From Candidatus Bathyarchaeota archaeon (GTDB taxonomy: Archaea > Thermoproteota > Bathyarchaeia > Bathyarchaeales > Bathycorpusculaceae), in the NCBI GenBank assembly GCA_963780185.1, contig CAWABA010000009.1:1-64000 (forward strand): a stretch of DNA of 64,000 nucleotides. Reading direction: 5' to 3'. A model generated the notes under the pieces. It was not told the DNA's origin. It was given only the letters and a program-made list of their open reading frames with translations, and searched no databases. This document shows, one piece after another, positions 1-64,000 of the stretch. The first letter of the stretch is position 1; every line of letters begins with the position of its first letter. The position numbers and the translations under genes are program-made.

Positions 1-1278
1 ACGACCATTGTATGGTGCGAGGTGTAAAAATATTCAACGAAGTTTTTGTACATCGCTCCTGAGTCAGATGGCCGATGCTGTGGAGTCGGCGGCTACGAAC
101 TCGCTACGGGCGAACCCATAGTGTTCCACGCGAAGGCGTGTCCTGGCTACAGGCGGGGGCGGAGAATGTTCCAAACCACCTCCACCTCCTTCGCCGCCAC
201 CGGCGACTGCGCGCCTTGGCCTTCGACGCAGGCGTTCCGCTTGAAGACATGGAGTTTATGCAGTTCCACCCAACAGGCATCTACGGCTTAGGCATTCTGG
301 TAAGCGAGGCCGCGAGGGCTGAAGGCGGAATTCTGCGAAACGGCAAGGGCGAACGATTCATGGAACGCTATGCGCCAACTTTGAAAGATTTGGCGCCCAG
401 AGACATTATTTCGAGGGCGATCTGACCGAGATCGGCGAGGGGCGAGGCGTCAGAAGGCGGAGACTAGTGTGCTGCTGGACCTGACGCACCTGGGTGAGGA
501 GCAGTTGAGCAGAAGCTTTCCGAGGTCACCGGGTTCGTCAAGACTTACTTGGGTATTGAAGCGGATAAAACCCCGATTCCAGTTGCGCCAACATGCCACT
601 ATATGATGGGCGGCATCCCCACCGACGCGCAAGCACGAGTCCTATCAGACGGTCAAACCAAGGTTTTGCCTGGGTTATACGCCGCGGGCGAATGCGCCTG
701 CGTAAGTGTCCACGGCGCTAACCGGCTTGGGAACGAACTCGCTCGTTGACTTAGTGGTTTTTGGGCACCGGGCTGGCGAAGACATCGTCAAGTACGTAGC
801 TGAAAACCAGTTGCCGCCCCTACCGGAAAACGCGGAAGATTCGTTTCCAGCAGAAATTAAGAGCTTTCTGGCGAAAGCAGCGGAAAAGACGCGCCTGGTT
901 CGGGAAGCCATGCAGCGAACCATGACGAAGTTGTGCAACGTGTTTCGCGACGGGGCGGGCTTGAGCAGAGGCTCTATCAAAATCCGTGAGCTCCAGGCCA
1001 GAATGGCAAACATCAATCGGAGCAACAGGGAAAGACTTCAACTACGAGTTGGAGGACGCGTTCGAACTGCGGAACATGCTCAAGGTAGCCGAAACCATTG
1101 TCTTCTCCGCGCTGCAACGGCAGAGAGAGGTGAGGCGCACATTTCCGAAGCGACTACCCGAGCCGAGACGATACTGACTGGCTCAAGCACACGTTAGTTT
1201 TCCAGACAGTAGCGGCTTAGAAGCACGGTACAAACCCGTGGTCATAACTCGATTTGAACCAAAAGCGAGGAAGTATAG
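1..1278 (+). CDS. sdhA: Succinate dehydrogenase/fumarate reductase flavoprotein subunit (5' end outside window; several frameshifts)
   Basis: Fragments in different frames carry [46 protein letters not shown] and [20 protein letters not shown]. Confidence 0.9.
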
Positions 1279-1279
1279 C

Positions 1280-2006
1280 ATGTAAGTCCCATTGAAGGTT
1301 TTCCGTTTCACCCCCAAAGACGACAAGCAACCCCACTACGACATCATTCGCCGTGGAGGCAAAACCTACCGACAGGATTCTGGACCTGCCTGAACAAAGT
1401 CCGATGGGAACAAGACGGCAGCCTCGCGTATCGCATGAGCTGCGCCCATGGCATCTGTGGTTCTGACGGCATGACCATTAACGGTGTCTCGGCGCTGGCA
1501 TGTCAGAAACTCGTCAAGGACTACGAGGAAGACAAACAAATCCTCATCGAACCCCTCAGCGTCTTCCCCGTAGTCAAAGATTTGGTGGTGGACATAGAGG
1601 GGTTTTTTGCGCCGGAAAAGTCCATTCATCCCCCGAGGCAAAAACCTCACCGAGTCGGTGCAAGGCAAAGAGCACGTGCAGTCGGTAACGCGCGCCTTGG
1701 TTTGACGACGACATAAAATGCATCATGTGCGCCTGCTGCGTAGGCGCGTGTCCAGTCAGCCAAAAAGAGGATCCATCCTACGTTGGACCAGCCGCCATCG
1801 TCCGCGCCCACCGCTACATCTTCGACAGCCGCATCAGAGACCAGCTTGAACGACTCGAAATCATGGATCAGCCGCACGGCGACTGGAGCTGCAAAACGTA
1901 TTACCGATGCACAGAGGTCTGCCCCAAGGAAATTCAGGTAACCAAGCGGATTTTGGAAGTCAGGAAGAAAATTATGGATGAATTGCGGCCAAAACAGCCC
2001 TTGTAA
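1280..2006 (+). CDS. sdhB: Succinate dehydrogenase/fumarate reductase iron-sulfur subunit (frameshifted)
   Basis: SCAHGICGSDGMTING 2Fe-2S motif, CIMCACCVGACP and CKTYYRCTEVCPK motifs; follows sdhA directly. Confidence 0.88.
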
Positions 2007-2133
2007 ATGAAGCTGAGAACAGGCGCTGCTCTCTTCTGCATGGGACAGTTAAGTGGGGGTTCGGCGAAAACGTATATAATCTGCCCATGTGATTCAGCTT
2101 TTAGCCAAGGGGAAACGGATGGGTACCTCTCAA

Positions 2134-2373
2134 ATGCTTGAAAAACAAAAAACCAAAACCGTCGCCTGCATAAGATGCGGCGTATGCATGCGCAGTTGCC
2201 CACACAACCTGAGCCCAATCTTGATTAAAGAGGCTTTTGAAAAAGAGAAGTTTGAAAAACTGATGAAGCTTCGGGTGGATCTTTGTGAGGGCTGTGGAAA
2301 CTGCACTTTCGTTTGTCCGTCAAGAATTGACCTGCGGGTTTTTGTGCTGAAAGCGAAGGCATCCGTGCGTTAA
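2134..2373 (+). CDS. Small 2x[4Fe-4S] ferredoxin-like protein (resembles the RnfC C-terminal region)
   Basis: CIRCGVCMRSCP and CEGCGNCTFVCPSRIDL motifs. Confidence 0.7.
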   Translation: MLEKQKTKTVACIRCGVCMRSCPHNLSPILIKEAFEKEKFEKLMKLRVDLCEGCGNCTFVCPSRIDLRVFVLKAKASVR

Positions 2374-2497
2374 GAGCCGTCCTGCTTGGATCTGCGTTGG
2401 GCGCCTAGTTCTGCGTAAGCCTTTATAGATATCCAGAGAATATTTATATTTGGCTTCATTGTTTTACTGCAAGGAAAAACAAAGGATTAGAACAATC

Positions 2498-2962
2498 TTG
2501 ACTACTCCTCACGATGTTCCAGCTTCAAAGTTTATTGATCGTTTAGCTAAGTATCTTAGGGAAAACGTTGATGAAGTTCAGCCTCTTCCATGGGCAGCGT
2601 TCGTTAAGACAGGTACTCATGTGGAAAAGCAGCCTCAGAACCCGAATTGGTGGTACACCCGAAGTGCATCTGTGCTTCGCAAAGTGTATGTTCATGGTCC
2701 GATTGGTCTGGAGAAGTTGCGGGCTGATTACGGCGGAAGAAAGAATAACGGCGTTAAGAAATCACATGCTACTAAATCAGGCGGAAGTAACATTCGCAAG
2801 ATTCTTCAGCAGCTTGAGACTGCTGGTTTAGTTCAGACCACTAAGCCACAGGGTAGACGTGTTACTCCTAAAGGTCGCAAGCTTCTTCAAGAAGTTGCTG
2901 GGGACTTGCATAAAGAAGTAGTCAAAAGTGTGCCTGCGCTCAAGAAGTATCAAGGCGAATAG
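2498..2962 (+). CDS. rps19e: 30S ribosomal protein S19e
   Basis: FVKTGTHVE..PQNPNWWYTRSASVLRKVY..GPIG and GSNIRKILQQLE; TTG start inferred. Confidence 0.95.
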   Translation: MTTPHDVPASKFIDRLAKYLRENVDEVQPLPWAAFVKTGTHVEKQPQNPNWWYTRSASVLRKVYVHGPIGLEKLRADYGGRKNNGVKKSHATKSGGSNIRKILQQLETAGLVQTTKPQGRRVTPKGRKLLQEVAGDLHKEVVKSVPALKKYQGE

Positions 2963-2967
2963 AAGCA

Positions 2968-3294
2968 ATGTCTGATGACGAGCTTGACCAGATCCGTAAA
3001 CGAAAGCTGTCGTCGATGCAGCGCAGAGTAAATGATGATCAAAGGCAATCTCAAGAAGAACAAATAGAAGCTCAGAAGCAGGCGTTGCTTAGGAAGATAT
3101 TGGCTCCTGAGGCTCAGCAAAGGCTCAACAACCTGAAGATGGTTAAGCAGGACTTTGCAGAGCAGATTGAGATGCAGTTGATTCAGATGGCGCAGACGGG
3201 TAAGCTGCCGATTCCGTTGTCTGACGATCAGCTTAAACAGATCTTAATTCAGCTTCAATCACGGAAGCGAGAACCAACAATTAGAAGGATATGA
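2968..3294 (+). CDS. PDCD5/TFAR19-family DNA-binding protein
   Basis: [35 protein letters not shown]; conserved position between S19e and L39e. Confidence 0.9.
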
Positions 3295-3298
3295 AAGT

Positions 3299-3457
3299 AT
3301 GGCGCGAGTTAAACCTACGGCGAAAAAGCTTCGGCTAGCTAAAGCTGGCAAAATCGCATCGTCTGTTCCCACATGGGTAATTGCCCGAACTGACGGCAAA
3401 GTTAGAAATAACCCTAAACAAAGACGGAACTGGCGAACTAGAAAAATAAAGGCATAG
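3299..3457 (+). CDS. rpl39e: 50S ribosomal protein L39e (not in the ORF track)
   Basis: Manual translation [52 protein letters not shown]. Confidence 0.92.
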
Positions 3458-3472
3458 GAGACGTAAATAGGC

Positions 3473-3954
3473 ATGGTTAACGAAAACAAGCAAGAAACGC
3501 AGACTGTCCCAGCAGAGGAAGAGTTGCCGCCAGTCGCTGAAGAAACCGTTGAGGAACAGGTTCCTGAAGAGTTAGTGTCGGAGCCTGCGGCTGAGGTTAA
3601 GCCTGAGGAAGCTGTCGCTGAAGAAGAGGAAGCTAAACCTGAACGCAAAAAGAAGGAAGAGGAAGAAATCGTTGAAGAACGAACCTACGTTATTCCTTTG
3701 GGCAGAGCGTTGGTTAGGCCGCCGAACAAGCGTGCTTCGCGTGCGATGCAGTTGATTAAGATTTTCATCACTAAACACATGAAGTTGGAGTGCGGGTTTC
3801 TGAAGAAGAGGAAGAAGAAGAGCTGCCTCAACTCATCATAAGCCAAGAACTTAACCAGGCAATCTGGAAGCGAGGCATCGAGAAACCTCCAAGAAAAATC
3901 AAGGTCCGCGCAGCCAAAGACAAAGACGGCAACGTAACAGTCTACCTCGCATAA
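3473..3954 (+). CDS. rpl31e: 50S ribosomal protein L31e with long acidic N-terminal extension (one frameshift near 3790)
   Basis: [21 protein letters not shown]; the second frame gives [25 protein letters not shown]. Confidence 0.88.
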
Positions 3955-4274
3955 ACCCAACAAACATCCATTTTTAATTTTTTTGTTTTTTCTTAGCGAA
4001 GCTTGTTCTTCTTAGCATTTTGTGTTGGTTTTTTTGTAAACAGCTAAGCAGAAATGAGAATTTTCAGGCTTCTTATCTGGAGAAGCCTCAATCTTGCTTC
4101 CACAGTTCGAGCTGCCTACCTTATCGACCAATCCTCAGCCCAATTGGGCTAAACGTTGATGTGCTTGATCTATGAACGCCTTTTCAAGCTTGGATTGGAA
4201 CTAAATGAGAATTACAAAAAGTTATATACCTTCCTTGAGTTAACGAATAATGATTCTTTTAATAAAATCCACTC

Positions 4275-6671
4275 GTGATTCCAATGCCTCAGCCAGCAAG
4301 TAACAATTCAGAGCGTAACGATGTTGTTGCTGCAAATGAACTATCCAAAATCTACAAGCAGCGCGAGGCGGAAAATGCTCTGAGCGTGTCTGAAAAAAAG
4401 CACCGTTCCCTATTTGAAAACATGTTGAATGGCTTTGCTTTTTGCCAAATGATCTTTGATGAAAAAAACAAACCAGTGGATCTTGTTTATCTTGAAATTA
4501 ATGATGCGTTCGAACGGATAACAGGTCTAAAACGAGAAACTGTCGTCGGAAAAAGAGTTACGGAAGCGATACCTGGAATAGAACGAGCCAATCCTGAGTT
4601 GATTGAAATCTACGGTAGAGTTGCACTCACCGGCAATGAAGAGAGGTTTGAAATATTTTTTAAGCCCTTTAGTTTATGGCTATCTATTTCCGTGTACTGT
4701 CCACTGAAGGGGTATTTAGCAGTTGTATTTGAGGATATTACTGAACGTAAGAAAGTTGAGCAGGAGCTTTGGAAGGCGAAGAATGATTGGGAACGCACTT
4801 TTGAAAGTGTCCCCGACTTCATAGCTATCATTGATAACAAATATCGAATTGTTAGGGTTAATCGAGCGATGGCGCAGCAGTTAGGCGTCACGCAGGAACA
4901 AGCCATCGGACTCTTCTGCTACCAATGTGTGCACGGATTAGAAAGTGTGCCTGATTTTTGTCCACATAGCCAAACAGTGAAAGATGAAAAAAAGCACACA
5001 GCTGAAGTGCGTGAACCCCGCCTCGGAGGAGACTTTTTGGTAACAACATCCCCTCTAAAAGATGAACAAGGAAGTATTGTTGGCTCGGTACACGTGGCAA
5101 GAGACATTACTGAACTCAAGAAAGCTGAAGAAGCATTAAAGGAAAACGAGAAAAGACTAAACAGAAGCCAAGAGATAGCGCATCTTGGCAGTTGGGAACT
5201 TGATTTAGTTAAAAACCTACTTGTGTGGTCAGACGAGGTTTACCGAATTTTTGGTTTGAAGCCGCAGGAGTTTGGTGCAACTTACGAGGCTTTTCTTGAT
5301 GCTGTACATCCTGATGACCGCGAAAAAGTTGACAAAGCGTATTCTGGGTCGCTGCATGAGGGGAAGGACTCTTATGAGGTTGAGCATCGGGTACTGAGAA
5401 AGGCTACTGGAGAAGTGCGGATAGTTCGCGAGAAATGCGAGCATATCCGTGACACATCAGGAAAAATAGTTAGGTCCATTGGAATGGTGCAGGACGTGAC
5501 CGAACCGAAAAAAGCTGAGGATGAATTGGGTGAGACAAGAGGTTACTTGGAGAATCTTCTGAATTACGCCAACGCACCCATAATTGTATGGGATACAGAA
5601 TTCAAAATCACGTTATTCAACCATGCCTTCGAACGTTTGACTGGACTTAGCGCCAATGAGGTTGTTGGCAAAAGCTTAGAAATTCTCTTTCCTGACGACA
5701 AAAAGCAATCTGCTCTTAATTACATTCAGCGGACAATCGCTGGTGAATACTTGGAAACTGTAGAGATTCCGATTAAAAGCGTAAATGGAAATGTAAGCAC
5801 GTTATTGTGGAATTCAGCCAATATATATGACGAAATAGGCGCAAAGATCGTTGCGACAATCGCTCAGGGACAGGACATAACTATGCGCAAGGAAATGCAA
5901 GATAGACTTGAAGCCTATGCCAAAAATTTGGAGAAGCTTGTTGAGGAGCGGACTAAGCAGCTTAAGGATTCAGAGCGTTTGGCTACCATTGGGGCAACTG
6001 CAGGTATGGTTGGGCACGACATTCGTAATCCATTGCAGGCGATTACCAGTGACGTTTACTTGCTGAAGTCTGAATTGGATTCAATCCCTGAAGGCGAAGA
6101 AAGAAATGCCGTGGAAGAAAGTTTGGATGGTATCGAAAAAAACATTGATTACATCAACAAGATTGTGGCGGATCTACAAGACTTCGCTAAACCCCTCAAT
6201 CCAAATACCGAAATAACCGACTTAAAACTCATAATTGACAATTTGTTGAAAAAGACTGATTTGCCAGAAAATGTAAACGTAAAAGTCAAAGTCGAAGATG
6301 CAGCCAGAGTAGTTATGGCTGACTCCACTTACATAAATCGTATACTTTACAATTTAGTGAATAACGCTGTTCAAGCCATGCCAAAAGGCGGAAACCTAAC
6401 GGTAAGTGTCCATAAAGACAAGAAAAGAAATGACACAATCTTAACTGTTGAAGATACAGGTGTAGGCATTCCTGAAAAGGCGAAAGACAAATTGTTCACG
6501 CCAATGTTTACGACAAAATCTAAAGGTCAAGGATTCGGCTTAGTCGTAGTTAAGCGAATGACAGAAGCGTTAGGTGGAACAGTAACTTTTGAAAGCCAAG
6601 AGGGAAAAGGAACAACCTTCACCGTACGTTTGTCATCCCGCCAACGGGAACCAACAGCAAATCCAACCTGA
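4275..6671 (+). CDS. Multi-PAS sensor histidine kinase
   Basis: Four PAS/PAC repeats, H-box GHDIRNPL, N-box NLVNNAVQAM, G-boxes DTGVGI and GQGFGL. No response regulator adjacent. Confidence 0.92.
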   Translation: MIPMPQPASNNSERNDVVAANELSKIYKQREAENALSVSEKKHRSLFENMLNGFAFCQMIFDEKNKPVDLVYLEINDAFERITGLKRETVVGKRVTEAIPGIERANPELIEIYGRVALTGNEERFEIFFKPFSLWLSISVYCPLKGYLAVVFEDITERKKVEQELWKAKNDWERTFESVPDFIAIIDNKYRIVRVNRAMAQQLGVTQEQAIGLFCYQCVHGLESVPDFCPHSQTVKDEKKHTAEVREPRLGGDFLVTTSPLKDEQGSIVGSVHVARDITELKKAEEALKENEKRLNRSQEIAHLGSWELDLVKNLLVWSDEVYRIFGLKPQEFGATYEAFLDAVHPDDREKVDKAYSGSLHEGKDSYEVEHRVLRKATGEVRIVREKCEHIRDTSGKIVRSIGMVQDVTEPKKAEDELGETRGYLENLLNYANAPIIVWDTEFKITLFNHAFERLTGLSANEVVGKSLEILFPDDKKQSALNYIQRTIAGEYLETVEIPIKSVNGNVSTLLWNSANIYDEIGAKIVATIAQGQDITMRKEMQDRLEAYAKNLEKLVEERTKQLKDSERLATIGATAGMVGHDIRNPLQAITSDVYLLKSELDSIPEGEERNAVEESLDGIEKNIDYINKIVADLQDFAKPLNPNTEITDLKLIIDNLLKKTDLPENVNVKVKVEDAARVVMADSTYINRILYNLVNNAVQAMPKGGNLTVSVHKDKKRNDTILTVEDTGVGIPEKAKDKLFTPMFTTKSKGQGFGLVVVKRMTEALGGTVTFESQEGKGTTFTVRLSSRQREPTANPT

Positions 6672-6690
6672 AACGACTGGAAAAATCCAC

Positions 6691-9292
6691 CTATTGGGTT
6701 GTTTGGCTTCTCGGCTTTATTTTTTTGGTCACATAGCTCTGTTCCAGAAGGTATGAGTACCGTTTGATGAACCATTTCTTAACGACCTCAACCAAAAGCA
6801 AGTAGCCAGCTATCAATCCCACGAGGGCCAGATAGAACGTTGCTGGGGGTGGCGTGAACCCGAATATGGTACCGAGAGGCGTGTAGGGAAGCGAAAACGC
6901 GACTGCGATGACGGTTAAGCTGCTTATCGCCAGAAATTTGCCAGGTTTGCTTTTGTAGAACGGTGTTTTTCTGGTTCTAAGCACGAAAACCACGAAGCGC
7001 TTGTGTGGCATAGCGACTCTACGAACCATGCGGCTTGAAAATTGCGGGAACTGCCGTTTTGAACACGACCAGTAACAGAAAGAAGGTTAAGAAGTCAAAG
7101 ATGGAGCTTACGGGTCCCATAATCACCATGAATCTTCTTATGTATGAGATGTCCAGCCTCTTCGGTTTTTGAATGTACTCTTCGTCTACGTTGTCGGTTG
7201 GTATGGTGGCTTCGGAAAGGTCGTATAGGAGGTTGTTTAAGAGAATCTGGATGGCGGTCATAGGCAAGAAACTCAGGAACAAAGACGCTCCAGCGACGCT
7301 GAACATGGTGCCGAAGTTCGAGCTGACACCCATCATAATGTACTTCATGGTGTTGCCGAAGGTTTTGCGTCCTTCCAAAACTCCCTGGTCAAGCACAGTC
7401 AAGTCAGGACGTAGCAAGATTAAATCGGCGGATTCTTTTGCGACGTCGACCGCGTTCTCCACCGATATGCCGACATCCGCAGTTTTTAGGGACGGAGCAT
7501 CATTGATGCCGTCGCCCATGTACCCCACCACGTGCCCATTCAATCGTAGCGCCTTGATTACTCTGTCTTTTTGAGCCGGGTTCACACGGGCAAAAATGTT
7601 ATTGTCCTCCACAACTCGGGCTAATGCGTCATCTTGGAGCATGGCAATTTCGTTTCCAAGAACTATCCCCTTTATGTTAAAGCCCAATTGTTCGCAGACT
7701 GTTTTTGTGACCAGTTCGTTGTCGCCGGTAACTATTTTGAGTTCCACGCCGTCTCTGGCCAGCAAACGGATTGATTCTTTTGCGCTTTCTTTAGGCGGGT
7801 CAAGGAAAGAGAGGAAACCGAGAAAAACCATGTCGCCTTCGTCGTCGATTGAGTAATGCGTTTTGGTGTCGTCTACTTTCTTGTATGCGACCGCTAAAAC
7901 CCTGTATCCTTCTGCGCTGAGGTCGTTGTATCTCTGCTCAAACTTGCTTTGGCAAGCGCTTGTCATGTCAGTTATGTTTTCGTCGGTTTCGCAGTGGGTG
8001 CAGATTTTGTGGATTTCTTCAGGGGCTCCTTTGGCGATTAAGAGCCTTTGCCCCTTGAATTCAACCACTACCGAGACCCGTCTTCGGATAAAGTCAAACG
8101 GTATCTCATCGATTTTGTTAACGCCTGTCACGTCGAATTGCTTGTGCCCAACCACGGCGTCGTCCAGAGGGCTTTTTAATCCAGTTTCAAGGACGCTGTT
8201 GATGTATGCGTACATCAGTACTTTCTCGGTTTCTTTCCCCTCTAAATCCAGAGCCTGATTTAGCGTAAGCTTGTTCTCGGTAAGTGTGCCTGTTTTGTCC
8301 GTGCACAGTACGTCCATGTTGCCGAAGTTCTGAATTGCCGCTAACCGCTTCACGATAACGCCTTTTTGAGCCATCGCCACGGCGCCTTTGGACAGGTTAA
8401 TTGACATTATCATGGGCAAAAGCTCGGGCGTTAAACCCACTGCAAGAGCCACCGCGAAAAGAAGCGAATCCAAAATACTGCGCGAACCTGAGTAGAAAAC
8501 CGCGTTTACAAGAAAGACGAAGGTTACAAGGAAAAGCGTGACCTCCGTCATCAAAGCTCCGAAACGCCTAAGTCCCTTCTCGAACTCGGTTTCAGGCGCT
8601 TTACCTGTAAGCTCTTTTGCGATGCCCCCATACTGAGTCAAACTGCCCGTGTTGACTGCGACGGCGGTTCCGGTTCCGCTCACCACCGAAGTTCCCAAGA
8701 AAACGTAGTTGTTCCATCCTGTCAATTCAGAAGTCGGCTTTGGAAGTGGATCCGCATTCTTTTCTACTGGAAACGCTTCTCCTGTCAAAGCTGACTGGTT
8801 AATGTTCAGGTTTTTGGCGCTGATTAATCGGCAATCCGCGGGAACAAGGTCTCCAGCTATGAGGTACACTATGTCGCCTGGAACAACTTCAGAAAGCTTC
8901 ACGTCCTGCTTTGTGCCGTCTCTTTGAACCGTTGCCTTCGTCGTTACTCTTTCCTGAAGCGCCTCCGCAGCATTCTGAGCCTTAGATTCCTGATAAACGT
9001 CAAGAACGACGCTGAGAACGACGATAAAGACGATTATTGTTGCGTCGGTTACGTCCTTCGCCACAAACCCGGAGATTAGAGCCGCAATCAGAAGTATGAG
9101 CACAAGCGGGTTTCTAAGGTGGTAGAGAACCTCGACTAGTCCCGTCCGTTTCTGTTTCTTGGCTAGCTCGTTGGGTCCATAAGTTGCGAGGCGGCTTTGA
9201 ACCTCCTGCGTGGACAAACCAGACTGAGATGTCTTCAGCTTAGCTAAAACTTCGTCTGCAGACAAGGAAAGGAGCTCTTGGTTATCCGCCAT
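6691..9292 (-). CDS. mgtA: Mg2+-translocating P-type ATPase (frameshift near 7020)
   Basis: DKTGTLT phosphorylation site, TGE, KGAPEE, GDGINDAP, PELLP and SSNFG..QILLNNLLYD motifs of the P3B/MgtA class; the C-terminus continues in ORF 6691..7029. Confidence 0.9.
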
Positions 9293-9714
9293 CAAATCAA
9301 CCGCAAGTAGCGATAAAACAATGATTTCTGTGGAACCTTTTAAACATTAAGCGCCTGGTATTAGATGCCCATCACGTTGATGAGTGAAGTGGTTAAGGGT
9401 TCGTGATTCCTTCGAAAGGAGAAGGGAGAAGGACTTAATCATGTAGGTGAACCCTTAACCGTCTGATAATCAATCAATAAAACGCATATAAGGCTGTCTA
9501 AGAAGCAGGCATGACATGATTTGTCAAGTTGGCTTCACCATCTTGCGAAGGCTAACAAACTAAACAAGTGAATTTGGCTTCTCAAAAATATCATCTCCTC
9601 TGCTGAACCCTTAACTTGACTTTTAAGTTTAAACATTGACAAAAAATACCACAACCCCGCGTTTGTGCTTTTGTTAGATTTGCGCTGATATATGATTTTG
9701 TAGTATTTGGGATC

Positions 9715-10560
9715 TTACCTTAAAAGTCTCTCAGCATCAACCGTATAGCCGCAGTTGGTAAGTTCACGTATGAGGGCAAGCTTCCAACTGTCGCGGTCGT
9801 CTAGGGCTGTGAATTTAACGCCTTCAAAATCTATTGGAAAGGCGAAGTTTGGGCTTTCCCTATAGAATGCAAGTACCTTATCCTTCCCAAGTTTCCCTAA
9901 TAAGAAGCCAAACATCAAAGTCACGTCTTGCTTTGGGATGCGTTCGCGTTTTGTAGCTTCTTCACCCTTCGGGTAAACGTAAACATCAGGCGAAAGCAAC
10001 ACCAAAGCAAAGCCCACATCGGCGTAGTCTGCGAAGCGGTCGACGATTTTTTTGCCCTGGCTGGGTTCTTCACCCATGACTATGGCGGCGAGACCGAGTT
10101 TTCTTAGAGCTCCAGTAATGGTTTGCTTCATTATTTCATCTGTTCCAGAAACAACGATTATTCGCCGTGGTATGCCACTTGGAGTCGAAAATACCGGTTG
10201 AGCTTGTGAGGTTTGCGCCGATTTTTTCTGGGTCACAGCCACAAATTCTTCGGTGCATATGTAAACGCCTTTGACTTTGCCTTTGAGGATGTTGTCGATT
10301 AGGTATTTTTTGTCTTTAGCTGCTATGAGGCTTTCATGGTTGGGTAAATACAGTTGGTCAGCTGTTTGATAGGACCAAAAGATAACGATTTTGGCGACTT
10401 TGATTGGGTTGAGGAGACGCCCCATAAACCAGAAGGGTTCGCCGTTGGCAAATGGCTCTTGGATTTTCCCATTTAGTTCTGCGTGGGAAACATTGAAGCG
10501 AAAGCCAGACTTGTCAGGCTCACTGTACTCGATGTAGATGTGATATTTGGGCGTCTGCAC
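9715..10560 (-). CDS. Protein with C-terminal TIR-like (CAP12/predicted nucleotide-binding type) domain, catalytic Glu apparently absent
   Basis: RIIVVSGTD..LGL..GEEPSQGKKIVDRF..VGFALVLLSPD..KQDVTLMFGFLLGKLGKDKV..PIDFEGV matches the TIR-like pattern; start codon uncertain (ORF is open to 10686). Confidence 0.75.
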   Translation of the reverse strand: MQTPKYHIYIEYSEPDKSGFRFNVSHAELNGKIQEPFANGEPFWFMGRLLNPIKVAKIVIFWSYQTADQLYLPNHESLIAAKDKKYLIDNILKGKVKGVYICTEEFVAVTQKKSAQTSQAQPVFSTPSGIPRRIIVVSGTDEIMKQTITGALRKLGLAAIVMGEEPSQGKKIVDRFADYADVGFALVLLSPDVYVYPKGEEATKRERIPKQDVTLMFGFLLGKLGKDKVLAFYRESPNFAFPIDFEGVKFTALDDRDSWKLALIRELTNCGYTVDAERLLR

Positions 10561-10930
10561 GGTAATCAAGCGTAGTGTGCGTGGTTTAGACACTAAAACG
10601 TTGCCCTGTGCCTTCTGCTTGTGGCAGTCTCCACACCAGCTAGTAATCCGAGACAAACGCCAAAGCCAAAACATAGGTGCACTCAAATACAGTTGGTTGT
10701 TGTGTATAGGGAAATTTTTTGGTCACCAAAACATTTCTTCTACACGATTTATTATGGCAATGAATATGATCGAAGTGTCAAACAAAATTCGATTACCATT
10801 ATTGAAGACGATAAAAAAGTCTGAGGGCAATATCGCAAATTTACATTTTCTTGCACTCACGATAGGTTAGTGATTCTTATTTAGAAAGTCCAATAATATC
10901 ACATTTCTTTAAAAATGTAGGAGAAAAAAA

Positions 10931-11199
10931 ATGAAGTATAAAAAAAGACATGCCATTGCATGTATAATTGCAATCTTAATGCTATCTCTTGTTTTCGTTT
11001 CTGAAACAGCCGCTACAGGATCGATAAACCTAACACCGACAACGCAAGCAACAGGCGGATCAGTAACCGTCGCAGGCACAGGCTTCGGAGCATCAAAAGA
11101 CGTTGGCATAGGACTTGGAACAGAGGTACGGTAACTGGCGAAAACCACACCCCAACAGGGACCACTGTCGGACCATATAAGTCGGCAGAGCAGATATGA
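10931..11199 (+). pseudogene. Truncated secreted/surface protein
   Basis: Signal peptide, then an Ig/IPT-like start (SINLTPT..GGSVTVAGTGF); the reading frame ends soon after, next to the tRNA-fragment boundary. Confidence 0.5.
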
Positions 11200-11299
11200 A
11201 GCCGCTTTGCGCTCGCAGTTTCACCCATTATCCCATCCCATGCCTAGAACACTTGATATGATATGAGCTTCATCGCACTAAGTTAATTTTCAACAACAT

Positions 11300-11381
11300 T
11301 TAGTGGTGCCGGGAGTGGCACCCAGCCCACAAAGGCCTTAGCCAGAGCCTCTTAAGTCCTCCTCCCTATCTTAGGTGTAAA
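11300..11381 (-). repeat. Degenerate duplicate of the 3' part of tRNA-Leu(TAA), an att-like site
   Basis: ttagtggtgccggg..aaggccttagccagag..tcttaagtcctcctccctatcttaggtgtaaa matches 14816-14898 with mismatches in the T-arm and anticodon stem. Confidence 0.85.
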
Positions 11382-11523
11382 TGCGTCCTTTAGTTGGCAC
11401 TGTCATGGCTGACTATACACATCGCCATTGGCGATAGCCCCTGGCTTTTTTCAAAACTGAAAGCCCATTAGGTTCTTTTGGTCAAGTATATACTTTTTTT
11501 CTTCAGAATTTAATAAATAGAAA

Positions 11524-12005
11524 TTATGTGTTTGAACGGTTTATTGCTGCCTCGCTAATTCCTTCTTGGGATATTGCGTTTCTGAGTTTTTTTAACAGTA
11601 ATAACAACTCAGTTGATTCTTGCGGTGTCAAAACACTGACTGATTTCTGGAGAAACTCTGAAATTTGCTCTCTTGTTTTTTCATAAAATTTCTTCCCTTC
11701 GGGGGTAAGTTGAATTTCTATTTTTCTTCGGTCTTTGCAGTCTTCCCGTTTCACTATCCTTTTTTTTCCATTCGGTCAATCAGGCTGGTTATAGTTGGTG
11801 AACTAACCATTAGCTCATGGCCAAGTTCATTCATTTGCATCGGTTTTTTTGAGATAATTTTAAGCACAGCCCATTGTTGATCAGTTATATTGTTCTGTTT
11901 TCCGATAACTTCTAGTAACACTTTGGAGAAAAATCTCTGGATATCTCTTATTTCAGCGACAATTTCCTCTTGCTGTGTTTTCTTTGCTTCTTCAGTTGCA
12001 TTCAT
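11524..12005 (-). CDS. MarR-family transcriptional regulator (frameshift near 11755)
   Basis: ITDQQWAVL..MNELGHELMVSSPTITSLIDRMEKKG joined to KREDCKDRRKIEIQLTPEGK; divergent from the MFS gene. Confidence 0.88.
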
Positions 12006-12121
12006 GTCATTTGCCCGAGCATTTAGCTATATTGATTATTAGTGTAACTAAGTATAAATACCTGTTTGATATTAGTTCGTGGCACTAATGGTTAGTCCAT
12101 CTAAGTGCATTGGTGAATAAA

Positions 12122-13828
12122 ATGGTACAATACAAATACATTGCACTAACAAACACATGCATGGCCACATTAATGGCTGCAATAGACATCAACATAGTGT
12201 TGATCGCTCTACCCGCAATCTTCAACGGTATAAAACTTGACCCTTTCTCATCCTTCCAATATCTACTTTGGATACTGTTTGGTTACAGTGTTGTAACTGC
12301 AACAATGCTAGTTTCTTTCGGCAGATTGTCTGATATTTTTGGCAGGGTAAAACTATACAACCTTGGCTTTGCCATATTCACCGCCGGGTCAATCCTGCTT
12401 TCACTAACCCCAAACACAGGCAACACAGGCGCCATGGAAATAATCATTTTCCGCGTGATTCAAGGAGTCGGAGGCGCATTCATCTTTTCCAACAGCGCCG
12501 CCATCATCACAGATGCTTTCCCAGAAAAAGAAAGAGGGCGAGCACTGGGAATAAACAATTTAATGTTCTTGATTGGTTCTATTGTCGGTTTAACATTAGG
12601 CGGAATTTTAGCAGTTTACAATTGGCGACTAGTCTTCTTGATCAGTGTCCCAGTAGGTGTTGTAGGCACAATATGGTCTTACTGGAAACTTAAGGAGCAG
12701 CACATTACACGCAAAAAGCACAAAATAGACCTATGGGGCAATGTTTCCTTCGCTACAGGCCTAATTTTGATACTAGTGGGCTTAACGTACGGCTTACAGC
12801 CTTATGGAAACTCAACGATGGGTTGGACAAGTCCATGGGTAATAACGTCAATGGCTGCAGGAGCGGCTATGCTGATAGCTTTTCCATTCATTGAATTACG
12901 TGTTGCTGAACCAATGTTCGATCTCAGACTATTTAGGAATCGACAGTTCGCAGCAGGAAACGCCGCAGCTTTTCTTAGCTCATTGGCAAGAGGCGGCGTG
13001 ATGGTAATGTTCATCGTGCTGTTGCAGGGTATTTGGCTTCCGTTACATGGCTACAGTATCGATTCGACACCATTTTGGGCTGGAATATTCATGCTTCCGC
13101 TGTCGATAGGTATGGCAATAGCTGGGCTAATTAGTGGTTCGTTATCAGACAAGCATGGTGCCAGAGTGTTGACTACAGTGGGCATGGTGATAGCAGGAAT
13201 AACTTTCCTATCTTTTACTTTCCTTTCCGCCGACTTTGCCTATTTGTCCTTCGCAGTCATATCGTTTGTTATTGGTGCTGGATTTGGTATCTTCTCCTCT
13301 CCAAATATTAATTCCATAATGTGCTCAGTTCCGCCTGAGCACAGAGGAGCCGCTTCAGGAATGCGTGCGGCATTAAATAATTGTGGGGGAATGATCAGCC
13401 AAATGCTTTTCTTCACCATAATCATAGTATCGTTAAATGCAACATTGCCTGGGGCACTTTCAGGTGCACTTCTTAGCACTGGTGCTTCAACACAAGTAGC
13501 CAATACATTCAGTAATATACCTGCAACAACCGCACTTTTCGCAGCTCTCTTAGGCTACAACCCAATCGCAACGATTCTTCATGGCATGGGATCCGCCGTT
13601 ACTTCAGCCTTATCCACGCATACACTTAGCACCATTACAGGTCCAACATTCTTTGCAAATGCTATAGCTAATCCATTCATGTCGGCGCTCAGAGAAGCCT
13701 TCGTAATCGGCGCTATACTCTGCTTTGTGGCAGCAATTCTTTCAGCATTAAAAGTCAAGAAAACCAGTGAGCCTCTTTGCACCACCAGGGATGTTACAGG
13801 CGGCAAAACCGTTCAAGGAGGTGAATAA
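12122..13828 (+). CDS. MFS efflux transporter, DHA2 (EmrB/QacA-like)
   Basis: About 14 TM segments, [13 protein letters not shown] motif [22 protein letters not shown]. Confidence 0.9.
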
Positions 13829-13829
13829 A

Positions 13830-14489
13830 ATGGAGATTGTAAAAGGCGTTTATCAAGTTGAAGGCGTGAAAGGCAGCAACTCTTACCTTGTTGAGGACAT
13901 GGGCAAGCTTATCCTAATTGACACAGGGATGCCTGGAAACGACGAAAAAATAGCTACGGCAATCCAGAAACTCGGGTATAAGCTAACAGACGTATCCACC
14001 ATTGTACTGACCCACCGGCACGTAGACCATGTTGGAAGCCTTAAGAAAATGCAGGAAATTACAAACGCAAAAGTCGCAGTTCATGAATCCGACGCTGATT
14101 TCGTAGCCGGAAAGAAACCTCTGCCAAAATCAAATAACTTGATTATTAGACTTTTTCTCGCATTCGTCAAAGCTAAACCCGTTGACGTTGACTTGATGCT
14201 TAAAGACGGCGATAGAGTTGGAAGATTGACTATTATTCATACTCCTGGACATTCTGAAGGAAACATCGCATTATTGGACAGCGAACGAAAAGTCGTAATC
14301 GTTGGCGATACACTCGTTATTAAAAATGGCGCAATCAAGCACCCCTCACCCATCTTAGACTCGGCTAAAGAAAAGGCTTCCCTTGAAAAGTTGTCGACGT
14401 TCAATTTTGACATTATGCTCAGCGGGCATGGTGACCCTATAATGAGTGAAGCCTCAAGAAAACTGAAGGTCTTTTTGTTCCAATCATAA
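13830..14489 (+). CDS. MBL-fold metallo-hydrolase
   Basis: LIDTG, THRHVDHVG, TPGHS, GD and GHG motifs; GGAGGTGA RBS upstream. Confidence 0.9.
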   Translation: MEIVKGVYQVEGVKGSNSYLVEDMGKLILIDTGMPGNDEKIATAIQKLGYKLTDVSTIVLTHRHVDHVGSLKKMQEITNAKVAVHESDADFVAGKKPLPKSNNLIIRLFLAFVKAKPVDVDLMLKDGDRVGRLTIIHTPGHSEGNIALLDSERKVVIVGDTLVIKNGAIKHPSPILDSAKEKASLEKLSTFNFDIMLSGHGDPIMSEASRKLKVFLFQS

Positions 14490-14819
14490 CACGGAAAGTA
14501 GAAAACACGAGCAACACAAGTCAAAAGCACACTGAATTAGCCAATAAACTTGAAAGCACAACCTATAACAAAGATGCTACTTACATTGCCAACCCAACAA
14601 CAATTCATTTTTTTCAGTATTCTTACAAAATTTTTGCGTATTTTTGTTGAACAAACTTTATTAGCAATATTTTCCAGCAATTTTTTATTTAGCGATCGTT
14701 TGCTCAAGTTTTATGCGAAGCAGGGACATTATTGCCTTGGCGGTAGCTTTGTTGATTTAGTTTGGCATCTCACCTTTTTTTGGTGTATGCTCCCCAGTGC
14801 TTGGCATATTTGCCGTTAG

Positions 14820-14945
14820 TGGTGCCGGGGGTGGGACTTGAACCCACGAAGGCCTTAGCCAGAGGATCTTAAGTCCTCCTCCCTATCTTAGGTGTAAAAT
14901 TTCTTTATCTGGCCACCTATTTAGACCTGGCTCGGATACCCCGGC
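14820..14945 (-). tRNA. tRNA-Leu(TAA) with a 38-nt intron at a non-canonical position in the D-arm; CCA encoded
   Basis: Reverse complement GCCGGGGTATCCGAGCCAGGTCTAA[intron]GGAGGAGGACTTAAGATCCTCTGGCTAAGGCCTTCGTGGGTTCAAGTCCCACCCCCGGCACCA; long variable arm and BHB-like junction. Confidence 0.9.
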
Positions 14946-15303
14946 ACCAGCACCGATACAGTCAACACTGTCTTGTTTAAGTTTTATGCACGGGCAACCT
15001 GCTCCTCCACCACAAAAGCAGCGCCTTGCAGAACAAACAGCCATCCCAAAGCCGCGACCCGCAGAAACCTCAAAACCTTCATCTGCCAAATTGGAAAAGC
15101 AAACCTGAACCTGCCGCCGAGAAAACTACCGGGATGCGTTTAAGATATGGGGTATCATGCTATGTCGACAAGTTTCTATTGAGTAGTTGTTTACGTTGTG
15201 GTTAGAGGTTGCCATGTCTATTTCAACGTTGTAGGTTTGACCGCTGTCATGTCTTAGCGGAAACAAGGCCAAGGCTTAAAATCTAAACTATAGAAATAAA
15301 GCT

Positions 15304-15699
15304 GTGGACAGAACCAAGAAAATCAGAATTGTCTTCATAGTTCTTGGACTATTCATTGCTGTCACAGGATTATATCTTCAATTTATCTATTATCACTATA
15401 CAACTTATCTCAGCCTTATTCTCTTCGCAGGAGCAGGCATAGCAATTGCAGCTTACCGCTATAAAGAGGGAGACAAACTTTTTGGAGTAAAAAGAAAAGA
15501 ACCAAAGGTCAAAATATCCAGTTTCCGTGGAATTACGATTTTAACAGTTCTGGTTATTTTTTTCATAGGTTTAGCTTTTGGCTATATTGGAACTACTGAA
15601 CACAATACGGTAGCCGATGAAATATTTCTTATTTTTCTTTTCATGACAGTCATTTTAACAATTGTGCTACGATTCGTAAAGGCAGAGAAGAAAAATTAA
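15304..15699 (+). CDS. Hypothetical four-TM membrane protein
   Basis: Four hydrophobic segments, AT-rich, isolated between repeat copies. Confidence 0.65.
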   Translation: MDRTKKIRIVFIVLGLFIAVTGLYLQFIYYHYTTYLSLILFAGAGIAIAAYRYKEGDKLFGVKRKEPKVKISSFRGITILTVLVIFFIGLAFGYIGTTEHNTVADEIFLIFLFMTVILTIVLRFVKAEKKN

Positions 15700-16084
15700 G
15701 CCGCGGAGGCTTAAACCGATAAAGGTTTTCCATTCGTCTAAAAGGAAACAGGTCAAGCTAACTCTATTTTGTGCCATTAGCTAGACCAGTTAACTAGCAG
15801 AGTTTTCGCGTATATTGATTAACTTAACATTTCCAACATGAAAACGTACGTGAAAAAAGTACACGTTTTTCATTACATATGGGGCTTCTCCAGACTGCGA
15901 AAATGAGGAATGCCTTAAATCATTAAACTTAAATCGAGTTCCAAGGCAAATACCAAAAGAAATAGCAAAAGAAAACCTAATAGCAGAAAGTCAATTCTTG
16001 AATGCCGCCCAAGAAAAAAATCGTAACTCACAAAGCCTTCAAGCCTCACGCCAAACAAAACCGAGCTGCCGCCGAAAAAGCCCC

Positions 16085-16330
16085 CCGCCCATATCCGACA
16101 ATGCCGTCTATGTTGAGTCAACATGGCAAGTCGCATTCCGCCCATCCCAAAGTCGCATCCGTCAATACATCGCAAGCAGAAGACAAGCCCAAACCAAAAA
16201 AGCAACCCAAAACATCAAAACCCAAGGGGGAAAGTCGCAACTTTCACCAAAACAAAAGTCTCAACTTAAAAAATAAACGCAAATTTCCAAACCTCCAAAG
16301 CAACTAAAACTCAAACCAAACGAAAAAATC
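16085..16330 (+). repeat. Copy of a dispersed intergenic repeat (related to 35065-35340)
   Basis: Shares cgcccata..gacaatg, caacatgg, aagtcgca..cgcccatccc and aaagtcNcaactttcNccaaaacaaaagtcNcaac with 35065-35340. Confidence 0.7.
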
Positions 16331-16392
16331 GAAAATGTTTGTACAGGAGGGTGCCAACATAATGTTATATTTGGGGGATGAGTTTTTTTATT

Positions 16393-16525
16393 TGCCAGTT
16401 GAGGAACACGCTCTACTAAACATCAATTCGCTCCTGTAAAAGGTCGGTGTTGTCTTAGATAACGTCAAAGAAACATTGAAAGCGGAAGCGTATGGTGCAA
16501 AAGTGGGGTTTTGACTCAACTGGCA
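16393..16525 (+). ncRNA. Candidate structured ncRNA
   Basis: Perfect 11-bp closing stem TGCCAGTTGAG/CTCAACTGGCA, inner stems, a TATA-like TTATAT about 25 nt upstream and a T-run downstream. Confidence 0.4.
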
Positions 16526-16667
16526 CCTAACTACCTTTTTCAGACGCGAGTTTGCCTTTTAGCCGGGTTTGGGTTCATTTTGCGTGTTTTTTCATTTAAT
16601 GTTTAAATTTGGCTACGCTTATATGTGCCGACTGTTGTATGTTGTCTTACAAGGAGATGCACCAAAG

Positions 16668-16946
16668 ATGCCCGCTATAGAAGTTGGAAGAATATGCGTC
16701 AAGCAAGCCGGTCGAGAAAACGGCAAAAAATGCGTCGTTATCGATGTAATGGACAAAAGCTTCGTTCTAGTCACAGGACCAAAAAAGGTTACTGGCGTCA
16801 AGCGGCGACGCGTAAACATTAACCACGTTATGCCCCTGCAGGAAAAGGTTGAAGTTAAACGTGGCGCGTCAGACGACGAAGTTGCCCAGGTCTTAGAGGC
16901 AGCAGGAAAACTGCAAGAAATGACGCAGACCGTTAAGGCAGCATAG
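16668..16946 (+). CDS. rpl14e: 50S ribosomal protein L14e
   Basis: MPAIEVGRICVKQAGRENGKKCVVIDVMDKSFVLVTGPKKVTGVKRRRVNINH. Confidence 0.95.
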   Translation: MPAIEVGRICVKQAGRENGKKCVVIDVMDKSFVLVTGPKKVTGVKRRRVNINHVMPLQEKVEVKRGASDDEVAQVLEAAGKLQEMTQTVKAA

Positions 16947-17005
16947 TTTAAGCTTTAATATCTCTTGTTTCTTTTTCTTATCAACAGCTTAGGATTGAAT
17001 ACTTT

Positions 17006-18031
17006 ATGCCTAGAACAACGCCGCCGTGGGAAATTAAACGGGAACTGTTAACGAAGGCTCAGGACAGCACCAACCCGAAATACGGGCATTTGCCTTCTCA
17101 GAGACCAGCCGAAGAATACATCAAATACGGCACAATCAACCTTGACAAACCTGCGGGTCCCACAAGCCATGAGGTTGCAGCGTGGGTTAAAAGAATCATG
17201 AAACTAGGCAACATCGGACACGGAGGAACATTGGACCCCAAAGTCACCGGGGTTTTACCCATTACCTTGGAGGAGGCAACTAAGGTTGTTCAGGCTTTTC
17301 TCTACAGCGGCAAAGAATACGTGTGCGTGATGAAGCTGCATGGTAACGCGGAGGAAGCCGATATCAAACGGGTTTTGTCGGAGTTTGAAGATGAGATTTA
17401 TCAGCGTCCGCCCCTGCGGTCTTCCGTTAAACGGCAATTACGTACAAGACGCATCTACTACATTGATTACTTAGAGACTGACGCTCGCAACGTACTCTTC
17501 ATCGTAGGCTGCGAAGCAGGAACCTACATCCGCAAGCTATGCTTCGACATCGGAGAAATCCTCGGCGTCGGAGCACACATGCAGGAGCTACGCAGAACCC
17601 GTTCTGGACCATTCACGGAGAACAGCACTTCAAAAGTAACTTTGCACGACGTAGCCTACTGGTTTGGCGAGTGGGAAAGCAAGAAAGACGAAACGATTCT
17701 GCACAAGTTCATTGTTCCCATGGAGGAGGCACTTTCCCTGTTGCCTAAAGTTGTTGTCCGAGATTCAGCGGTAGATGCACTGTGTCACGGAGCCAACTTG
17801 ACTGCTCCCGGAGTGTTGCAGCTTGAAGCTGGAATCAAGAAGGGTTCGATTTTGGCGGTTTTCACTTTGAAGGGCGAAGCGGTGGCGTTAGGTAAGGCGC
17901 TTTTGCCAGCTGAAGAGATGATGGATTTGAAGCATGGCGCCGTCGTCGGGTTGGAACGTGTATTGATGGATCGGGGCACTTACCCGAAGGTTTGGAAGAC
18001 AGGGTCGAAGCATGAACCCGAAAAACCATAG
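17006..18031 (+). CDS. cbf5: H/ACA RNA-guided pseudouridine synthase Cbf5
   Basis: LDKPAGPTSHEV, GHGGTLDPKVTG, YQRPPLRSSVKR and a C-terminal PUA domain. Confidence 0.95.
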   Translation: MPRTTPPWEIKRELLTKAQDSTNPKYGHLPSQRPAEEYIKYGTINLDKPAGPTSHEVAAWVKRIMKLGNIGHGGTLDPKVTGVLPITLEEATKVVQAFLYSGKEYVCVMKLHGNAEEADIKRVLSEFEDEIYQRPPLRSSVKRQLRTRRIYYIDYLETDARNVLFIVGCEAGTYIRKLCFDIGEILGVGAHMQELRRTRSGPFTENSTSKVTLHDVAYWFGEWESKKDETILHKFIVPMEEALSLLPKVVVRDSAVDALCHGANLTAPGVLQLEAGIKKGSILAVFTLKGEAVALGKALLPAEEMMDLKHGAVVGLERVLMDRGTYPKVWKTGSKHEPEKP

Positions 18032-18635
18032 CACTGAGCATTACTTTTCCGGCGAACCCAAGTCCGAGGAACGCTTCGGACTTGTTCGAGCCTGCCTCTG
18101 CGGAAGAAACTTCGAATTCTTAACAGCTTCAAGCGTTTTTTCGAAGAAACGAATTGATTTGGGCACAAGACTTCTTATTGAATCAATGATGCTGCCGCAG
18201 GAAGGCTGCGTTCTTGACATCGGCTGCGGTTACGGTCCAGTCGGCATCGTCGCAGCAAAGCTCAACCCAAAACTACACGTGGTGATGACGGACGTGAACA
18301 TAAGGGCTGTGCGCTTAACAAGAAAAAACATAGAGTCAAACAAAGCTTGGAACGCCGAGGTGCGTCACGGACAATTCTATGCGCCCGTCAAAGGACAAGT
18401 TTTTAACTGCGTCTTGTCTAACCCGCCTGTAAGTGCAGGTATGGAGACGGTTAAAGCCATCGTGCAAGGTGCGTCTCAAGTGCTTGCGGATAGAGGAACT
18501 TTCCAGATGGTTATTCGTTCCAAAATCGGCTTGAAAACTTTGCCTGCTGCTTTTGAAGAGACTTTCGGAAACGTGAAGATTCTGGCGCGCGGAAGCGGTT
18601 TCCGAGTTCTTCTGGGGCAATGTAGATTGGTTTAG
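18012..18635 (+). CDS. Class I SAM-dependent methyltransferase, RsmC/MTS-like
   Basis: VFSKKRIDLGTRLLI, VLDIGCGYGPVG, SNPP. Confidence 0.88.
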   Translation: MNPKNHSTEHYFSGEPKSEERFGLVRACLCGRNFEFLTASSVFSKKRIDLGTRLLIESMMLPQEGCVLDIGCGYGPVGIVAAKLNPKLHVVMTDVNIRAVRLTRKNIESNKAWNAEVRHGQFYAPVKGQVFNCVLSNPPVSAGMETVKAIVQGASQVLADRGTFQMVIRSKIGLKTLPAAFEETFGNVKILARGSGFRVLLGQCRLV

Positions 18636-18762
18636 TTTGGTTTTGTGGTTTTGCGCCTGAATTTGCGGCTGACAAATGGATAACCTTTATCTGACATGAC
18701 CTTATATGGCAAGGTTCCAGAGTTAAATTTCGACAAATAAGTGGTTAAATGGTGACTTAAAG

Positions 18763-18978
18763 GTGTCAGATAGTAACAAGCGTGAACGCATAACTATTCG
18801 TCTTACGAAAAGGTACCTTGACCTGCTGAACATGTTAATTGAGAAAGGCGTCTACAACAGCCGCAACGAGGCTATCCGCGACGCTTTGCGAATCATGTAT
18901 GAATATCACGGGTTGAAGGTTTCGCCTGACAAGAAACATGCCTTTAACGCCAAAGAAGACGACTCCGCCAAAGAGTGA
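18763..18978 (+). CDS. Ribbon-helix-helix (CopG-like) regulator
   Basis: RITIRL..LNMLIEKGVYNSRNEAIRDALR. Confidence 0.85.
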   Translation: MSDSNKRERITIRLTKRYLDLLNMLIEKGVYNSRNEAIRDALRIMYEYHGLKVSPDKKHAFNAKEDDSAKE

Positions 18979-19080
18979 ACGTTGGCGCCGAAGTCCGTTA
19001 TTACGGATTTCGATATGTTCCCATTTTTGAAACTCCGCTTATATTATTACTCATGATTCAAATGTTGTGAGAGGGTTGAA

Positions 19081-19197
19081 ATGGGAGAAATTCAAGTTGA
19101 AGATTGTTGTGACCTCGGGGTAAAAGGCTCATGCGTAACCTGCGATTTTAGCACCTACTGCAATGGCAAATGGAGCCATGGAAAAGGCAAAAACTGA
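19081..19197 (+). CDS. Cys-rich microprotein (38 aa)
   Basis: MGEIQVEDCCDLGVKGSCVTCDFSTYCNGKWSHGKGKN; GAGGG and TTATAT upstream. Confidence 0.45.
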   Translation: MGEIQVEDCCDLGVKGSCVTCDFSTYCNGKWSHGKGKN

Positions 19198-19495
19198 ATG
19201 TCACAACCAACGAATTTTCCAACGCGGAATCCCGCAAAATCAAAAAGCAAAACTTAACTTTGGCAGTTTGTCTTTCTTGGATTTTATGGTTTGCAGGTCA
19301 ATATTGGTGTTTATGCACCTAAATATTTACCAACTTAAACACATAAGCTTATAAGTACCAATGCACTTAGTGTGCTTTGTGAATAAGTGAATCACAGCGA
19401 AAAACACATCGACAAACAAAAAATGGAAACCGACGCTTCACTTATTCTAAGAATCTATAACATATAAACCATCAAAGAAAGCAAGTGAATGACAA

Positions 19496-19639
19496 ATGGG
19501 CCGAATCAATGTTGACATCGCAGACGAACTCGAAAAGCAACTAAGAATAAAAACAGTAGAAAGATTCGGGGGCAAAAAAGGCGACTTATCCCGAGCTGTC
19601 CAAGAAGCAGTAAAAACATGGATCAACCAAAAAGAATAA
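19496..19639 (+). CDS. Small ribbon-helix-helix protein (47 aa, not in the ORF track)
   Basis: MGRINVDIADELEKQLRIKTVERFGGKKGDLSRAVQEAVKTWINQKE. Confidence 0.8.
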   Translation: MGRINVDIADELEKQLRIKTVERFGGKKGDLSRAVQEAVKTWINQKE

Positions 19640-19752
19640 AAAATGAAGTCGCCGCCTCCAAAAACCAATTAACTATGTTATAAGTATGCCTTGGTAATAG
19701 GCGCAGGGAAGCCAGTTAGCCTAAAATACACCCAACCACGCAGGGTGACATT

Positions 19753-20034
19753 ATGGGCAATCTAGCTGAAAGCCCCTTTTTAAAAATGGTCAATCACATT
19801 AACTCAGACAAAGACACGGGAAACCAGAAAAGTATAAGCGAATTCCGAGCAAACAAGAATTCAATTAACAAGGTGAAAATTATGGTTGACAAAAGATTGG
19901 AACTTGTGTTCATCGATAAGGACGGGCAATGGTATCCTTTAGACGAAGTTGATCGTGAAGACTTAGCGCAGGGTTTAGAAAAAATCTCCAAAGAAGTCGC
20001 CAAAAGACTACAATTGCTAAAAGAGCAAAGGTAG
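19753..20034 (+). CDS. Hypothetical protein (true start may be downstream, MVDKRL)
   Basis: Open frame with protein-like composition in the 3' half. Confidence 0.45.
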   Translation: MGNLAESPFLKMVNHINSDKDTGNQKSISEFRANKNSINKVKIMVDKRLELVFIDKDGQWYPLDEVDREDLAQGLEKISKEVAKRLQLLKEQR

Positions 20035-20114
20035 TCGATTCATTCCAGGGCACAAATTTAAGGTGTTTTGAAGTTTAAATATGACTTGACAGTAAAAGAT
20101 AGTGGAGATTGTTT

Positions 20115-20426
20115 ATGGGTAGTTTCTCTTTGTCTTTACCTGCAAATTGGGACGAGTATTTGAAGCGTTTAGCTGATGAACGCGATATTGACGTTGGCAA
20201 AGTCATCAGTGGATTATGCGAATGGGCATTTTCTGTCTCAGACAGCAAAAGGCAGTTTGAAGTTTGGTTGGACAAGGCTTACCCGCCAAAAGGTGAAGCC
20301 GAAGACAAAGCCGCCGCTGAAGGCGAAGAAGCAATCGAGGCTGAAGAAGAAAGCGAAGACGAAGCCGAAGAGGAAGTCCACGAAGACCGAGACTATAACG
20401 AAGACAGAGAATTAAAGCCCGAATAG
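20115..20426 (+). CDS. Hypothetical protein with RHH-like N-terminus and acidic tail
   Basis: SFSLSLPANWDEYLKRLADERDIDVGKVI followed by an E/D-rich C-terminus. Confidence 0.65.
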   Translation: MGSFSLSLPANWDEYLKRLADERDIDVGKVISGLCEWAFSVSDSKRQFEVWLDKAYPPKGEAEDKAAAEGEEAIEAEEESEDEAEEEVHEDRDYNEDRELKPE

Positions 20427-20812
20427 TTGAGGTGAAAAAGTATGAGTGAAAAAGAAAGTTTTGACAAAGAAACAAAACAACCCCCCTCTCACGAAAAAGA
20501 AGTGAAACGATACAGCAGCGAAAAGAACAAAAAAGTAAGCACGAAGCAAAATGAAAAGCCAACAGGCTCTCGTACCCCTCGCGGAAAAAAACAAAGACGC
20601 CAATTCAAGCTTGCCCCCAACAGAGGATAAGACGGATTTTACTCTAAATTTCCCCTTCAAATTTGAATTGCATTTTCCCTCAGAAGAAACTCTGGTACTT
20701 ACTATTCTGCAAATCAACCTCGCAGCGTACTCGGTTGTCGATGTAGCCTCCCAGTCACATAGCTATTTATCCATTCATCTGTTCATAACTGTTTGTTTAG
20801 GAATGAAGTTGG

Positions 20813-21229
20813 TTGAAAGTTATGGATGCTCCTGATGATATAGCGAAAATTCTTGGTCCAAACGAAAAGATTGAGTTATATATCAAGCAGAAAATCTACC
20901 ATCCTCAGATCAACATTGACTCTGTGGTTTTTACGAGCGAGCGTATGATTCTGCGGCATCCTCACGCGCTAGGTTTAAAGAAAGATTACACCGATTACAA
21001 TTACCGTGACATAGCAAATGTGGTGCTGGAAAAAGGGGTTCTGCGGTCAACTATCAAATGTACGCTCAGACTCGGTGGAGAGCCGCTAGCGTTGGGCGAC
21101 TTGCCTAACCCCGAAGCAGAAAAGGCCTACGGAATCATCAGAGAAAACATTGGCAAATTCCAAGCACCATTTTCAACCGGATATGCTGGCACCACTAATG
21201 CACCTAATTCTCCCACAGCTCCCAAATGA
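20813..21229 (+). CDS. Bacterial-type PH domain protein
   Basis: LGPNEKIE..SVVFTSERMIL..DYNYRDIANVVLEKGVLRSTI pattern. Confidence 0.75.
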   Translation: MKVMDAPDDIAKILGPNEKIELYIKQKIYHPQINIDSVVFTSERMILRHPHALGLKKDYTDYNYRDIANVVLEKGVLRSTIKCTLRLGGEPLALGDLPNPEAEKAYGIIRENIGKFQAPFSTGYAGTTNAPNSPTAPK

Positions 21230-21361
21230 TTGCTTCGGCTGCTTTGTAAAATTATTTGGGTTAACATAAATAATGTCTTAGCGATATGGTGCGAATTTTT
21301 GGGCTTAGCGATTAAAATGGTTATATAGCCACTTTTGCTTTAGCTTGGTAGGTTGAAAGTT

Positions 21362-21598
21362 ATGCCGAAATGCCCTAATTGTACAGCCCACATGAAAGAA
21401 CCTGACAAGGAATGGGACTTTGGCCAGTTCCACGTTAAATTGTACAAGTGCACCAAATGTGGGAACCAATTTAGAGAGTTTTTCAAGGAAAACACTTTGA
21501 AATTTGTTTTGAGCGCACACAACGGCAGTTTAGTAAAAACTAGGGCGACCAAAGAAACAATGGATAGGCATAAAACCTATGACGAAGAAAAGAGGTAA
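21362..21598 (+). CDS. Zn-finger protein with Cren7-like pattern
   Basis: CPNC..EPDKEW..VKLYKCTKCGNQFRE. Confidence 0.6.
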   Translation: MPKCPNCTAHMKEPDKEWDFGQFHVKLYKCTKCGNQFREFFKENTLKFVLSAHNGSLVKTRATKETMDRHKTYDEEKR

Positions 21599-21649
21599 AG
21601 CGTTTTTCTCTATGCATTATGAATTTCTTTCAGCCCTAAAATGGAGAAC

Positions 21650-21967
21650 CTAACTATCGTTTTGTCCATTGATTTTTATCAGTGACAATTGGCTTAATAG
21701 TTGACTAATGTTGCCTGAAGCAGTTCTGTTGCTCTGTTCGCTTCTTTTTTTCTTCCTATGTTCGGCAGCATGGGCTTTGATGGCGCGGTTCATAGCCTGT
21801 AAATCTGGCACCAGCAGAATTTCGGCTCCGCATTCACATTTGATTGTTGGCAAACGTTCCTTCAAATGCTTATCTGAACCAGCATTTTTGCTTCCTATAT
21901 TCTTGGCAACAGCGACTGCCTCTAGGGGCAACGGTTTCTGAAGCTTCTCCACTCTATTCTTTTTCAT
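21650..21967 (-). CDS. Hypothetical protein with CxC..H..H putative Zn site
   Basis: IKCECGAEILLVPDLQAMNRAIKAHAAEH. Confidence 0.65.
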   Translation of the reverse strand: MKKNRVEKLQKPLPLEAVAVAKNIGSKNAGSDKHLKERLPTIKCECGAEILLVPDLQAMNRAIKAHAAEHRKKKRSEQSNRTASGNISQLLSQLSLIKINGQNDS

Positions 21968-22376
21968 TTAAGCTCGAAAATCTCCGTTCAATTTCTCAAA
22001 CGGTAATTATGCTCAGTGAAGCCTTTATGGTCATGTCTCTGTAGCCCCCCACCTACAGGTTGTTTTTTTGGCAATAAGGTCCATAGATTAGGTCAATTGT
22101 TGATTTTGTTTAAAAGGTGAAGTCCTCAGGGTTACTTGAACTCGATGGGAAGCAGACTTTTGAAGAACAATTGAGGCAGATTAAAAACATGCTTGGCGGA
22201 CCCCCACATTATCAAGATGGCAAACATTCCTGAAGATAACGAAAAGTAACAAACTATTCGCATCTTGTTAAAAGCTGATCCGCCAAGCCGAGTGGGAATA
22301 ACTGTTCCTAGGGGTTATCTTTGACCATAAATAACCTTGTGACTGGAAGCCTACACCAACAAGATAACTGAGTTCG

Positions 22377-23165
22377 TTAGTCTTCAGCTTTTTTCCAGTC
22401 GGATTCAAAACCTGTTCTCAGGACGCCTATTAGATTGCTGTTGTTTGTCCACAAAGAAGGGCTTTCGCCTAACCCAGTTTCTTTGGAGGCTGTAATCAAT
22501 GCTTCTTTATCATCAGACATTATGAAGTGATTCAAAGGTTCGTGATGAAACTTGACGTGAACTGAAGCGCCATCGATGAGTTTTTTCACTTTTTCTTTAA
22601 GCAAACTATCCGGGGTTGTCTCCTTCAAAAAGGAGTCGAACATGAGCGCCTTTCTTTATCGCATGTTTGAATTCATCTGAAAACTGAGACAAAATCGGTA
22701 TGATTCTTCCTTTGTCTGCGATTAACGCGACTTCTTTTCTCGAGTTTCTAATCAGATTCCGAAGTCTTTGCCAAAATTGCTTTCTTTTCCGCTATCAGTA
22801 TGTAGATGCTTTCTTCTCCAGGAAGCGGCTGTTTCCAGTCTTTAAGGGATAGCCTTTGGACACTGCTCCTCATACCCGTTAGCCGCTCATCCGATTTGCT
22901 TTTTTCTTCCGACACCAAGAAGCTTAAGGCATCGGAAATAGGAGTAGCTCGGATTTCAGCTGGTTTACCCAGCAATCTTTCAATCAGACCCATTTTTTCG
23001 AGCGTTGGCAGAATTCTGTAGACATCTTCCCTGCGTACTTTCGAAAACTTCGCAACCTGTCCTACCGTAGTTTTTTCCAGCTTAAGTATCGCCAAATAAA
23101 CCTTTGCCTGATTAAGAGCTTAAACCCAAACCAAGAAGGAGGTCAGTGTTTTCGTCGTCGGTCAT
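22377..23165 (-). CDS. TrmB-family transcriptional regulator (frameshifts)
   Basis: GLSLNQAKVYLA..VAKFSKVRREDVYRILPTLEKMGLIE HTH; PLD-like C-terminus FIMSDDKEALI..SLWTNN. Confidence 0.82.
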
Positions 23166-23428
23166 TCTCAACTCCCACTTTATTTCTTGTAGCCAATTTA
23201 TATTTGAAATTTTTGGTTGTTTTCGCAAAAATATTTAACTATCTTGCTTTCGAGTAGTTGTGTTATTCTGATTTTTGAGCTTTCTACTTGAGCGAAAAGG
23301 AAGAAAATTGCTTTTGAATCTCTTGACAGCCATGTGCAAATCTGGTCTCAAAAAATTGAGGGTTTTTAGGTATTGATTTTACTATAAGTCATTGATTGTT
23401 TTCTTCTATGTCTCAGAGGATGTTCAGT

Positions 23429-23755
23429 TTATGCGAATACGAAGCCGATGATTAGGCCTATTATGAATCCGATGCTTAGCGGTAGTATGCCAATGATGAT
23501 TGCGCCGTATTGATATACAATTGAGCCGTATTGTGTCGCATAATTTTTCAGCACGTTAAGACTTAAACCGAAGAAACCAAAGTAGGCAACCACGAACAAT
23601 ACAATTGCAGCTACAATGGCGATCTTTAGGAATAAATGAATCAGAAAGCCCACGATCAATCCGACGACAAAATTATTATCATTAAAACAATCGGCGGCAA
23701 GCCACCTATGCTTCCAGAAGTAATAAAATGAAATACTTGATCTATTGCGCCCAAA
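23429..23755 (-). CDS. Small membrane protein (5' end frameshifted)
   Basis: Three hydrophobic helices; start approximate. Confidence 0.55.
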   Translation of the reverse strand, partial: FGRNRSSISFYYFWKHRWLAADCFNDNNFVVGLIVGFLIHLFLKIAIVAAIVLFVVAYFGFFGLSLNVLKNYATQYGSIVYQYGAIIIGILPLSIGFIIGLIIGFVFA

Positions 23756-24017
23756 CTCTACAACTCCACAATTAAGCTACATTGGCATAAAATGGCTATT
23801 AAACATGTGTGGCTGTAGCCCCCCAGCGACAAAGCGGTGTTCTGTTTGAACGTCCGAAATTAGATTCGGAACCTAAAACTGGCGAGATTTTTAATGAAAG
23901 CTGTGTCTGTAACCAAGTTACTCTTCAAAGCAAACTCCGCTAACCAGTGTTGTTGGGGCTTCACAGTCACACAAGCTTAATTCTGCCATTGACGGCTTAG
24001 CGTTAGATGTGAAAGAA

Positions 24018-24155
24018 ATGTCGAAGACCAAGAAAAAAGTTGAAAGTGCCGCTGAAAAAACTGGAGAAGCAGTCGGCAAAGGCATCAAAAGAGGCGCTAA
24101 AGCCGTAGATGAATTTGGGAAGGGCATAAAGAAAGAATTTAAGAAAAAAGAATAA
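24018..24155 (+). CDS. Small Lys-rich amphipathic protein (45 aa)
   Basis: MSKTKKKVESAAEKTGEAVGKGIKRGAKAVDEFGKGIKKEFKKKE. Confidence 0.6.
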   Translation: MSKTKKKVESAAEKTGEAVGKGIKRGAKAVDEFGKGIKKEFKKKE

Positions 24156-24336
24156 AGATGACCAAATTTTCCCTTCTAAAACAAAAGAAAAAATTGCCCT
24201 TTTTTACAAGAAATCGCAAGTTTTCAAGTTGTGAATTGAAGCTTAAAACTCCTTTTGAGTGGTTCGACACAGTCACATAGTCTTAAGAGTATCTTGTCTT
24301 CTCCTTTTTCTCTCTTCGTATCGGGAGGTGAATGGT

Positions 24337-24492
24337 TTGTCTCGAACTGCACGTCCAAACATGGAGCCACGAATGACTGATGACGGCAAATACATCTGCG
24401 ACCAAGACAACAAAACCTTCAAAACACGCGAAGAATACGACAAGCACCTATCCGAAGCCCACATGAAAAGCAGCGGCAGCAAAGGCTGGTAA
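24337..24492 (+). CDS. Small C2H2-like zinc-finger protein (second Cys replaced by Asp)
   Basis: KYICDQDNKTFKTREEYDKHLSEAH; GGAGGTGA RBS before TTG. Confidence 0.65.
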   Translation: MSRTARPNMEPRMTDDGKYICDQDNKTFKTREEYDKHLSEAHMKSSGSKGW

Positions 24493-24630
24493 CCAACCAG
24501 ACAGGTTGTAGACCCGTTTCTTTCCTTTTTTTCATTGCTCCGACAGATAAAATTAGCAGAAAACTATGAATGCAACACGGCAAAACGGCTTAGCCTTCAC
24601 GGGATAATGTTTATTTCAATGTTAAAGAAA

Positions 24631-24640
24631 TGTTTATATG
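24631..24640 (+). promoter_or_regulatory. Probable TATA box of the 16S rRNA promoter
   Basis: TTTATATG preceded by a purine-rich BRE-like AAAGAAA, about 300 nt upstream of the 16S gene. Confidence 0.5.
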
Positions 24641-24943
24641 GAATACATGCGCTTCTGTTAGAATTCAGCTATAATTGCTAGCCCCGCAATTTTCACATGG
24701 CGGCGGCTCAACCCGTACCGAAACGGCGATTGCCTTGCAGGGATGATGGTGTTGGCCTCCAGTTGCGGGGACACGTATGTAGACCTGACTAATTGCTCAG
24801 TTAGGTCTGAATTGGGCTTTGACGTATATGAGTGGAATGTTTTTCCCTCCAAATCCAGTTAGGCACAAGAATGCGAAAAAAAATTCGTACCACATCAAAA
24901 AACAAGATAGTAAGATCCGCAGAAATCATTACGGAGTGTCACA

Positions 24944-26436
<1,493 letters not shown>

Positions 26437-26605
26437 AAGTAAAAAGCATTCGAATGCTTAATTGGAGGAGCAAGGAAAGCATGGAAACCCACAAAATATG
26501 CGTCAAAGCCCAATAACATTAGCAATATAGCTCAAATGGGTTAATTCTTTATTTCTTTTAACTAAACTCTTTTAAGAATCTCATAAATTACTTGACTCGA
26601 TCTTC

Positions 26606-27533
26606 ATGAGTCAAAAAGCCTTCATATCAGATGCCGACGCGGCGCTGTCAAATCTTATCTGGAACGGCATAAAAGATGAACCCGTAGCAAAAAACATTAT
26701 CTCAAGCCAAGAGCAAATTTCATTTTCCTCTCCCAAAGACGCTACTGCTCAAAAAACCAGAAAACTGTCCATATTTCTGCACAATACAACTGAAGAAACA
26801 ACGGCAAGAAAGGTGCCTCTGACGTTGGATTCCAAAGAAAATACAATCTCACCGACTTTTGCCCTGCACTATCTCGTCACACCAACCACTGGAAACGACA
26901 AAGACAACCATGCTTTGCTTGAAGAAATAATTCAGGTCCTTTTAGCCACGCCGGCGATTGCCGATGCAAGTAAAGAAAACAAAGTCGGGTTTGCTGTGAA
27001 GATAGATTCGCTTTCCCTAGAAGAGCTAACCAAACTGTGGACAGCATTGGGCATCCCCCTTAGGCTTTCCGTGATTATAACCGTTACATCGGCTCAGCCA
27101 GGAATTGACTCCCAGGCACAAATAAAAAGCGGCGCCGGAGCACCCCAAGCAGCAGCTCAAACAGTTGTGCGCGACGAACCCGTTATCCAACTCTACCAAG
27201 CCGTGCTCAAAACTTTCGCGGAGCAATCTGACGGCTGGAAAAACCGCAACTTTGCCGTCAGACAATGGGTAATCCAAGACTTCAAGAAAAACACCAACAT
27301 GGCCGTGGAGGAAATGCGCAGTGACCTCAACAGTTTAGGTGACAAGCTGCAAAGACACGAGCCGACAGAGCAGTTCATAAAGTCCCTGAACGCGTTGGCT
27401 GGATACTACAAACACCAGCTTGAGCAGACTGACGGGAATGCAGAAAGTGTCTCGCAACCAGAATGAAAACATTGAAACATTAAACACCTGGATCAAAGAC
27501 ATCGAGAACTTACAAGAAGCTTTGGAAAAATAG
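26606..27533 (+). CDS. DUF4255/Pvc16-N-like domain protein (frameshift near 3' end)
   Basis: ISFSSP..LSIFLH..LHYLVTP..HALLEEIIQVL..SLEELTKLWTALGIPLRLSV. Confidence 0.7.
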
Positions 27534-27623
27534 ACCTAAAATCCTCAATAATTAGCGCTCAATAACTGGAATTATAAATCTCTCTGTTACTGAATTTTGG
27601 GTTGATGTAGTCCCATTTTTTAA

Positions 27624-28022
27624 CTAAAGCCAGATTCGTTTGGTTTCTTTTATGGCATCAAAGTGTGGGTCGTCCGAGATTACTTTGGCTTGGTTCTTTA
27701 TGGCGATGGCGGCGATAATGCAATCGCCCACGGGTAGGTTTTTGTGAGTGCTTTTAAGTATGCCCGCGTCTTTTGCGATGGAAGACGTTAAGCCCTCTAT
27801 TCTTAATCCGCTAGCATTGATTGAGCGATAAGTTATTTCTGCGCTTTCTTTACCCCTCTTTGAGCAAATGAACTGAATTGTTTCAAGGAGTACTATAGTT
27901 GGGATTATCCCATTAGCACTTTGCCTTAACTCCCTCATCTTTTGGCTTGTTTTCTGGCGCATTTTTGGGTCTTGTGAATAAAGGTGTTCTATAAAAAAGC
28001 GTGTGTCGAGCACTTCTTTCAA
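27624..28022 (-). CDS. vapC: PIN-domain (VapC-like) toxin
   Basis: VLDTRFFI..TIVLLE..GDCIIAAIA..ISDDPHF. Confidence 0.88.
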   Translation of the reverse strand: MKEVLDTRFFIEHLYSQDPKMRQKTSQKMRELRQSANGIIPTIVLLETIQFICSKRGKESAEITYRSINASGLRIEGLTSSIAKDAGILKSTHKNLPVGDCIIAAIAIKNQAKVISDDPHFDAIKETKRIWL

Positions 28023-28025
28023 GGG

Positions 28026-28249
28026 CTAGTATTCCTCGCGTAACTTGTCTAATTCTTTCTTCAGCTCAGCAACGTCTGCATCCCCGGCGAAAATCCCCGC
28101 AAGATCCTCTAGTTTAGGCACTCTTTTGAAAGTTACTGCTTGGTCAACTTTTTCTACTGACAAAACATCGCCTTCTTTTATTCCAAGTTCCTTTCTGATC
28201 CGTGCGGGAATGGTGGTTTGCCCTTTTTAGTAACCTTGACTGTTTGCAT
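28026..28249 (-). CDS. AbrB/MazE-family antitoxin (one-base frameshift)
   Basis: MQTVKVTKKG[fs]QTTIPARIRKELGIKEGDVL..DVAELKKELDKLREEY directly upstream of the PIN gene. Confidence 0.85.
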
Positions 28250-28322
28250 AGGAATATCCTTACTTTAATATGAAAGTACTACGCTCTTAAGACTTCCTAC
28301 AAAAAGGAAAAGTAATAAACGT

Positions 28323-28826
28323 TTATTCGGTCAGGGTCTTCGTGTAGTCCCAGATTTTGTCGCTTACCCAATGCAACGTTTTTACAATTGGGCCCTTTTT
28401 GGTTTGCCTTGCTGTTTCAGCGTCGAGGAGGCTTTCGCCGATTGCCAAGGATTTTCCAAACTTCACGTCAACGATGAGAACCAGATCGCCTTTGCTGAAG
28501 TTGCCTTCTATGCGTACTATGCCTGGAGCCATGACGGTTGCGCCTTTGCAGACATACGGTACGGCGCCCATGTCGACCACGATTTTGGGTGCGCCAACTA
28601 TGTATTCGGTGAAGTGGAGTGTGGGTAATATTTTGGTGTCGGATTTGAATAGGATGGGTTTTCCTTCGATGAGGTAAATTTCGCCGACTTCGGACTCAAC
28701 AACTTCCACTATGGCTTTGCTGCCGAAAAGTGCCTCCAAGTCAAGTTTCAAGTTTGCCGAGGCTTCGACGAGAACCTGTTTTGCCTCTTTGTTTTTTAAT
28801 GGGTATCTTCGCTGTTTCGTTGGCAT
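28323..28826 (-). CDS. DUF1947/PUA RNA-binding protein (MCT-1/Tma20-like)
   Basis: ILPTL..IVVDMGAVPYVCKGATVMAPGIV..LHWVSDKIW. Confidence 0.88.
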   Translation of the reverse strand: MPTKQRRYPLKNKEAKQVLVEASANLKLDLEALFGSKAIVEVVESEVGEIYLIEGKPILFKSDTKILPTLHFTEYIVGAPKIVVDMGAVPYVCKGATVMAPGIVRIEGNFSKGDLVLIVDVKFGKSLAIGESLLDAETARQTKKGPIVKTLHWVSDKIWDYTKTLTE

Positions 28827-28973
28827 GCTGCTCGCTACCGTATTCTGCAAGCTAAAATTTAACTTTACCCCAAAATCCACCGTCAAAGTTGCGTCGCTTT
28901 TTTATATTAGCCTCAACCTCTAATTGCAACTAATCAATCCCGGAAAACAAGCTTAGAATTGAGGACCAAAAAT

Positions 28974-29555
28974 ATGGCTAAATGTTATGGTTGCGGCAAA
29001 GAATCCAAGGGCGGCATGCCGACCGCGAAAATAGACGGCGACGAACGATCTTACTGTGCTGACTGTTACTGGAAAGTTGAGAAGGAATACAAAGCCAAGC
29101 GGAACTGCGAGGAATGCAGCTACTTCTGCGAGGAAACCTGCAAGAAGAAAAACGGCAAAAAACTCAAGGCGACGACGGTTGGCTACAACATGTATTTTGA
29201 TGAGGCGGAAAAATGCGGCGACTTCAGCACCGACAAAGATGTTGCCGTGACGGAAATCCGAAAGCTTGAGGCGCAGGGCAAATTCGAGGAGGCAGCCGCT
29301 GGATACGACCGATGGAGTATGGATGACGAAGCGGAAGCGGCTCGGCGAAAGATGCCTAAGCCACGCAGCAACGTCGACGCCAAAGTCAAAGACCTGGCTA
29401 AAAAGGGGGAAACTTTAACTTACTATTGCCCACACTGTGGGGCGCAGCTGAAGATCGGGGCGAAAGCAACTCAGATCCCGAAGTTCTGCACCAACTGCAA
29501 AGGCGATTTGACGCTTCTAGATTTAAGCAAATTCATAGAGGAACATGAGGCTTAG
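28974..29555 (+). CDS. Multi-zinc-ribbon hypothetical protein
   Basis: CYGC, CADC, CEEC..C, CPHC and CTNC motifs. Confidence 0.7.
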   Translation: MAKCYGCGKESKGGMPTAKIDGDERSYCADCYWKVEKEYKAKRNCEECSYFCEETCKKKNGKKLKATTVGYNMYFDEAEKCGDFSTDKDVAVTEIRKLEAQGKFEEAAAGYDRWSMDDEAEAARRKMPKPRSNVDAKVKDLAKKGETLTYYCPHCGAQLKIGAKATQIPKFCTNCKGDLTLLDLSKFIEEHEA

Positions 29556-29765
29556 GCAGTTTTAGGATGTGCTGACCCTCCGTTCGGCGCTTAAGCACTT
29601 TGGCGGGCACCTTTCTTTTTCAGACTCATGTTCTTTACGCTCTCCCTTCTCCTCCTCAAAATATCTCCAAACCCCACAATCCAATAAAATTCACAATAGA
29701 CAGGGATATTCTTGTTTCAGGAAAGGTTTATTTCATACTCAACGCTAAGACGCAATTGACCTAAA

Positions 29766-30434
29766 ATGCTTGGGGCTCTTCTCGACCTCGAAGGAACACT
29801 TGTTGAGTCTCCGACCAAGAACTCGGCGATTATGTTAGCGTACAGGTCAAAACTATTTCCTACATTTGAAGAGTTGGGAATCCCTTCTTACATCATTGAT
29901 GTCACAGCTCAAACAGCGGTCGTCTATAACAATGCAATGGATTATGCTACAAGAAACTTTTCTTTTCAAGAGCAAAGAAAGTATCATATTGGTATCAACG
30001 AGTTTATGGTTGAACATGAGGTTGGATGGGCACAGGAATCAAAACCCTATCCAGAAGCACAAATTTTGCTTGAGCAACTGAAAAATTTTGGCTTGAGACT
30101 AGGGTTAGTTACCAATACAAGCGAAAAAGCTGCGGAAATTATGCTTTGTGCGGGAGGACTAAAGGGTTACTTCGATACTGTTGTCACCCGTACGAACGTC
30201 AAAAAGATTAAACCTGACCCAGAAAGCATCTCGTTAGCCTTAAGCAACCTTGGATTGAAAGACTTTATCTTTGTAGGCGATTCAGAACTAGACGCTCTGG
30301 CAGCCAAAGCGCTTTGCGGCACTTCAATAATATTAAAGAGCAATCTAGCAAAAAGGACTTTTTTTGCCAATTATTTTGTGAATTCGCTGTCCGAAGTATA
30401 CCCTGCTCTTTTAGAAATAATGAGGAAAACTTGA
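29766..30434 (+). CDS. HAD-superfamily hydrolase (phosphatase-like)
   Basis: Motif I DLEGTL, motif II VTN, KPDP and VGDSELD. Confidence 0.88.
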   Translation: MLGALLDLEGTLVESPTKNSAIMLAYRSKLFPTFEELGIPSYIIDVTAQTAVVYNNAMDYATRNFSFQEQRKYHIGINEFMVEHEVGWAQESKPYPEAQILLEQLKNFGLRLGLVTNTSEKAAEIMLCAGGLKGYFDTVVTRTNVKKIKPDPESISLALSNLGLKDFIFVGDSELDALAAKALCGTSIILKSNLAKRTFFANYFVNSLSEVYPALLEIMRKT

Positions 30435-30438
30435 ACTT

Positions 30439-32658
30439 TCAAGTTTTTTTCTTCCAACGCCCTCTTCGGTACGAGGGTTCCCAACTATACAAACCTCGGG
30501 CCTCTTTAGGAAATATCGGGTGCAAAATATCTTTTTTTGCAATGTTTCCCAAATGCCACGTGAGAAACAGGGATTTAACTAAAAGTTCAAGTGAACCAAC
30601 TACTCCTTGTTTATCAGTTTCTAAAACGAATGTCTTAAAATACTTCTCGAAGCGGCTGGACAAAAAATCAACTAACTCGTTATCTTTGGGCGTTTTTATT
30701 ATTATGACGCTTCTATTTGGGCGTCCGTACAAATTAATATATCGGCCATGCGTGAAATTTTTCATTTCGCAAATTTCAATTGTACATAATCCTCCCTCAA
30801 CGATTTTTGACTCAAAATCAACAAGTGCTGGTAGACCCCAACCTCTTCCAAAACTTACAATGTGCATTTTATCAATGCTGCCAACTTCAGAGGCGAACGC
30901 TGAAGCCATCGAGTTCATCTCACGTGTTGCGGAATTCACCATATTTCTTAGATTGCTCTCGGAGAAAAAATCTTCAAGAGGCTCAATTTCTGTTTGGGGA
31001 ACAAACAAGCCACATAGCGCTGATACTTGTGATAATAAGCCTATGATTGAGACAAAATCTCTTTCTTCTGCTTGTATGAAGAAGTTCTTCCAGCTATTTT
31101 GGTTCGCCATTTCGGCAAGTTTTGAAGTTTTATTTCCTGTTAAAACAGCACAATTCGTATGTTCAAGTTCAATTGCATGAAGAGCAGCACCCAAAATATC
31201 AGTATTTCCTCCACCATGCGAGATAAACCAAACGGTAGCATCTTTATCAACATTCTCAAGACCTTCAAACTCGTAAGGCGTCATGGCTTTAGCCAGCTTT
31301 CCCCACGAATGTAAATACAGTGCTTCAGTAAACGCTGCTGCAGTGTATGATCCACCAGACCCTATTATTAAGGCTCTTGACGAATTGAAGTTTGATGCAA
31401 TCGATCGATAGGTTTTTCCAATTTCAAAACTCGAACGCATTGTCCAAGGGATTCTTGATAGACTCTCGAGACTTTTTCGAGAATACGTTGGCTTTATTCC
31501 TAAGATTTTCGGCTGAGTGATATTCGTAGCTTTTTTGGATTGTACTGCACCACAGATTTTGCAAACACCAAAGTTTACCAAACGGTAGGGCTCAACAATG
31601 GGTTTGGGTAGTCCAATATTCGGGCTAAAAGAGTTCCCAGATGATTTTGTATCAATAATAATTCTAGCTGTTTCCAGAATCTCGCTGGGCGTGAGACGCT
31701 GATTCAAAAAAACCCTTTGAAGTGATCTTGCACCATACAACGTACAATTTAAGGAAGATAAGGCTCTTGCAATATCCACTACTTGCATAAAACTCTCGAA
31801 TGTTTCATCAAATCCTTGCTCTATGAGCAGTTTGGAAGCGGCAATGCCGAAAAAGATGTCCCCTGAGCCAGCACAGTCGCGAATAGAATCGCATTTAATC
31901 GCTGGACTGTGAAAAATCTGTGTTTTACCTCTTAGATTAGCATACCCATAAGATCCCGAATCGCCATTGGTAACAAGAAGATATCGAGTATCTGGGTACA
32001 GTTCTCTCCACTTCAAAACGGCGCTATCCTCGGAACTGCCACTTAACTTAACAAATGTTTTATGATTCACTTTGACAAGATCTGATAATCTCAATATACT
32101 TTCGAGAGTTTTATTATGCTTCCCAAATGATGTAAAACTAAGATCATACGCAATTTTTCCGCTTTTTTGCTTGACTAGGCCAGCCAATAGCAAAGTTGCT
32201 TCATTTGATCTATCCAGAATCAAAAGATCAGTTTTTTCTGCGAGCGCTCTTGTTCTATTTGAGACGTCATTGCTTGAAATTTGATATTCTCTATCAAAAT
32301 TACTCTTGCATCTTGGGCAATGCATTTCGAATTTATGACTACCGTTCGGAAAGATAAGATGTGCGAATTGTCGCGTAAATCTGAGATCCTTTTGATTGCC
32401 TCTTTCGACAAGATTATCGTAATTTACACTGAATAATCTAAAATCCTCTTTTACGATTCTTTCTCCTAAATCATTTCCAATCAAACTGAAGACGAATGGT
32501 TTGTTTCCAAGCAATGACATTAAACAGAGAGTATTTGCAACAGTTCCTCCTCCCGCACTACCGAGATATGTAAGATCAGATTGGGTTTCTTTAAGGGTTG
32601 ACGATAAGAAGATGTGATCGACGGCGACTAACCCTGACCCCAGAACTATTTTAGCCAT
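30439..32658 (-). CDS. PfkB/ribokinase-family kinase fused to a double SIS (GlmS/FrlB-like) domain
   Basis: N-terminal GSGLVAVDH, AGGGTVAN, DLVKVN, VTNG and DCAGSGDIF; C-terminal IGSGGSYTAA, ISHGGGNTDI and ESKIVEGG..NFTHGR; two CxxC pairs. Confidence 0.85.
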   Translation of the reverse strand: MAKIVLGSGLVAVDHIFLSSTLKETQSDLTYLGSAGGGTVANTLCLMSLLGNKPFVFSLIGNDLGERIVKEDFRLFSVNYDNLVERGNQKDLRFTRQFAHLIFPNGSHKFEMHCPRCKSNFDREYQISSNDVSNRTRALAEKTDLLILDRSNEATLLLAGLVKQKSGKIAYDLSFTSFGKHNKTLESILRLSDLVKVNHKTFVKLSGSSEDSAVLKWRELYPDTRYLLVTNGDSGSYGYANLRGKTQIFHSPAIKCDSIRDCAGSGDIFFGIAASKLLIEQGFDETFESFMQVVDIARALSSLNCTLYGARSLQRVFLNQRLTPSEILETARIIIDTKSSGNSFSPNIGLPKPIVEPYRLVNFGVCKICGAVQSKKATNITQPKILGIKPTYSRKSLESLSRIPWTMRSSFEIGKTYRSIASNFNSSRALIIGSGGSYTAAAFTEALYLHSWGKLAKAMTPYEFEGLENVDKDATVWFISHGGGNTDILGAALHAIELEHTNCAVLTGNKTSKLAEMANQNSWKNFFIQAEERDFVSIIGLLSQVSALCGLFVPQTEIEPLEDFFSESNLRNMVNSATREMNSMASAFASEVGSIDKMHIVSFGRGWGLPALVDFESKIVEGGLCTIEICEMKNFTHGRYINLYGRPNRSVIIIKTPKDNELVDFLSSRFEKYFKTFVLETDKQGVVGSLELLVKSLFLTWHLGNIAKKDILHPIFPKEARGLYSWEPSYRRGRWKKKT

Positions 32659-33557
32659 TAAGTGCACTTCCGAAGGACCATAATCCCTTGCGTTCCCACA
32701 TTTGAATTTATAGGTATTTCGTTTTTTGGAGTTAGGAAATGCGAGCCTGTTAAGGCGCCTGCTATTACCGTAGTCAAGAAACCATTTGTACTTCCTCCAG
32801 GCGTCAAGACTGGGCGACTTATTGATACACTAGGACTGGGAATGGCTTTTAGAGTCCTGTAAAGCTGATCAAACGCTTGATCCGGACACAAGGAGTCCAG
32901 GTAAATGATATTTCTCGTTCTGGTTCTGTACTTTTCCAGCATTTGATAATGATTTGTTAAAGTGCGCTCTCCCCATTGAATGGAGCGGTTTGGAAATTCC
33001 AAAAGGGGAAACACATCGTAAGGATCCAAGTTTTCAGCTGCTTGTTCAAGGGCAGTTCGGTCGCGTAATAGCGCGGGGTACCACCATACGGGAACAGAAT
33101 TAGACGACTGAGCCACATAGGAAACGCCGAAAGGATCTGCATGCCATAATTCAAAAGGGGCGTCTTTTTGAGACACTTCCCCCTCAGGGATTACTATTCC
33201 CAATGCGATATTCTTTCCTTTCATTATATGGTCTTTCCAATTGATGATGATTGAAGCAATGCACTCAGTTGGGAGATTAGAAGGGTCAAACCAGTAGAGT
33301 ATAGGGCTTCCATCAAGATCATCGACTACCGAATCCAGAGCTTTAGAAGAGTTTTTCAGACAAACGCAAGCTATCTCAATACTTTTGCAGTTATATGGTA
33401 ACGGATTATATGTATTAGTTGGATTATCCAGATGTTTTGTTTGGTGCGGATTGATTATCAATTTGCCTTCGAGGGCTGACCTGTTAAAAGGGGGTGAATT
33501 GCACTCTAAGTAGTCCATTGTTATGATTACCTTGGGAGAGATGTTTCCAGCTTGCAT
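32658..33557 (-). CDS. Uncharacterised protein co-transcribed with the PRTase-like and PfkB-SIS genes
   Basis: 299-aa ORF; its stop overlaps the next start (TAATG) and it begins 4 bp after the upstream gene. Confidence 0.75.
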   Translation of the reverse strand: MQAGNISPKVIITMDYLECNSPPFNRSALEGKLIINPHQTKHLDNPTNTYNPLPYNCKSIEIACVCLKNSSKALDSVVDDLDGSPILYWFDPSNLPTECIASIIINWKDHIMKGKNIALGIVIPEGEVSQKDAPFELWHADPFGVSYVAQSSNSVPVWWYPALLRDRTALEQAAENLDPYDVFPLLEFPNRSIQWGERTLTNHYQMLEKYRTRTRNIIYLDSLCPDQAFDQLYRTLKAIPSPSVSISRPVLTPGGSTNGFLTTVIAGALTGSHFLTPKNEIPINSNVGTQGIMVLRKCT

Positions 33558-33561
33558 TCAA

Positions 33562-34632
33562 TTACCTCGCAGGAGTGTGGTGCACCACTCTCGGGAAGAG
33601 AGGATACCAGTCATTTTCATGCCATAATAAGTACAAAGAATCATTTGGACAATTTGATTGAAGAATTAACGTCAAACCGGCACTCCCGTATCCATATTTA
33701 GCGCCCCCGCCAACTCTTGTGTGTTCATCTTCCTTAAATCTGTCGTAGTACTTATCACATAATTTTGCTACTGATTTGTTGACGTCAATTCCTGTTCCAT
33801 CTGCATTAGAAATACAAAAAGAGATTGGCAACCAACATGTAGGGTATATTTTTACAAAAGGAACTGAGCACTCGCTTAGATATTTTGGTAGTCTGTTATC
33901 AAGATTTTTCTCTGAAACTGAAGTTTGGATGAATGGGCAGTAGTAAATTTTGTCTTCTTTTATGAAATCCTTCCAAAGACCTTGAAAACGAGGAATTTTT
34001 CCCGTCCATACTCCATTCTTATTCCGTAACGCTGTGTCTCCGCTTGCTGATATTTGGTCAATCAAAAAGATGTTTTTGTGAGGAGGTAGCTCTTTCATAG
34101 AGGTTTTGTCTCGTTTATAATATTCAACGAAATTCTCTTTACTGAATGAATGATATCTCATCGCGTAACGGCGAAAGAAATCAAAGTGCATATCATCAGC
34201 GCAAGCAACGAAAATACTTCTTCTCAATTCTGCATCTAAATTCAAGCTCCGGGTGGCCATGTAATCATTCCAATTATTGATTGAGGCATTTACGGAGTTT
34301 TGTAAAATGCAATACCGCGCGTTTTCAAAGGTTCTGATAGCTAATTGCTTCATTTCATACGTACTAATAAATTTGAGAGACTTCACTATTTCCATTGCTG
34401 CCTGTCTGTCTTCCTTGTCGAAATTATCAAGCCATTTAAGAAGTCTGCTTTCAAATGTTTCCCCTGGAAATGAATGATCATATCTGTCATACTTTCTACG
34501 ACTCAAAAAGAGTATTCTTGCTGTTTCGTCTGCAGAAATATCTACCCCTAAATAGGTTAAAGCTAGCCGCAATTGCTCTGTCTGGCTCTCAAAAGAACTA
34601 AAGGTATATGGGCGATATTCTGTAATAGTCAA
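33562..34632 (-). CDS. Phosphoribosyltransferase-like protein (PRTase-CE-like, conflict-system type)
   Basis: Y..FESRLLKWLDNF, PRPP-loop-like IFLIDQISASGDT, C-terminal YGYG..LILQSNCPNDSLYLLW..WYPLFPR. Confidence 0.72.
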   Translation of the reverse strand: MTITEYRPYTFSSFESQTEQLRLALTYLGVDISADETARILFLSRRKYDRYDHSFPGETFESRLLKWLDNFDKEDRQAAMEIVKSLKFISTYEMKQLAIRTFENARYCILQNSVNASINNWNDYMATRSLNLDAELRRSIFVACADDMHFDFFRRYAMRYHSFSKENFVEYYKRDKTSMKELPPHKNIFLIDQISASGDTALRNKNGVWTGKIPRFQGLWKDFIKEDKIYYCPFIQTSVSEKNLDNRLPKYLSECSVPFVKIYPTCWLPISFCISNADGTGIDVNKSVAKLCDKYYDRFKEDEHTRVGGGAKYGYGSAGLTLILQSNCPNDSLYLLWHENDWYPLFPRVVHHTPAR

Positions 34633-35064
34633 CTACCTTGGACGAGATATGGATGGTTTTTGCTTATATGTTTAATTAATCTTCCTCAATTCTCAACCAA
34701 GCCTACTCTATTAAACATCTTGCAAGTCGCAGTTTTTCAGCCCATCCCAAAGGTTTCAACCCGCAAAAATGTTCAAGCTCTATCCAAGGAAGCACCCTAA
34801 AACGCAAGATCTACTTGCGAAGCTGCAATTTTGCGTTGCTTTTCTGGAAAAGGTTGTCGAACATGCGCATGCGGGCTTAATCAAATTGATTGAAGATCGG
34901 GTACCTGTCGTTGCCGGTCGGTTACTTGAATTGAGATTGATGCTCCGCCTGAGATGTCTTTTTGCTTTACTTTATATTGTTTCACTAACAGCGAAAATGG
35001 GCGCGTGTCAGAAAAATAAGCCATTAGTAATTTGCGCTGTAAGTGTTTGGTTCCTCAAAGCCAG

Positions 35065-35340
35065 TCGCCCATAACTGACAATGTCATCGCTGAATTTCAA
35101 CATGGTATTGTCGCAGAAAGTCGCATCCGCCCATCCCGCAACATAGAACACGACCAGACACGACCAGACCTACAAGCGGATTGGGCTCGTTTTCAAAAAA
35201 GCAACTTGAAACGCAACAGGAAAAAGTCTCAACTTTCCCCAAAACAAAAGTCGCAACGAAAAAGTTAACTTCCGCAAAAACCAGCAGAACCAACCCAAAC
35301 CGCAGCAACCAAAAAAAACCGAAACCGCAAGAATGCAACA
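35065..35340 (+). repeat. Copy of a dispersed intergenic repeat (related to 16085-16330)
   Basis: Same blocks as 16085-16330; both regions translate to KSQLSPKQKSQ in the ORF track. Confidence 0.7.
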
Positions 35341-35422
35341 CCAATTTTTTTTGGTTCTCCGAAACCCATAAATGGGGAGAGCTGAAGTATAGAAGAGATA
35401 ACGGAATCATGAGGATTACACC

Positions 35423-35650
35423 ATGAGCGAAATGACAACCGAAATCCTTGAACAAAACCTCAGTAAAGTCGTACTTGTACGGCTTAAAGGCGGAAAAAGC
35501 CTCCGGGGAAGACTAAAGGGTTTCGACCAACACTTAAACCTCGTCCTAGAAGAAACAGAAGACACAACCCAAGTTGAAAACCAAAAGAAACTGGGACTAA
35601 TAATCGTCCGCGGAGACAACGTAGTCCTAATATCACCACCGCCTAGGTGA
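35423..35650 (+). CDS. Sm-like (LSm/SmAP) RNA-binding protein
   Basis: [35 protein letters not shown]; upstream of L37e. Confidence 0.95.
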
Positions 35651-35655
35651 CCACG

Positions 35656-35844
35656 ATGGGAAAAGGAACTCCATCAATGGGCAAGCGCCAAGGCAAAACC
35701 GTCCACATAAAATGCCGACGCTGCGGAAGACGAGCATACCACGTACGGCACAAACGTTGCGCGGCATGCGGCTTCGGCGAAACCACAAAGATGCGGCATT
35801 ACACCTGGATGCGCAAGACTCTTCAAAGAGTAAGAGTCGTCTAA
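35656..35844 (+). CDS. rpl37e: 50S ribosomal protein L37e
   Basis: [32 protein letters not shown]. Confidence 0.95.
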
Positions 35845-35957
35845 CCCAACTTTCAACCATCTGATTCTTAAACTAAAGCAGCACTGTTTTTGAATTCAAA
35901 TTTAGATAGCATAAGCTAAGCTAGAACATCACAAAAAATAAAATAAGGTGGATAAGC

Positions 35958-36569
35958 TCAGTTTGGCGAGTTATAGTAGCCTTTGTCTACTTTGACAAAG
36001 ATCAAGGGACCTTTACTCTGAGCCATCTCGCGGGCTTTCCGAAGCGCCTCGTTAACTATGGTGAAAACCTGTTCACGCTCGTTTAGTTCCTGCACGCGTT
36101 TTTCTCCGAGTTCCATCTTTAGCAAATTCTCCGCCAATATTTCTGTGCCGCAGATTTCCCCGTTCTTAAGCAGGGTTGTAATGATGATTTCCTGAAGCTC
36201 CTGTTTGTGGTCAATCCTCTTCCACAGAGGCTCGGCGTTGGATAGCGTTTTGGAAATCTTGTTCCATCGAGTAGCGTTCTGGTCGCCTATCAGCAGTTTG
36301 ACGCGTTCCTTCCACTTCTTGAACCAAATTCCAATCCAAACAGTTAAGAACGCCTCCAGCTCCGAGGAATCCTCTTTAAAAACTGCCTCCAGCCTTTCAA
36401 CCAATTCGCATTGGCTTGCTTCTTTCCCAATCAAGTTCCAATGAAACTTGAGGAAGTTTGTGAAGTCTTGACAAGCCACCTGCAAGACTTTGCGGTCAGA
36501 CCCTATAACGTCAAGAGCTGGATCCGCATCCTTCAATTTCTCCCCTATCATCAATTCAACAAAGTTCAT
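35958..36569 (-). CDS. Hypothetical protein
   Basis: 203-aa helical-looking ORF with no recognised motif. Confidence 0.7.
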   Translation of the reverse strand: MNFVELMIGEKLKDADPALDVIGSDRKVLQVACQDFTNFLKFHWNLIGKEASQCELVERLEAVFKEDSSELEAFLTVWIGIWFKKWKERVKLLIGDQNATRWNKISKTLSNAEPLWKRIDHKQELQEIIITTLLKNGEICGTEILAENLLKMELGEKRVQELNEREQVFTIVNEALRKAREMAQSKGPLIFVKVDKGYYNSPN

Positions 36570-36702
36570 TCTGATTCCCGCTCCTAAGCCCTCTCCAAAT
36601 AATGCTAAGATCAAGGTTTCTGATAAACCTTATTTTTTCTGAGACATATAAACGCCTAAGACGATTTCACACAATATTACAGCTTTCGATATACCGACTG
36701 AA

Positions 36703-37359
36703 TCATCCGATGAAGTTTGGAAGCGCCGTAACATCGTTTAAAATCAAGTCTGGCTCTTCTTTAGCAAGTTCACTCGATTGATAGAGCCCCGATAAAACGG
36801 CAACAGTACGTGCTCCAGCAGCTTTTCCAGCCCGCACATCATTAACCGAATCACCAGCGATGACGCAGTCGCTTATATCAACATCCAACGTTCTAACACA
36901 GTCCAAGAGCGCTTCAGGTGAAGGTTTAGGCTTAGTCGTGTCCAGAGCCGTTACTACGTAGCTAAAATATCTTGATATTCCAAAGAACTCAAGCTCTTTT
37001 CTGATGGACTGCTTCGGCACATACCGCATGGTTATGAGGGCAAGTTTCCTTTTTTCCGCCAACGCTTCAAGCGCGGCTTTAACATCCGGCATTAGCCTAG
37101 TTTTGTGCCGGGTAACTGCATAGAAGGTTTTCAAGTATGTGCTCAGGAACCTTTTGGTTTCACCGTATGTGATGTCATCTATCGGGAAACCCTGCTCAAG
37201 TCTCCGAGGGATTTCCAAAGCCGTTTCATCTGCTGCTGGCATTTGACCGATGGCTCGGAACGACACCCTTGCCGCTTCCAAGTAGGCTTCAGTAGAGTCA
37301 ACTATGGTGCCGTCCAAATCCAAGAAAATAGCTTTTGCTTTGAAGCCGTTGTCGAGCAT
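36703..37359 (-). CDS. HAD hydrolase, phosphoglycolate-phosphatase-like
   Basis: DLDGTIVDS, KPKPSP, GDSVNDVRAGKAAG. Confidence 0.9.
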   Translation of the reverse strand: MLDNGFKAKAIFLDLDGTIVDSTEAYLEAARVSFRAIGQMPAADETALEIPRRLEQGFPIDDITYGETKRFLSTYLKTFYAVTRHKTRLMPDVKAALEALAEKRKLALITMRYVPKQSIRKELEFFGISRYFSYVVTALDTTKPKPSPEALLDCVRTLDVDISDCVIAGDSVNDVRAGKAAGARTVAVLSGLYQSSELAKEEPDLILNDVTALPNFIG

Positions 37360-37825
37360 TTCTCTCGGCTCTTCACTGTGCACTTTATTTCTTAAAGGTT
37401 TCTTATGTTCCGCCAAGAAACAACGTCTCGGCACCAATTCTGAAACGGGGGCTATTCTGAAGATGACGTTTTGGTCGAAGACATTTCCTTCAAAAAGAAT
37501 TTCCGCTAATCCGTTTAGGAGGAGTTTTGGGTTCGTGTTTCTTTTCCGCGGATGAATGACAGTATCCCACTAGCACCAATATGGCTTATGGAGGCGTAGA
37601 AGGAGTTGTCTACTTCTTTTTCTTAATTGTTGGTCGAAGGTTAATTTATCAATACGCCGCATAGGAGATTCAGGTTTTAGAGGCAGAATCAGTTTTCGAA
37701 GAGAGAGCATCGGGCTCTGACCGATACATCGCGTCTGATGGTTAATGTTTGGAAAGGGTCCAGATAACTAATTATAATTCGCAGAACCTAATTTGAAGAC
37801 AAACCTGCTCCAGCTGTGTTTCCAA

Positions 37826-38295
37826 ATGCCTGAGAAAAACGCTTCTCCAACCGACATATTCAGTTTGATGTCAGAAGAGAGCCCAGAGCAGGCAAGGAAA
37901 ACGCGAAGGAAAGAGCTTCTGGAGCCCACAGGCGTAAAGGATGTTTTCAAGGAAGGCAAAATAGACATTAACAAGTTCACCTGCGTCGGAGTGCAATGCA
38001 AATTATGCATCAAAGCCTGCCCCACGAACGCATTTACTGGTCAAATAGCGGGGTTGGTGTTGTTGATGATTTATGTGTTTACTGCGGCGGCTGCGTTTTG
38101 AACTGTATGGTTGACGACTGCATAAAAATTGAGCGGAAACGTGAAGATGGCTCAAAAGAACGTTTCAGTAAGCCAAAAGACGTCATTGCAGTCGCTGAGA
38201 AGGTTAATTCGAAGAAACGTTTAGAACGGGTGAAGGCTGTTTTCCCGACGGCTGAAAACTACTGTCATAGGTACCTCGACAAATCCGAATTGTAG
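37826..38295 (+). CDS. 4Fe-4S dicluster protein (frameshift near 38030)
   Basis: CVGVQCKLCIKACPTNA and CVYCGGCVLNC. Confidence 0.8.
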
Positions 38296-38349
38296 ATCCC
38301 TTCACGTGACGGTAACTTGGCTTTTGATTAGAAATGTTGGTCAAGAGAC

Positions 38350-39498
38350 TTAGCGCGTTTGATTGAAGCCACTGTTCCGCTACGCGTCGTCAACTCGATT
38401 TTTTCCCGTAACCTTTTTTTGCCAAAACGTTCTCTAAGAGCAGTTCGTCGCCAAGTTTCAAGTCTTTAAGCTCGTCTGCATGTTCGCGCCATGCTGTAAC
38501 CTGAACTGTTCCCGACCCGTCTTTTAGCTCAAAAACTGTCAAATTCACTTTTTCACCCTTGTTAGTTGTTACTTCCCTGTTTTTGGGAGCCGATGCGACG
38601 ACGCCGCGAACGTCTACAATTTGGTTTTCCGTTAAGCTATCGATTTGGGTTAACTGCAACGGGTTTGTTTGGACGTTGATGTAAGTGTTAGAGTCCACGT
38701 GGGCTTCAAACCCGCCGTTCTGCGCATCTTTAACTCTGGCATTAATCAGCAGCAAACGTGAATTAGGCTTCAGAGTTTCCAGTTCAGTGGCTTTTTCGTT
38801 CCAAACCACGGCTGTAACTTGCCCCGAATCATCGGCGAGTGTTACTCGCATGACTTTGCCCTCGACGTCGTCAGTTCGTGCAAAAGTCGTTAATGCTGAA
38901 ACCGCCTTCACTGTACCTGAAAGATGAACGGTGCCCGATGCGCAGTTGAGGGAGCCTATTTTTGTGGTGAATTTCTCTGCGGATGGGTAGGTGCTGGTTT
39001 TTTCTGGGGGGTCAACTTCGATTTTGCTTTTGCCTCCAGATGCAGCTCCACTTTGCCGTAGCGGTCTTCGCGAGTGTATCCGTGGAGGAGCCGAATTGTT
39101 TGTCCTATGATTAGTTGGCCGCCTTCAACCAGGTTTGCTTTGTCGTTCCAGAGCATAACCCGCAGGAGTCCTTCGTCGTCGGCGATCATTAAGGTGGCGT
39201 ATTTGCCTGGTTTTTCTCCTTCGAAGGTGCGGATGGGGAAAACAGCGATTAGGCGACCCTCCACGGTAACATCGTTTAAGCCAGCGAATAATCGGTTGCT
39301 CGACAGGGTGCCGCTGTTGTTTATGCAGTTCTGTTCAACCACGACCCCGAACTTCGCCGCGATAAGCCTCAGAAGCGTCTCGTCTGCAAGCAAACCGCCG
39401 CTTCTCGCTCTCTTATCCCGCAGCATCTCCAAAATCTGCTCTTCGGTAACCTGCGGGTTTTGTGCGAGAATTTTCTGGACGATGTCTATTGAGGTCAT
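38350..39498 (-). CDS. rpa: Replication protein A / multi-OB-fold ssDNA-binding protein (frameshifts)
   Basis: Repeated OB motifs IADDEGLLRVMLWNDKA, LADDSGQVTAVVWNEKA and LKDGSGTVQVTAWREHA. Confidence 0.8.
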
Positions 39499-39951
39499 CT
39501 TGCGCCGACACGAATACAATTCTGGCGCTTTTAATTTTTTTGCATTTCTCAACCCTGAATTCGATGTGAGGTTGCGACGAGCTTGGCTGACGGTTTGCTT
39601 TTTGTATTGGTTTTTGGTCACAAATAGTAGACCCCTCCCTCGGTCTGTTCGGATCCATATTTACATTGGAATTTTGAGGTAAATACTAGACCCCCTCCCC
39701 TCGTCGGGTCGGCGCTTGATGGGCTTGTTTTGGGTTGCTTTTTTGTTTTAGAGCTTGATTATGTGCCTTTTTTGTTTTGTTCAATTTTGTAAATCAAAGA
39801 CTTTCTGCGGCGTGTCTTCTCACGAAAGCGGAGAAAATCAATGTTGCCTTGCGAGGATGGGGCTGTTGCAGTGACATTGAACAAGGGTTTTGTGTCTTCC
39901 AGAATTCCTAAAAGGTTTTAAGCGCTCGGCTCACAGTATCATGCGGTACCC

Positions 39952-40539
39952 ATGGGCTTTCTTAAAAAACTTGAAGGACACTTAGTTGCGCCAAAAGCCG
40001 ACGTCAACCTGCAACTCCAAGACCAATACGCTGTCTTAGGTGATAACTTGGAAGGAACACTCACGGTTACGCCGCATGAAGACATAGCGTCAGACGAAAT
40101 CCGCCTCGAAATCAAATGCGCTGAAACCGTGAAGGTCATGAAAACCGAGTACGACCCCGCCCTCAAAATGGTGGTCAATCGGCAAGTAACCGAAAATCTG
40201 GTTCTCTACCAAGCAAAACCCCAATGCAACCCAGCCATCGCCCTCACAAACGGCGTCAGCAGCAGCTTCAAATTCAGCATCCCCCTTCCCGCCGGAGCCC
40301 GCCCAACCTACATGTCCGCAGAAGACACGGTCCAGTGGGAAATCAAAGGCGTAATCGCCGTCCACGGAAGACCCGACGTAACCACCAAAGAAACCATCTT
40401 ACAGGTCATCCCGCCAAGCGAAAGACCCCAAAATGAACCGCCAAAAGTGCGTCTTGTCGCATGCCAATACTGCCAAACAGAAATGCCTGAAACCACCCTA
40501 ACCTGCCCAAACTGCGGAGCAAGAAGAACCGCACAATAA
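39952..40539 (+). CDS. Arrestin-N/SpoOM-like protein with C-terminal zinc ribbon
   Basis: LEGTLTV..FKFSIPLPAGARPT..VQWEIKG; CQYC..CPNCG. Confidence 0.65.
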   Translation: MGFLKKLEGHLVAPKADVNLQLQDQYAVLGDNLEGTLTVTPHEDIASDEIRLEIKCAETVKVMKTEYDPALKMVVNRQVTENLVLYQAKPQCNPAIALTNGVSSSFKFSIPLPAGARPTYMSAEDTVQWEIKGVIAVHGRPDVTTKETILQVIPPSERPQNEPPKVRLVACQYCQTEMPETTLTCPNCGARRTAQ

Positions 40540-40578
40540 ACCAAATCTCACGGCTTTCACGTTTCAAGAGGAATAATC

Positions 40579-40815
40579 ATGAAGAATTCGGAATGCACAA
40601 TCTACATCATGTTCAAGGGTAGGTGGATACAGAAGTTTCGCAAAGAAGAGGACGGCTGGATGGAATACAGCCAAAACGGCACCGTGCGCCCATGCACCGC
40701 CGAGCAATTCATATCGCACCTGCTTCCGCCGTTGGCTGGGATAAAAGGGCCAGAAGTCACCGTCAAAGTCGAATCCAACCCAGAAACCACTAACCTAAAC
40801 GCGTCCACCCGTTAA
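40579..40815 (+). CDS. Hypothetical protein
   Basis: GAGG RBS upstream; 78-aa ORF. Confidence 0.55.
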   Translation: MKNSECTIYIMFKGRWIQKFRKEEDGWMEYSQNGTVRPCTAEQFISHLLPPLAGIKGPEVTVKVESNPETTNLNASTR

Positions 40816-41615
40816 CTCAACTTTTTTCGGTACCTCAGCAAAGCCATCGAGAACGCTGCAAAAAACAGGGGCAACACCGCCAGCCACGGAAACTCTGGGA
40901 CTGCGGCTGTTGCAGTTGACGTTGGGTCTGGTGTTGTCCTTGTCGGTTCAGGCGTGGTTGCGTCGATGGGCGCTGAGGCGGCGCCGTTGTTGACGGTGAT
41001 TGTCCGGGTGCTGCTCCAGTCGCTTCTTTGCCCGTTGAAGTCATAGAAGCCATCTTGGGTGGGGATATATCCGATGCATGCCTGCGCTTGAAATTCGACC
41101 TGGCTACCGACAGGAGGCTGATCTGTTCCGAAAAGAAGTGGCAGCTTCTCAGTTATCGTGGTAAATTCCGAGCTAGATGCTGCGAGGTCTGGGTTGAAAA
41201 TGCTGTAGATAGATGCGGAGCATCGCCCGACTCCGACGCCGTTGTCGTCAAAGGGGAAATACATCCAGTTGGTTCCGTAGGTTCCTTTGAACCGAAGGTT
41301 GTAGCAGAGGCTGACATTGTAGCCGTATGAGTTGATGTACGAAGTGAAGGGCTGGTTCTCTATAGTGAACACGAAGGATTTGTTTTCGACGTGGTCGCCC
41401 TGTTTGGTAATCACGGTTTGCCCTGTGAACTGGTCTACTCCGTAGGTCGGCAGTATATCATACGAATTATCTACGTATCTAATGGAGAATCTCGGCGTAG
41501 AGGGCTTAGTTGTCGTTGATTGGGCGCCTGCTGGTACCGACGCCAGTAGGATAAGGGTTGAAGTGGCGATTGTCAAAACGAGCAGCAAAGCCAAACTCTG
41601 TCGGATTCTTTCCAT
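40812..41615 (-). CDS. Secreted surface protein with PEF-CTERM-like sorting signal
   Basis: Signal peptide, T/P-rich linker, VPEFP followed by a TM helix and RYRKK. Confidence 0.8.
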   Translation of the reverse strand: MERIRQSLALLLVLTIATSTLILLASVPAGAQSTTTKPSTPRFSIRYVDNSYDILPTYGVDQFTGQTVITKQGDHVENKSFVFTIENQPFTSYINSYGYNVSLCYNLRFKGTYGTNWMYFPFDDNGVGVGRCSASIYSIFNPDLAASSSEFTTITEKLPLLFGTDQPPVGSQVEFQAQACIGYIPTQDGFYDFNGQRSDWSSTRTITVNNGAASAPIDATTPEPTRTTPDPTSTATAAVPEFPWLAVLPLFFAAFSMALLRYRKKLS

Positions 41616-41653
41616 GATTGCATCTTGCAGCTGATTGAAATAAAAGCCTGTTC

Positions 41654-41693
41654 GTTAAGGTTTCTTGACTTCGATTAGTCAAGGTTTCTTGAG
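41654..41693. promoter_or_regulatory. Tandem GTCAA-N6-TTGAC operator
   Basis: GTTAAggtttcTTGAC and GTCAAggtttcTTGAG, 24 bp apart, 7 bp from the TATA box of the gene at 41615. Confidence 0.7.
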
Positions 41694-42349
41694 TTAGTTT
41701 TTCGATGCCTAATTACCCGAGCGATGAAGAGCATAGAGATTAACAAGGGTAGAACTGCCAACGTTGGAAGCTCTGGAACGGCGGCTGTTGGAGTTGGGGC
41801 GCTGGATGGCGAAGCCGTGGGCGCGGGGGAAGCTGTGGGCGAAGGCGTGATCTGGGGTGCCCCGATTGTGAAGTTGACGGTTTGGTAAGCGTAGACTTCG
41901 AATCTTTGCAGGCTCGGGTTCTCTGGGATTCCCAGGTATTGCCAGCCGTAGTAGACCGTGACGTTGTGGGCTCCGTCGGATAGCTGGGGCAAATCGAAGC
42001 TTGTGGAAGCGGTCACGGTGTAATAGTACCATTCACCGCCGTCGGCATTTGGGTAACTTGTCGATGTGGGTAGGTTCCTTACGCTGTTGACGACTCCTCC
42101 GTCTACGCTGTAGCCGACGTTTCCGAATTGCCCAAGCATAGTGGAGACGTTTACTGCGAAGCTGAGAGTAATTGGGTTGCCTGCATAGTTTTGGTTTTGG
42201 GGTGAACTGACTGTGATGTAGTTTCCTTGGTCACAAATTATGACGGGACCCAATGTGGGGACATCAGGCGGCGTGGGAACTTGAGCTTTCGCCAAGAACG
42301 GCATCAGCAAAACCGCTATCAGGACAGCCGCTGTCATTGTTGCCTTCAT
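41675..42349 (-). CDS. Secreted surface protein with PEF-CTERM-like sorting signal
   Basis: Signal peptide, Ig-like region, P/T/S linker, VPELP followed by a TM helix and RHRK. Confidence 0.8.
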   Translation of the reverse strand: MKATMTAAVLIAVLLMPFLAKAQVPTPPDVPTLGPVIICDQGNYITVSSPQNQNYAGNPITLSFAVNVSTMLGQFGNVGYSVDGGVVNSVRNLPTSTSYPNADGGEWYYYTVTASTSFDLPQLSDGAHNVTVYYGWQYLGIPENPSLQRFEVYAYQTVNFTIGAPQITPSPTASPAPTASPSSAPTPTAAVPELPTLAVLPLLISMLFIARVIRHRKTNSRNLD

Positions 42350-42396
42350 TTTCCATCTAGTGATGAACTTCTTGATCTTTTGTTAAAAGGCTTCTT

Positions 42397-42437
42397 GTCA
42401 ACATTTCTATACAAACGGCAAGTCAACATTTATTGAC
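42397..42437. promoter_or_regulatory. Tandem GTCAA-N6-TTGAC operator
   Basis: GTCAAcatttcTATAC and perfect GTCAAcatttaTTGAC upstream of the gene at 42349. Confidence 0.65.
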
Positions 42438-42641
42438 TAAGCTCCCTAACAGATGAAAGTCGGGCACAAAGATGGCCAAAGCGACAAAACTCTAAAACTG
42501 TGGTTTTTGGGTTTGTTTTAGCAACGACTTGAACATGGACGAATCTGTCATGAATTCACTGAACATTTATGTATTTGAGTTTGGCATTCAACCCTAAAAT
42601 AAGCACCGTGGTGCTATGGAAACAGTCAAAGTGAGTTGTGC

Positions 42642-43199
42642 ATGACTGAAATTGTCGCTACTTCATCAGGCAAAGAGCCAATAAAAGCTTCAGAACTTAA
42701 CCCAAAATTCAAGTATGAACTGCTCAAGATGCACGGCAGCGAAAAAATTCTCAAATGCTTCCAATGCGGCACATGCACCTCCGACTGCCCCGTCGCAAGA
42801 TACAGCGACAGTTACCAACCAAGAACCCTAATCCACATGGCTCAACTCGGCCTAAAAGACCGCGTTCTAAAAAGTGACACCTTATGGTTATGCGCGGCTT
42901 GCTTCACATGCACAGACCGATGCCCCCAAGACGTCGAAGTCGCAAGCGTAATCCGCGTATTCCGCAATTTAGCCGTAGAAAACGGGTGCGTACCGCAAGT
43001 TTTCAAAGACCAAACCGCAAGTCTGCTTGAATCAGGCTACGCCTACAAAATTCCCGAATTAAGAATCAAAAAACGCGAAACCCAAGGGCTTCCACCCTTA
43101 CCGAAAGGCGACTCAGAAAAAGTTAAGAAAGTGCTCAAAGGCGTGAAGTTTATTGATGCTACCCAGAAAGCGGCTGGAGGACAACCTGTTGGGAAGTAA
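42642..43199 (+). CDS. hdrC: Heterodisulfide reductase subunit C
   Basis: CFQCGTCTSDCP and LWLCAACFTCTDRCPQ. Confidence 0.92.
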   Translation: MTEIVATSSGKEPIKASELNPKFKYELLKMHGSEKILKCFQCGTCTSDCPVARYSDSYQPRTLIHMAQLGLKDRVLKSDTLWLCAACFTCTDRCPQDVEVASVIRVFRNLAVENGCVPQVFKDQTASLLESGYAYKIPELRIKKRETQGLPPLPKGDSEKVKKVLKGVKFIDATQKAAGGQPVGK

Positions 43200-44081
43200 G
43201 TACCTTATTTTCCTCGGCTGCGCCATCCATACCGAGTTTCAGCTTATGAGATTTCGGCGCGGAAAGTTTTAGCTAAGCTGGGTGTTGAACTGGTTGAGAT
43301 GAGTGAATTCAACTGCTGCGGCTTACCTTTTGACCCAGTAAGCCATGAAACTATGCTTGTCTTAGCAGCCAAAAACTTGGCGTTGGCAGAACAGCAAGGT
43401 CTAAACATTCTTACGCTTTGCCCCGGCTGCGCTGGTTCACTCAAGAAAACTAACAAAATCCTCAAAGAAGACAAAGCTTTGAAGGAAAAGATTAACGGTC
43501 ACCTCAAAGAAGTGGGGTTGGAGTTTAAGGGAACCATTGAGGTAAAGCATCTTTTGCAGGCTCTGAAGGAAGATGTGGGCGTTGAAAAAATCAAAGCTTC
43601 AGTCACGAAGCCGCTTAATATGCTTAAAGTTGCCGAACACAACGGATGCCACATTTTAAGGCCTAAAGAATTCATAGGATTCGATGACCCAGAGGACCCG
43701 CAAACACTAAAAACACTTATCGAAGCAACGGGAGCCACATGCCTCGATTACATCGACGAAACCGAGTGCTGCGGCGCGCCCAGCGTCGGAGTCAGCGACA
43801 AAATCGCGTTGCAACTCGCCAGGGACAAGTTGAACCACGTTAAAATGGTTGATGCCCAAGCTTTAATCACAATTTGCCCGTTTTGCCATATAATGTACGA
43901 TACAAACGAGCTGCGAATAGAGAAAACATTTAATGAAACCTATGGAATTCCCATACTCCACTACCCACAACTACTCGGGTTAGCGATGGGCTTAACTCCC
44001 GAAGAATTAGCCTTTGGCGAGCTCCGAGTAAACGCATCAAAAATAATAAAGCAAGTAACTGAGGAAGTAAACAAACAATGA
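43189..44081 (+). CDS. hdrB: Heterodisulfide reductase subunit B (frameshift near 5' end)
   Basis: YLIFLGC, two CCG domains (NCCG..CPGC and HNGCH..ECCG..CPFCH), PILHYPQLLGLAMG. Confidence 0.92.
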
Positions 44082-45067
44082 GCAAAAACAAGTTAAAAAT
44101 AGCCTTTTACTGGGCTGCAAGTTGCGGCGGCTGCGAAATCGCAGTCTTAGACATCAACGAGAAAATCCTCGACGTAGTGCAGATAGCAGATATTGTTTTC
44201 TGGCCAGTAGCGTTGGACATCAAATACAAAGATGTTGAAGCCATGGCTGACAAATACATTGACATAACCTTCTTCAACGGATCCATACGGAACTCAGAAC
44301 AAGAACACATGGCTAAGGTTCTGCGGCAAAAATCTAAAATCCTCGTTGCGTTCGGCTCATGCGCTCATCAAGGCAGCATACCTGGATTGGCAAACTTGAA
44401 CAACAAGAAAGAAATTTTCGAGCAAGTTTACGTAACAGACAAATCGAACGTCAACCCGCAACGTACAATGCCCCAAACTCAAACCAACGTTAAGGAAGGC
44501 ACCCTTAAAATCCCAGAGTTCTACGACACAGTAAAAACTTTGGCGCAAACCGTCGACGTCGACTACTTCCTGCCAGGTTGCCCACCACCAGTCAAACTAA
44601 TCGCCGCAGCAGTTGACGCAATAGCAAGCGGCAAACTACCGCCCAAAGGCTCAGTACTCGCCCCCCTCAAAGCAGTATGCGATGAATGCCCAAGAAAACG
44701 CGAAAACAAGAAAATCGGCAAAATCTACCGCGTCTACGAGAAAACTCCCGAACCCGAAAAATGCCTGCTTGAACAAGGTATCCTCTGCATGGGACTTGCG
44801 ACCAGAAGTGGCTGCGGTGCTCAATGCTTGAACGTTGACATGCCTTGCACAGGCTGCGGTGGACCAACCCCGAACGTGCCCGACCAAGGTGCAGCGATGA
44901 TTTCTGCTTTAGCTTCGATTCTAGGGTACGAAGGCGAACCAGGTAAAAGCACTTATACCGAGAAAGAGATTGAAGAATTGCTCAGCCAAGTGCAAGATAA
45001 GGTGGGCACATTTTACATGTACAGTTTACCTGCCTCAATCTTGAAAAGAAAGGTGATTAAGAAATGA
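44078..45067 (+). CDS. mvhG: F420-non-reducing [NiFe] hydrogenase small subunit
   Basis: ASCGGCE, FGSCA, LPGCPP, CDECP and CLLEQGILCMG..RSGCGAQC..PCTGCGG. Confidence 0.9.
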   Translation: MSKNKLKIAFYWAASCGGCEIAVLDINEKILDVVQIADIVFWPVALDIKYKDVEAMADKYIDITFFNGSIRNSEQEHMAKVLRQKSKILVAFGSCAHQGSIPGLANLNNKKEIFEQVYVTDKSNVNPQRTMPQTQTNVKEGTLKIPEFYDTVKTLAQTVDVDYFLPGCPPPVKLIAAAVDAIASGKLPPKGSVLAPLKAVCDECPRKRENKKIGKIYRVYEKTPEPEKCLLEQGILCMGLATRSGCGAQCLNVDMPCTGCGGPTPNVPDQGAAMISALASILGYEGEPGKSTYTEKEIEELLSQVQDKVGTFYMYSLPASILKRKVIKK

Positions 45068-46518
45068 AAGAATTAATTATAGACCCAATAACCCGTCTTG
45101 AAGGACATGGAAACGTATCCATATTCCTAAACGACAAAGGCGAAGTCGAAAACGCATACCTCAAAGTTCCAGAGCTGAGAGGTTTCGAGAAATTCTGCAT
45201 CGGAAGAAAAGCTGAACTTATGCCGCAGTTAACCACGAGGATTTGCGGTGTCTGCCCGGTTGCGCACCACTTCGCAGCGACCAAAGCCTTAGACGCAGCA
45301 TTTCACGTTGAACCAACCTCGGCAGCGAAGAAACTTCGAGAACTGATGTACAGCGCCTACTTCATCTACGACCACACCCTGCACTTCTACTACCTCGGCG
45401 GACCAGACTTCATAGTTGGACCCGACGCACCGCCAGAAAAACGCAACATCCTTGGCGTCATCGAAAAAGTCGGAATGCCCATCGCCAAAGAAGTTATAAA
45501 ACATCGGGCATACGGTCAAAAAATAACTGAAATCATCGGCGGAAAAGCAACTCATCCAGTCTGCGGCTTACCAGGCGGAATCAGCAAGCCTCTGAGCGAA
45601 GAAAACAGGCAGCAAATCGAAACCATGGCGGCTTCATGCGTTGACTTTGCACAGTTCACCCTTAAAATCTTCCATGACATCGTGCTCGGCAACACAAAAT
45701 ACGTTGAATTAATCAAAAGCCAAGCCTACACCACGCCAACCTACTACATGGGCACCGTTGACAAAAACAACAAAGTCAACTTTTACGACGGCAAAATCCG
45801 CGTAGTCGACCCATCAGGAAAAGAATTCCTCAAGTTCGAATCACAAGACTACCTCAAGCATATCGGCGAGCACGTTGAAGAATGGACATACAGCAAATTC
45901 CCGTATCTTAAAGCAGTCGGCTGGAAAGGCCTAGTCGGAGGCAAAGACAGCGGCATCTACCGCGTGGGCCCGCTGGGACGATTAAACGCTTCAGACGGCA
46001 TGGCAACACCGCTGGCACAGAAAGAATATGACGTCATGTACAAGACCTTGGGCGGCAAACCAGTCCACAGCACCTTGGCTTTCCACTGGGCACGCTTAAT
46101 CGAGCTGCTTTACGCAACTGAACGAACGATGGAGCTTGTGAAAGATCCTGAAATCACCAGCACAAACGTCCGCAACAAGCCAGGAGCGCCAGGCGAAGGC
46201 GTAGGCGTCGTTGAGGCAGCAAGAGGCACACTGATTCACCATTACGCATTAGACAAAGACGCACTCGTAAAAGACGTAAACCTCATCGTCGCAACAACCA
46301 ACAACTACCCAGCAATCTGCATGAGCATACGTGACGCAGCCAAAGGCTTAATCCATGAAGGCAAAGTTGACCAAGGCATCTTGAACATGGTTGAAATGGC
46401 TTTCAGAGCCTACGACCCATGCTTCGGCTGCGCAACACATGCAGCCTTCGGACAAATGCCGCTCACCGTAGAAGTCTACAACGCAGACAAACAGATAGTA
46501 GATTCAATCAGCCGCTAA
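45064..46518 (+). CDS. mvhA: F420-non-reducing [NiFe] hydrogenase large subunit (group 3c)
   Basis: IDPITRLEGHG, RGFE, RICGVC and RAYDPCFGCATH with a C-terminal extension. Confidence 0.93.
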   Translation: MKELIIDPITRLEGHGNVSIFLNDKGEVENAYLKVPELRGFEKFCIGRKAELMPQLTTRICGVCPVAHHFAATKALDAAFHVEPTSAAKKLRELMYSAYFIYDHTLHFYYLGGPDFIVGPDAPPEKRNILGVIEKVGMPIAKEVIKHRAYGQKITEIIGGKATHPVCGLPGGISKPLSEENRQQIETMAASCVDFAQFTLKIFHDIVLGNTKYVELIKSQAYTTPTYYMGTVDKNNKVNFYDGKIRVVDPSGKEFLKFESQDYLKHIGEHVEEWTYSKFPYLKAVGWKGLVGGKDSGIYRVGPLGRLNASDGMATPLAQKEYDVMYKTLGGKPVHSTLAFHWARLIELLYATERTMELVKDPEITSTNVRNKPGAPGEGVGVVEAARGTLIHHYALDKDALVKDVNLIVATTNNYPAICMSIRDAAKGLIHEGKVDQGILNMVEMAFRAYDPCFGCATHAAFGQMPLTVEVYNADKQIVDSISR

Positions 46519-46628
46519 ATCAGCCCTTTTTTGGGCAAACATTTTTCATCTTTTTCTTCAGCGCCGAGCCCCAGTGAACAAATCTTATAAGTGGTTGCTT
46601 CTGAATAGTGTTTTGTTTGTTGATACGT

Positions 46629-47097
46629 ATGAAAAATCTTGTTGTATTTTACTCTCGAACTGGCAACGCAAAATGGGCAGCGGAAACCGTAGCGGTCCAT
46701 ATCGGCGCAGATATTGAAGAAGTTGTTGACTTTAAAAAGCGAAGCGGCGTCGCAGGCTGGATTGGAGGCGGCGAGTGCTAGAAGCGGCAAAGAAACAGAA
46801 ATCTCCCCAACTCAAAAATCCCCCGTTGACTACGACCTTATCGTCCTCGGAAGCCCCATCTGGGCTGGAAAACCAACCCCCGCCATCACAACCTACGTCA
46901 AAAAGAACAGTTTAGCTGGAAAAAAAGTCGCGTTTTTCTTCGTGCAGAATGGCAAAAACCTGTCTCAGGGCGTGGAGCAGAAAAGCTTGCTTTCGAACTG
47001 CGAAATCAAAGGTCAACTTTCGCTGGTTAACGCGTCAAAGAATAAAGAGGGCGCGGAAAAACAGATTGCGGAGTGGTGCAAAACCCTCACGGCGTAA
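46629..47097 (+). CDS. Flavodoxin-like protein (frameshifts)
   Basis: VVFYSRTGN and YDLIVLGSPIWAG. Confidence 0.75.
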
Positions 47098-47193
47098 CCC
47101 GTTTGCGTTAGCGCGAAACGTCGCTGGCTTCCCGAACCTTTAAGGGTAAACACTTATGTGCGTTGCCCACGCTTATCCGCAGGTTGATTTAAC

Positions 47194-47553
47194 ATGCAGC
47201 CGCAGCCCCCGAACCCAGAACACAAACGTATGAAGCGGGAAAAGAAAACCATAGGCTACATGGTTGACATCTACTGCAAAGGTCACCATGGAACCCACGG
47301 CGAACTCTGCCCCGAATGCAGACAGTTTAAAGAGTATGCTTTTCTGCGGCTTGACAAATGCCCGTTTCAGGACAAAAAAAGCACCTGCGGCAAATGCACA
47401 ATCCACTGTTACCGACCAGACATGAAAGAAAAAGTCAAGCAGGTCATGCGTTACTCGGGACCAAGAATGCTTCTGCACCGCCCTGACTTAGCGTTGCATC
47501 ACGCGTGGGACAGCCACCGAAAACCGCCAAAACTGATAAAGAAAACAAATTAG
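47194..47553 (+). CDS. YgbA-like (nitrous oxide-stimulated promoter family) protein
   Basis: REKKTI..YCK.HH..LCPEC..YA..RLDKCPF..C..C.IHCY..VMRYSGPRML. Confidence 0.85.
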   Translation: MQPQPPNPEHKRMKREKKTIGYMVDIYCKGHHGTHGELCPECRQFKEYAFLRLDKCPFQDKKSTCGKCTIHCYRPDMKEKVKQVMRYSGPRMLLHRPDLALHHAWDSHRKPPKLIKKTN

Positions 47554-47584
47554 CCCTTGATCTCGTTTCAGCCTATTTTGGAAA

Positions 47585-47773
47585 TCAGAAGCTTGGCTGT
47601 TTCTTTTTTCGATTTTGCAAGCTCCTTAAGAGCTTCTTTGTTGTATAGGGATATTCTTTTATGCCTCTTTTTTTAAGCTCAACAAGAAACTCCTGAATAG
47701 GAATTTCCGCTATTTCAGCCGCTTTTCCAACGCTTATTGAGCCCTTGCGGAAGGCCTCTTTCGCTGGCGCCAA
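47585..47773 (-). pseudogene. UPF0175-family fragment
   Basis: ISVGKAAEIAEIPIQEFLVELKKRGI; no intact 5' end and no partner gene. Confidence 0.5.
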
Positions 47774-48003
47774 TTCTAACGTCTCTATCAGACATGAACT
47801 CTGGAACCTTGACTTGAACCACCTTTGTCAATGAAAAATCACTCTTTTACCCATTTTCATTAACTAAAAGGGGTCTCTGGCGCTTTTAGTTTTTTTGGTC
47901 AAAACGATAAGCTGCACTTAAAGAGATGGCTTAGACCTTTATGGAAAATCGAAATGGGGCAAGCTTTTTCTAGCTGGATCATTCTCTTTTCAATGATGTC
48001 TTG

Positions 48004-48488
48004 ATGGTTTACGAAATCGAACAGGACCTAAAAAGCTGGTTGGCTGACGCAAAGAAGGTTGTTCTAGCGGGAATAGGCAATCCCATCCGTGCGGACGATT
48101 CTGTTGGGTTAAAAATCGTTGAAAACCTCAAAGGCAAGCTGCCAACAAGCGTTCTTCTTGTTGAGGCTGAAACCGTCCCCGAAAGTTACCTTTCCGACAT
48201 AGAAGCGTTCCACCCAACGCATGTGCTGCTGATTGACGCAGCCTTCTTAGGGTTAAAGCCCGGCTCCGCCAGCCTTGTAGATGCGGAAAAAATTGCAGAA
48301 ACCTCACTGTCACAACTCATCTGTTGCCTCTGCGGGTTTTCTGCGACTACATCAAGCAGGCGTCAGGCGCGAAACTTGCTCTTCTGCTGATTGAGCCGAA
48401 AAGCATGGAGTTCGGCGAAGGCTTAACCGCTCAGGTTCAAGCGGCGGCGGAAAGATTAACAAGGGTTTTGCTAAAGTTGCTTTGTTAG
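48004..48488 (+). CDS. hycI: Hydrogenase maturation protease, HycI-like (frameshift)
   Basis: GIGNPIRADDSVG, ETVPE, VLLIDAA; near mvhA. Confidence 0.85.
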
Positions 48489-48954
48489 GTTTCTTTTCTT
48501 TTGAAAACGTAGTCGATGCTGAACCTCAGTTGCCCAAGCGAAAAATTGGTTTCCTTTAGTTCAATCTGGTCTTTTGTTACCCATCTTGCGATAATGTGCT
48601 CTTCCAGTTCTTGGTCTTCGAAGGTGCCTCTCCATTTAAGCTCGAGGGTTTTGTCGTCTTTCCAGTTGCCAACATGGTCATGTGCTTCGCCTTCCGAGGT
48701 GATGCCGAAAAGATGCACTTTCCCCGTTAACTGGTCAAAACTCCACAAGTCATTCTCATAGTAGTCCTCGTAGCCTTCTATGTGAGTGTCTATTTCAGAG
48801 TCTACACCTATTGAAGAAACTTTAACAGCGGTCATTTCGCCGCATCCGCTGACAACTTTGCCGTCCGATGTTCGCAGCGCGACGCCGACGTTCCATTCGC
48901 CGATCAGCTGCTTGATTAACTCTAACTTTTCGGCGCCTGTACTATTTCCGTCAT
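48485..48954 (-). CDS. DUF1579-like beta-barrel protein (5' frameshift)
   Basis: QLIGEWNV start followed by beta-rich sequence. Confidence 0.55.
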
Positions 48955-49075
48955 AAAACCAACATGCAAAAACAGTCTGCGACACGAATAAAGACATGTG
49001 GTTGCATCCCTGCAACAACTTCTGGCAAGCTACGTTAATTAGCGAGTTTCCATTTAGCTATAGCTGGGTATCGTT

Positions 49076-49555
49076 ATGGCTGGAAAAGCAGTTATTGTTA
49101 TGGGTTCAGAGCGGGATCTGGATTTTTCCCGTGGAATAGCCAAGTACCTCAAAATGCTGGGAGTCAGCTACGAGTTTCGGGTTGCCTCAGCACACAAGAC
49201 ACCTGAGAAAGTGCTGGAGTTAATCAGGGAATTTGAAGCTGAAAAAGTAGTTTACATAACCGTCGCGGGACGCTCAAACGCTCTCAGCGGCTTCATCGAC
49301 GGCAACTCATCCAAACCCGTCATCGCATGCCCCCCGTACTCCGAAATTTTCAGCGGCGCAGACATCTTCTCTTCTCTTCGGGTTCCAAGCGGCATAGGCA
49401 CCGTCGTCACAATCGAAGCTGAAGGCGCAGCAATCGCAGCAGCCAAGATTCTTGCTCTTGAAGATGCGGTTGTCGCTGAAAACGTGAAGAATTATCAGAC
49501 TTCAAAGAAGAAAGAGCTTGAGAAAGCCAACGAATCAGTGAAGAAACTAAAGTAA
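49076..49555 (+). CDS. purE: N5-CAIR mutase / AIR carboxylase
   Basis: VMGSERD, VASAHKTP, VAGRSNALSG, PVIACP. Confidence 0.93.
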   Translation: MAGKAVIVMGSERDLDFSRGIAKYLKMLGVSYEFRVASAHKTPEKVLELIREFEAEKVVYITVAGRSNALSGFIDGNSSKPVIACPPYSEIFSGADIFSSLRVPSGIGTVVTIEAEGAAIAAAKILALEDAVVAENVKNYQTSKKKELEKANESVKKLK

Positions 49556-49687
49556 ACCCGCTCTTTTGCGGTCTCGTCTTCTGGATTGAATCCGTTTATG
49601 GTTTTTCGTTTTGTTAGTTAACGGTAAGGTTAAATGCATAAGCATTAAACGATTACTGTGATAGAATTAATTTAACGGGGATAATGG

Positions 49688-50740
49688 ATGGGAAGCGTAA
49701 AAGACCTCGAAGTAATCAAGGAACCGACCCCTGATGCAATGGGCGTTGGCAGATTCCATTTTTCAGACCGTTACAGCGTCTTTGACTGGGGCGAAATGCC
49801 CGACCACATAGGCGCCAAAGGAGCCGCCCTCTGCCTCATGGGCGCATACTGCTTTGAACAGCTAGAGCGGGAAGGCGTCAAATCCCACTATCGCGGCTTA
49901 GTCGGCACAAACGGCAAAGCCGTCAAAATCAAAGAAGTAAAGCAGCCGACAAGCGTCATGGAAGTCAGCTTAGTCAACGTTTACGAACCCAAAACCAGCG
50001 TTGTCAACGGCAAACTCATCCACGACTACAGCATGTACACGCCCGAGCTGAAGAACTGCCTGATTCCGCTGGAAATCATCTACCGAAACGGCCTGCCAGA
50101 AGGATCATCGGTTTTCAAGAGGCTTGAACAGGGAAAAATTAAACCTGCAGATTTAGGTTTGGACCACTACCCCACGCCAGGCGAGCAACTTTCCAAACCC
50201 ATTTTCGACGTTAGCACAAAACTCGAGGAAACAGACCGCTACGTGACATGGAGTGAAGCACAGAAAATGGCTGGGTTAACCGATGCGGAACTTGAAAAAA
50301 TCAAGGCGGTTCTCCTCAAGGCGGATGAAGCAATAAATGAAATGGCTTCGAAAGCTGGGTTGCGAAATGAAGATGGAAAAATCGAGTTAGCCTTCGACGA
50401 CCGCAGGGAACTTATGATTGTCGATGTTGTGGGGACACTTGACGAGTGCCGCTTTACTTACGAAGACGTGCATGTGAGCAAGGAGATTGCGCGGCAATTC
50501 TACAAGAAGACCAGTTGGTACGCGGATTTGGAGCAAGCCAAGAAGGAAGGGGAAGCAAAAGGGATTGTGGATTGGCAGTCTCTGTGCAAGTCCCAGCCGC
50601 CGAAGCTTCCGCTTAAACTTAAGACGATTATCAGCGAAATGTACCTGGCTGCCGCCAACGAGATGACAGGTCACAAACTGTTTAACGCGCCGCTGCTTTC
50701 GCAGGTGATAGCCGAATACAAAGAATCCGTGAAGGAGTAA
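49688..50740 (+). CDS. purC: SAICAR synthetase
   Basis: GSVKD, FSDRYSVFDW, IPLEIIYRN, DGKIE and VDVVGTLDECRF. Confidence 0.93.
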   Translation: MGSVKDLEVIKEPTPDAMGVGRFHFSDRYSVFDWGEMPDHIGAKGAALCLMGAYCFEQLEREGVKSHYRGLVGTNGKAVKIKEVKQPTSVMEVSLVNVYEPKTSVVNGKLIHDYSMYTPELKNCLIPLEIIYRNGLPEGSSVFKRLEQGKIKPADLGLDHYPTPGEQLSKPIFDVSTKLEETDRYVTWSEAQKMAGLTDAELEKIKAVLLKADEAINEMASKAGLRNEDGKIELAFDDRRELMIVDVVGTLDECRFTYEDVHVSKEIARQFYKKTSWYADLEQAKKEGEAKGIVDWQSLCKSQPPKLPLKLKTIISEMYLAAANEMTGHKLFNAPLLSQVIAEYKESVKE

Positions 50741-50742
50741 AA

Positions 50743-51840
50743 ATGATAACCGACAACATCAGGCAAATAATAAAAAAATACGATCCTAAACAGATACGTA
50801 TAGGTGTCTTAGGTTCGCACTCGGCGCTTGAGATTGCTTCAGGCGCAAAACAGGAAGGCTTAGAAACCGTTGTCGTTTGCCAGAAGGGCAGAGACAAAAC
50901 CTACACGAAATACTACCGAAACATCTTCGACCACGTACTCATGCTGGACAAATTCTCAGACATAACAAACGAAGCCTCAGTGAAAAAACTCACCGACCTA
51001 AACACGGTTTTCGTTCCTAACCGCTCCTTCTCAGTCTACGCAGGCTATGACGCAGTCGAAAACCAGTTTGCCGTGCCCCTGATGGGTAACCGCTCGATGC
51101 TGCGCACCGAAGAGCGCAACACACCCCGAAACCAACTGTTCCTGCTGCAGAAGGCTGGGATTGCGACGCCGAAAACCTTCAAGTCGCCTAGCGAAATCGA
51201 CCGTTTAGCCATCGTGAAGGTGCCTGAGAAACAGCGGGCAATCGAAAGAGCCTTTTTCTACGCTTCATCGCCCGAAGAGTACGAGAAAACGGCGCAGACC
51301 CGCATAAAACAGGGCATAATCACCGCTGAAGCCTTGAAAAACTCGATAATCGAGGAATACGTTATCGGCGCCAAATTCAACGCCAACCTGTTCTGGTCTT
51401 CCCTAACCGACGAAATCGACCTCTTGGGCTTTGACAGACGTATCCAAACGGACCTTGACGGCGTGCTGGATTTGCCAGCGCAGGAGCAGATGGAACTAAA
51501 CATTCCTACGCAAAACATTGAAATCGGGCACATGGGCGCCACCATGCGGGAAAGCCAAATAGAAAAAATCTTTGAAGCCGCAGAAAAATTCGTGGAAACT
51601 TGCAAAAAAGAGTATCCGCCGGGGATGCTGGGGTTGTTCGCGTTGCAAGGTGCTGTCACGAAGGATTTGGAGTTTTATGTTTTCGACGTTAGCCCACGCG
51701 TTCCAGGTTGCCCATGCGTCGAGCCCACCTCCCCCTACATGAAGTACAAGTACGGGATGGAAGTTGGTCCGGGCAGACGTGTCGCTATGGAAGTTAAGCG
51801 TGCAGTGAAGGAAGGCAGGCTAGCGGAAGTGGTAACGTGA
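50743..51840 (+). CDS. purP: PurP-family ATP-grasp ligase, paralogue 1
   Basis: GSHSALEI, VPNRSF, ERAFF, DRRIQT, GLFALQG. Confidence 0.85.
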   Translation: MITDNIRQIIKKYDPKQIRIGVLGSHSALEIASGAKQEGLETVVVCQKGRDKTYTKYYRNIFDHVLMLDKFSDITNEASVKKLTDLNTVFVPNRSFSVYAGYDAVENQFAVPLMGNRSMLRTEERNTPRNQLFLLQKAGIATPKTFKSPSEIDRLAIVKVPEKQRAIERAFFYASSPEEYEKTAQTRIKQGIITAEALKNSIIEEYVIGAKFNANLFWSSLTDEIDLLGFDRRIQTDLDGVLDLPAQEQMELNIPTQNIEIGHMGATMRESQIEKIFEAAEKFVETCKKEYPPGMLGLFALQGAVTKDLEFYVFDVSPRVPGCPCVEPTSPYMKYKYGMEVGPGRRVAMEVKRAVKEGRLAEVVT

Positions 51841-52922
51841 TTACGGGCGCGGACATCGGAAAAATCATCGAGAAATACGACCAGAAGAAACTGGCAATCG
51901 GCACCTTGGGTTCGCACAGTTCACTTAACATTTTCAAGGGCGCCAAAGAAGAGGGGTTCCGTACGGTTTGCGTCTGCAAAGAAAAAGATGCAATTATGTA
52001 CAAGAAGTTCCCGCTTGTCGACGACCTAATCATAGTCAAAGACTTCACCGAACTTCTAAGCGAGAAGCTGCAGCAGAAACTCCGCAGCCTAAACGTCATT
52101 TTGATTCCACACGGCTCCTTCACCGCTTACCTAAGCACAGAAGAATTAACCGACAGCCTCAACGTGCCCATGTTCGGAAACCGCCAGCTGCTCCAGTGGG
52201 AAGCCAACCGCAAATCCCAGGAAGATTGGCTGCGGCAGGCAGGGCTCCTTTTGCCAGCTACGTTCAAAACGCCTGAGGACATCGACCGCTTAATCATCGC
52301 TAAATTGCCAGGCGCCAAAGGCGGCAGAGGATACTTTTTGGCGAATTCGCCTAAAGCCTTCCACAAAAAATTCAACGAACTCGTCAAACGCGGCTTGCTC
52401 AAAGAGGAGGATTTGGCTGCGATTCACCTGCAGGAGTACGCTCTTGGCGTCAACGTCTACCCAAGCTACTTCAGCTCCATCCTAAACAACGACGTTGAAC
52501 TGCTCGCAATGGATAGACGCTACGAATCCGCCGTGGACTCCATCGGCAAAATCCCCGCAGCCGAGCAACTTGAAATCGACATTAACCCAACCTACACAAT
52601 CGTCGGCAACTTCCCTATCGTTCTTCGCGAATCGCTGCTGCCGGAAATGATGCGCATGGGCGACAACGTACACAAAAAAGCCAAAGAACTGGCGCCACCC
52701 GGAATCATCGGCCCATTCTGCCTCGAAACCGTCGTGACCGACGACCTAAGAATCTTCACGTTCGAAATCTCCGCACGCATCGTCGCAGGAACCAATGTCG
52801 GCATCGGCACCTCTCCCTACGCCTACCTCAAATACGGACAGAACATGTACATGGGCAGACGCATCGCACTGGAACTCAAACAAGCCCGGGAACAGAAAAG
52901 ACTGCAGGACGTTGTCGCTTAG
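51837..52922 (+). CDS. purP: PurP-family ATP-grasp ligase, paralogue 2 (FAICAR synthetase type)
   Basis: GSHSSL, IPHGSF, GAKGGRGYF, DRRYES, GPFCLE, FEISARIVAGTN. Confidence 0.88.
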   Translation: MITGADIGKIIEKYDQKKLAIGTLGSHSSLNIFKGAKEEGFRTVCVCKEKDAIMYKKFPLVDDLIIVKDFTELLSEKLQQKLRSLNVILIPHGSFTAYLSTEELTDSLNVPMFGNRQLLQWEANRKSQEDWLRQAGLLLPATFKTPEDIDRLIIAKLPGAKGGRGYFLANSPKAFHKKFNELVKRGLLKEEDLAAIHLQEYALGVNVYPSYFSSILNNDVELLAMDRRYESAVDSIGKIPAAEQLEIDINPTYTIVGNFPIVLRESLLPEMMRMGDNVHKKAKELAPPGIIGPFCLETVVTDDLRIFTFEISARIVAGTNVGIGTSPYAYLKYGQNMYMGRRIALELKQAREQKRLQDVVA

Positions 52923-52926
52923 CCAT

Positions 52927-53709
52927 TCAAGGCTTGAATATTGAGAATGGCAACTTTCGCATTAGGTCGTCAAAGTTTTCTCTATTTCTTTCTCGCTTGT
53001 ATCTTCTCAAGGCATGTACGGTGCTTGACTGTTCTGCCTGACCAAACGTTTCGCTGATTAAGTGGGAACTGCTGCTGTTGCCTGCAAAAAGGTACTGGCA
53101 AACCGACGTAACATTCGCAACATGACGCTCCACGCTGGCGGTTTCAAAATCAACAATAAACGGCTTCCGAGCCTTATCGACAAGCAGATGTTTCGGCGCT
53201 TTGCTGAGTTCCCCGTGGTCCAAGCCTGCCTGATCCAGCCTAAAACACTGCTCCAAAACCTCCCCCAAAACCTGCCTAACCGTCGCCGCATCCCTGCTTG
53301 TCTCTAGCCAATCAGGAAGACACTCCCCGTCGATGAGCTGCATAAAAAGAAAATTTTTGCTCGCTGCAACAAAGTTGGGACCCACATTCGCAGAGTTCGC
53401 TATCGACAGCATCCGTCCTTCATGAAGCAGGTCAGCTCGGTTGGCGTCCATACGTCGGATTTTGACCGCAACTCTCTCCCCGTTCAGATGAGCGACAACC
53501 ACGATGCCGACGAAACCCTTGCCTACGACTGGAACGTTGATTCCATGCAGGCTGGCTGTCCCAGAAAACTCAATAGCTGAGACGCCGTGGCTGCGCAGTT
53601 CCGCGAGGCGACTTTGCAGTTCTGCTTCGCTGGGGTTTGGGAAGCACAGAACCGAACGGTAAGGCTCTTGGCTTAGTTGGTCAACTGGGACGATTAAGGG
53701 GTTTTTCAC
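52927..53709 (-). CDS. RIO/Bud32-like Ser/Thr protein kinase
   Basis: VGKGFVGIV, VAVKIRR, HGELS, IVDFE. Confidence 0.85.
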   Translation of the reverse strand: MKNPLIVPVDQLSQEPYRSVLCFPNPSEAELQSRLAELRSHGVSAIEFSGTASLHGINVPVVGKGFVGIVVVAHLNGERVAVKIRRMDANRADLLHEGRMLSIANSANVGPNFVAASKNFLFMQLIDGECLPDWLETSRDAATVRQVLGEVLEQCFRLDQAGLDHGELSKAPKHLLVDKARKPFIVDFETASVERHVANVTSVCQYLFAGNSSSSHLISETFGQAEQSSTVHALRRYKRERNRENFDDLMRKLPFSIFKP

Positions 53710-53798
53710 CTGTCGGTTCCTTCTAGGTACGATTACGGAGTCGGCGAATTATAAGTTTAACATCGAAATGCAAAAGCTATTATCCCATTTAACAACAC

Positions 53799-54281
53799 TT
53801 GGTTCACGAGGAAGATGACTTGCCGAAAACTCTTCTAGTCATATACCACTCCAATTCGGGAAGAACTGAAAAAATGGCTTTGCGCTTAGGTAAAGGTGCA
53901 GAGAAGGCTGGTTTGAACGTGGTTTTGAAAAAGGTTGCGGCTTGCACTTTGGATGACTTGGCTGGAGCGGATGGTATAGCTGTGGGTTCGCCTACGCAAT
54001 ACAGCAATGTGGCTTGGCAAGTCAAGAAATTCTTAGATGAGACAACTCTGAGTTTTTACGCGAAGGGCGGCTCGCTTAGAAACAAAGGGTGCGGCTGCTT
54101 CACATCCACGGGAGCATACACCGACGGAAAAGAGTGCCTCAGAATGTTGGAGTTAGCCTTTGGGGTCGCTTTAAAGATGAAAATTGTTCCTGGGGTTATC
54201 CTTGAATCTAAAGATGTGGACGAAGGCAACCTCTCAGCATGCTTCGATTTGGGGCATAAAATAGCCACGGAGATGGCTTAG
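53799..54281 (+). CDS. Flavodoxin/WrbA-like protein
   Basis: YHSNSGRTEKMA and DGIAVGSPT. Confidence 0.85.
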   Translation: MVHEEDDLPKTLLVIYHSNSGRTEKMALRLGKGAEKAGLNVVLKKVAACTLDDLAGADGIAVGSPTQYSNVAWQVKKFLDETTLSFYAKGGSLRNKGCGCFTSTGAYTDGKECLRMLELAFGVALKMKIVPGVILESKDVDEGNLSACFDLGHKIATEMA

Positions 54282-54344
54282 TCAACATCGCTTTTGAATT
54301 TGTCGTGCGGAGGCGCTATAAGCCACGAGCCGTGTATGGCTGGT

Positions 54345-54542
54345 ATGGAACCGAATCAGCAGAGAAGCCAAATCAAGTCGGGCAACCGCGTGAAAATCGT
54401 TTTGAAGCAGGACCAGCGAAGCGGCAAGTTAACCGAAGGCGTCGTCAAAGACATCCTCACCAACAGCTCCACTCACCCACACGGAATCAAGGTGCGGCTA
54501 ACCGACGGCAAAGTCGGCAGAGTACAAACAATAATAAAATAA
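54345..54542 (+). CDS. YwbE-family (DUF2196) protein
   Basis: IVLKQDQRSGKLTEGVVKDILTNSSTHPHGIKVRLTDGKVGRV. Confidence 0.9.
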   Translation: MEPNQQRSQIKSGNRVKIVLKQDQRSGKLTEGVVKDILTNSSTHPHGIKVRLTDGKVGRVQTIIK

Positions 54543-54584
54543 TTTAGCCTTTGGCTATGCTTTGTAGCGGTTTAACTAATTTTA

Positions 54585-54600
54585 GTTAAATCTTTTTGAC
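54585..54600. promoter_or_regulatory. GTYAA-N6-TTGAC operator upstream of the wHTH gene
   Basis: GTTAAatctttTTGAC, 7 bp before the TATA-like CTTAAAAG. Confidence 0.55.
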
Positions 54601-54648
54601 TAACCAACTTAAAAGAATCGTGAGCAAAGGAGTATTCGAGGGAACGAT

Positions 54649-55143
54649 TTGGATAAAGAGCCGCCACAAGAAAGTTTGGAAGAATCAATCTTCAAAACGC
54701 TGAGTCATCAGACGAGAAGAGACATTTTGCGTTTCATCGGCGAACAAAAACAAGCATCATTCACCGAAATCAAAAACAACGTTAGTGTTGAAGACAGCGC
54801 AACGTTATCCTATCACCTTAACACTCTGCAAACGCTTACAACCCAGAAAAACGGGAAATACGCACTCACGGAGATTGGTCAGGATGCTTACGCTTTAATC
54901 AATAAAACCACGGCTTGCGCAGAAACCAATTCAACATTGAACTTTTTGAGAGGCAAATTCCCCCGTGTCATCGTGGCAAACGCTGTCCTGTGGGCGGCAG
55001 CTCTTCTGCTTTCCACAATCTTCGAGAAAAATGGACTGCCGATTTACACCATCATAAGTATGCTCGCTTTGTGGTACATCAGCAACCTCATACTCTCAAG
55101 ACTTCTGACGCGCTTAGGCGGAAAGCCATGCTTCAGTTTTTGA
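54649..55143 (+). CDS. ArsR-like winged-helix regulator with two C-terminal TM helices
   Basis: IFKTLSHQTRRDIL..FTEI..TLSYHL..YALTEIG followed by two hydrophobic segments. Confidence 0.8.
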   Translation: MDKEPPQESLEESIFKTLSHQTRRDILRFIGEQKQASFTEIKNNVSVEDSATLSYHLNTLQTLTTQKNGKYALTEIGQDAYALINKTTACAETNSTLNFLRGKFPRVIVANAVLWAAALLLSTIFEKNGLPIYTIISMLALWYISNLILSRLLTRLGGKPCFSF

Positions 55144-55212
55144 GTACGTGTTGAGAAGAAATTATAAATTTAATAGGGTGACGGCGATATTGGGATTCTG
55201 TTTGGTTTAGCT

Positions 55213-57318
55213 ATGCCGAGGTTCAAGCAGACAGCGCAGATTCAGCAGCTTATGAGCAGAAAAGAGCTTATCCGAAACATCGGCATAATCGCCCACATAG
55301 ACCACGGCAAAACCACGCTTGCCGATTCCCTGCTGGCTGGTGCAGGCTTGATTTCGCCGTCGATGGCTGGGACCGCCCGAGTTCTTGATTATCTTGATGA
55401 AGAGCAGAAACGCAAAATCACGATTAAAACAGCCAACATCACATTGCTCTACAAAACCGCTGAAAACCCCTACATCATAAATCTTGTAGATACCCCCGGG
55501 CATGTTGACTTCACAGGAAAAGTGACCAGAGCCCTGCGTGTTATCGATGGTGCCGTGGTAGTTGTGGATGCGGTTGAGGAGATTATGGCTCAAACCGAAA
55601 TCGTAACCCGACAGGCGCTTGAAGAACGGGTTTGCCCCGTGCTCTTCATCAACAAGGTTGATAGGCTGATTACTGAGTTGCAGTTAAACGAGGAGCAAAT
55701 CCAAAAGAAACTTGACCACATAATCAGCGGCTTCAACGACCTCATTCAACTTTACGCTCAGGAACCGTTTAGAAGCCGATGGAAGGTCGATGCTAACTTG
55801 GGAAACGTGGCTTTTGGCTCTGCACTGCACGGCTGGGGTTTCACGATGAACATGGCTAAGCAGAGAGGCGTAAAGTTTTCAGACATCATCAAGGCTTATC
55901 AGCAGGGCGCAAGCGTGAAACTGCAGAAGAATCTACCCGTTTACGAAGCCATTTTCGAAATGGCAATCAAGAAAATTCCAGACCCGCGCCAAGCCCAAGC
56001 CTACAGAATCGAGGAGATTTGGGATGGACAGGTTGGCTCACCGATTGGGAAAGCCCTAATTGATTGCAGCGACGATGGACCAGCGGTTTTCTGCGTAACC
56101 AACGTTCACTCCGACGGAAAAGGCGGCACCCTTGCAACGGGCAGGCTATTCTCAGGGAAACTTGTGAAGGGTGAGCGGTTGCATCTTGTTGATGCTTTGG
56201 CTGAAACGGTGGTTAATCAGGTTTCTGTGGATATGGGTTCGCTTAGGGAAGAGGTGGATTGGGTTTCAGCGGGCAACTTGGCGTCGTTGAGCTTGAGTGG
56301 CGACGTTAAAGCTGGCGAAACCCTCGTTGACTTGGAGCATAAAGCCGATATGGTTCCTTTCGAAGGCATAAGCTACGTCTCCGAACCCGTCGTTACCTTG
56401 GCGGTTGAACCGAAAAACCCAAGAGAAATTCCCCTCCTGCTTGAGGCGCTGCAGAAGCTTGCAACCGAAGACCCCAACCTCAAAGTCGCCGCAGACAAAG
56501 ACACTGGCGAGTACCTGCTTAGCGGCATGGGTGAGTTGCATTTGGAAGTCGCGGTCAACCAGCTTAAAGGTAGCGGCTTGGATGTCACGGTTTCTTCGCC
56601 CCGCGTTGTCTACATGGAAAGTGTTGAGAAGGGCGGGGTGGTGGCTTTGGCGAAGAGTCCCGATAAGAAAAGCAGTTTTTGGGTGCAAGTTGCGCCTGAC
56701 GGGCAGGAAATTGAAGGGCAAGTGAGCATTCTGTCGGTTGATGAGCACCGCAATGTGCTGCTGGATTGCAGCGGAAAAGCCGAGCCCCTCTCCGAGGAAG
56801 TTTTGGAGGCACTCATCGGCGCTTTTGAGTTCGCATGCAAGGCTGGTCCACTATGCGGTGAACCCGTACGGCACTTGAAAGTAAGTTTGGTTGATTTCCA
56901 ATTGGGCAGCGAATTCGACTGTGACCAAGTTATGCGTGGAGTAGGAAAAGCAGTTTTCGGCTCTTTCCTGTCGGCGCCGCCTGTGCTGCTTGAGCCCATC
57001 TACAAAATAGTGCTAACCGTCTCGTCTGAGCTTGCCAGTGAAACCTCAAGAATACTTGCTACAAGACGCGGAAAAGTCACCCTTTTTGAACAAAAGGGGC
57101 TTCAAGCAGTCATCAGCGGCTTCATCCCCGTTTCTGAAACCTTCGGCTTCTCAAAAGAACTAAGGACGACAACGTCAGGCAGGGCTTTTTGGCAATCTTT
57201 CTTTGACCACTGGGAAAAAATGCCTCAAAAACTATCTTCAGAGGTCATCGGCGATTTGCGTCGACGCAAAGGATTGTCGCCTGAAGTGCCTAAGCCAGAA
57301 AAGTTCCTGGAGCAGTAA
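55213..57318 (+). CDS. Elongation factor 2 paralogue (aEF-2p-like), no diphthamide HRG motif
   Basis: AHIDHGKTT, DTPGH, NKVD, GSALHGW, GMGELHLE, GPLCGEP and LLEP; the domain IV tip reads DFQLGSEFDCDQV. Confidence 0.85.
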   Translation: MPRFKQTAQIQQLMSRKELIRNIGIIAHIDHGKTTLADSLLAGAGLISPSMAGTARVLDYLDEEQKRKITIKTANITLLYKTAENPYIINLVDTPGHVDFTGKVTRALRVIDGAVVVVDAVEEIMAQTEIVTRQALEERVCPVLFINKVDRLITELQLNEEQIQKKLDHIISGFNDLIQLYAQEPFRSRWKVDANLGNVAFGSALHGWGFTMNMAKQRGVKFSDIIKAYQQGASVKLQKNLPVYEAIFEMAIKKIPDPRQAQAYRIEEIWDGQVGSPIGKALIDCSDDGPAVFCVTNVHSDGKGGTLATGRLFSGKLVKGERLHLVDALAETVVNQVSVDMGSLREEVDWVSAGNLASLSLSGDVKAGETLVDLEHKADMVPFEGISYVSEPVVTLAVEPKNPREIPLLLEALQKLATEDPNLKVAADKDTGEYLLSGMGELHLEVAVNQLKGSGLDVTVSSPRVVYMESVEKGGVVALAKSPDKKSSFWVQVAPDGQEIEGQVSILSVDEHRNVLLDCSGKAEPLSEEVLEALIGAFEFACKAGPLCGEPVRHLKVSLVDFQLGSEFDCDQVMRGVGKAVFGSFLSAPPVLLEPIYKIVLTVSSELASETSRILATRRGKVTLFEQKGLQAVISGFIPVSETFGFSKELRTTTSGRAFWQSFFDHWEKMPQKLSSEVIGDLRRRKGLSPEVPKPEKFLEQ

Positions 57319-57323
57319 CGGCA

Positions 57324-58184
57324 ATGCGCCTCAGCGTCGCGTTCGACTTGGATTTTTCTCTCTGCTGCGGACAGGTTTTCAGATGGAAGAAAACCGACGG
57401 CTGGTGGTATGGAGTAGTCGGAGAAAACGCGTTTAAGATTCGACAATGCGGCGCCGAATTGGAGTTCGAGGGCGTCGACGCCGAGTTTGTGACCCGCTAT
57501 TTCGGCTTAAACGATGACCTAGCCCAAATCAGCCAATGCATCGGCAAAGACCCTTACATCCGCAGGGCGCTCCAGCAATTTGAAGGGCTACGGATTGTCC
57601 GCCAAGACCCCTGGGAATGCCTCATCAGCTTCATCTGCGCAACCTACAAAAGCATTGCAGCCATCCAAATGATGCTGCGAAAGATTTCTGAGAAATTCGG
57701 CGAAAAGAAAAATTTCGACGGAAGACCTTTTTACATTTTTCCGTCAGCTGAGAAGTTGGCTTTGGCTAGCGAGAACGGTTTGAAAGAATGCGGCTTAGGT
57801 TACCGAGCGAAGTATGTGCAGGCAACCGCCAAAAAAATCCGTCAAGAAGAAATAGAGCTTGAAAGTCTCAAAACCCTGCCTTACGTTGACGCGAGAAAGA
57901 CCCTTATTGAGTTTCCCGGAGTCGGGTTGAAGGTGGCTGATTGCGTGCTGCTGTTTTCACTTGAAAAAACCGAGGCTTTCCCCGTGGATGTCTGGGTTAA
58001 ACGCGTGCTCCTAAACCATTACGCAAAAGAGTTTCCAGAAGAGCTCGTACGAAAACTTTCCGCCCACCCATCCTTGACCAACGGCGAATATGAGAAACTC
58101 AACGCTTGGGGAAGGAGCTACTTTGGCAAATACGCAGGTTACGCCCAAGAATACCTGTTCCATTACGAGCGAACCCAGCGTTAG
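57324..58184 (+). CDS. 8-oxoguanine DNA glycosylase (OGG1-like, HhH-GPD)
   Basis: CGQVFRW, GLRIVRQDPWECLISFI, GLGYRA, GVGLKVADC, FPVDVW, AGYAQEYLF. Confidence 0.9.
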   Translation: MRLSVAFDLDFSLCCGQVFRWKKTDGWWYGVVGENAFKIRQCGAELEFEGVDAEFVTRYFGLNDDLAQISQCIGKDPYIRRALQQFEGLRIVRQDPWECLISFICATYKSIAAIQMMLRKISEKFGEKKNFDGRPFYIFPSAEKLALASENGLKECGLGYRAKYVQATAKKIRQEEIELESLKTLPYVDARKTLIEFPGVGLKVADCVLLFSLEKTEAFPVDVWVKRVLLNHYAKEFPEELVRKLSAHPSLTNGEYEKLNAWGRSYFGKYAGYAQEYLFHYERTQR

Positions 58185-58262
58185 ACTGCTTGGCGTTTAA
58201 GAAAGATTCAAATAATAAATGCTGTTATTCAAGCAACTCTAGCTAAAATTAGGGTGTTTGGC

Positions 58263-58523
58263 ATGGCGACTGAAGAGGGTAAACTTAACCAGTTAATTAG
58301 GCAAAAAAGGGTTTTTCTGAGGGATACTTTGAAGGATTATTCTTCGGGCGGCAACGACATGCTTGACGACATGGCGTCGGCGCTTGGGGAAGCGAAGGCA
58401 GAGCTTACCCACCGCTTGGAGGCTGCTAGTTGCTTGCGGGAAGAAGAGGGCGAAGATGCTTGGCGCAAAGAATGCCTCTCATTTTATACGATATGGTTTG
58501 AAAAATGGTTCGGTGCACCTTAA
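58263..58523 (+). CDS. Hypothetical protein
   Basis: 86-aa ORF ending WFEKWFG. Confidence 0.55.
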   Translation: MATEEGKLNQLIRQKRVFLRDTLKDYSSGGNDMLDDMASALGEAKAELTHRLEAASCLREEEGEDAWRKECLSFYTIWFEKWFGAP

Positions 58524-60176
58524 CTACTGCGTTTTCTTTATTACTCGTACGAAGGTGCCGATTACCGCGGCTGCCAAAACGAGTAATCCTGCGATGATTG
58601 CTATCTGAAGCGGACCTATAGTTGTAGTTGATGCCTTTCCCGTACCCCCGAACACGATTGACACTTGGTGGGTACTGAAGTGTGTTGTGAACCATACGTA
58701 ATAATTGTCGGCGTCTTGGCTGCAGCCTTGGTTTTCAGCTTTCTCATGGTCAATGTAGATTGTCGGCGCCGCACCATACGGCACCTCGTTTTTGGGAATG
58801 GTTAAGTTGCAAAAGCCCCAGTCGCCCGCCTGCCCTGTAACGGTGAAGTTGATGGTGGTTTCAGCGCTTGACTGGTCGGTTACGAGGGTGGCGTTGGATA
58901 TCTGCGGGGTGGTTATGTTGCCGCTGAAGCTAAGGCTAAGGCTGGTTCCGTTGGTTTTAGCAACTTCTATGATTGATGGAGAAAGCGAAGGAGCGGGTTG
59001 AGGAATTGCAGGCAGCGGAATTGCATTGTCAAAGGCATAAAGGCAGCCATAGAACGAAGCTATGTAGATCTCTCCGTTGTCGGCGGCTGGGCTGGACGAA
59101 ATTACTGAGCCGTTGTCGCCGAAAATAGGTAGTTGAAAACTTCCACAGTTTAGCGCCATCTGTCGCGTTTATGGCATATACCATTCCGTCCCATGTCCCA
59201 AAGTAGACTACACCGCCTGCTACAGCTGGAGAATCGCTTATACCCCATCCTGAATCGGTCGTGAAGTTCCAGAGTTTGTTGCCGTCGGAGGCGTTTAAGG
59301 CGTAGAGGTTGCCGTTGTTTGACCCTGCGTAGAGGACGCCGTTTGTGATTGCTGGGCTCCCCGTCCAAGCCGCATTAGGAATACTGTACTCCCAAACTTT
59401 CACGCCACTCTTCAGGTTTAAGGCAACAAAGTTTTCCCAGCCTTCACTTATGTAAACTAAACCTTTGTAAACCGACGGTGACCCACCTTCACCAGTGGCG
59501 TAACTCCAGAGTTCTGCTCCAGAGACAGCGTTCAATGCACAAACTTTTCCATCTGCTCCATCTTCGCTGAAGACCACGGTGTTGCCGCAGACTGCCGGTG
59601 CACCGTTTATTTCACCAGATAAGACGCAGTTCCAGAGTTGCTTACCGCTGGCCGCATCTAACGCGTAGAAACGGTTGTCAACGCCGTAATATGCGCCTGA
59701 GCTGCCTGCGTAGACGACTCCGTTGGCGACTGTTGGGTCTGGCAAAACTTCGGGTTGAGTTGAATATCCAAAGCAGCTTGCCTGTAGACGCGTTCAAGGC
59801 GTACATGGCGTAGTTTGCTCCAATGAACACTCTGCCCTCGGCAACCGCGGGGCTAGACGAAATCTCATCGACTCCGTATCGCCAGATGAATGCACCGGTT
59901 GTAGCGTTGAAAGCGTCAACGTAACTTTTCCAGTTGCCAAATGCGCCGTCGCCTAACCCGATGTAAACCACCCCGTCTACCACGATAGGCGAAGGTGTAA
60001 TAGGGTTGTTAGGTGTCGAGTAATTCCACAGTTGTTTTGGCTCAAGAACAGGGTTGCCGTCTCCACGCTCCGCTGTGGATTGAGTCGTGACCCGTCATCG
60101 ACCAATTTGCATTGGCGAATGGAACAATAATTACGCTGACCAGTACGAATATGCAAATGGCAGCTTTAGCGTTCAT
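58524..60176 (-). CDS. Secreted PQQ-like beta-propeller repeat protein with C-terminal membrane anchor (frameshifts)
   Basis: Signal peptide, repeated SSPAV..GVVY.G..YALNA.TG..LW units, conserved YVWFTTHFSTH domain and a C-terminal TM. Confidence 0.8.
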
Positions 60177-60223
60177 GTTATTCCACAATTTCATTTCCCT
60201 GTCTTTTCAATAAAAGACTTTTC

Positions 60224-60263
60224 GTCAAGGTTTCTTGACTCGGGGCAGTCAATTTTTCTTGAC
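60224..60263. promoter_or_regulatory. Tandem GTCAA-N6-TTGAC operator
   Basis: Two perfect sites, GTCAAggtttcTTGAC and GTCAAtttttcTTGAC, 24 bp apart upstream of the beta-propeller gene. Confidence 0.72.
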
Positions 60264-60368
60264 TTGATTTTTAGGCTCTCTTTAAGTGTGTTTGTGGCTT
60301 AGTCAATTGTTGCCTGCGGAAAATGTTTAAATGGGGTTTGAAACAGCATTACTAATCAAAAGCTTAGT

Positions 60369-60442
60369 GGGCCCGTAGCTCAGCTCGGTAGAGCGCCAGA
60401 CTCATAATCTGTTGGTCAGGTGTTCAAATCACCTCGGGCCCA
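60369..60442 (+). tRNA. tRNA with CAT anticodon, most likely tRNA-Ile2 (agmatidine type)
   Basis: GGGCCCG acceptor stem typical of archaeal Ile tRNAs, CTCATAA loop, TTCAAAT T-loop; CCA not encoded. Confidence 0.85.
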
Positions 60443-60460
60443 CATCAAACTCAAAAAGCT

Positions 60461-60997
60461 TTGGTTTGGGTGAAGCCTGCTCTGAAACAATCAAATCCAG
60501 CCTACAAAACGTTGTCGTTTGTTAAGGGTCACCAGTTGATGATCGGTTTGCTGCTGGTTTTCTTCGGAGTCGGCGACCTGTGGTTTGTTATGCCGAACCT
60601 CTACGGCACCCTACACGGATTCTACGTGAACTGGCAAATCATCCGCTTCTACATGCCCGAATGGACCCTAACAATTCCCATTATATTCATACTGACTTTG
60701 ATTGGAACGTTGATGCTTACAGTTTACTGCATACGGGACATTCAGGCTGCGGGAGTTGACTACAAGGAGCACGCCGCCGTGCTGGTGACGACGCTCGGGT
60801 TCACCTATCTGGTAATCGGGGCTTGGCCTCTGTGGATCCAACGGTACCCCTGGGAGTGGCAACAGGAAATCGCAAACTACGGAAACCTGCTTACACTGCC
60901 CCTTTTCGCTGGCAGCCTTGTGGCGCTGATAGCTGGATCGGTTTCATTATACATTCACAGCAAAATCTATCACGAACGGCATCCAGAGTTAACTTAA
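60461..60997 (+). CDS. Hypothetical four-TM membrane protein
   Basis: Four hydrophobic segments. Confidence 0.65.
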   Translation: MVWVKPALKQSNPAYKTLSFVKGHQLMIGLLLVFFGVGDLWFVMPNLYGTLHGFYVNWQIIRFYMPEWTLTIPIIFILTLIGTLMLTVYCIRDIQAAGVDYKEHAAVLVTTLGFTYLVIGAWPLWIQRYPWEWQQEIANYGNLLTLPLFAGSLVALIAGSVSLYIHSKIYHERHPELT

Positions 60998-61063
60998 GAC
61001 TAATAGAAATTGGCTAAATTCCTAAACAATGAAGTGCCTGACAAAAAAATTAGTGAACCCAAA

Positions 61064-61237
61064 CTATTCGTGGAAAAACGTTTTCTTTCTATGCAATAGG
61101 CTGTCGGGAGTGGCTTTGACTGCTGGCGCAACCTTAAGGATTGGGTTGCCTTCCGCCTCATACTCCACTGAAAGCCCATATTGCCTCTGCGTGCTTAATG
61201 CTAATTCAACTGCGGCAAGAATCTCTTTGTTTCCCAT
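61064..61237 (-). CDS. Small hypothetical protein (57 aa)
   Basis: MGNKEILAAVELALSTQRQYGLSVEYEAEGNPILKV..; 16 bp downstream of the wHTH gene. Confidence 0.45.
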   Translation of the reverse strand: MGNKEILAAVELALSTQRQYGLSVEYEAEGNPILKVAPAVKATPDSLLHRKKTFFHE

Positions 61238-61253
61238 TCTATGTCGCTCCGTT

Positions 61254-61697
61254 TCAGGTTGGTTTGGGGTTTAGTTTTCTCTGAAGGAGCAGGCCTTCGA
61301 TGAGGAAAAGAACCATGGCTGCCCCCGTCATGCCTGTTAAGAAGAGGAAGCTGACTTGAACAACTATATCTTTTATTAGGATGCTCAGCAATAATATTGA
61401 TATCTCGGCTGCGAAAGCGCCTAGAAAAAAGAAGGAGTAGAACATCAAGCGGGGTACGAGGTTTTTGCCGACCCAGACGTGCCCGTTGATGTTTGTTTTC
61501 TCCTTTAAGATGTAGTCGCCATAACTGTTTTTTTCGATTAAGCCAAGTTCTTCAAGTTTCTGCAGGTGCCTGTATGCGACGCTTGTGCTGCTTAGGCTTG
61601 CGCCTCTGGTTACGTCCCGTGTTCCCACTGGCTTAGCTGCGTGGACAATGTATGCGTAGACGGTTAATGTGTTGCCTTCGAGTTCGTCGTTAGCCAA
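61254..61697 (-). CDS. Winged-helix regulator with two C-terminal TM helices
   Basis: LEGNTLTVYAYI..GTRDV..LSSTSVAYRHLQKLEELGLIEK followed by two hydrophobic helices. Confidence 0.8.
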   Translation of the reverse strand: MANDELEGNTLTVYAYIVHAAKPVGTRDVTRGASLSSTSVAYRHLQKLEELGLIEKNSYGDYILKEKTNINGHVWVGKNLVPRLMFYSFFFLGAFAAEISILLLSILIKDIVVQVSFLFLTGMTGAAMVLFLIEGLLLQRKLNPKPT

Positions 61698-61709
61698 TTT
61701 TGCATCGAC

Positions 61710-62639
61710 CTATGGTGTGGTGTCAGTGGAGTTTCTTGGAATTAATGTTGTCACTGGAGGTGATGTTGTTTGCCAAGCTCCTGTGGGATTTGACGGTGTC
61801 TGCATCGGGAATGGCGCTTCTCCCTGCGTATAGGTGCCGTAGACGAATCCGTTGGTTGCCTTTGTAAGGACTATGTGCTGCAGGACTTGGTTGCTTGATG
61901 GCATGTTGACTGTGACGTTGCCGTTGTAGCTGACTGAGCAGATTCTGCTTACGTCGATGTATAGTGTTTTAGCGTTTCTAAGTTCAGTTATTACTTGATT
62001 TGAGTTTGCTCCGTTGTAGTTCTCTATGTAGGCTCCGAAAATTCCTGTAGTGAAGGTTTGGTTGGTTGATCCTTCTGGCAGACTGCTGCTGTTACCGACG
62101 AGTATGGCTAATCCTCCCGATCCACCGCAGTAGCCATTGTAGTTGGGAATCCCGTTGTAGGTAACGCCGTTTGCAAAGGTGAAGTGATTGCCTCCCAAGC
62201 CTGTTATAGCCATGTATCCTCCGCCTGGAATGCCTGGAATGTTGTTTATGCTTCCGTGAAAGCCTAAGTCCTCTATGGTTGAAGAGACAGAGTAGCTTAT
62301 GTTCGCGATTGGTCCTTGGTCAGAGGAGATTTGGAACTGGTAGTATTCTATTTTGGCGTCTGCACCTTGGAGGGCCATGCCGGCAGGGGTCAAAGTGAAG
62401 TTTGCGAGTCCATTGATATCAACGCCGTCCCATGACACGGTGTTGTTTGCGCCGCTTTGTTCAAGGTTAACGTAGACGTATGGGACGTTGACGTTGAACC
62501 ATGGCGTGAATGCTGTTTGCGCGTTTACCTGTTGCTCAGCAGCCATCATATATTCCAGTGGCACAATTGTTGCTACTCCGATTGCTATGGCGAGTATTCC
62601 GCAAAGTATCAGTTTTTTCTCGATCATTTGGTTTTTCAC
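61710..62639 (-). CDS. Secreted or N-terminally anchored protein
   Basis: KKLILCGILAIAIGVATIVPLEY signal-anchor; N/T/G-rich body. Confidence 0.7.
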   Translation of the reverse strand: MKNQMIEKKLILCGILAIAIGVATIVPLEYMMAAEQQVNAQTAFTPWFNVNVPYVYVNLEQSGANNTVSWDGVDINGLANFTLTPAGMALQGADAKIEYYQFQISSDQGPIANISYSVSSTIEDLGFHGSINNIPGIPGGGYMAITGLGGNHFTFANGVTYNGIPNYNGYCGGSGGLAILVGNSSSLPEGSTNQTFTTGIFGAYIENYNGANSNQVITELRNAKTLYIDVSRICSVSYNGNVTVNMPSSNQVLQHIVLTKATNGFVYGTYTQGEAPFPMQTPSNPTGAWQTTSPPVTTLIPRNSTDTTP

Positions 62640-62782
62640 CGCTCAGCTAAGTGGCTAGGCGCCTAATAATGCTCCCCCAAGAACACAACTGTTCTAAACT
62701 GTTCCCTAACTGTTCTCAAAGAGAACACCGCTAAAGACTGCGGAAAAAATGGCTTAAGCTAAAGAAAGGAACCTGTCAAAAT

Positions 62783-63520
62783 TCACTTTTGCGGGTTTTT
62801 CCAAAGTTTCCTAAAAACCAGTACACCAACAACCAATGCCAGGGTAATTCCTGCTATTTCATCCACAATGTAGTGCTGTTTAATGAATAAGGTAGACAAA
62901 ACGACTCCCACCGTGATAAATAGCGCTAGGAACGCGGTTGCCTTGGTGACCGTGCTTGGTTTGGTTTTGCTGTACTGGAACCATGTGAAGAAGCATATCG
63001 TTGAGACGGCGGCGTGTAAGCTGGGGAAGCAGTTGAAGGAAGTGTCATTTGCAAAGGTGTTATAAACCTGAGTCGCCCAAAAATTGCCCACCATTGGATT
63101 CGCAAGCAGTTCTTGGCGGTACCAGAAAGTGGAAACTGGAAAAACAATGTAGACTAGAACCGCGATGCCGTTGATAGCTACAAGCGACCAGCCCAATGCA
63201 TAACCTTTTTTGTACTCGACAAAAGCAAAATAAAGCATTGTCAAAATGACAAGCGGATAAAACAAGTACACATAGAAAAGAACCATTTCGGGAACAAAAG
63301 GAATCGCGGTGTCCAACCCAGTTTGAAGCCTAAACCCTGAGCCAGCCTTGTAAAGTTGCCCAGTCCAATCGTAGGCTACGTTGTTGAGCAGCAGATAAAA
63401 CAGGACAAGCATCAAAAACACGTTGGCGAGGACAAAAGTCAAGTAAACGCTTTTTTTGCTGGATTTGCCGCGGAAAAAAATCTTTTCAACTGCGATTTGG
63501 AATCTGTCGTGAAGCCCCAA
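62783..63520 (-). CDS. PAP2-superfamily membrane enzyme (IPC-synthase-like)
   Basis: IPFVP, NCFPSLHAA, STLFIKQHYIVD. Confidence 0.85.
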   Translation of the reverse strand: MGLHDRFQIAVEKIFFRGKSSKKSVYLTFVLANVFLMLVLFYLLLNNVAYDWTGQLYKAGSGFRLQTGLDTAIPFVPEMVLFYVYLFYPLVILTMLYFAFVEYKKGYALGWSLVAINGIAVLVYIVFPVSTFWYRQELLANPMVGNFWATQVYNTFANDTSFNCFPSLHAAVSTICFFTWFQYSKTKPSTVTKATAFLALFITVGVVLSTLFIKQHYIVDEIAGITLALVVGVLVFRKLWKNPQK

Positions 63521-63703
63521 CTCTCTTTTCCCCTTTAGCCAATGCCAAAGTGAATGCTAAATATAAAAGCGTAATCTAACTTTGGCTGCAGACGCCTTGT
63601 CGCTACACTGGTTGTTGGATTTAGTAACGAGTACGATTGCTGGGTTCTCCAAAACTTTCGCGCTCGGAAAATAGGAAAGAGAAGACTCTGCTTTGTCTTG
63701 GGG

Positions 63704-64000
63704 CTAACTGGTCAAGCTGTAGGAGCCAACCGTTAGTTTTTCAGCGCCGTCCCGAGTGACTAAAACTGTGTCTTCTATTCTGACTCCGCCGTAACCTGGA
63801 AGGTAGATTCCCGGCTCATCCGTTACCACGTTCCCAACTGCCAAGATGTCTTTGCTGTCAGGGCTCAAAACGGGCGCTTCATGAATTTCCAAGCCAACCC
63901 CGTGTCCCAAGTTGTGGACAAAGAAGTCGCCGAAACCAGCCGCTTCAATCGTTTGCCTTGCTGCCGCATCAACTACTTTGGCTTCAACGCCAGGTTTTAT
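63704..64000 (-). CDS. Xaa-Pro aminopeptidase (M24), C-terminal part
   Basis: HNLGHGVGLEIHEAP, TDEPGIY, GGVRIED. Confidence 0.9.
   Translation of the reverse strand: MKPGVEAKVVDAAARQTIEAAGFGDFFVHNLGHGVGLEIHEAPVLSPDSKDILAVGNVVTDEPGIYLPGYGGVRIEDTVLVTRDGAEKLTVGSYSLTS

Follow-up and report, generated by a model that had tools for sequence, protein, structure and literature searches.

The window analysed here is a 64,000-nucleotide stretch of DNA from a Candidatus Bathyarchaeota archaeon, within which four open reading frames form a compact block of three minus-strand genes and a convergent HAD phosphatase gene (Table 1). The PRTase stop codon and the ATG of P3 are 4 bp apart, the P3 TAA overlaps the PfkB–SIS ATG at 32658 as TAATG, and the HAD stop (30432–30434) faces the PfkB–SIS stop (30439–30441) with 4 bp between them, all as the first-pass annotation had described. 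In the ORF listing, the PfkB–SIS frame can be extended to a GTG at 32667, giving a protein of 742 aa. A 101-aa ORF in the spacer (34769–35074) had no Pfam match; an Rfam scan of positions 24000–36000 returned nothing except 16S rRNA, and no RNA in the spacer; and the region upstream of the PRTase gene showed no conservation in the other loci.

Table 1 Features of the four-gene cassette, in window coordinates
Feature	Position	Strand	Basis
HAD-IA type phosphatase, stand-alone, 222 aa	29766..30434	+	Pfam HAD_2, E 5e-21
PfkB kinase + double-SIS module fusion, 739 aa (ATG)	30439..32658	-	Pfam PfkB + SIS
Double-SIS module, GlmS-isomerase / NagB-II / FrlB type	30463..31470	-	Homology to five-gene SIS–HAD; PDB profile matches
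PfkB (ribokinase-like) kinase domain	31723..32625	-	Alignment with five-gene PfkB
P3, divergent CARF6-family protein, 299 aa	32658..33557	-	PADLOC PDLC01910; hhalign against CARF6
PRTase-CE family phosphoribosyltransferase-like protein, 356 aa, TTG start	33562..34632	-	PF24390
Spacer upstream of PRTase gene, no recognised gene or RNA; part of inserted segment	34633..35245	n/a	

The block is as AT-rich as had been claimed: its GC content is 0.400, whereas the window averages 0.459 (s.d. 0.028, 4,867-bp windows), the minimum among equal-sized stretches, with only 0.4% of 4,867-bp windows as low. A PUA protein gene lies on one side, separated from the block by a 198-aa zinc-ribbon gene, and LSM and L37e genes lie on the other; a PIN gene is 1.7 kb from the cassette. 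In four of the five same-genus genomes examined, the PUA and Sm genes are ~0.8–0.9 kb apart and the cassette is missing, while the fifth has an inversion at this site. DNA similarity to same-genus relatives ends at ~28866 (29555 in one genome) and restarts at ~35246–35369. Of the 401 genomes of the class, a single one has a member of the P3 family, and none of the close relatives searched does (0/24 plus 0/16). The segment is an insertion into a variable site, and this empty site in relatives, together with the rarity of P3, bears out the description of an accessory island interrupting a core-gene region.

The first protein had been assigned to the PRTase-CE family, and it matches PF24390 over its full length (model positions 3–253 of 253) with 95.7 bits, against a curated cut-off of 27 bits. 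PADLOC models for the retron PRTase_III-A also match it (E = 1e-19). Both motifs singled out beforehand, IDQISASGDT and GY..NCPN..LW..W.PLFPR, are present: residues 190–198 form a PRPP-type loop (L-I-D-Q-I-S-A-S-G), and the C terminus carries a G-x14-P-N ... L-F-P-R motif, the G-x14-P-N part of which has been described for retron-type PRTases (PMC12746101).

P3 has no Pfam or NCBIfam match, and no PDB relative was found by sequence. It had been called an unknown partner in the island; its place in the island stands, but its family is recognisable. The PADLOC CARF6 model PDLC01910 matches P3 (E = 2.6e-9) and 26 of the 41 members of its family, and hhalign aligns the P3 family with true CARF6 over 211 columns (97.9%, E = 5.7e-13), P3 being ~80 residues shorter. 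On this profile evidence, P3 is a distant CARF6 homologue with a predicted CARF fold, the label being taken from PADLOC model names.

True CARF6 genes reside in a conserved cassette encoding a SIS–HAD protein, PRTase-CE, an ORC-CDC6-like ATPase, CARF6 and PfkB. This cassette is found in no fewer than 205 species-representative genomes, bacterial and archaeal; of 80 loci, 70 have all five genes and the other 10 are cut by contig ends. The ATPase (PF24389), whose gene lies between those for PRTase and CARF6, is present in 79 of the 80 reference loci, the exception again being a contig-end cut; the usual pairing of PRTase-CE relatives with an ORC/CDC6-like ATPase, stated in the first-pass annotation, is thus real. 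In 74 of the 80 five-gene loci, the window PRTase finds its counterpart at 28–30% identity, and the PfkB and SIS halves of the fusion do so in 78. The ATPase is missing from the window cassette, as had been noted, and a PF24389 profile search of the 93%-complete genome gave no match either. The statement that no described system has this composition did not survive, since SIS, HAD, PfkB and a CARF6 relative are standard parts of the PRTase-CE/ATPase cassette. DefenseFinder and PADLOC had been named as ways to find a named system; PADLOC was run, gave no system-level match for the window locus and has no model for the PfkB, SIS–HAD or ATPase parts. Catalogue entries exist for two or three parts of the five-gene cassette; the system is catalogued, and as far as we found, the literature describes no mechanism for it.

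Four of the five protein families of that cassette recur in the window, namely PRTase-CE, CARF6 (as a relative), PfkB with its four-cysteine insert, and the double-SIS module; a HAD phosphatase belongs to both sets. In both, the CARF6-type gene immediately precedes and overlaps the PfkB gene. The PfkB domain (Pfam, residues 15–315, E = 2e-13) retains a GG motif and the G-x-G-D active-site motif (D270); across 7 four-gene and 77 five-gene sequences, the two forms share H-x-F, C-x2-C ... C-x2-C and G-x-G-D motifs, including the idiosyncratic Cys4 insert (C117, C120, C379 and C382 in the window). The double-SIS module (Pfam SIS, residues 428–522, E = 5e-7) shows full-length homology to the N-terminal half of the five-gene SIS–HAD protein, with a G-S-G-G-S phosphate loop and a D-x-E-S-K-x-x-E ... 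H-G-R motif that are invariant or nearly so.

The two forms differ in several respects. The window cassette lacks the ATPase, its PRTase and P3 genes being 4 bp apart, and its SIS is fused to PfkB rather than to HAD; a single CARF6–PfkB protein adds a third kind of fusion. Its HAD is stand-alone and of the HAD_2 type, with a motif I of D-L-E-G-T in which DxE replaces DxD (7 of the 7 HAD sequences covering this motif, the window's included), whereas the five-gene HAD is fused and of the Cof type with DxDGT; no tblastn match joined the window HAD to that half of SIS–HAD (E <= 1e-3). In the PRPP loop, the second acidic position is Gln (D-Q) in all eight four-gene PRTases and D-D in the five-gene members (alignment of 8 and 70 sequences), so the chemistry of the enzyme may differ or its catalysis may be weakened; G314, N327, P329, N330 and F346-P347-R348 are conserved in both. 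A very long branch makes a deep split between four-gene and five-gene PRTases, with bacterial and archaeal phyla intermixed in the five-gene part of the tree. With the same domain set less the ATPase, and PRTases so deeply split, the window locus is a variant of the catalogued cassette: judged by its protein sequences, a re-fused, ATPase-less compact sister form, and so a natural minimal version of it.

This form recurs. The order PRTase, CARF6-like protein, PfkB–SIS is kept in nine of nine independent metagenome loci, the fusion is full length in all six whose contig spans the gene, and a HAD gene adjoins the cassette in all seven with enough flank, at three different positions. The co-occurrence that a gene-neighbourhood search had been proposed to look for is there, and its persistence down to 31% identity argues for more than chance linkage. 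The same conservation bears on the idea that the locus is a decaying, non-functional remnant of the five-gene cassette left by loss of the ATPase. The missing ATPase, the D-to-Q change in the PRPP loop and the shorter P3 would fit such decay, but the architecture persists with intact ORFs in nine loci at 31–63% identity, many columns are invariant, the D-to-Q and DxE changes are shared by the whole clade rather than scattered, and the clade is deeply separate from the five-gene form. Decay is already largely refuted by this conservation and barely credible.

The explanation that we favour is that the four genes arrived together by horizontal transfer as a single cassette, and that this compact sister form is a conflict (defence-type) system working on phosphoribose or sugar-phosphate chemistry; taken as a whole, we give it a probability of about 0.5, and a defence function as such appears likely. 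The PRTase would be the effector, draining PRPP or making an N-phosphoribosyl product. PfkB, SIS and HAD would catalyse successive steps on a single metabolite, a sugar phosphate or an aminosugar-like compound; SIS would probably take the middle step, as its fusion partner is HAD in one form and PfkB in the other. The earlier proposal that the enzymes act on one sugar-phosphate moiety is plausible in the light of these fusions. The enzyme line may either supply the needs of the PRTase or clear its product, and the CARF6-like protein may bind a small ligand and gate the kinase whose gene it always precedes. Given the absent ATPase, the four-gene form would have to be triggered otherwise or run constitutively. 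The alternative fusions and the loss of the ATPase set constraints on the partnerships among the parts and on their order of action.

Membership of PRTase-CE, the CARF6 relative, the catalytic motifs, the fusions, the accessory, mobile behaviour and some of the flanking genes support a defence role. Against it, all parts are enzymes of a metabolic type whose catalytic residues are intact, the predicted catalytic motifs being kept in PRTase, PfkB, SIS and HAD, and the cassette contains no nuclease, pore, protease or NADase. The lack of a system-level PADLOC match and the Gln in the PRPP loop also count against it. The lack of a classical killing domain and the retained motifs would also suit a specialized metabolic or repair pathway (salvage, catabolism or deglycation). 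In such a pathway, a ketosamine, aminosugar or riboside would be phosphorylated by the kinase, isomerized or deaminated by the double-SIS enzyme and dephosphorylated by HAD, and the PRTase would use PRPP to recycle the released base or amine. The fructoselysine kinase and deglycase (Frl) route likewise pairs a PfkB enzyme with a double-SIS enzyme. The best PDB matches of the SIS profile are NagB-II (8eol, E = 1.3e-8 over 300 positions, with the K...E...H-G catalytic pattern aligned), the GlmS isomerase domain and 3eua, a putative fructose-aminoacid-6-phosphate deglycase, and NCBIfam gave weak similarities to ribose-1-phosphate kinase and sugar phosphatases. However, a catabolic operon needs neither the ORC-CDC6-like ATPase nor the CARF6 of the main form, the PRTase family is known from retron effectors rather than salvage enzymes, and the distribution is extremely patchy (1 of 401 class genomes).

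Gene neighbourhoods also speak against a metabolic pathway, as no transporter or sugar-catabolic neighbour recurs beside the five-gene cassette. Its flanks hold no recurring neighbour: 139 proteins gave 132 Pfam families, headed by ResIII (4), Phage_integrase (3), SNF2 (3), N6_Mtase (2), Mrr_cat (2), DDE transposase (2) and BrxL (1). Housekeeping genes (such as ACCA, DNA polymerase III alpha and SRP54) occur too, and among the 25 commonest flanking families the defence and mobile share is modest, which weighs against defence; cas families are absent from these 25. HD, M78 peptidase and transposase genes flank the L005 locus. Also against defence, the five-gene type was carried by one viral contig and the P3 family by none. 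We consider a metabolic role a serious but somewhat unlikely alternative; were it correct, the locus would warn against taking PRTase-CE and CARF6 labels as immunity.

Tight gene coupling in an accessory, inserted cassette would also fit an addiction-type toxin–antidote module, with a PRTase toxin that drains PRPP or synthesizes aberrant nucleotides, PfkB–SIS and HAD undoing its product, and selfish persistence with or without antiviral protection. PRTase toxins exist: ShosT is reported to combine PRTase and pyrophosphatase activities and to disrupt purine metabolism (PMC11961720). We judge such a module quite improbable for this locus: PADLOC gave the window PRTase no ShosT match, the Retron-Eco11 PRTase expressed alone is not toxic (PMC12746101), and four or five conserved genes exceed the usual need of these modules. 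Very unlikely, too, is that the cassette makes a secondary metabolite or signal resembling a nucleoside, which would serve against competitors or in signalling rather than in immunity. For the Ter system, a PRTase and a HAD phosphatase have been proposed to produce such a nucleoside-like compound (PMC7824862), and the enzymes here look competent by their motifs; however, the cassette is linked to neither an exporter nor a resistance gene or tailoring enzyme, and the ATPase and CARF6 of the main form indicate sensing rather than production.

A more specific form of the defence reading, and a somewhat unlikely one, is that both cassettes represent a metabolite-based immune mechanism of a new kind. 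The PRTase would write an N-phosphoribosyl adduct or signal from PRPP, the kinase–deglycase–phosphatase line would build or erase it, and the CARF6-type domain would sense a sugar-phosphate or nucleotide-like ligand rather than cyclic oligoadenylate. If so, the archaeal four-gene form would show the enzymatic core to be functional in the absence of the DNA-sensing ATPase.

Parts of the cassette resemble several known systems. FrlD/FrlB and NagB-II/GlmS offer the likeness of a PfkB kinase paired with a double-SIS enzyme, but unlike FrlD/FrlB the window has both in one polypeptide, linked to PRTase-CE and a CARF6-like protein in an accessory island rather than a sugar-utilization operon. P3 recalls the CARF sensors of type III CRISPR–Cas through its kinship with proteins that PADLOC files as CARF6, yet it has no fused effector domain, and a profile search of the window genome for Csm1/Cmr2 (Cas10; TIGR02578, TIGR02577) gave no match while controls matched. 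In ShosTA and Ophion, a PRTase is an essential defence component, OpnC of Ophion being required for protection against jumbo phage (bioRxiv 10.1101/2025.09.30.679545); the partners differ, namely ShosA in ShosTA and a radical-SAM and a PHP protein in Ophion. The PRTase effectors of type III-A retrons (for example, Retron-Eco11) are akin to the window protein in Pfam family, PADLOC models, PRPP-type loop and G-x14-P-N motif (PMC12746101). The window locus was rejected as a retron: scans of the four genes and ten neighbouring genes gave no reverse transcriptase, and no RNA family matched. The companions of its PRTase are instead a CARF6-like protein and three enzymes of sugar-phosphate type. Should the cassette prove defensive, it would connect PRTase effectors, until now familiar chiefly from retrons and ShosTA, with sugar-phosphate enzymes and with a CARF-like sensor outside CRISPR.

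ORF calling recovered the four genes that the first-pass annotation had delimited, with the same boundaries, and the junctions it had described were all present in the sequence. Four base pairs separate the stop codon of the phosphoribosyltransferase (PRTase)-like gene from the start of P3, a 299-aa protein; the P3 stop codon (TAA) overlaps the start codon of the PfkB-SIS gene as TAATG, this ATG starting at 32658; and the HAD gene is convergent with PfkB-SIS, with 4 bp between their stops. The block is AT-rich, as had been noted, with a GC content of 0.400 against a window mean of 0.459, and just 0.4% of equal-sized stretches are equally low. A domain scan of the flanks bore out the named neighbours, a PUA protein at one end of the block and LSM plus L37e at the other, and added a zinc-ribbon gene at the PUA end.

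Location of the cassette genes, of other features of the window and of comparison loci
Feature	Position	Strand	Basis or content
HAD	29766-30434	+	ORF call; Pfam HAD_2
PfkB-SIS	30439-32667	-	ORF call; Pfam PfkB + SIS
P3, 299 aa	32658-33557	-	ORF call; Pfam silent
PRTase-like protein	33562-34632	-	ORF call; Pfam PF24390 PRTase-CE
16S rRNA gene	24944-26436	+	complete, archaeal; 1472 bits
286-aa protein	26606-27466	+	Pvc16 N-terminal domain (E 1e-24)
PIN-domain (VapC-like) gene	27624-28022	-	adjoins PUA gene
Second HAD gene	36703-37437	-	HAD_2 + Hydrolase_like
Same-genus genome G217, locus L104	G217:C7:5500-14500		inversion
PIN gene and 83-aa ORF, L104	273-922		overlapping ORFs
Rearranged five-gene locus, L043	5459-12078		SIS-HAD between CARF6 and PfkB
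Viral contig, L112	18-5126		four cassette genes, to contig edge
Other genome of the class, L110	7412-9177		short PRTase-CE and adjoining gene
Other genome of the class, L111	5341-7172		short PRTase-CE and adjoining gene

Several other features lie close by. The 16S rRNA gene, ~3.3 kb from the cassette, accounts for a GC peak at 24.5-26.5 kb, and directly after it comes a gene of the Pvc16 N-terminal family, which is linked to contractile injection or phage-tail-like systems. A PIN gene occupies the equivalent place in G217, where an overlapping 83-aa ORF precedes it; the two are likely a toxin-antitoxin pair. The second HAD gene, 2 kb from the cassette, is conserved in G217 and is therefore a core gene outside the island.

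P3, previously listed as an unknown partner, had no match in Pfam. It matched three CARF6 models of PADLOC (best E 2.6e-9), and 26 of the 41 members of its family match the PADLOC CARF6 model. The weakest matches of a profile search (P0061-P0066) proved to be CARF6 proteins over their full length, with E values as low as 1e-111, and comparing their profile with that of the P3 family gave 97.9% probability (E 5.7e-13, 211 columns). On these model matches and this comparison, P3 is, at the level of sequence, a short, divergent relative of CARF6, 'CARF' being the label of the PADLOC model. The ESM Atlas held no usable match to P3, and a CARF6 protein drew only unnamed clusters there; PDB sequence searches returned nothing for the PRTase, the whole PfkB-SIS protein or CARF6. 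A TAL-effector repeat match to P3 from the PDB sequence search was dismissed as a repeat artefact.

Relatives of P3 are rare: a set of 5.8 billion clustered proteins holds only 20, and one of 1.84 billion representatives holds 47. A first scan of genome contigs with P3 gave no match, and a metagenome scan gave nine loci (31-56% identity). The genes had been proposed to form one unit, and the order PRTase, P3, PfkB-SIS indeed recurred in all nine, as far as the contigs extend. A HAD homologue was adjacent in each of the seven loci with enough flank. It lies upstream in L009, L011 and L012 and downstream in the rest, convergent in L005 and L006 and codirectional in L007 and L008. That this gene shifts around the cassette but never departs is good evidence of functional linkage.

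Scanning species-representative genomes with true CARF6 yielded 205 loci, 80 of which were analysed. Five genes were present in 70 of them: a SIS-HAD fusion (~640 aa), PRTase-CE (~370 aa), an ORC-CDC6-like ATPase (PF24389, ~640 aa), CARF6 (~380 aa) and a PfkB kinase (~365 aa), in that order except in L043; the genes missing from the other ten fall beyond the contig end. Bacterial carriers belong, among others, to Myxococcota, Planctomycetota, Bacteroidota, Acidobacteriota, Cyanobacteriota and Chloroflexota; archaeal ones include Methanoregula, Methanosarcina, Nitrosopumilus and one Bathyarchaeia genome. Chitinophaga cymbidii KCTC 23738, Olivibacter oleidegradans, Corallococcus sicarius and Tautonia sociabilis are carriers available in culture. 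In 74/80 loci the PRTase gene is matched by the window PRTase at 28-30% identity, and in 78/80 the two halves of PfkB-SIS find their counterparts in the PfkB and SIS-HAD genes, which are separate there. The ATPase keeps a Walker A motif (G-x-G-K-T-S) and a D-D pair. Such an ATPase had been named as the usual companion of PRTase-CE, correctly, since it is a standard part of this cassette; it had also been reported missing here, and a search of the whole genome of the window (93% complete) with PF24389 gave no match. The CARF6 gene always lies ahead of, and overlaps, the PfkB gene. One 740-aa record (P0067) joins CARF6 (residues 11-323) to PfkB (residues 393-709), which could be a true fusion or an artefact of sequencing or gene calling. 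On the viral contig, PRTase-CE, the ATPase, CARF6 and PfkB follow one another as in the five-gene cassette. In L110 and L111 a short PRTase-CE (~270 aa) adjoins a gene of 311-332 aa, and the remaining cassette genes are all lacking there; these pairs may represent a two-gene, retron-like architecture.

Catalytic motifs are retained in both forms. The window PRTase scored 95.7 bits against PF24390 (cut-off 27), which confirms the family assignment made earlier; for the four window proteins NCBIfam added generic similarities alone. PADLOC also matched the PRTase to its PRTase_III-A models, a label that denotes retron type III-A effectors; a reading as CRISPR type III-A was rejected. Alignment of the two PRTase groups revealed ~40 strongly conserved positions in common, including loop Asp192, S197-G198 and a C-terminal G-x14-P-N ... 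F-P-R, of which G-x14-P-N is known from retron PRTases (PMC12746101). The PfkB domains of both forms keep the GG and G-x-G-D motifs and have an unusual insert with four cysteines in common. The SIS module is of the double-SIS kind, and its G-S-G-G-S and D-x-E-S-K-x-x-E ... H-G-R motifs are invariant or almost so. Its best solved relative is NagB-II glucosamine-6-phosphate deaminase (E 1.3e-8, 300 positions aligned), followed by GlmS isomerase domains and a putative fructose-aminoacid-6-phosphate deglycase; phosphoheptose isomerase reached just E 0.46.

Comparison with related Bathyarchaeia, a check the first-pass annotation had named, showed that the cassette is not core. The P3 family was absent from the 24 same-genus and 16 same-order genomes scanned and occurred in one of 401 sampled genomes of the class, the window's own; PF24390 occurred in four. 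The site is empty in four of five same-genus genomes, where PUA and Sm genes lie ~0.8-0.9 kb apart, versus 6.5 kb in the window. The fifth (G217) carries an inversion from the Sm gene to an RPA-like gene, with one breakpoint right after the zinc-ribbon gene, the junction that holds the cassette in the window. DNA similarity to these relatives stops at ~28866, or at 29555 in one genome, which has the zinc-ribbon gene, and restarts at ~35246-35369. Just short, chance-level repeats were found in a search for direct repeats or att-like sites flanking the inserted segment, and the 790-bp upstream spacer yielded no conserved ORF and no RNA.

We put the probability that the cassette is a defence or conflict system at about one half; the main rival is a route of metabolism or repair. 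Defence is suggested by each of the PRTase, CARF6 and ORC-CDC6-like families, yet the cassette proteins contain no classical killing domain, and PADLOC, suggested earlier as a check on the window cassette, returned no named system for either form. Distribution likewise speaks both ways: the spread is patchy across both domains and the window locus is a low-GC insertion, but only one viral contig carries a five-gene-type cassette. The five-gene flanks have no recurring neighbour, and their commonest families are restriction-type helicases, methylases, Mrr, integrases, transposases and BrxL, with no transporter among the 25 commonest, although housekeeping genes are present as well. At L005, HD, M78 peptidase and transposase genes adjoin the cassette, again in favour of defence.

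Beyond the homologies, linkage and retained motifs observed here, each step of the following mechanism is a proposal. Kinase, SIS enzyme and phosphatase would act on one metabolite, with SIS as the middle step, as the alternative fusions SIS-HAD and PfkB-SIS suggest; from the SIS clade, its substrate would be of the aminosugar-phosphate or ketosamine-phosphate type. Judging by the position of CARF6 relative to PfkB, and by P0067, the CARF6-type protein may regulate the kinase. The likeliest effector would be the PRTase, by analogy with Retron-Eco11, in which PRPP falls by ~50% upon PRTase activation (PMC12746101), with ShosT (PMC11961720) and with Ophion OpnC (bioRxiv 10.1101/2025.09.30.679545). 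In the five-gene form the ATPase may sense the invader, and the four-gene form would be controlled by some other route.

In the collection of full-text papers searched, we found no description of either cassette, though a published remark on the CARF6 neighbourhood may exist; models for PF24389, PF24390 and CARF6 exist, so the parts are already catalogued. The two forms differ in several respects. SIS is fused to PfkB in the four-gene form and to HAD in the five-gene form; the stand-alone HAD is of HAD_2 type (motif I D-L-E-G-T in all seven sequences covering it), whereas the fused HAD is Cof-type (DxDGT in 67/68), and tblastn found no match between them. The PRPP loop reads D-Q in 8/8 four-gene PRTases and D-D in five-gene PRTases, and in the PRTase tree one very long branch (SH-aLRT 100) splits the 8 four-gene from the 70 five-gene sequences; being unrooted, the tree has no say on which form is older. 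The first-pass annotation had known of no described system with this composition, a view that has to be revised: the window locus holds the same domain set as the five-gene cassette, packaged differently, and is a variant of a known, uncharacterised cassette, not a categorically new one.
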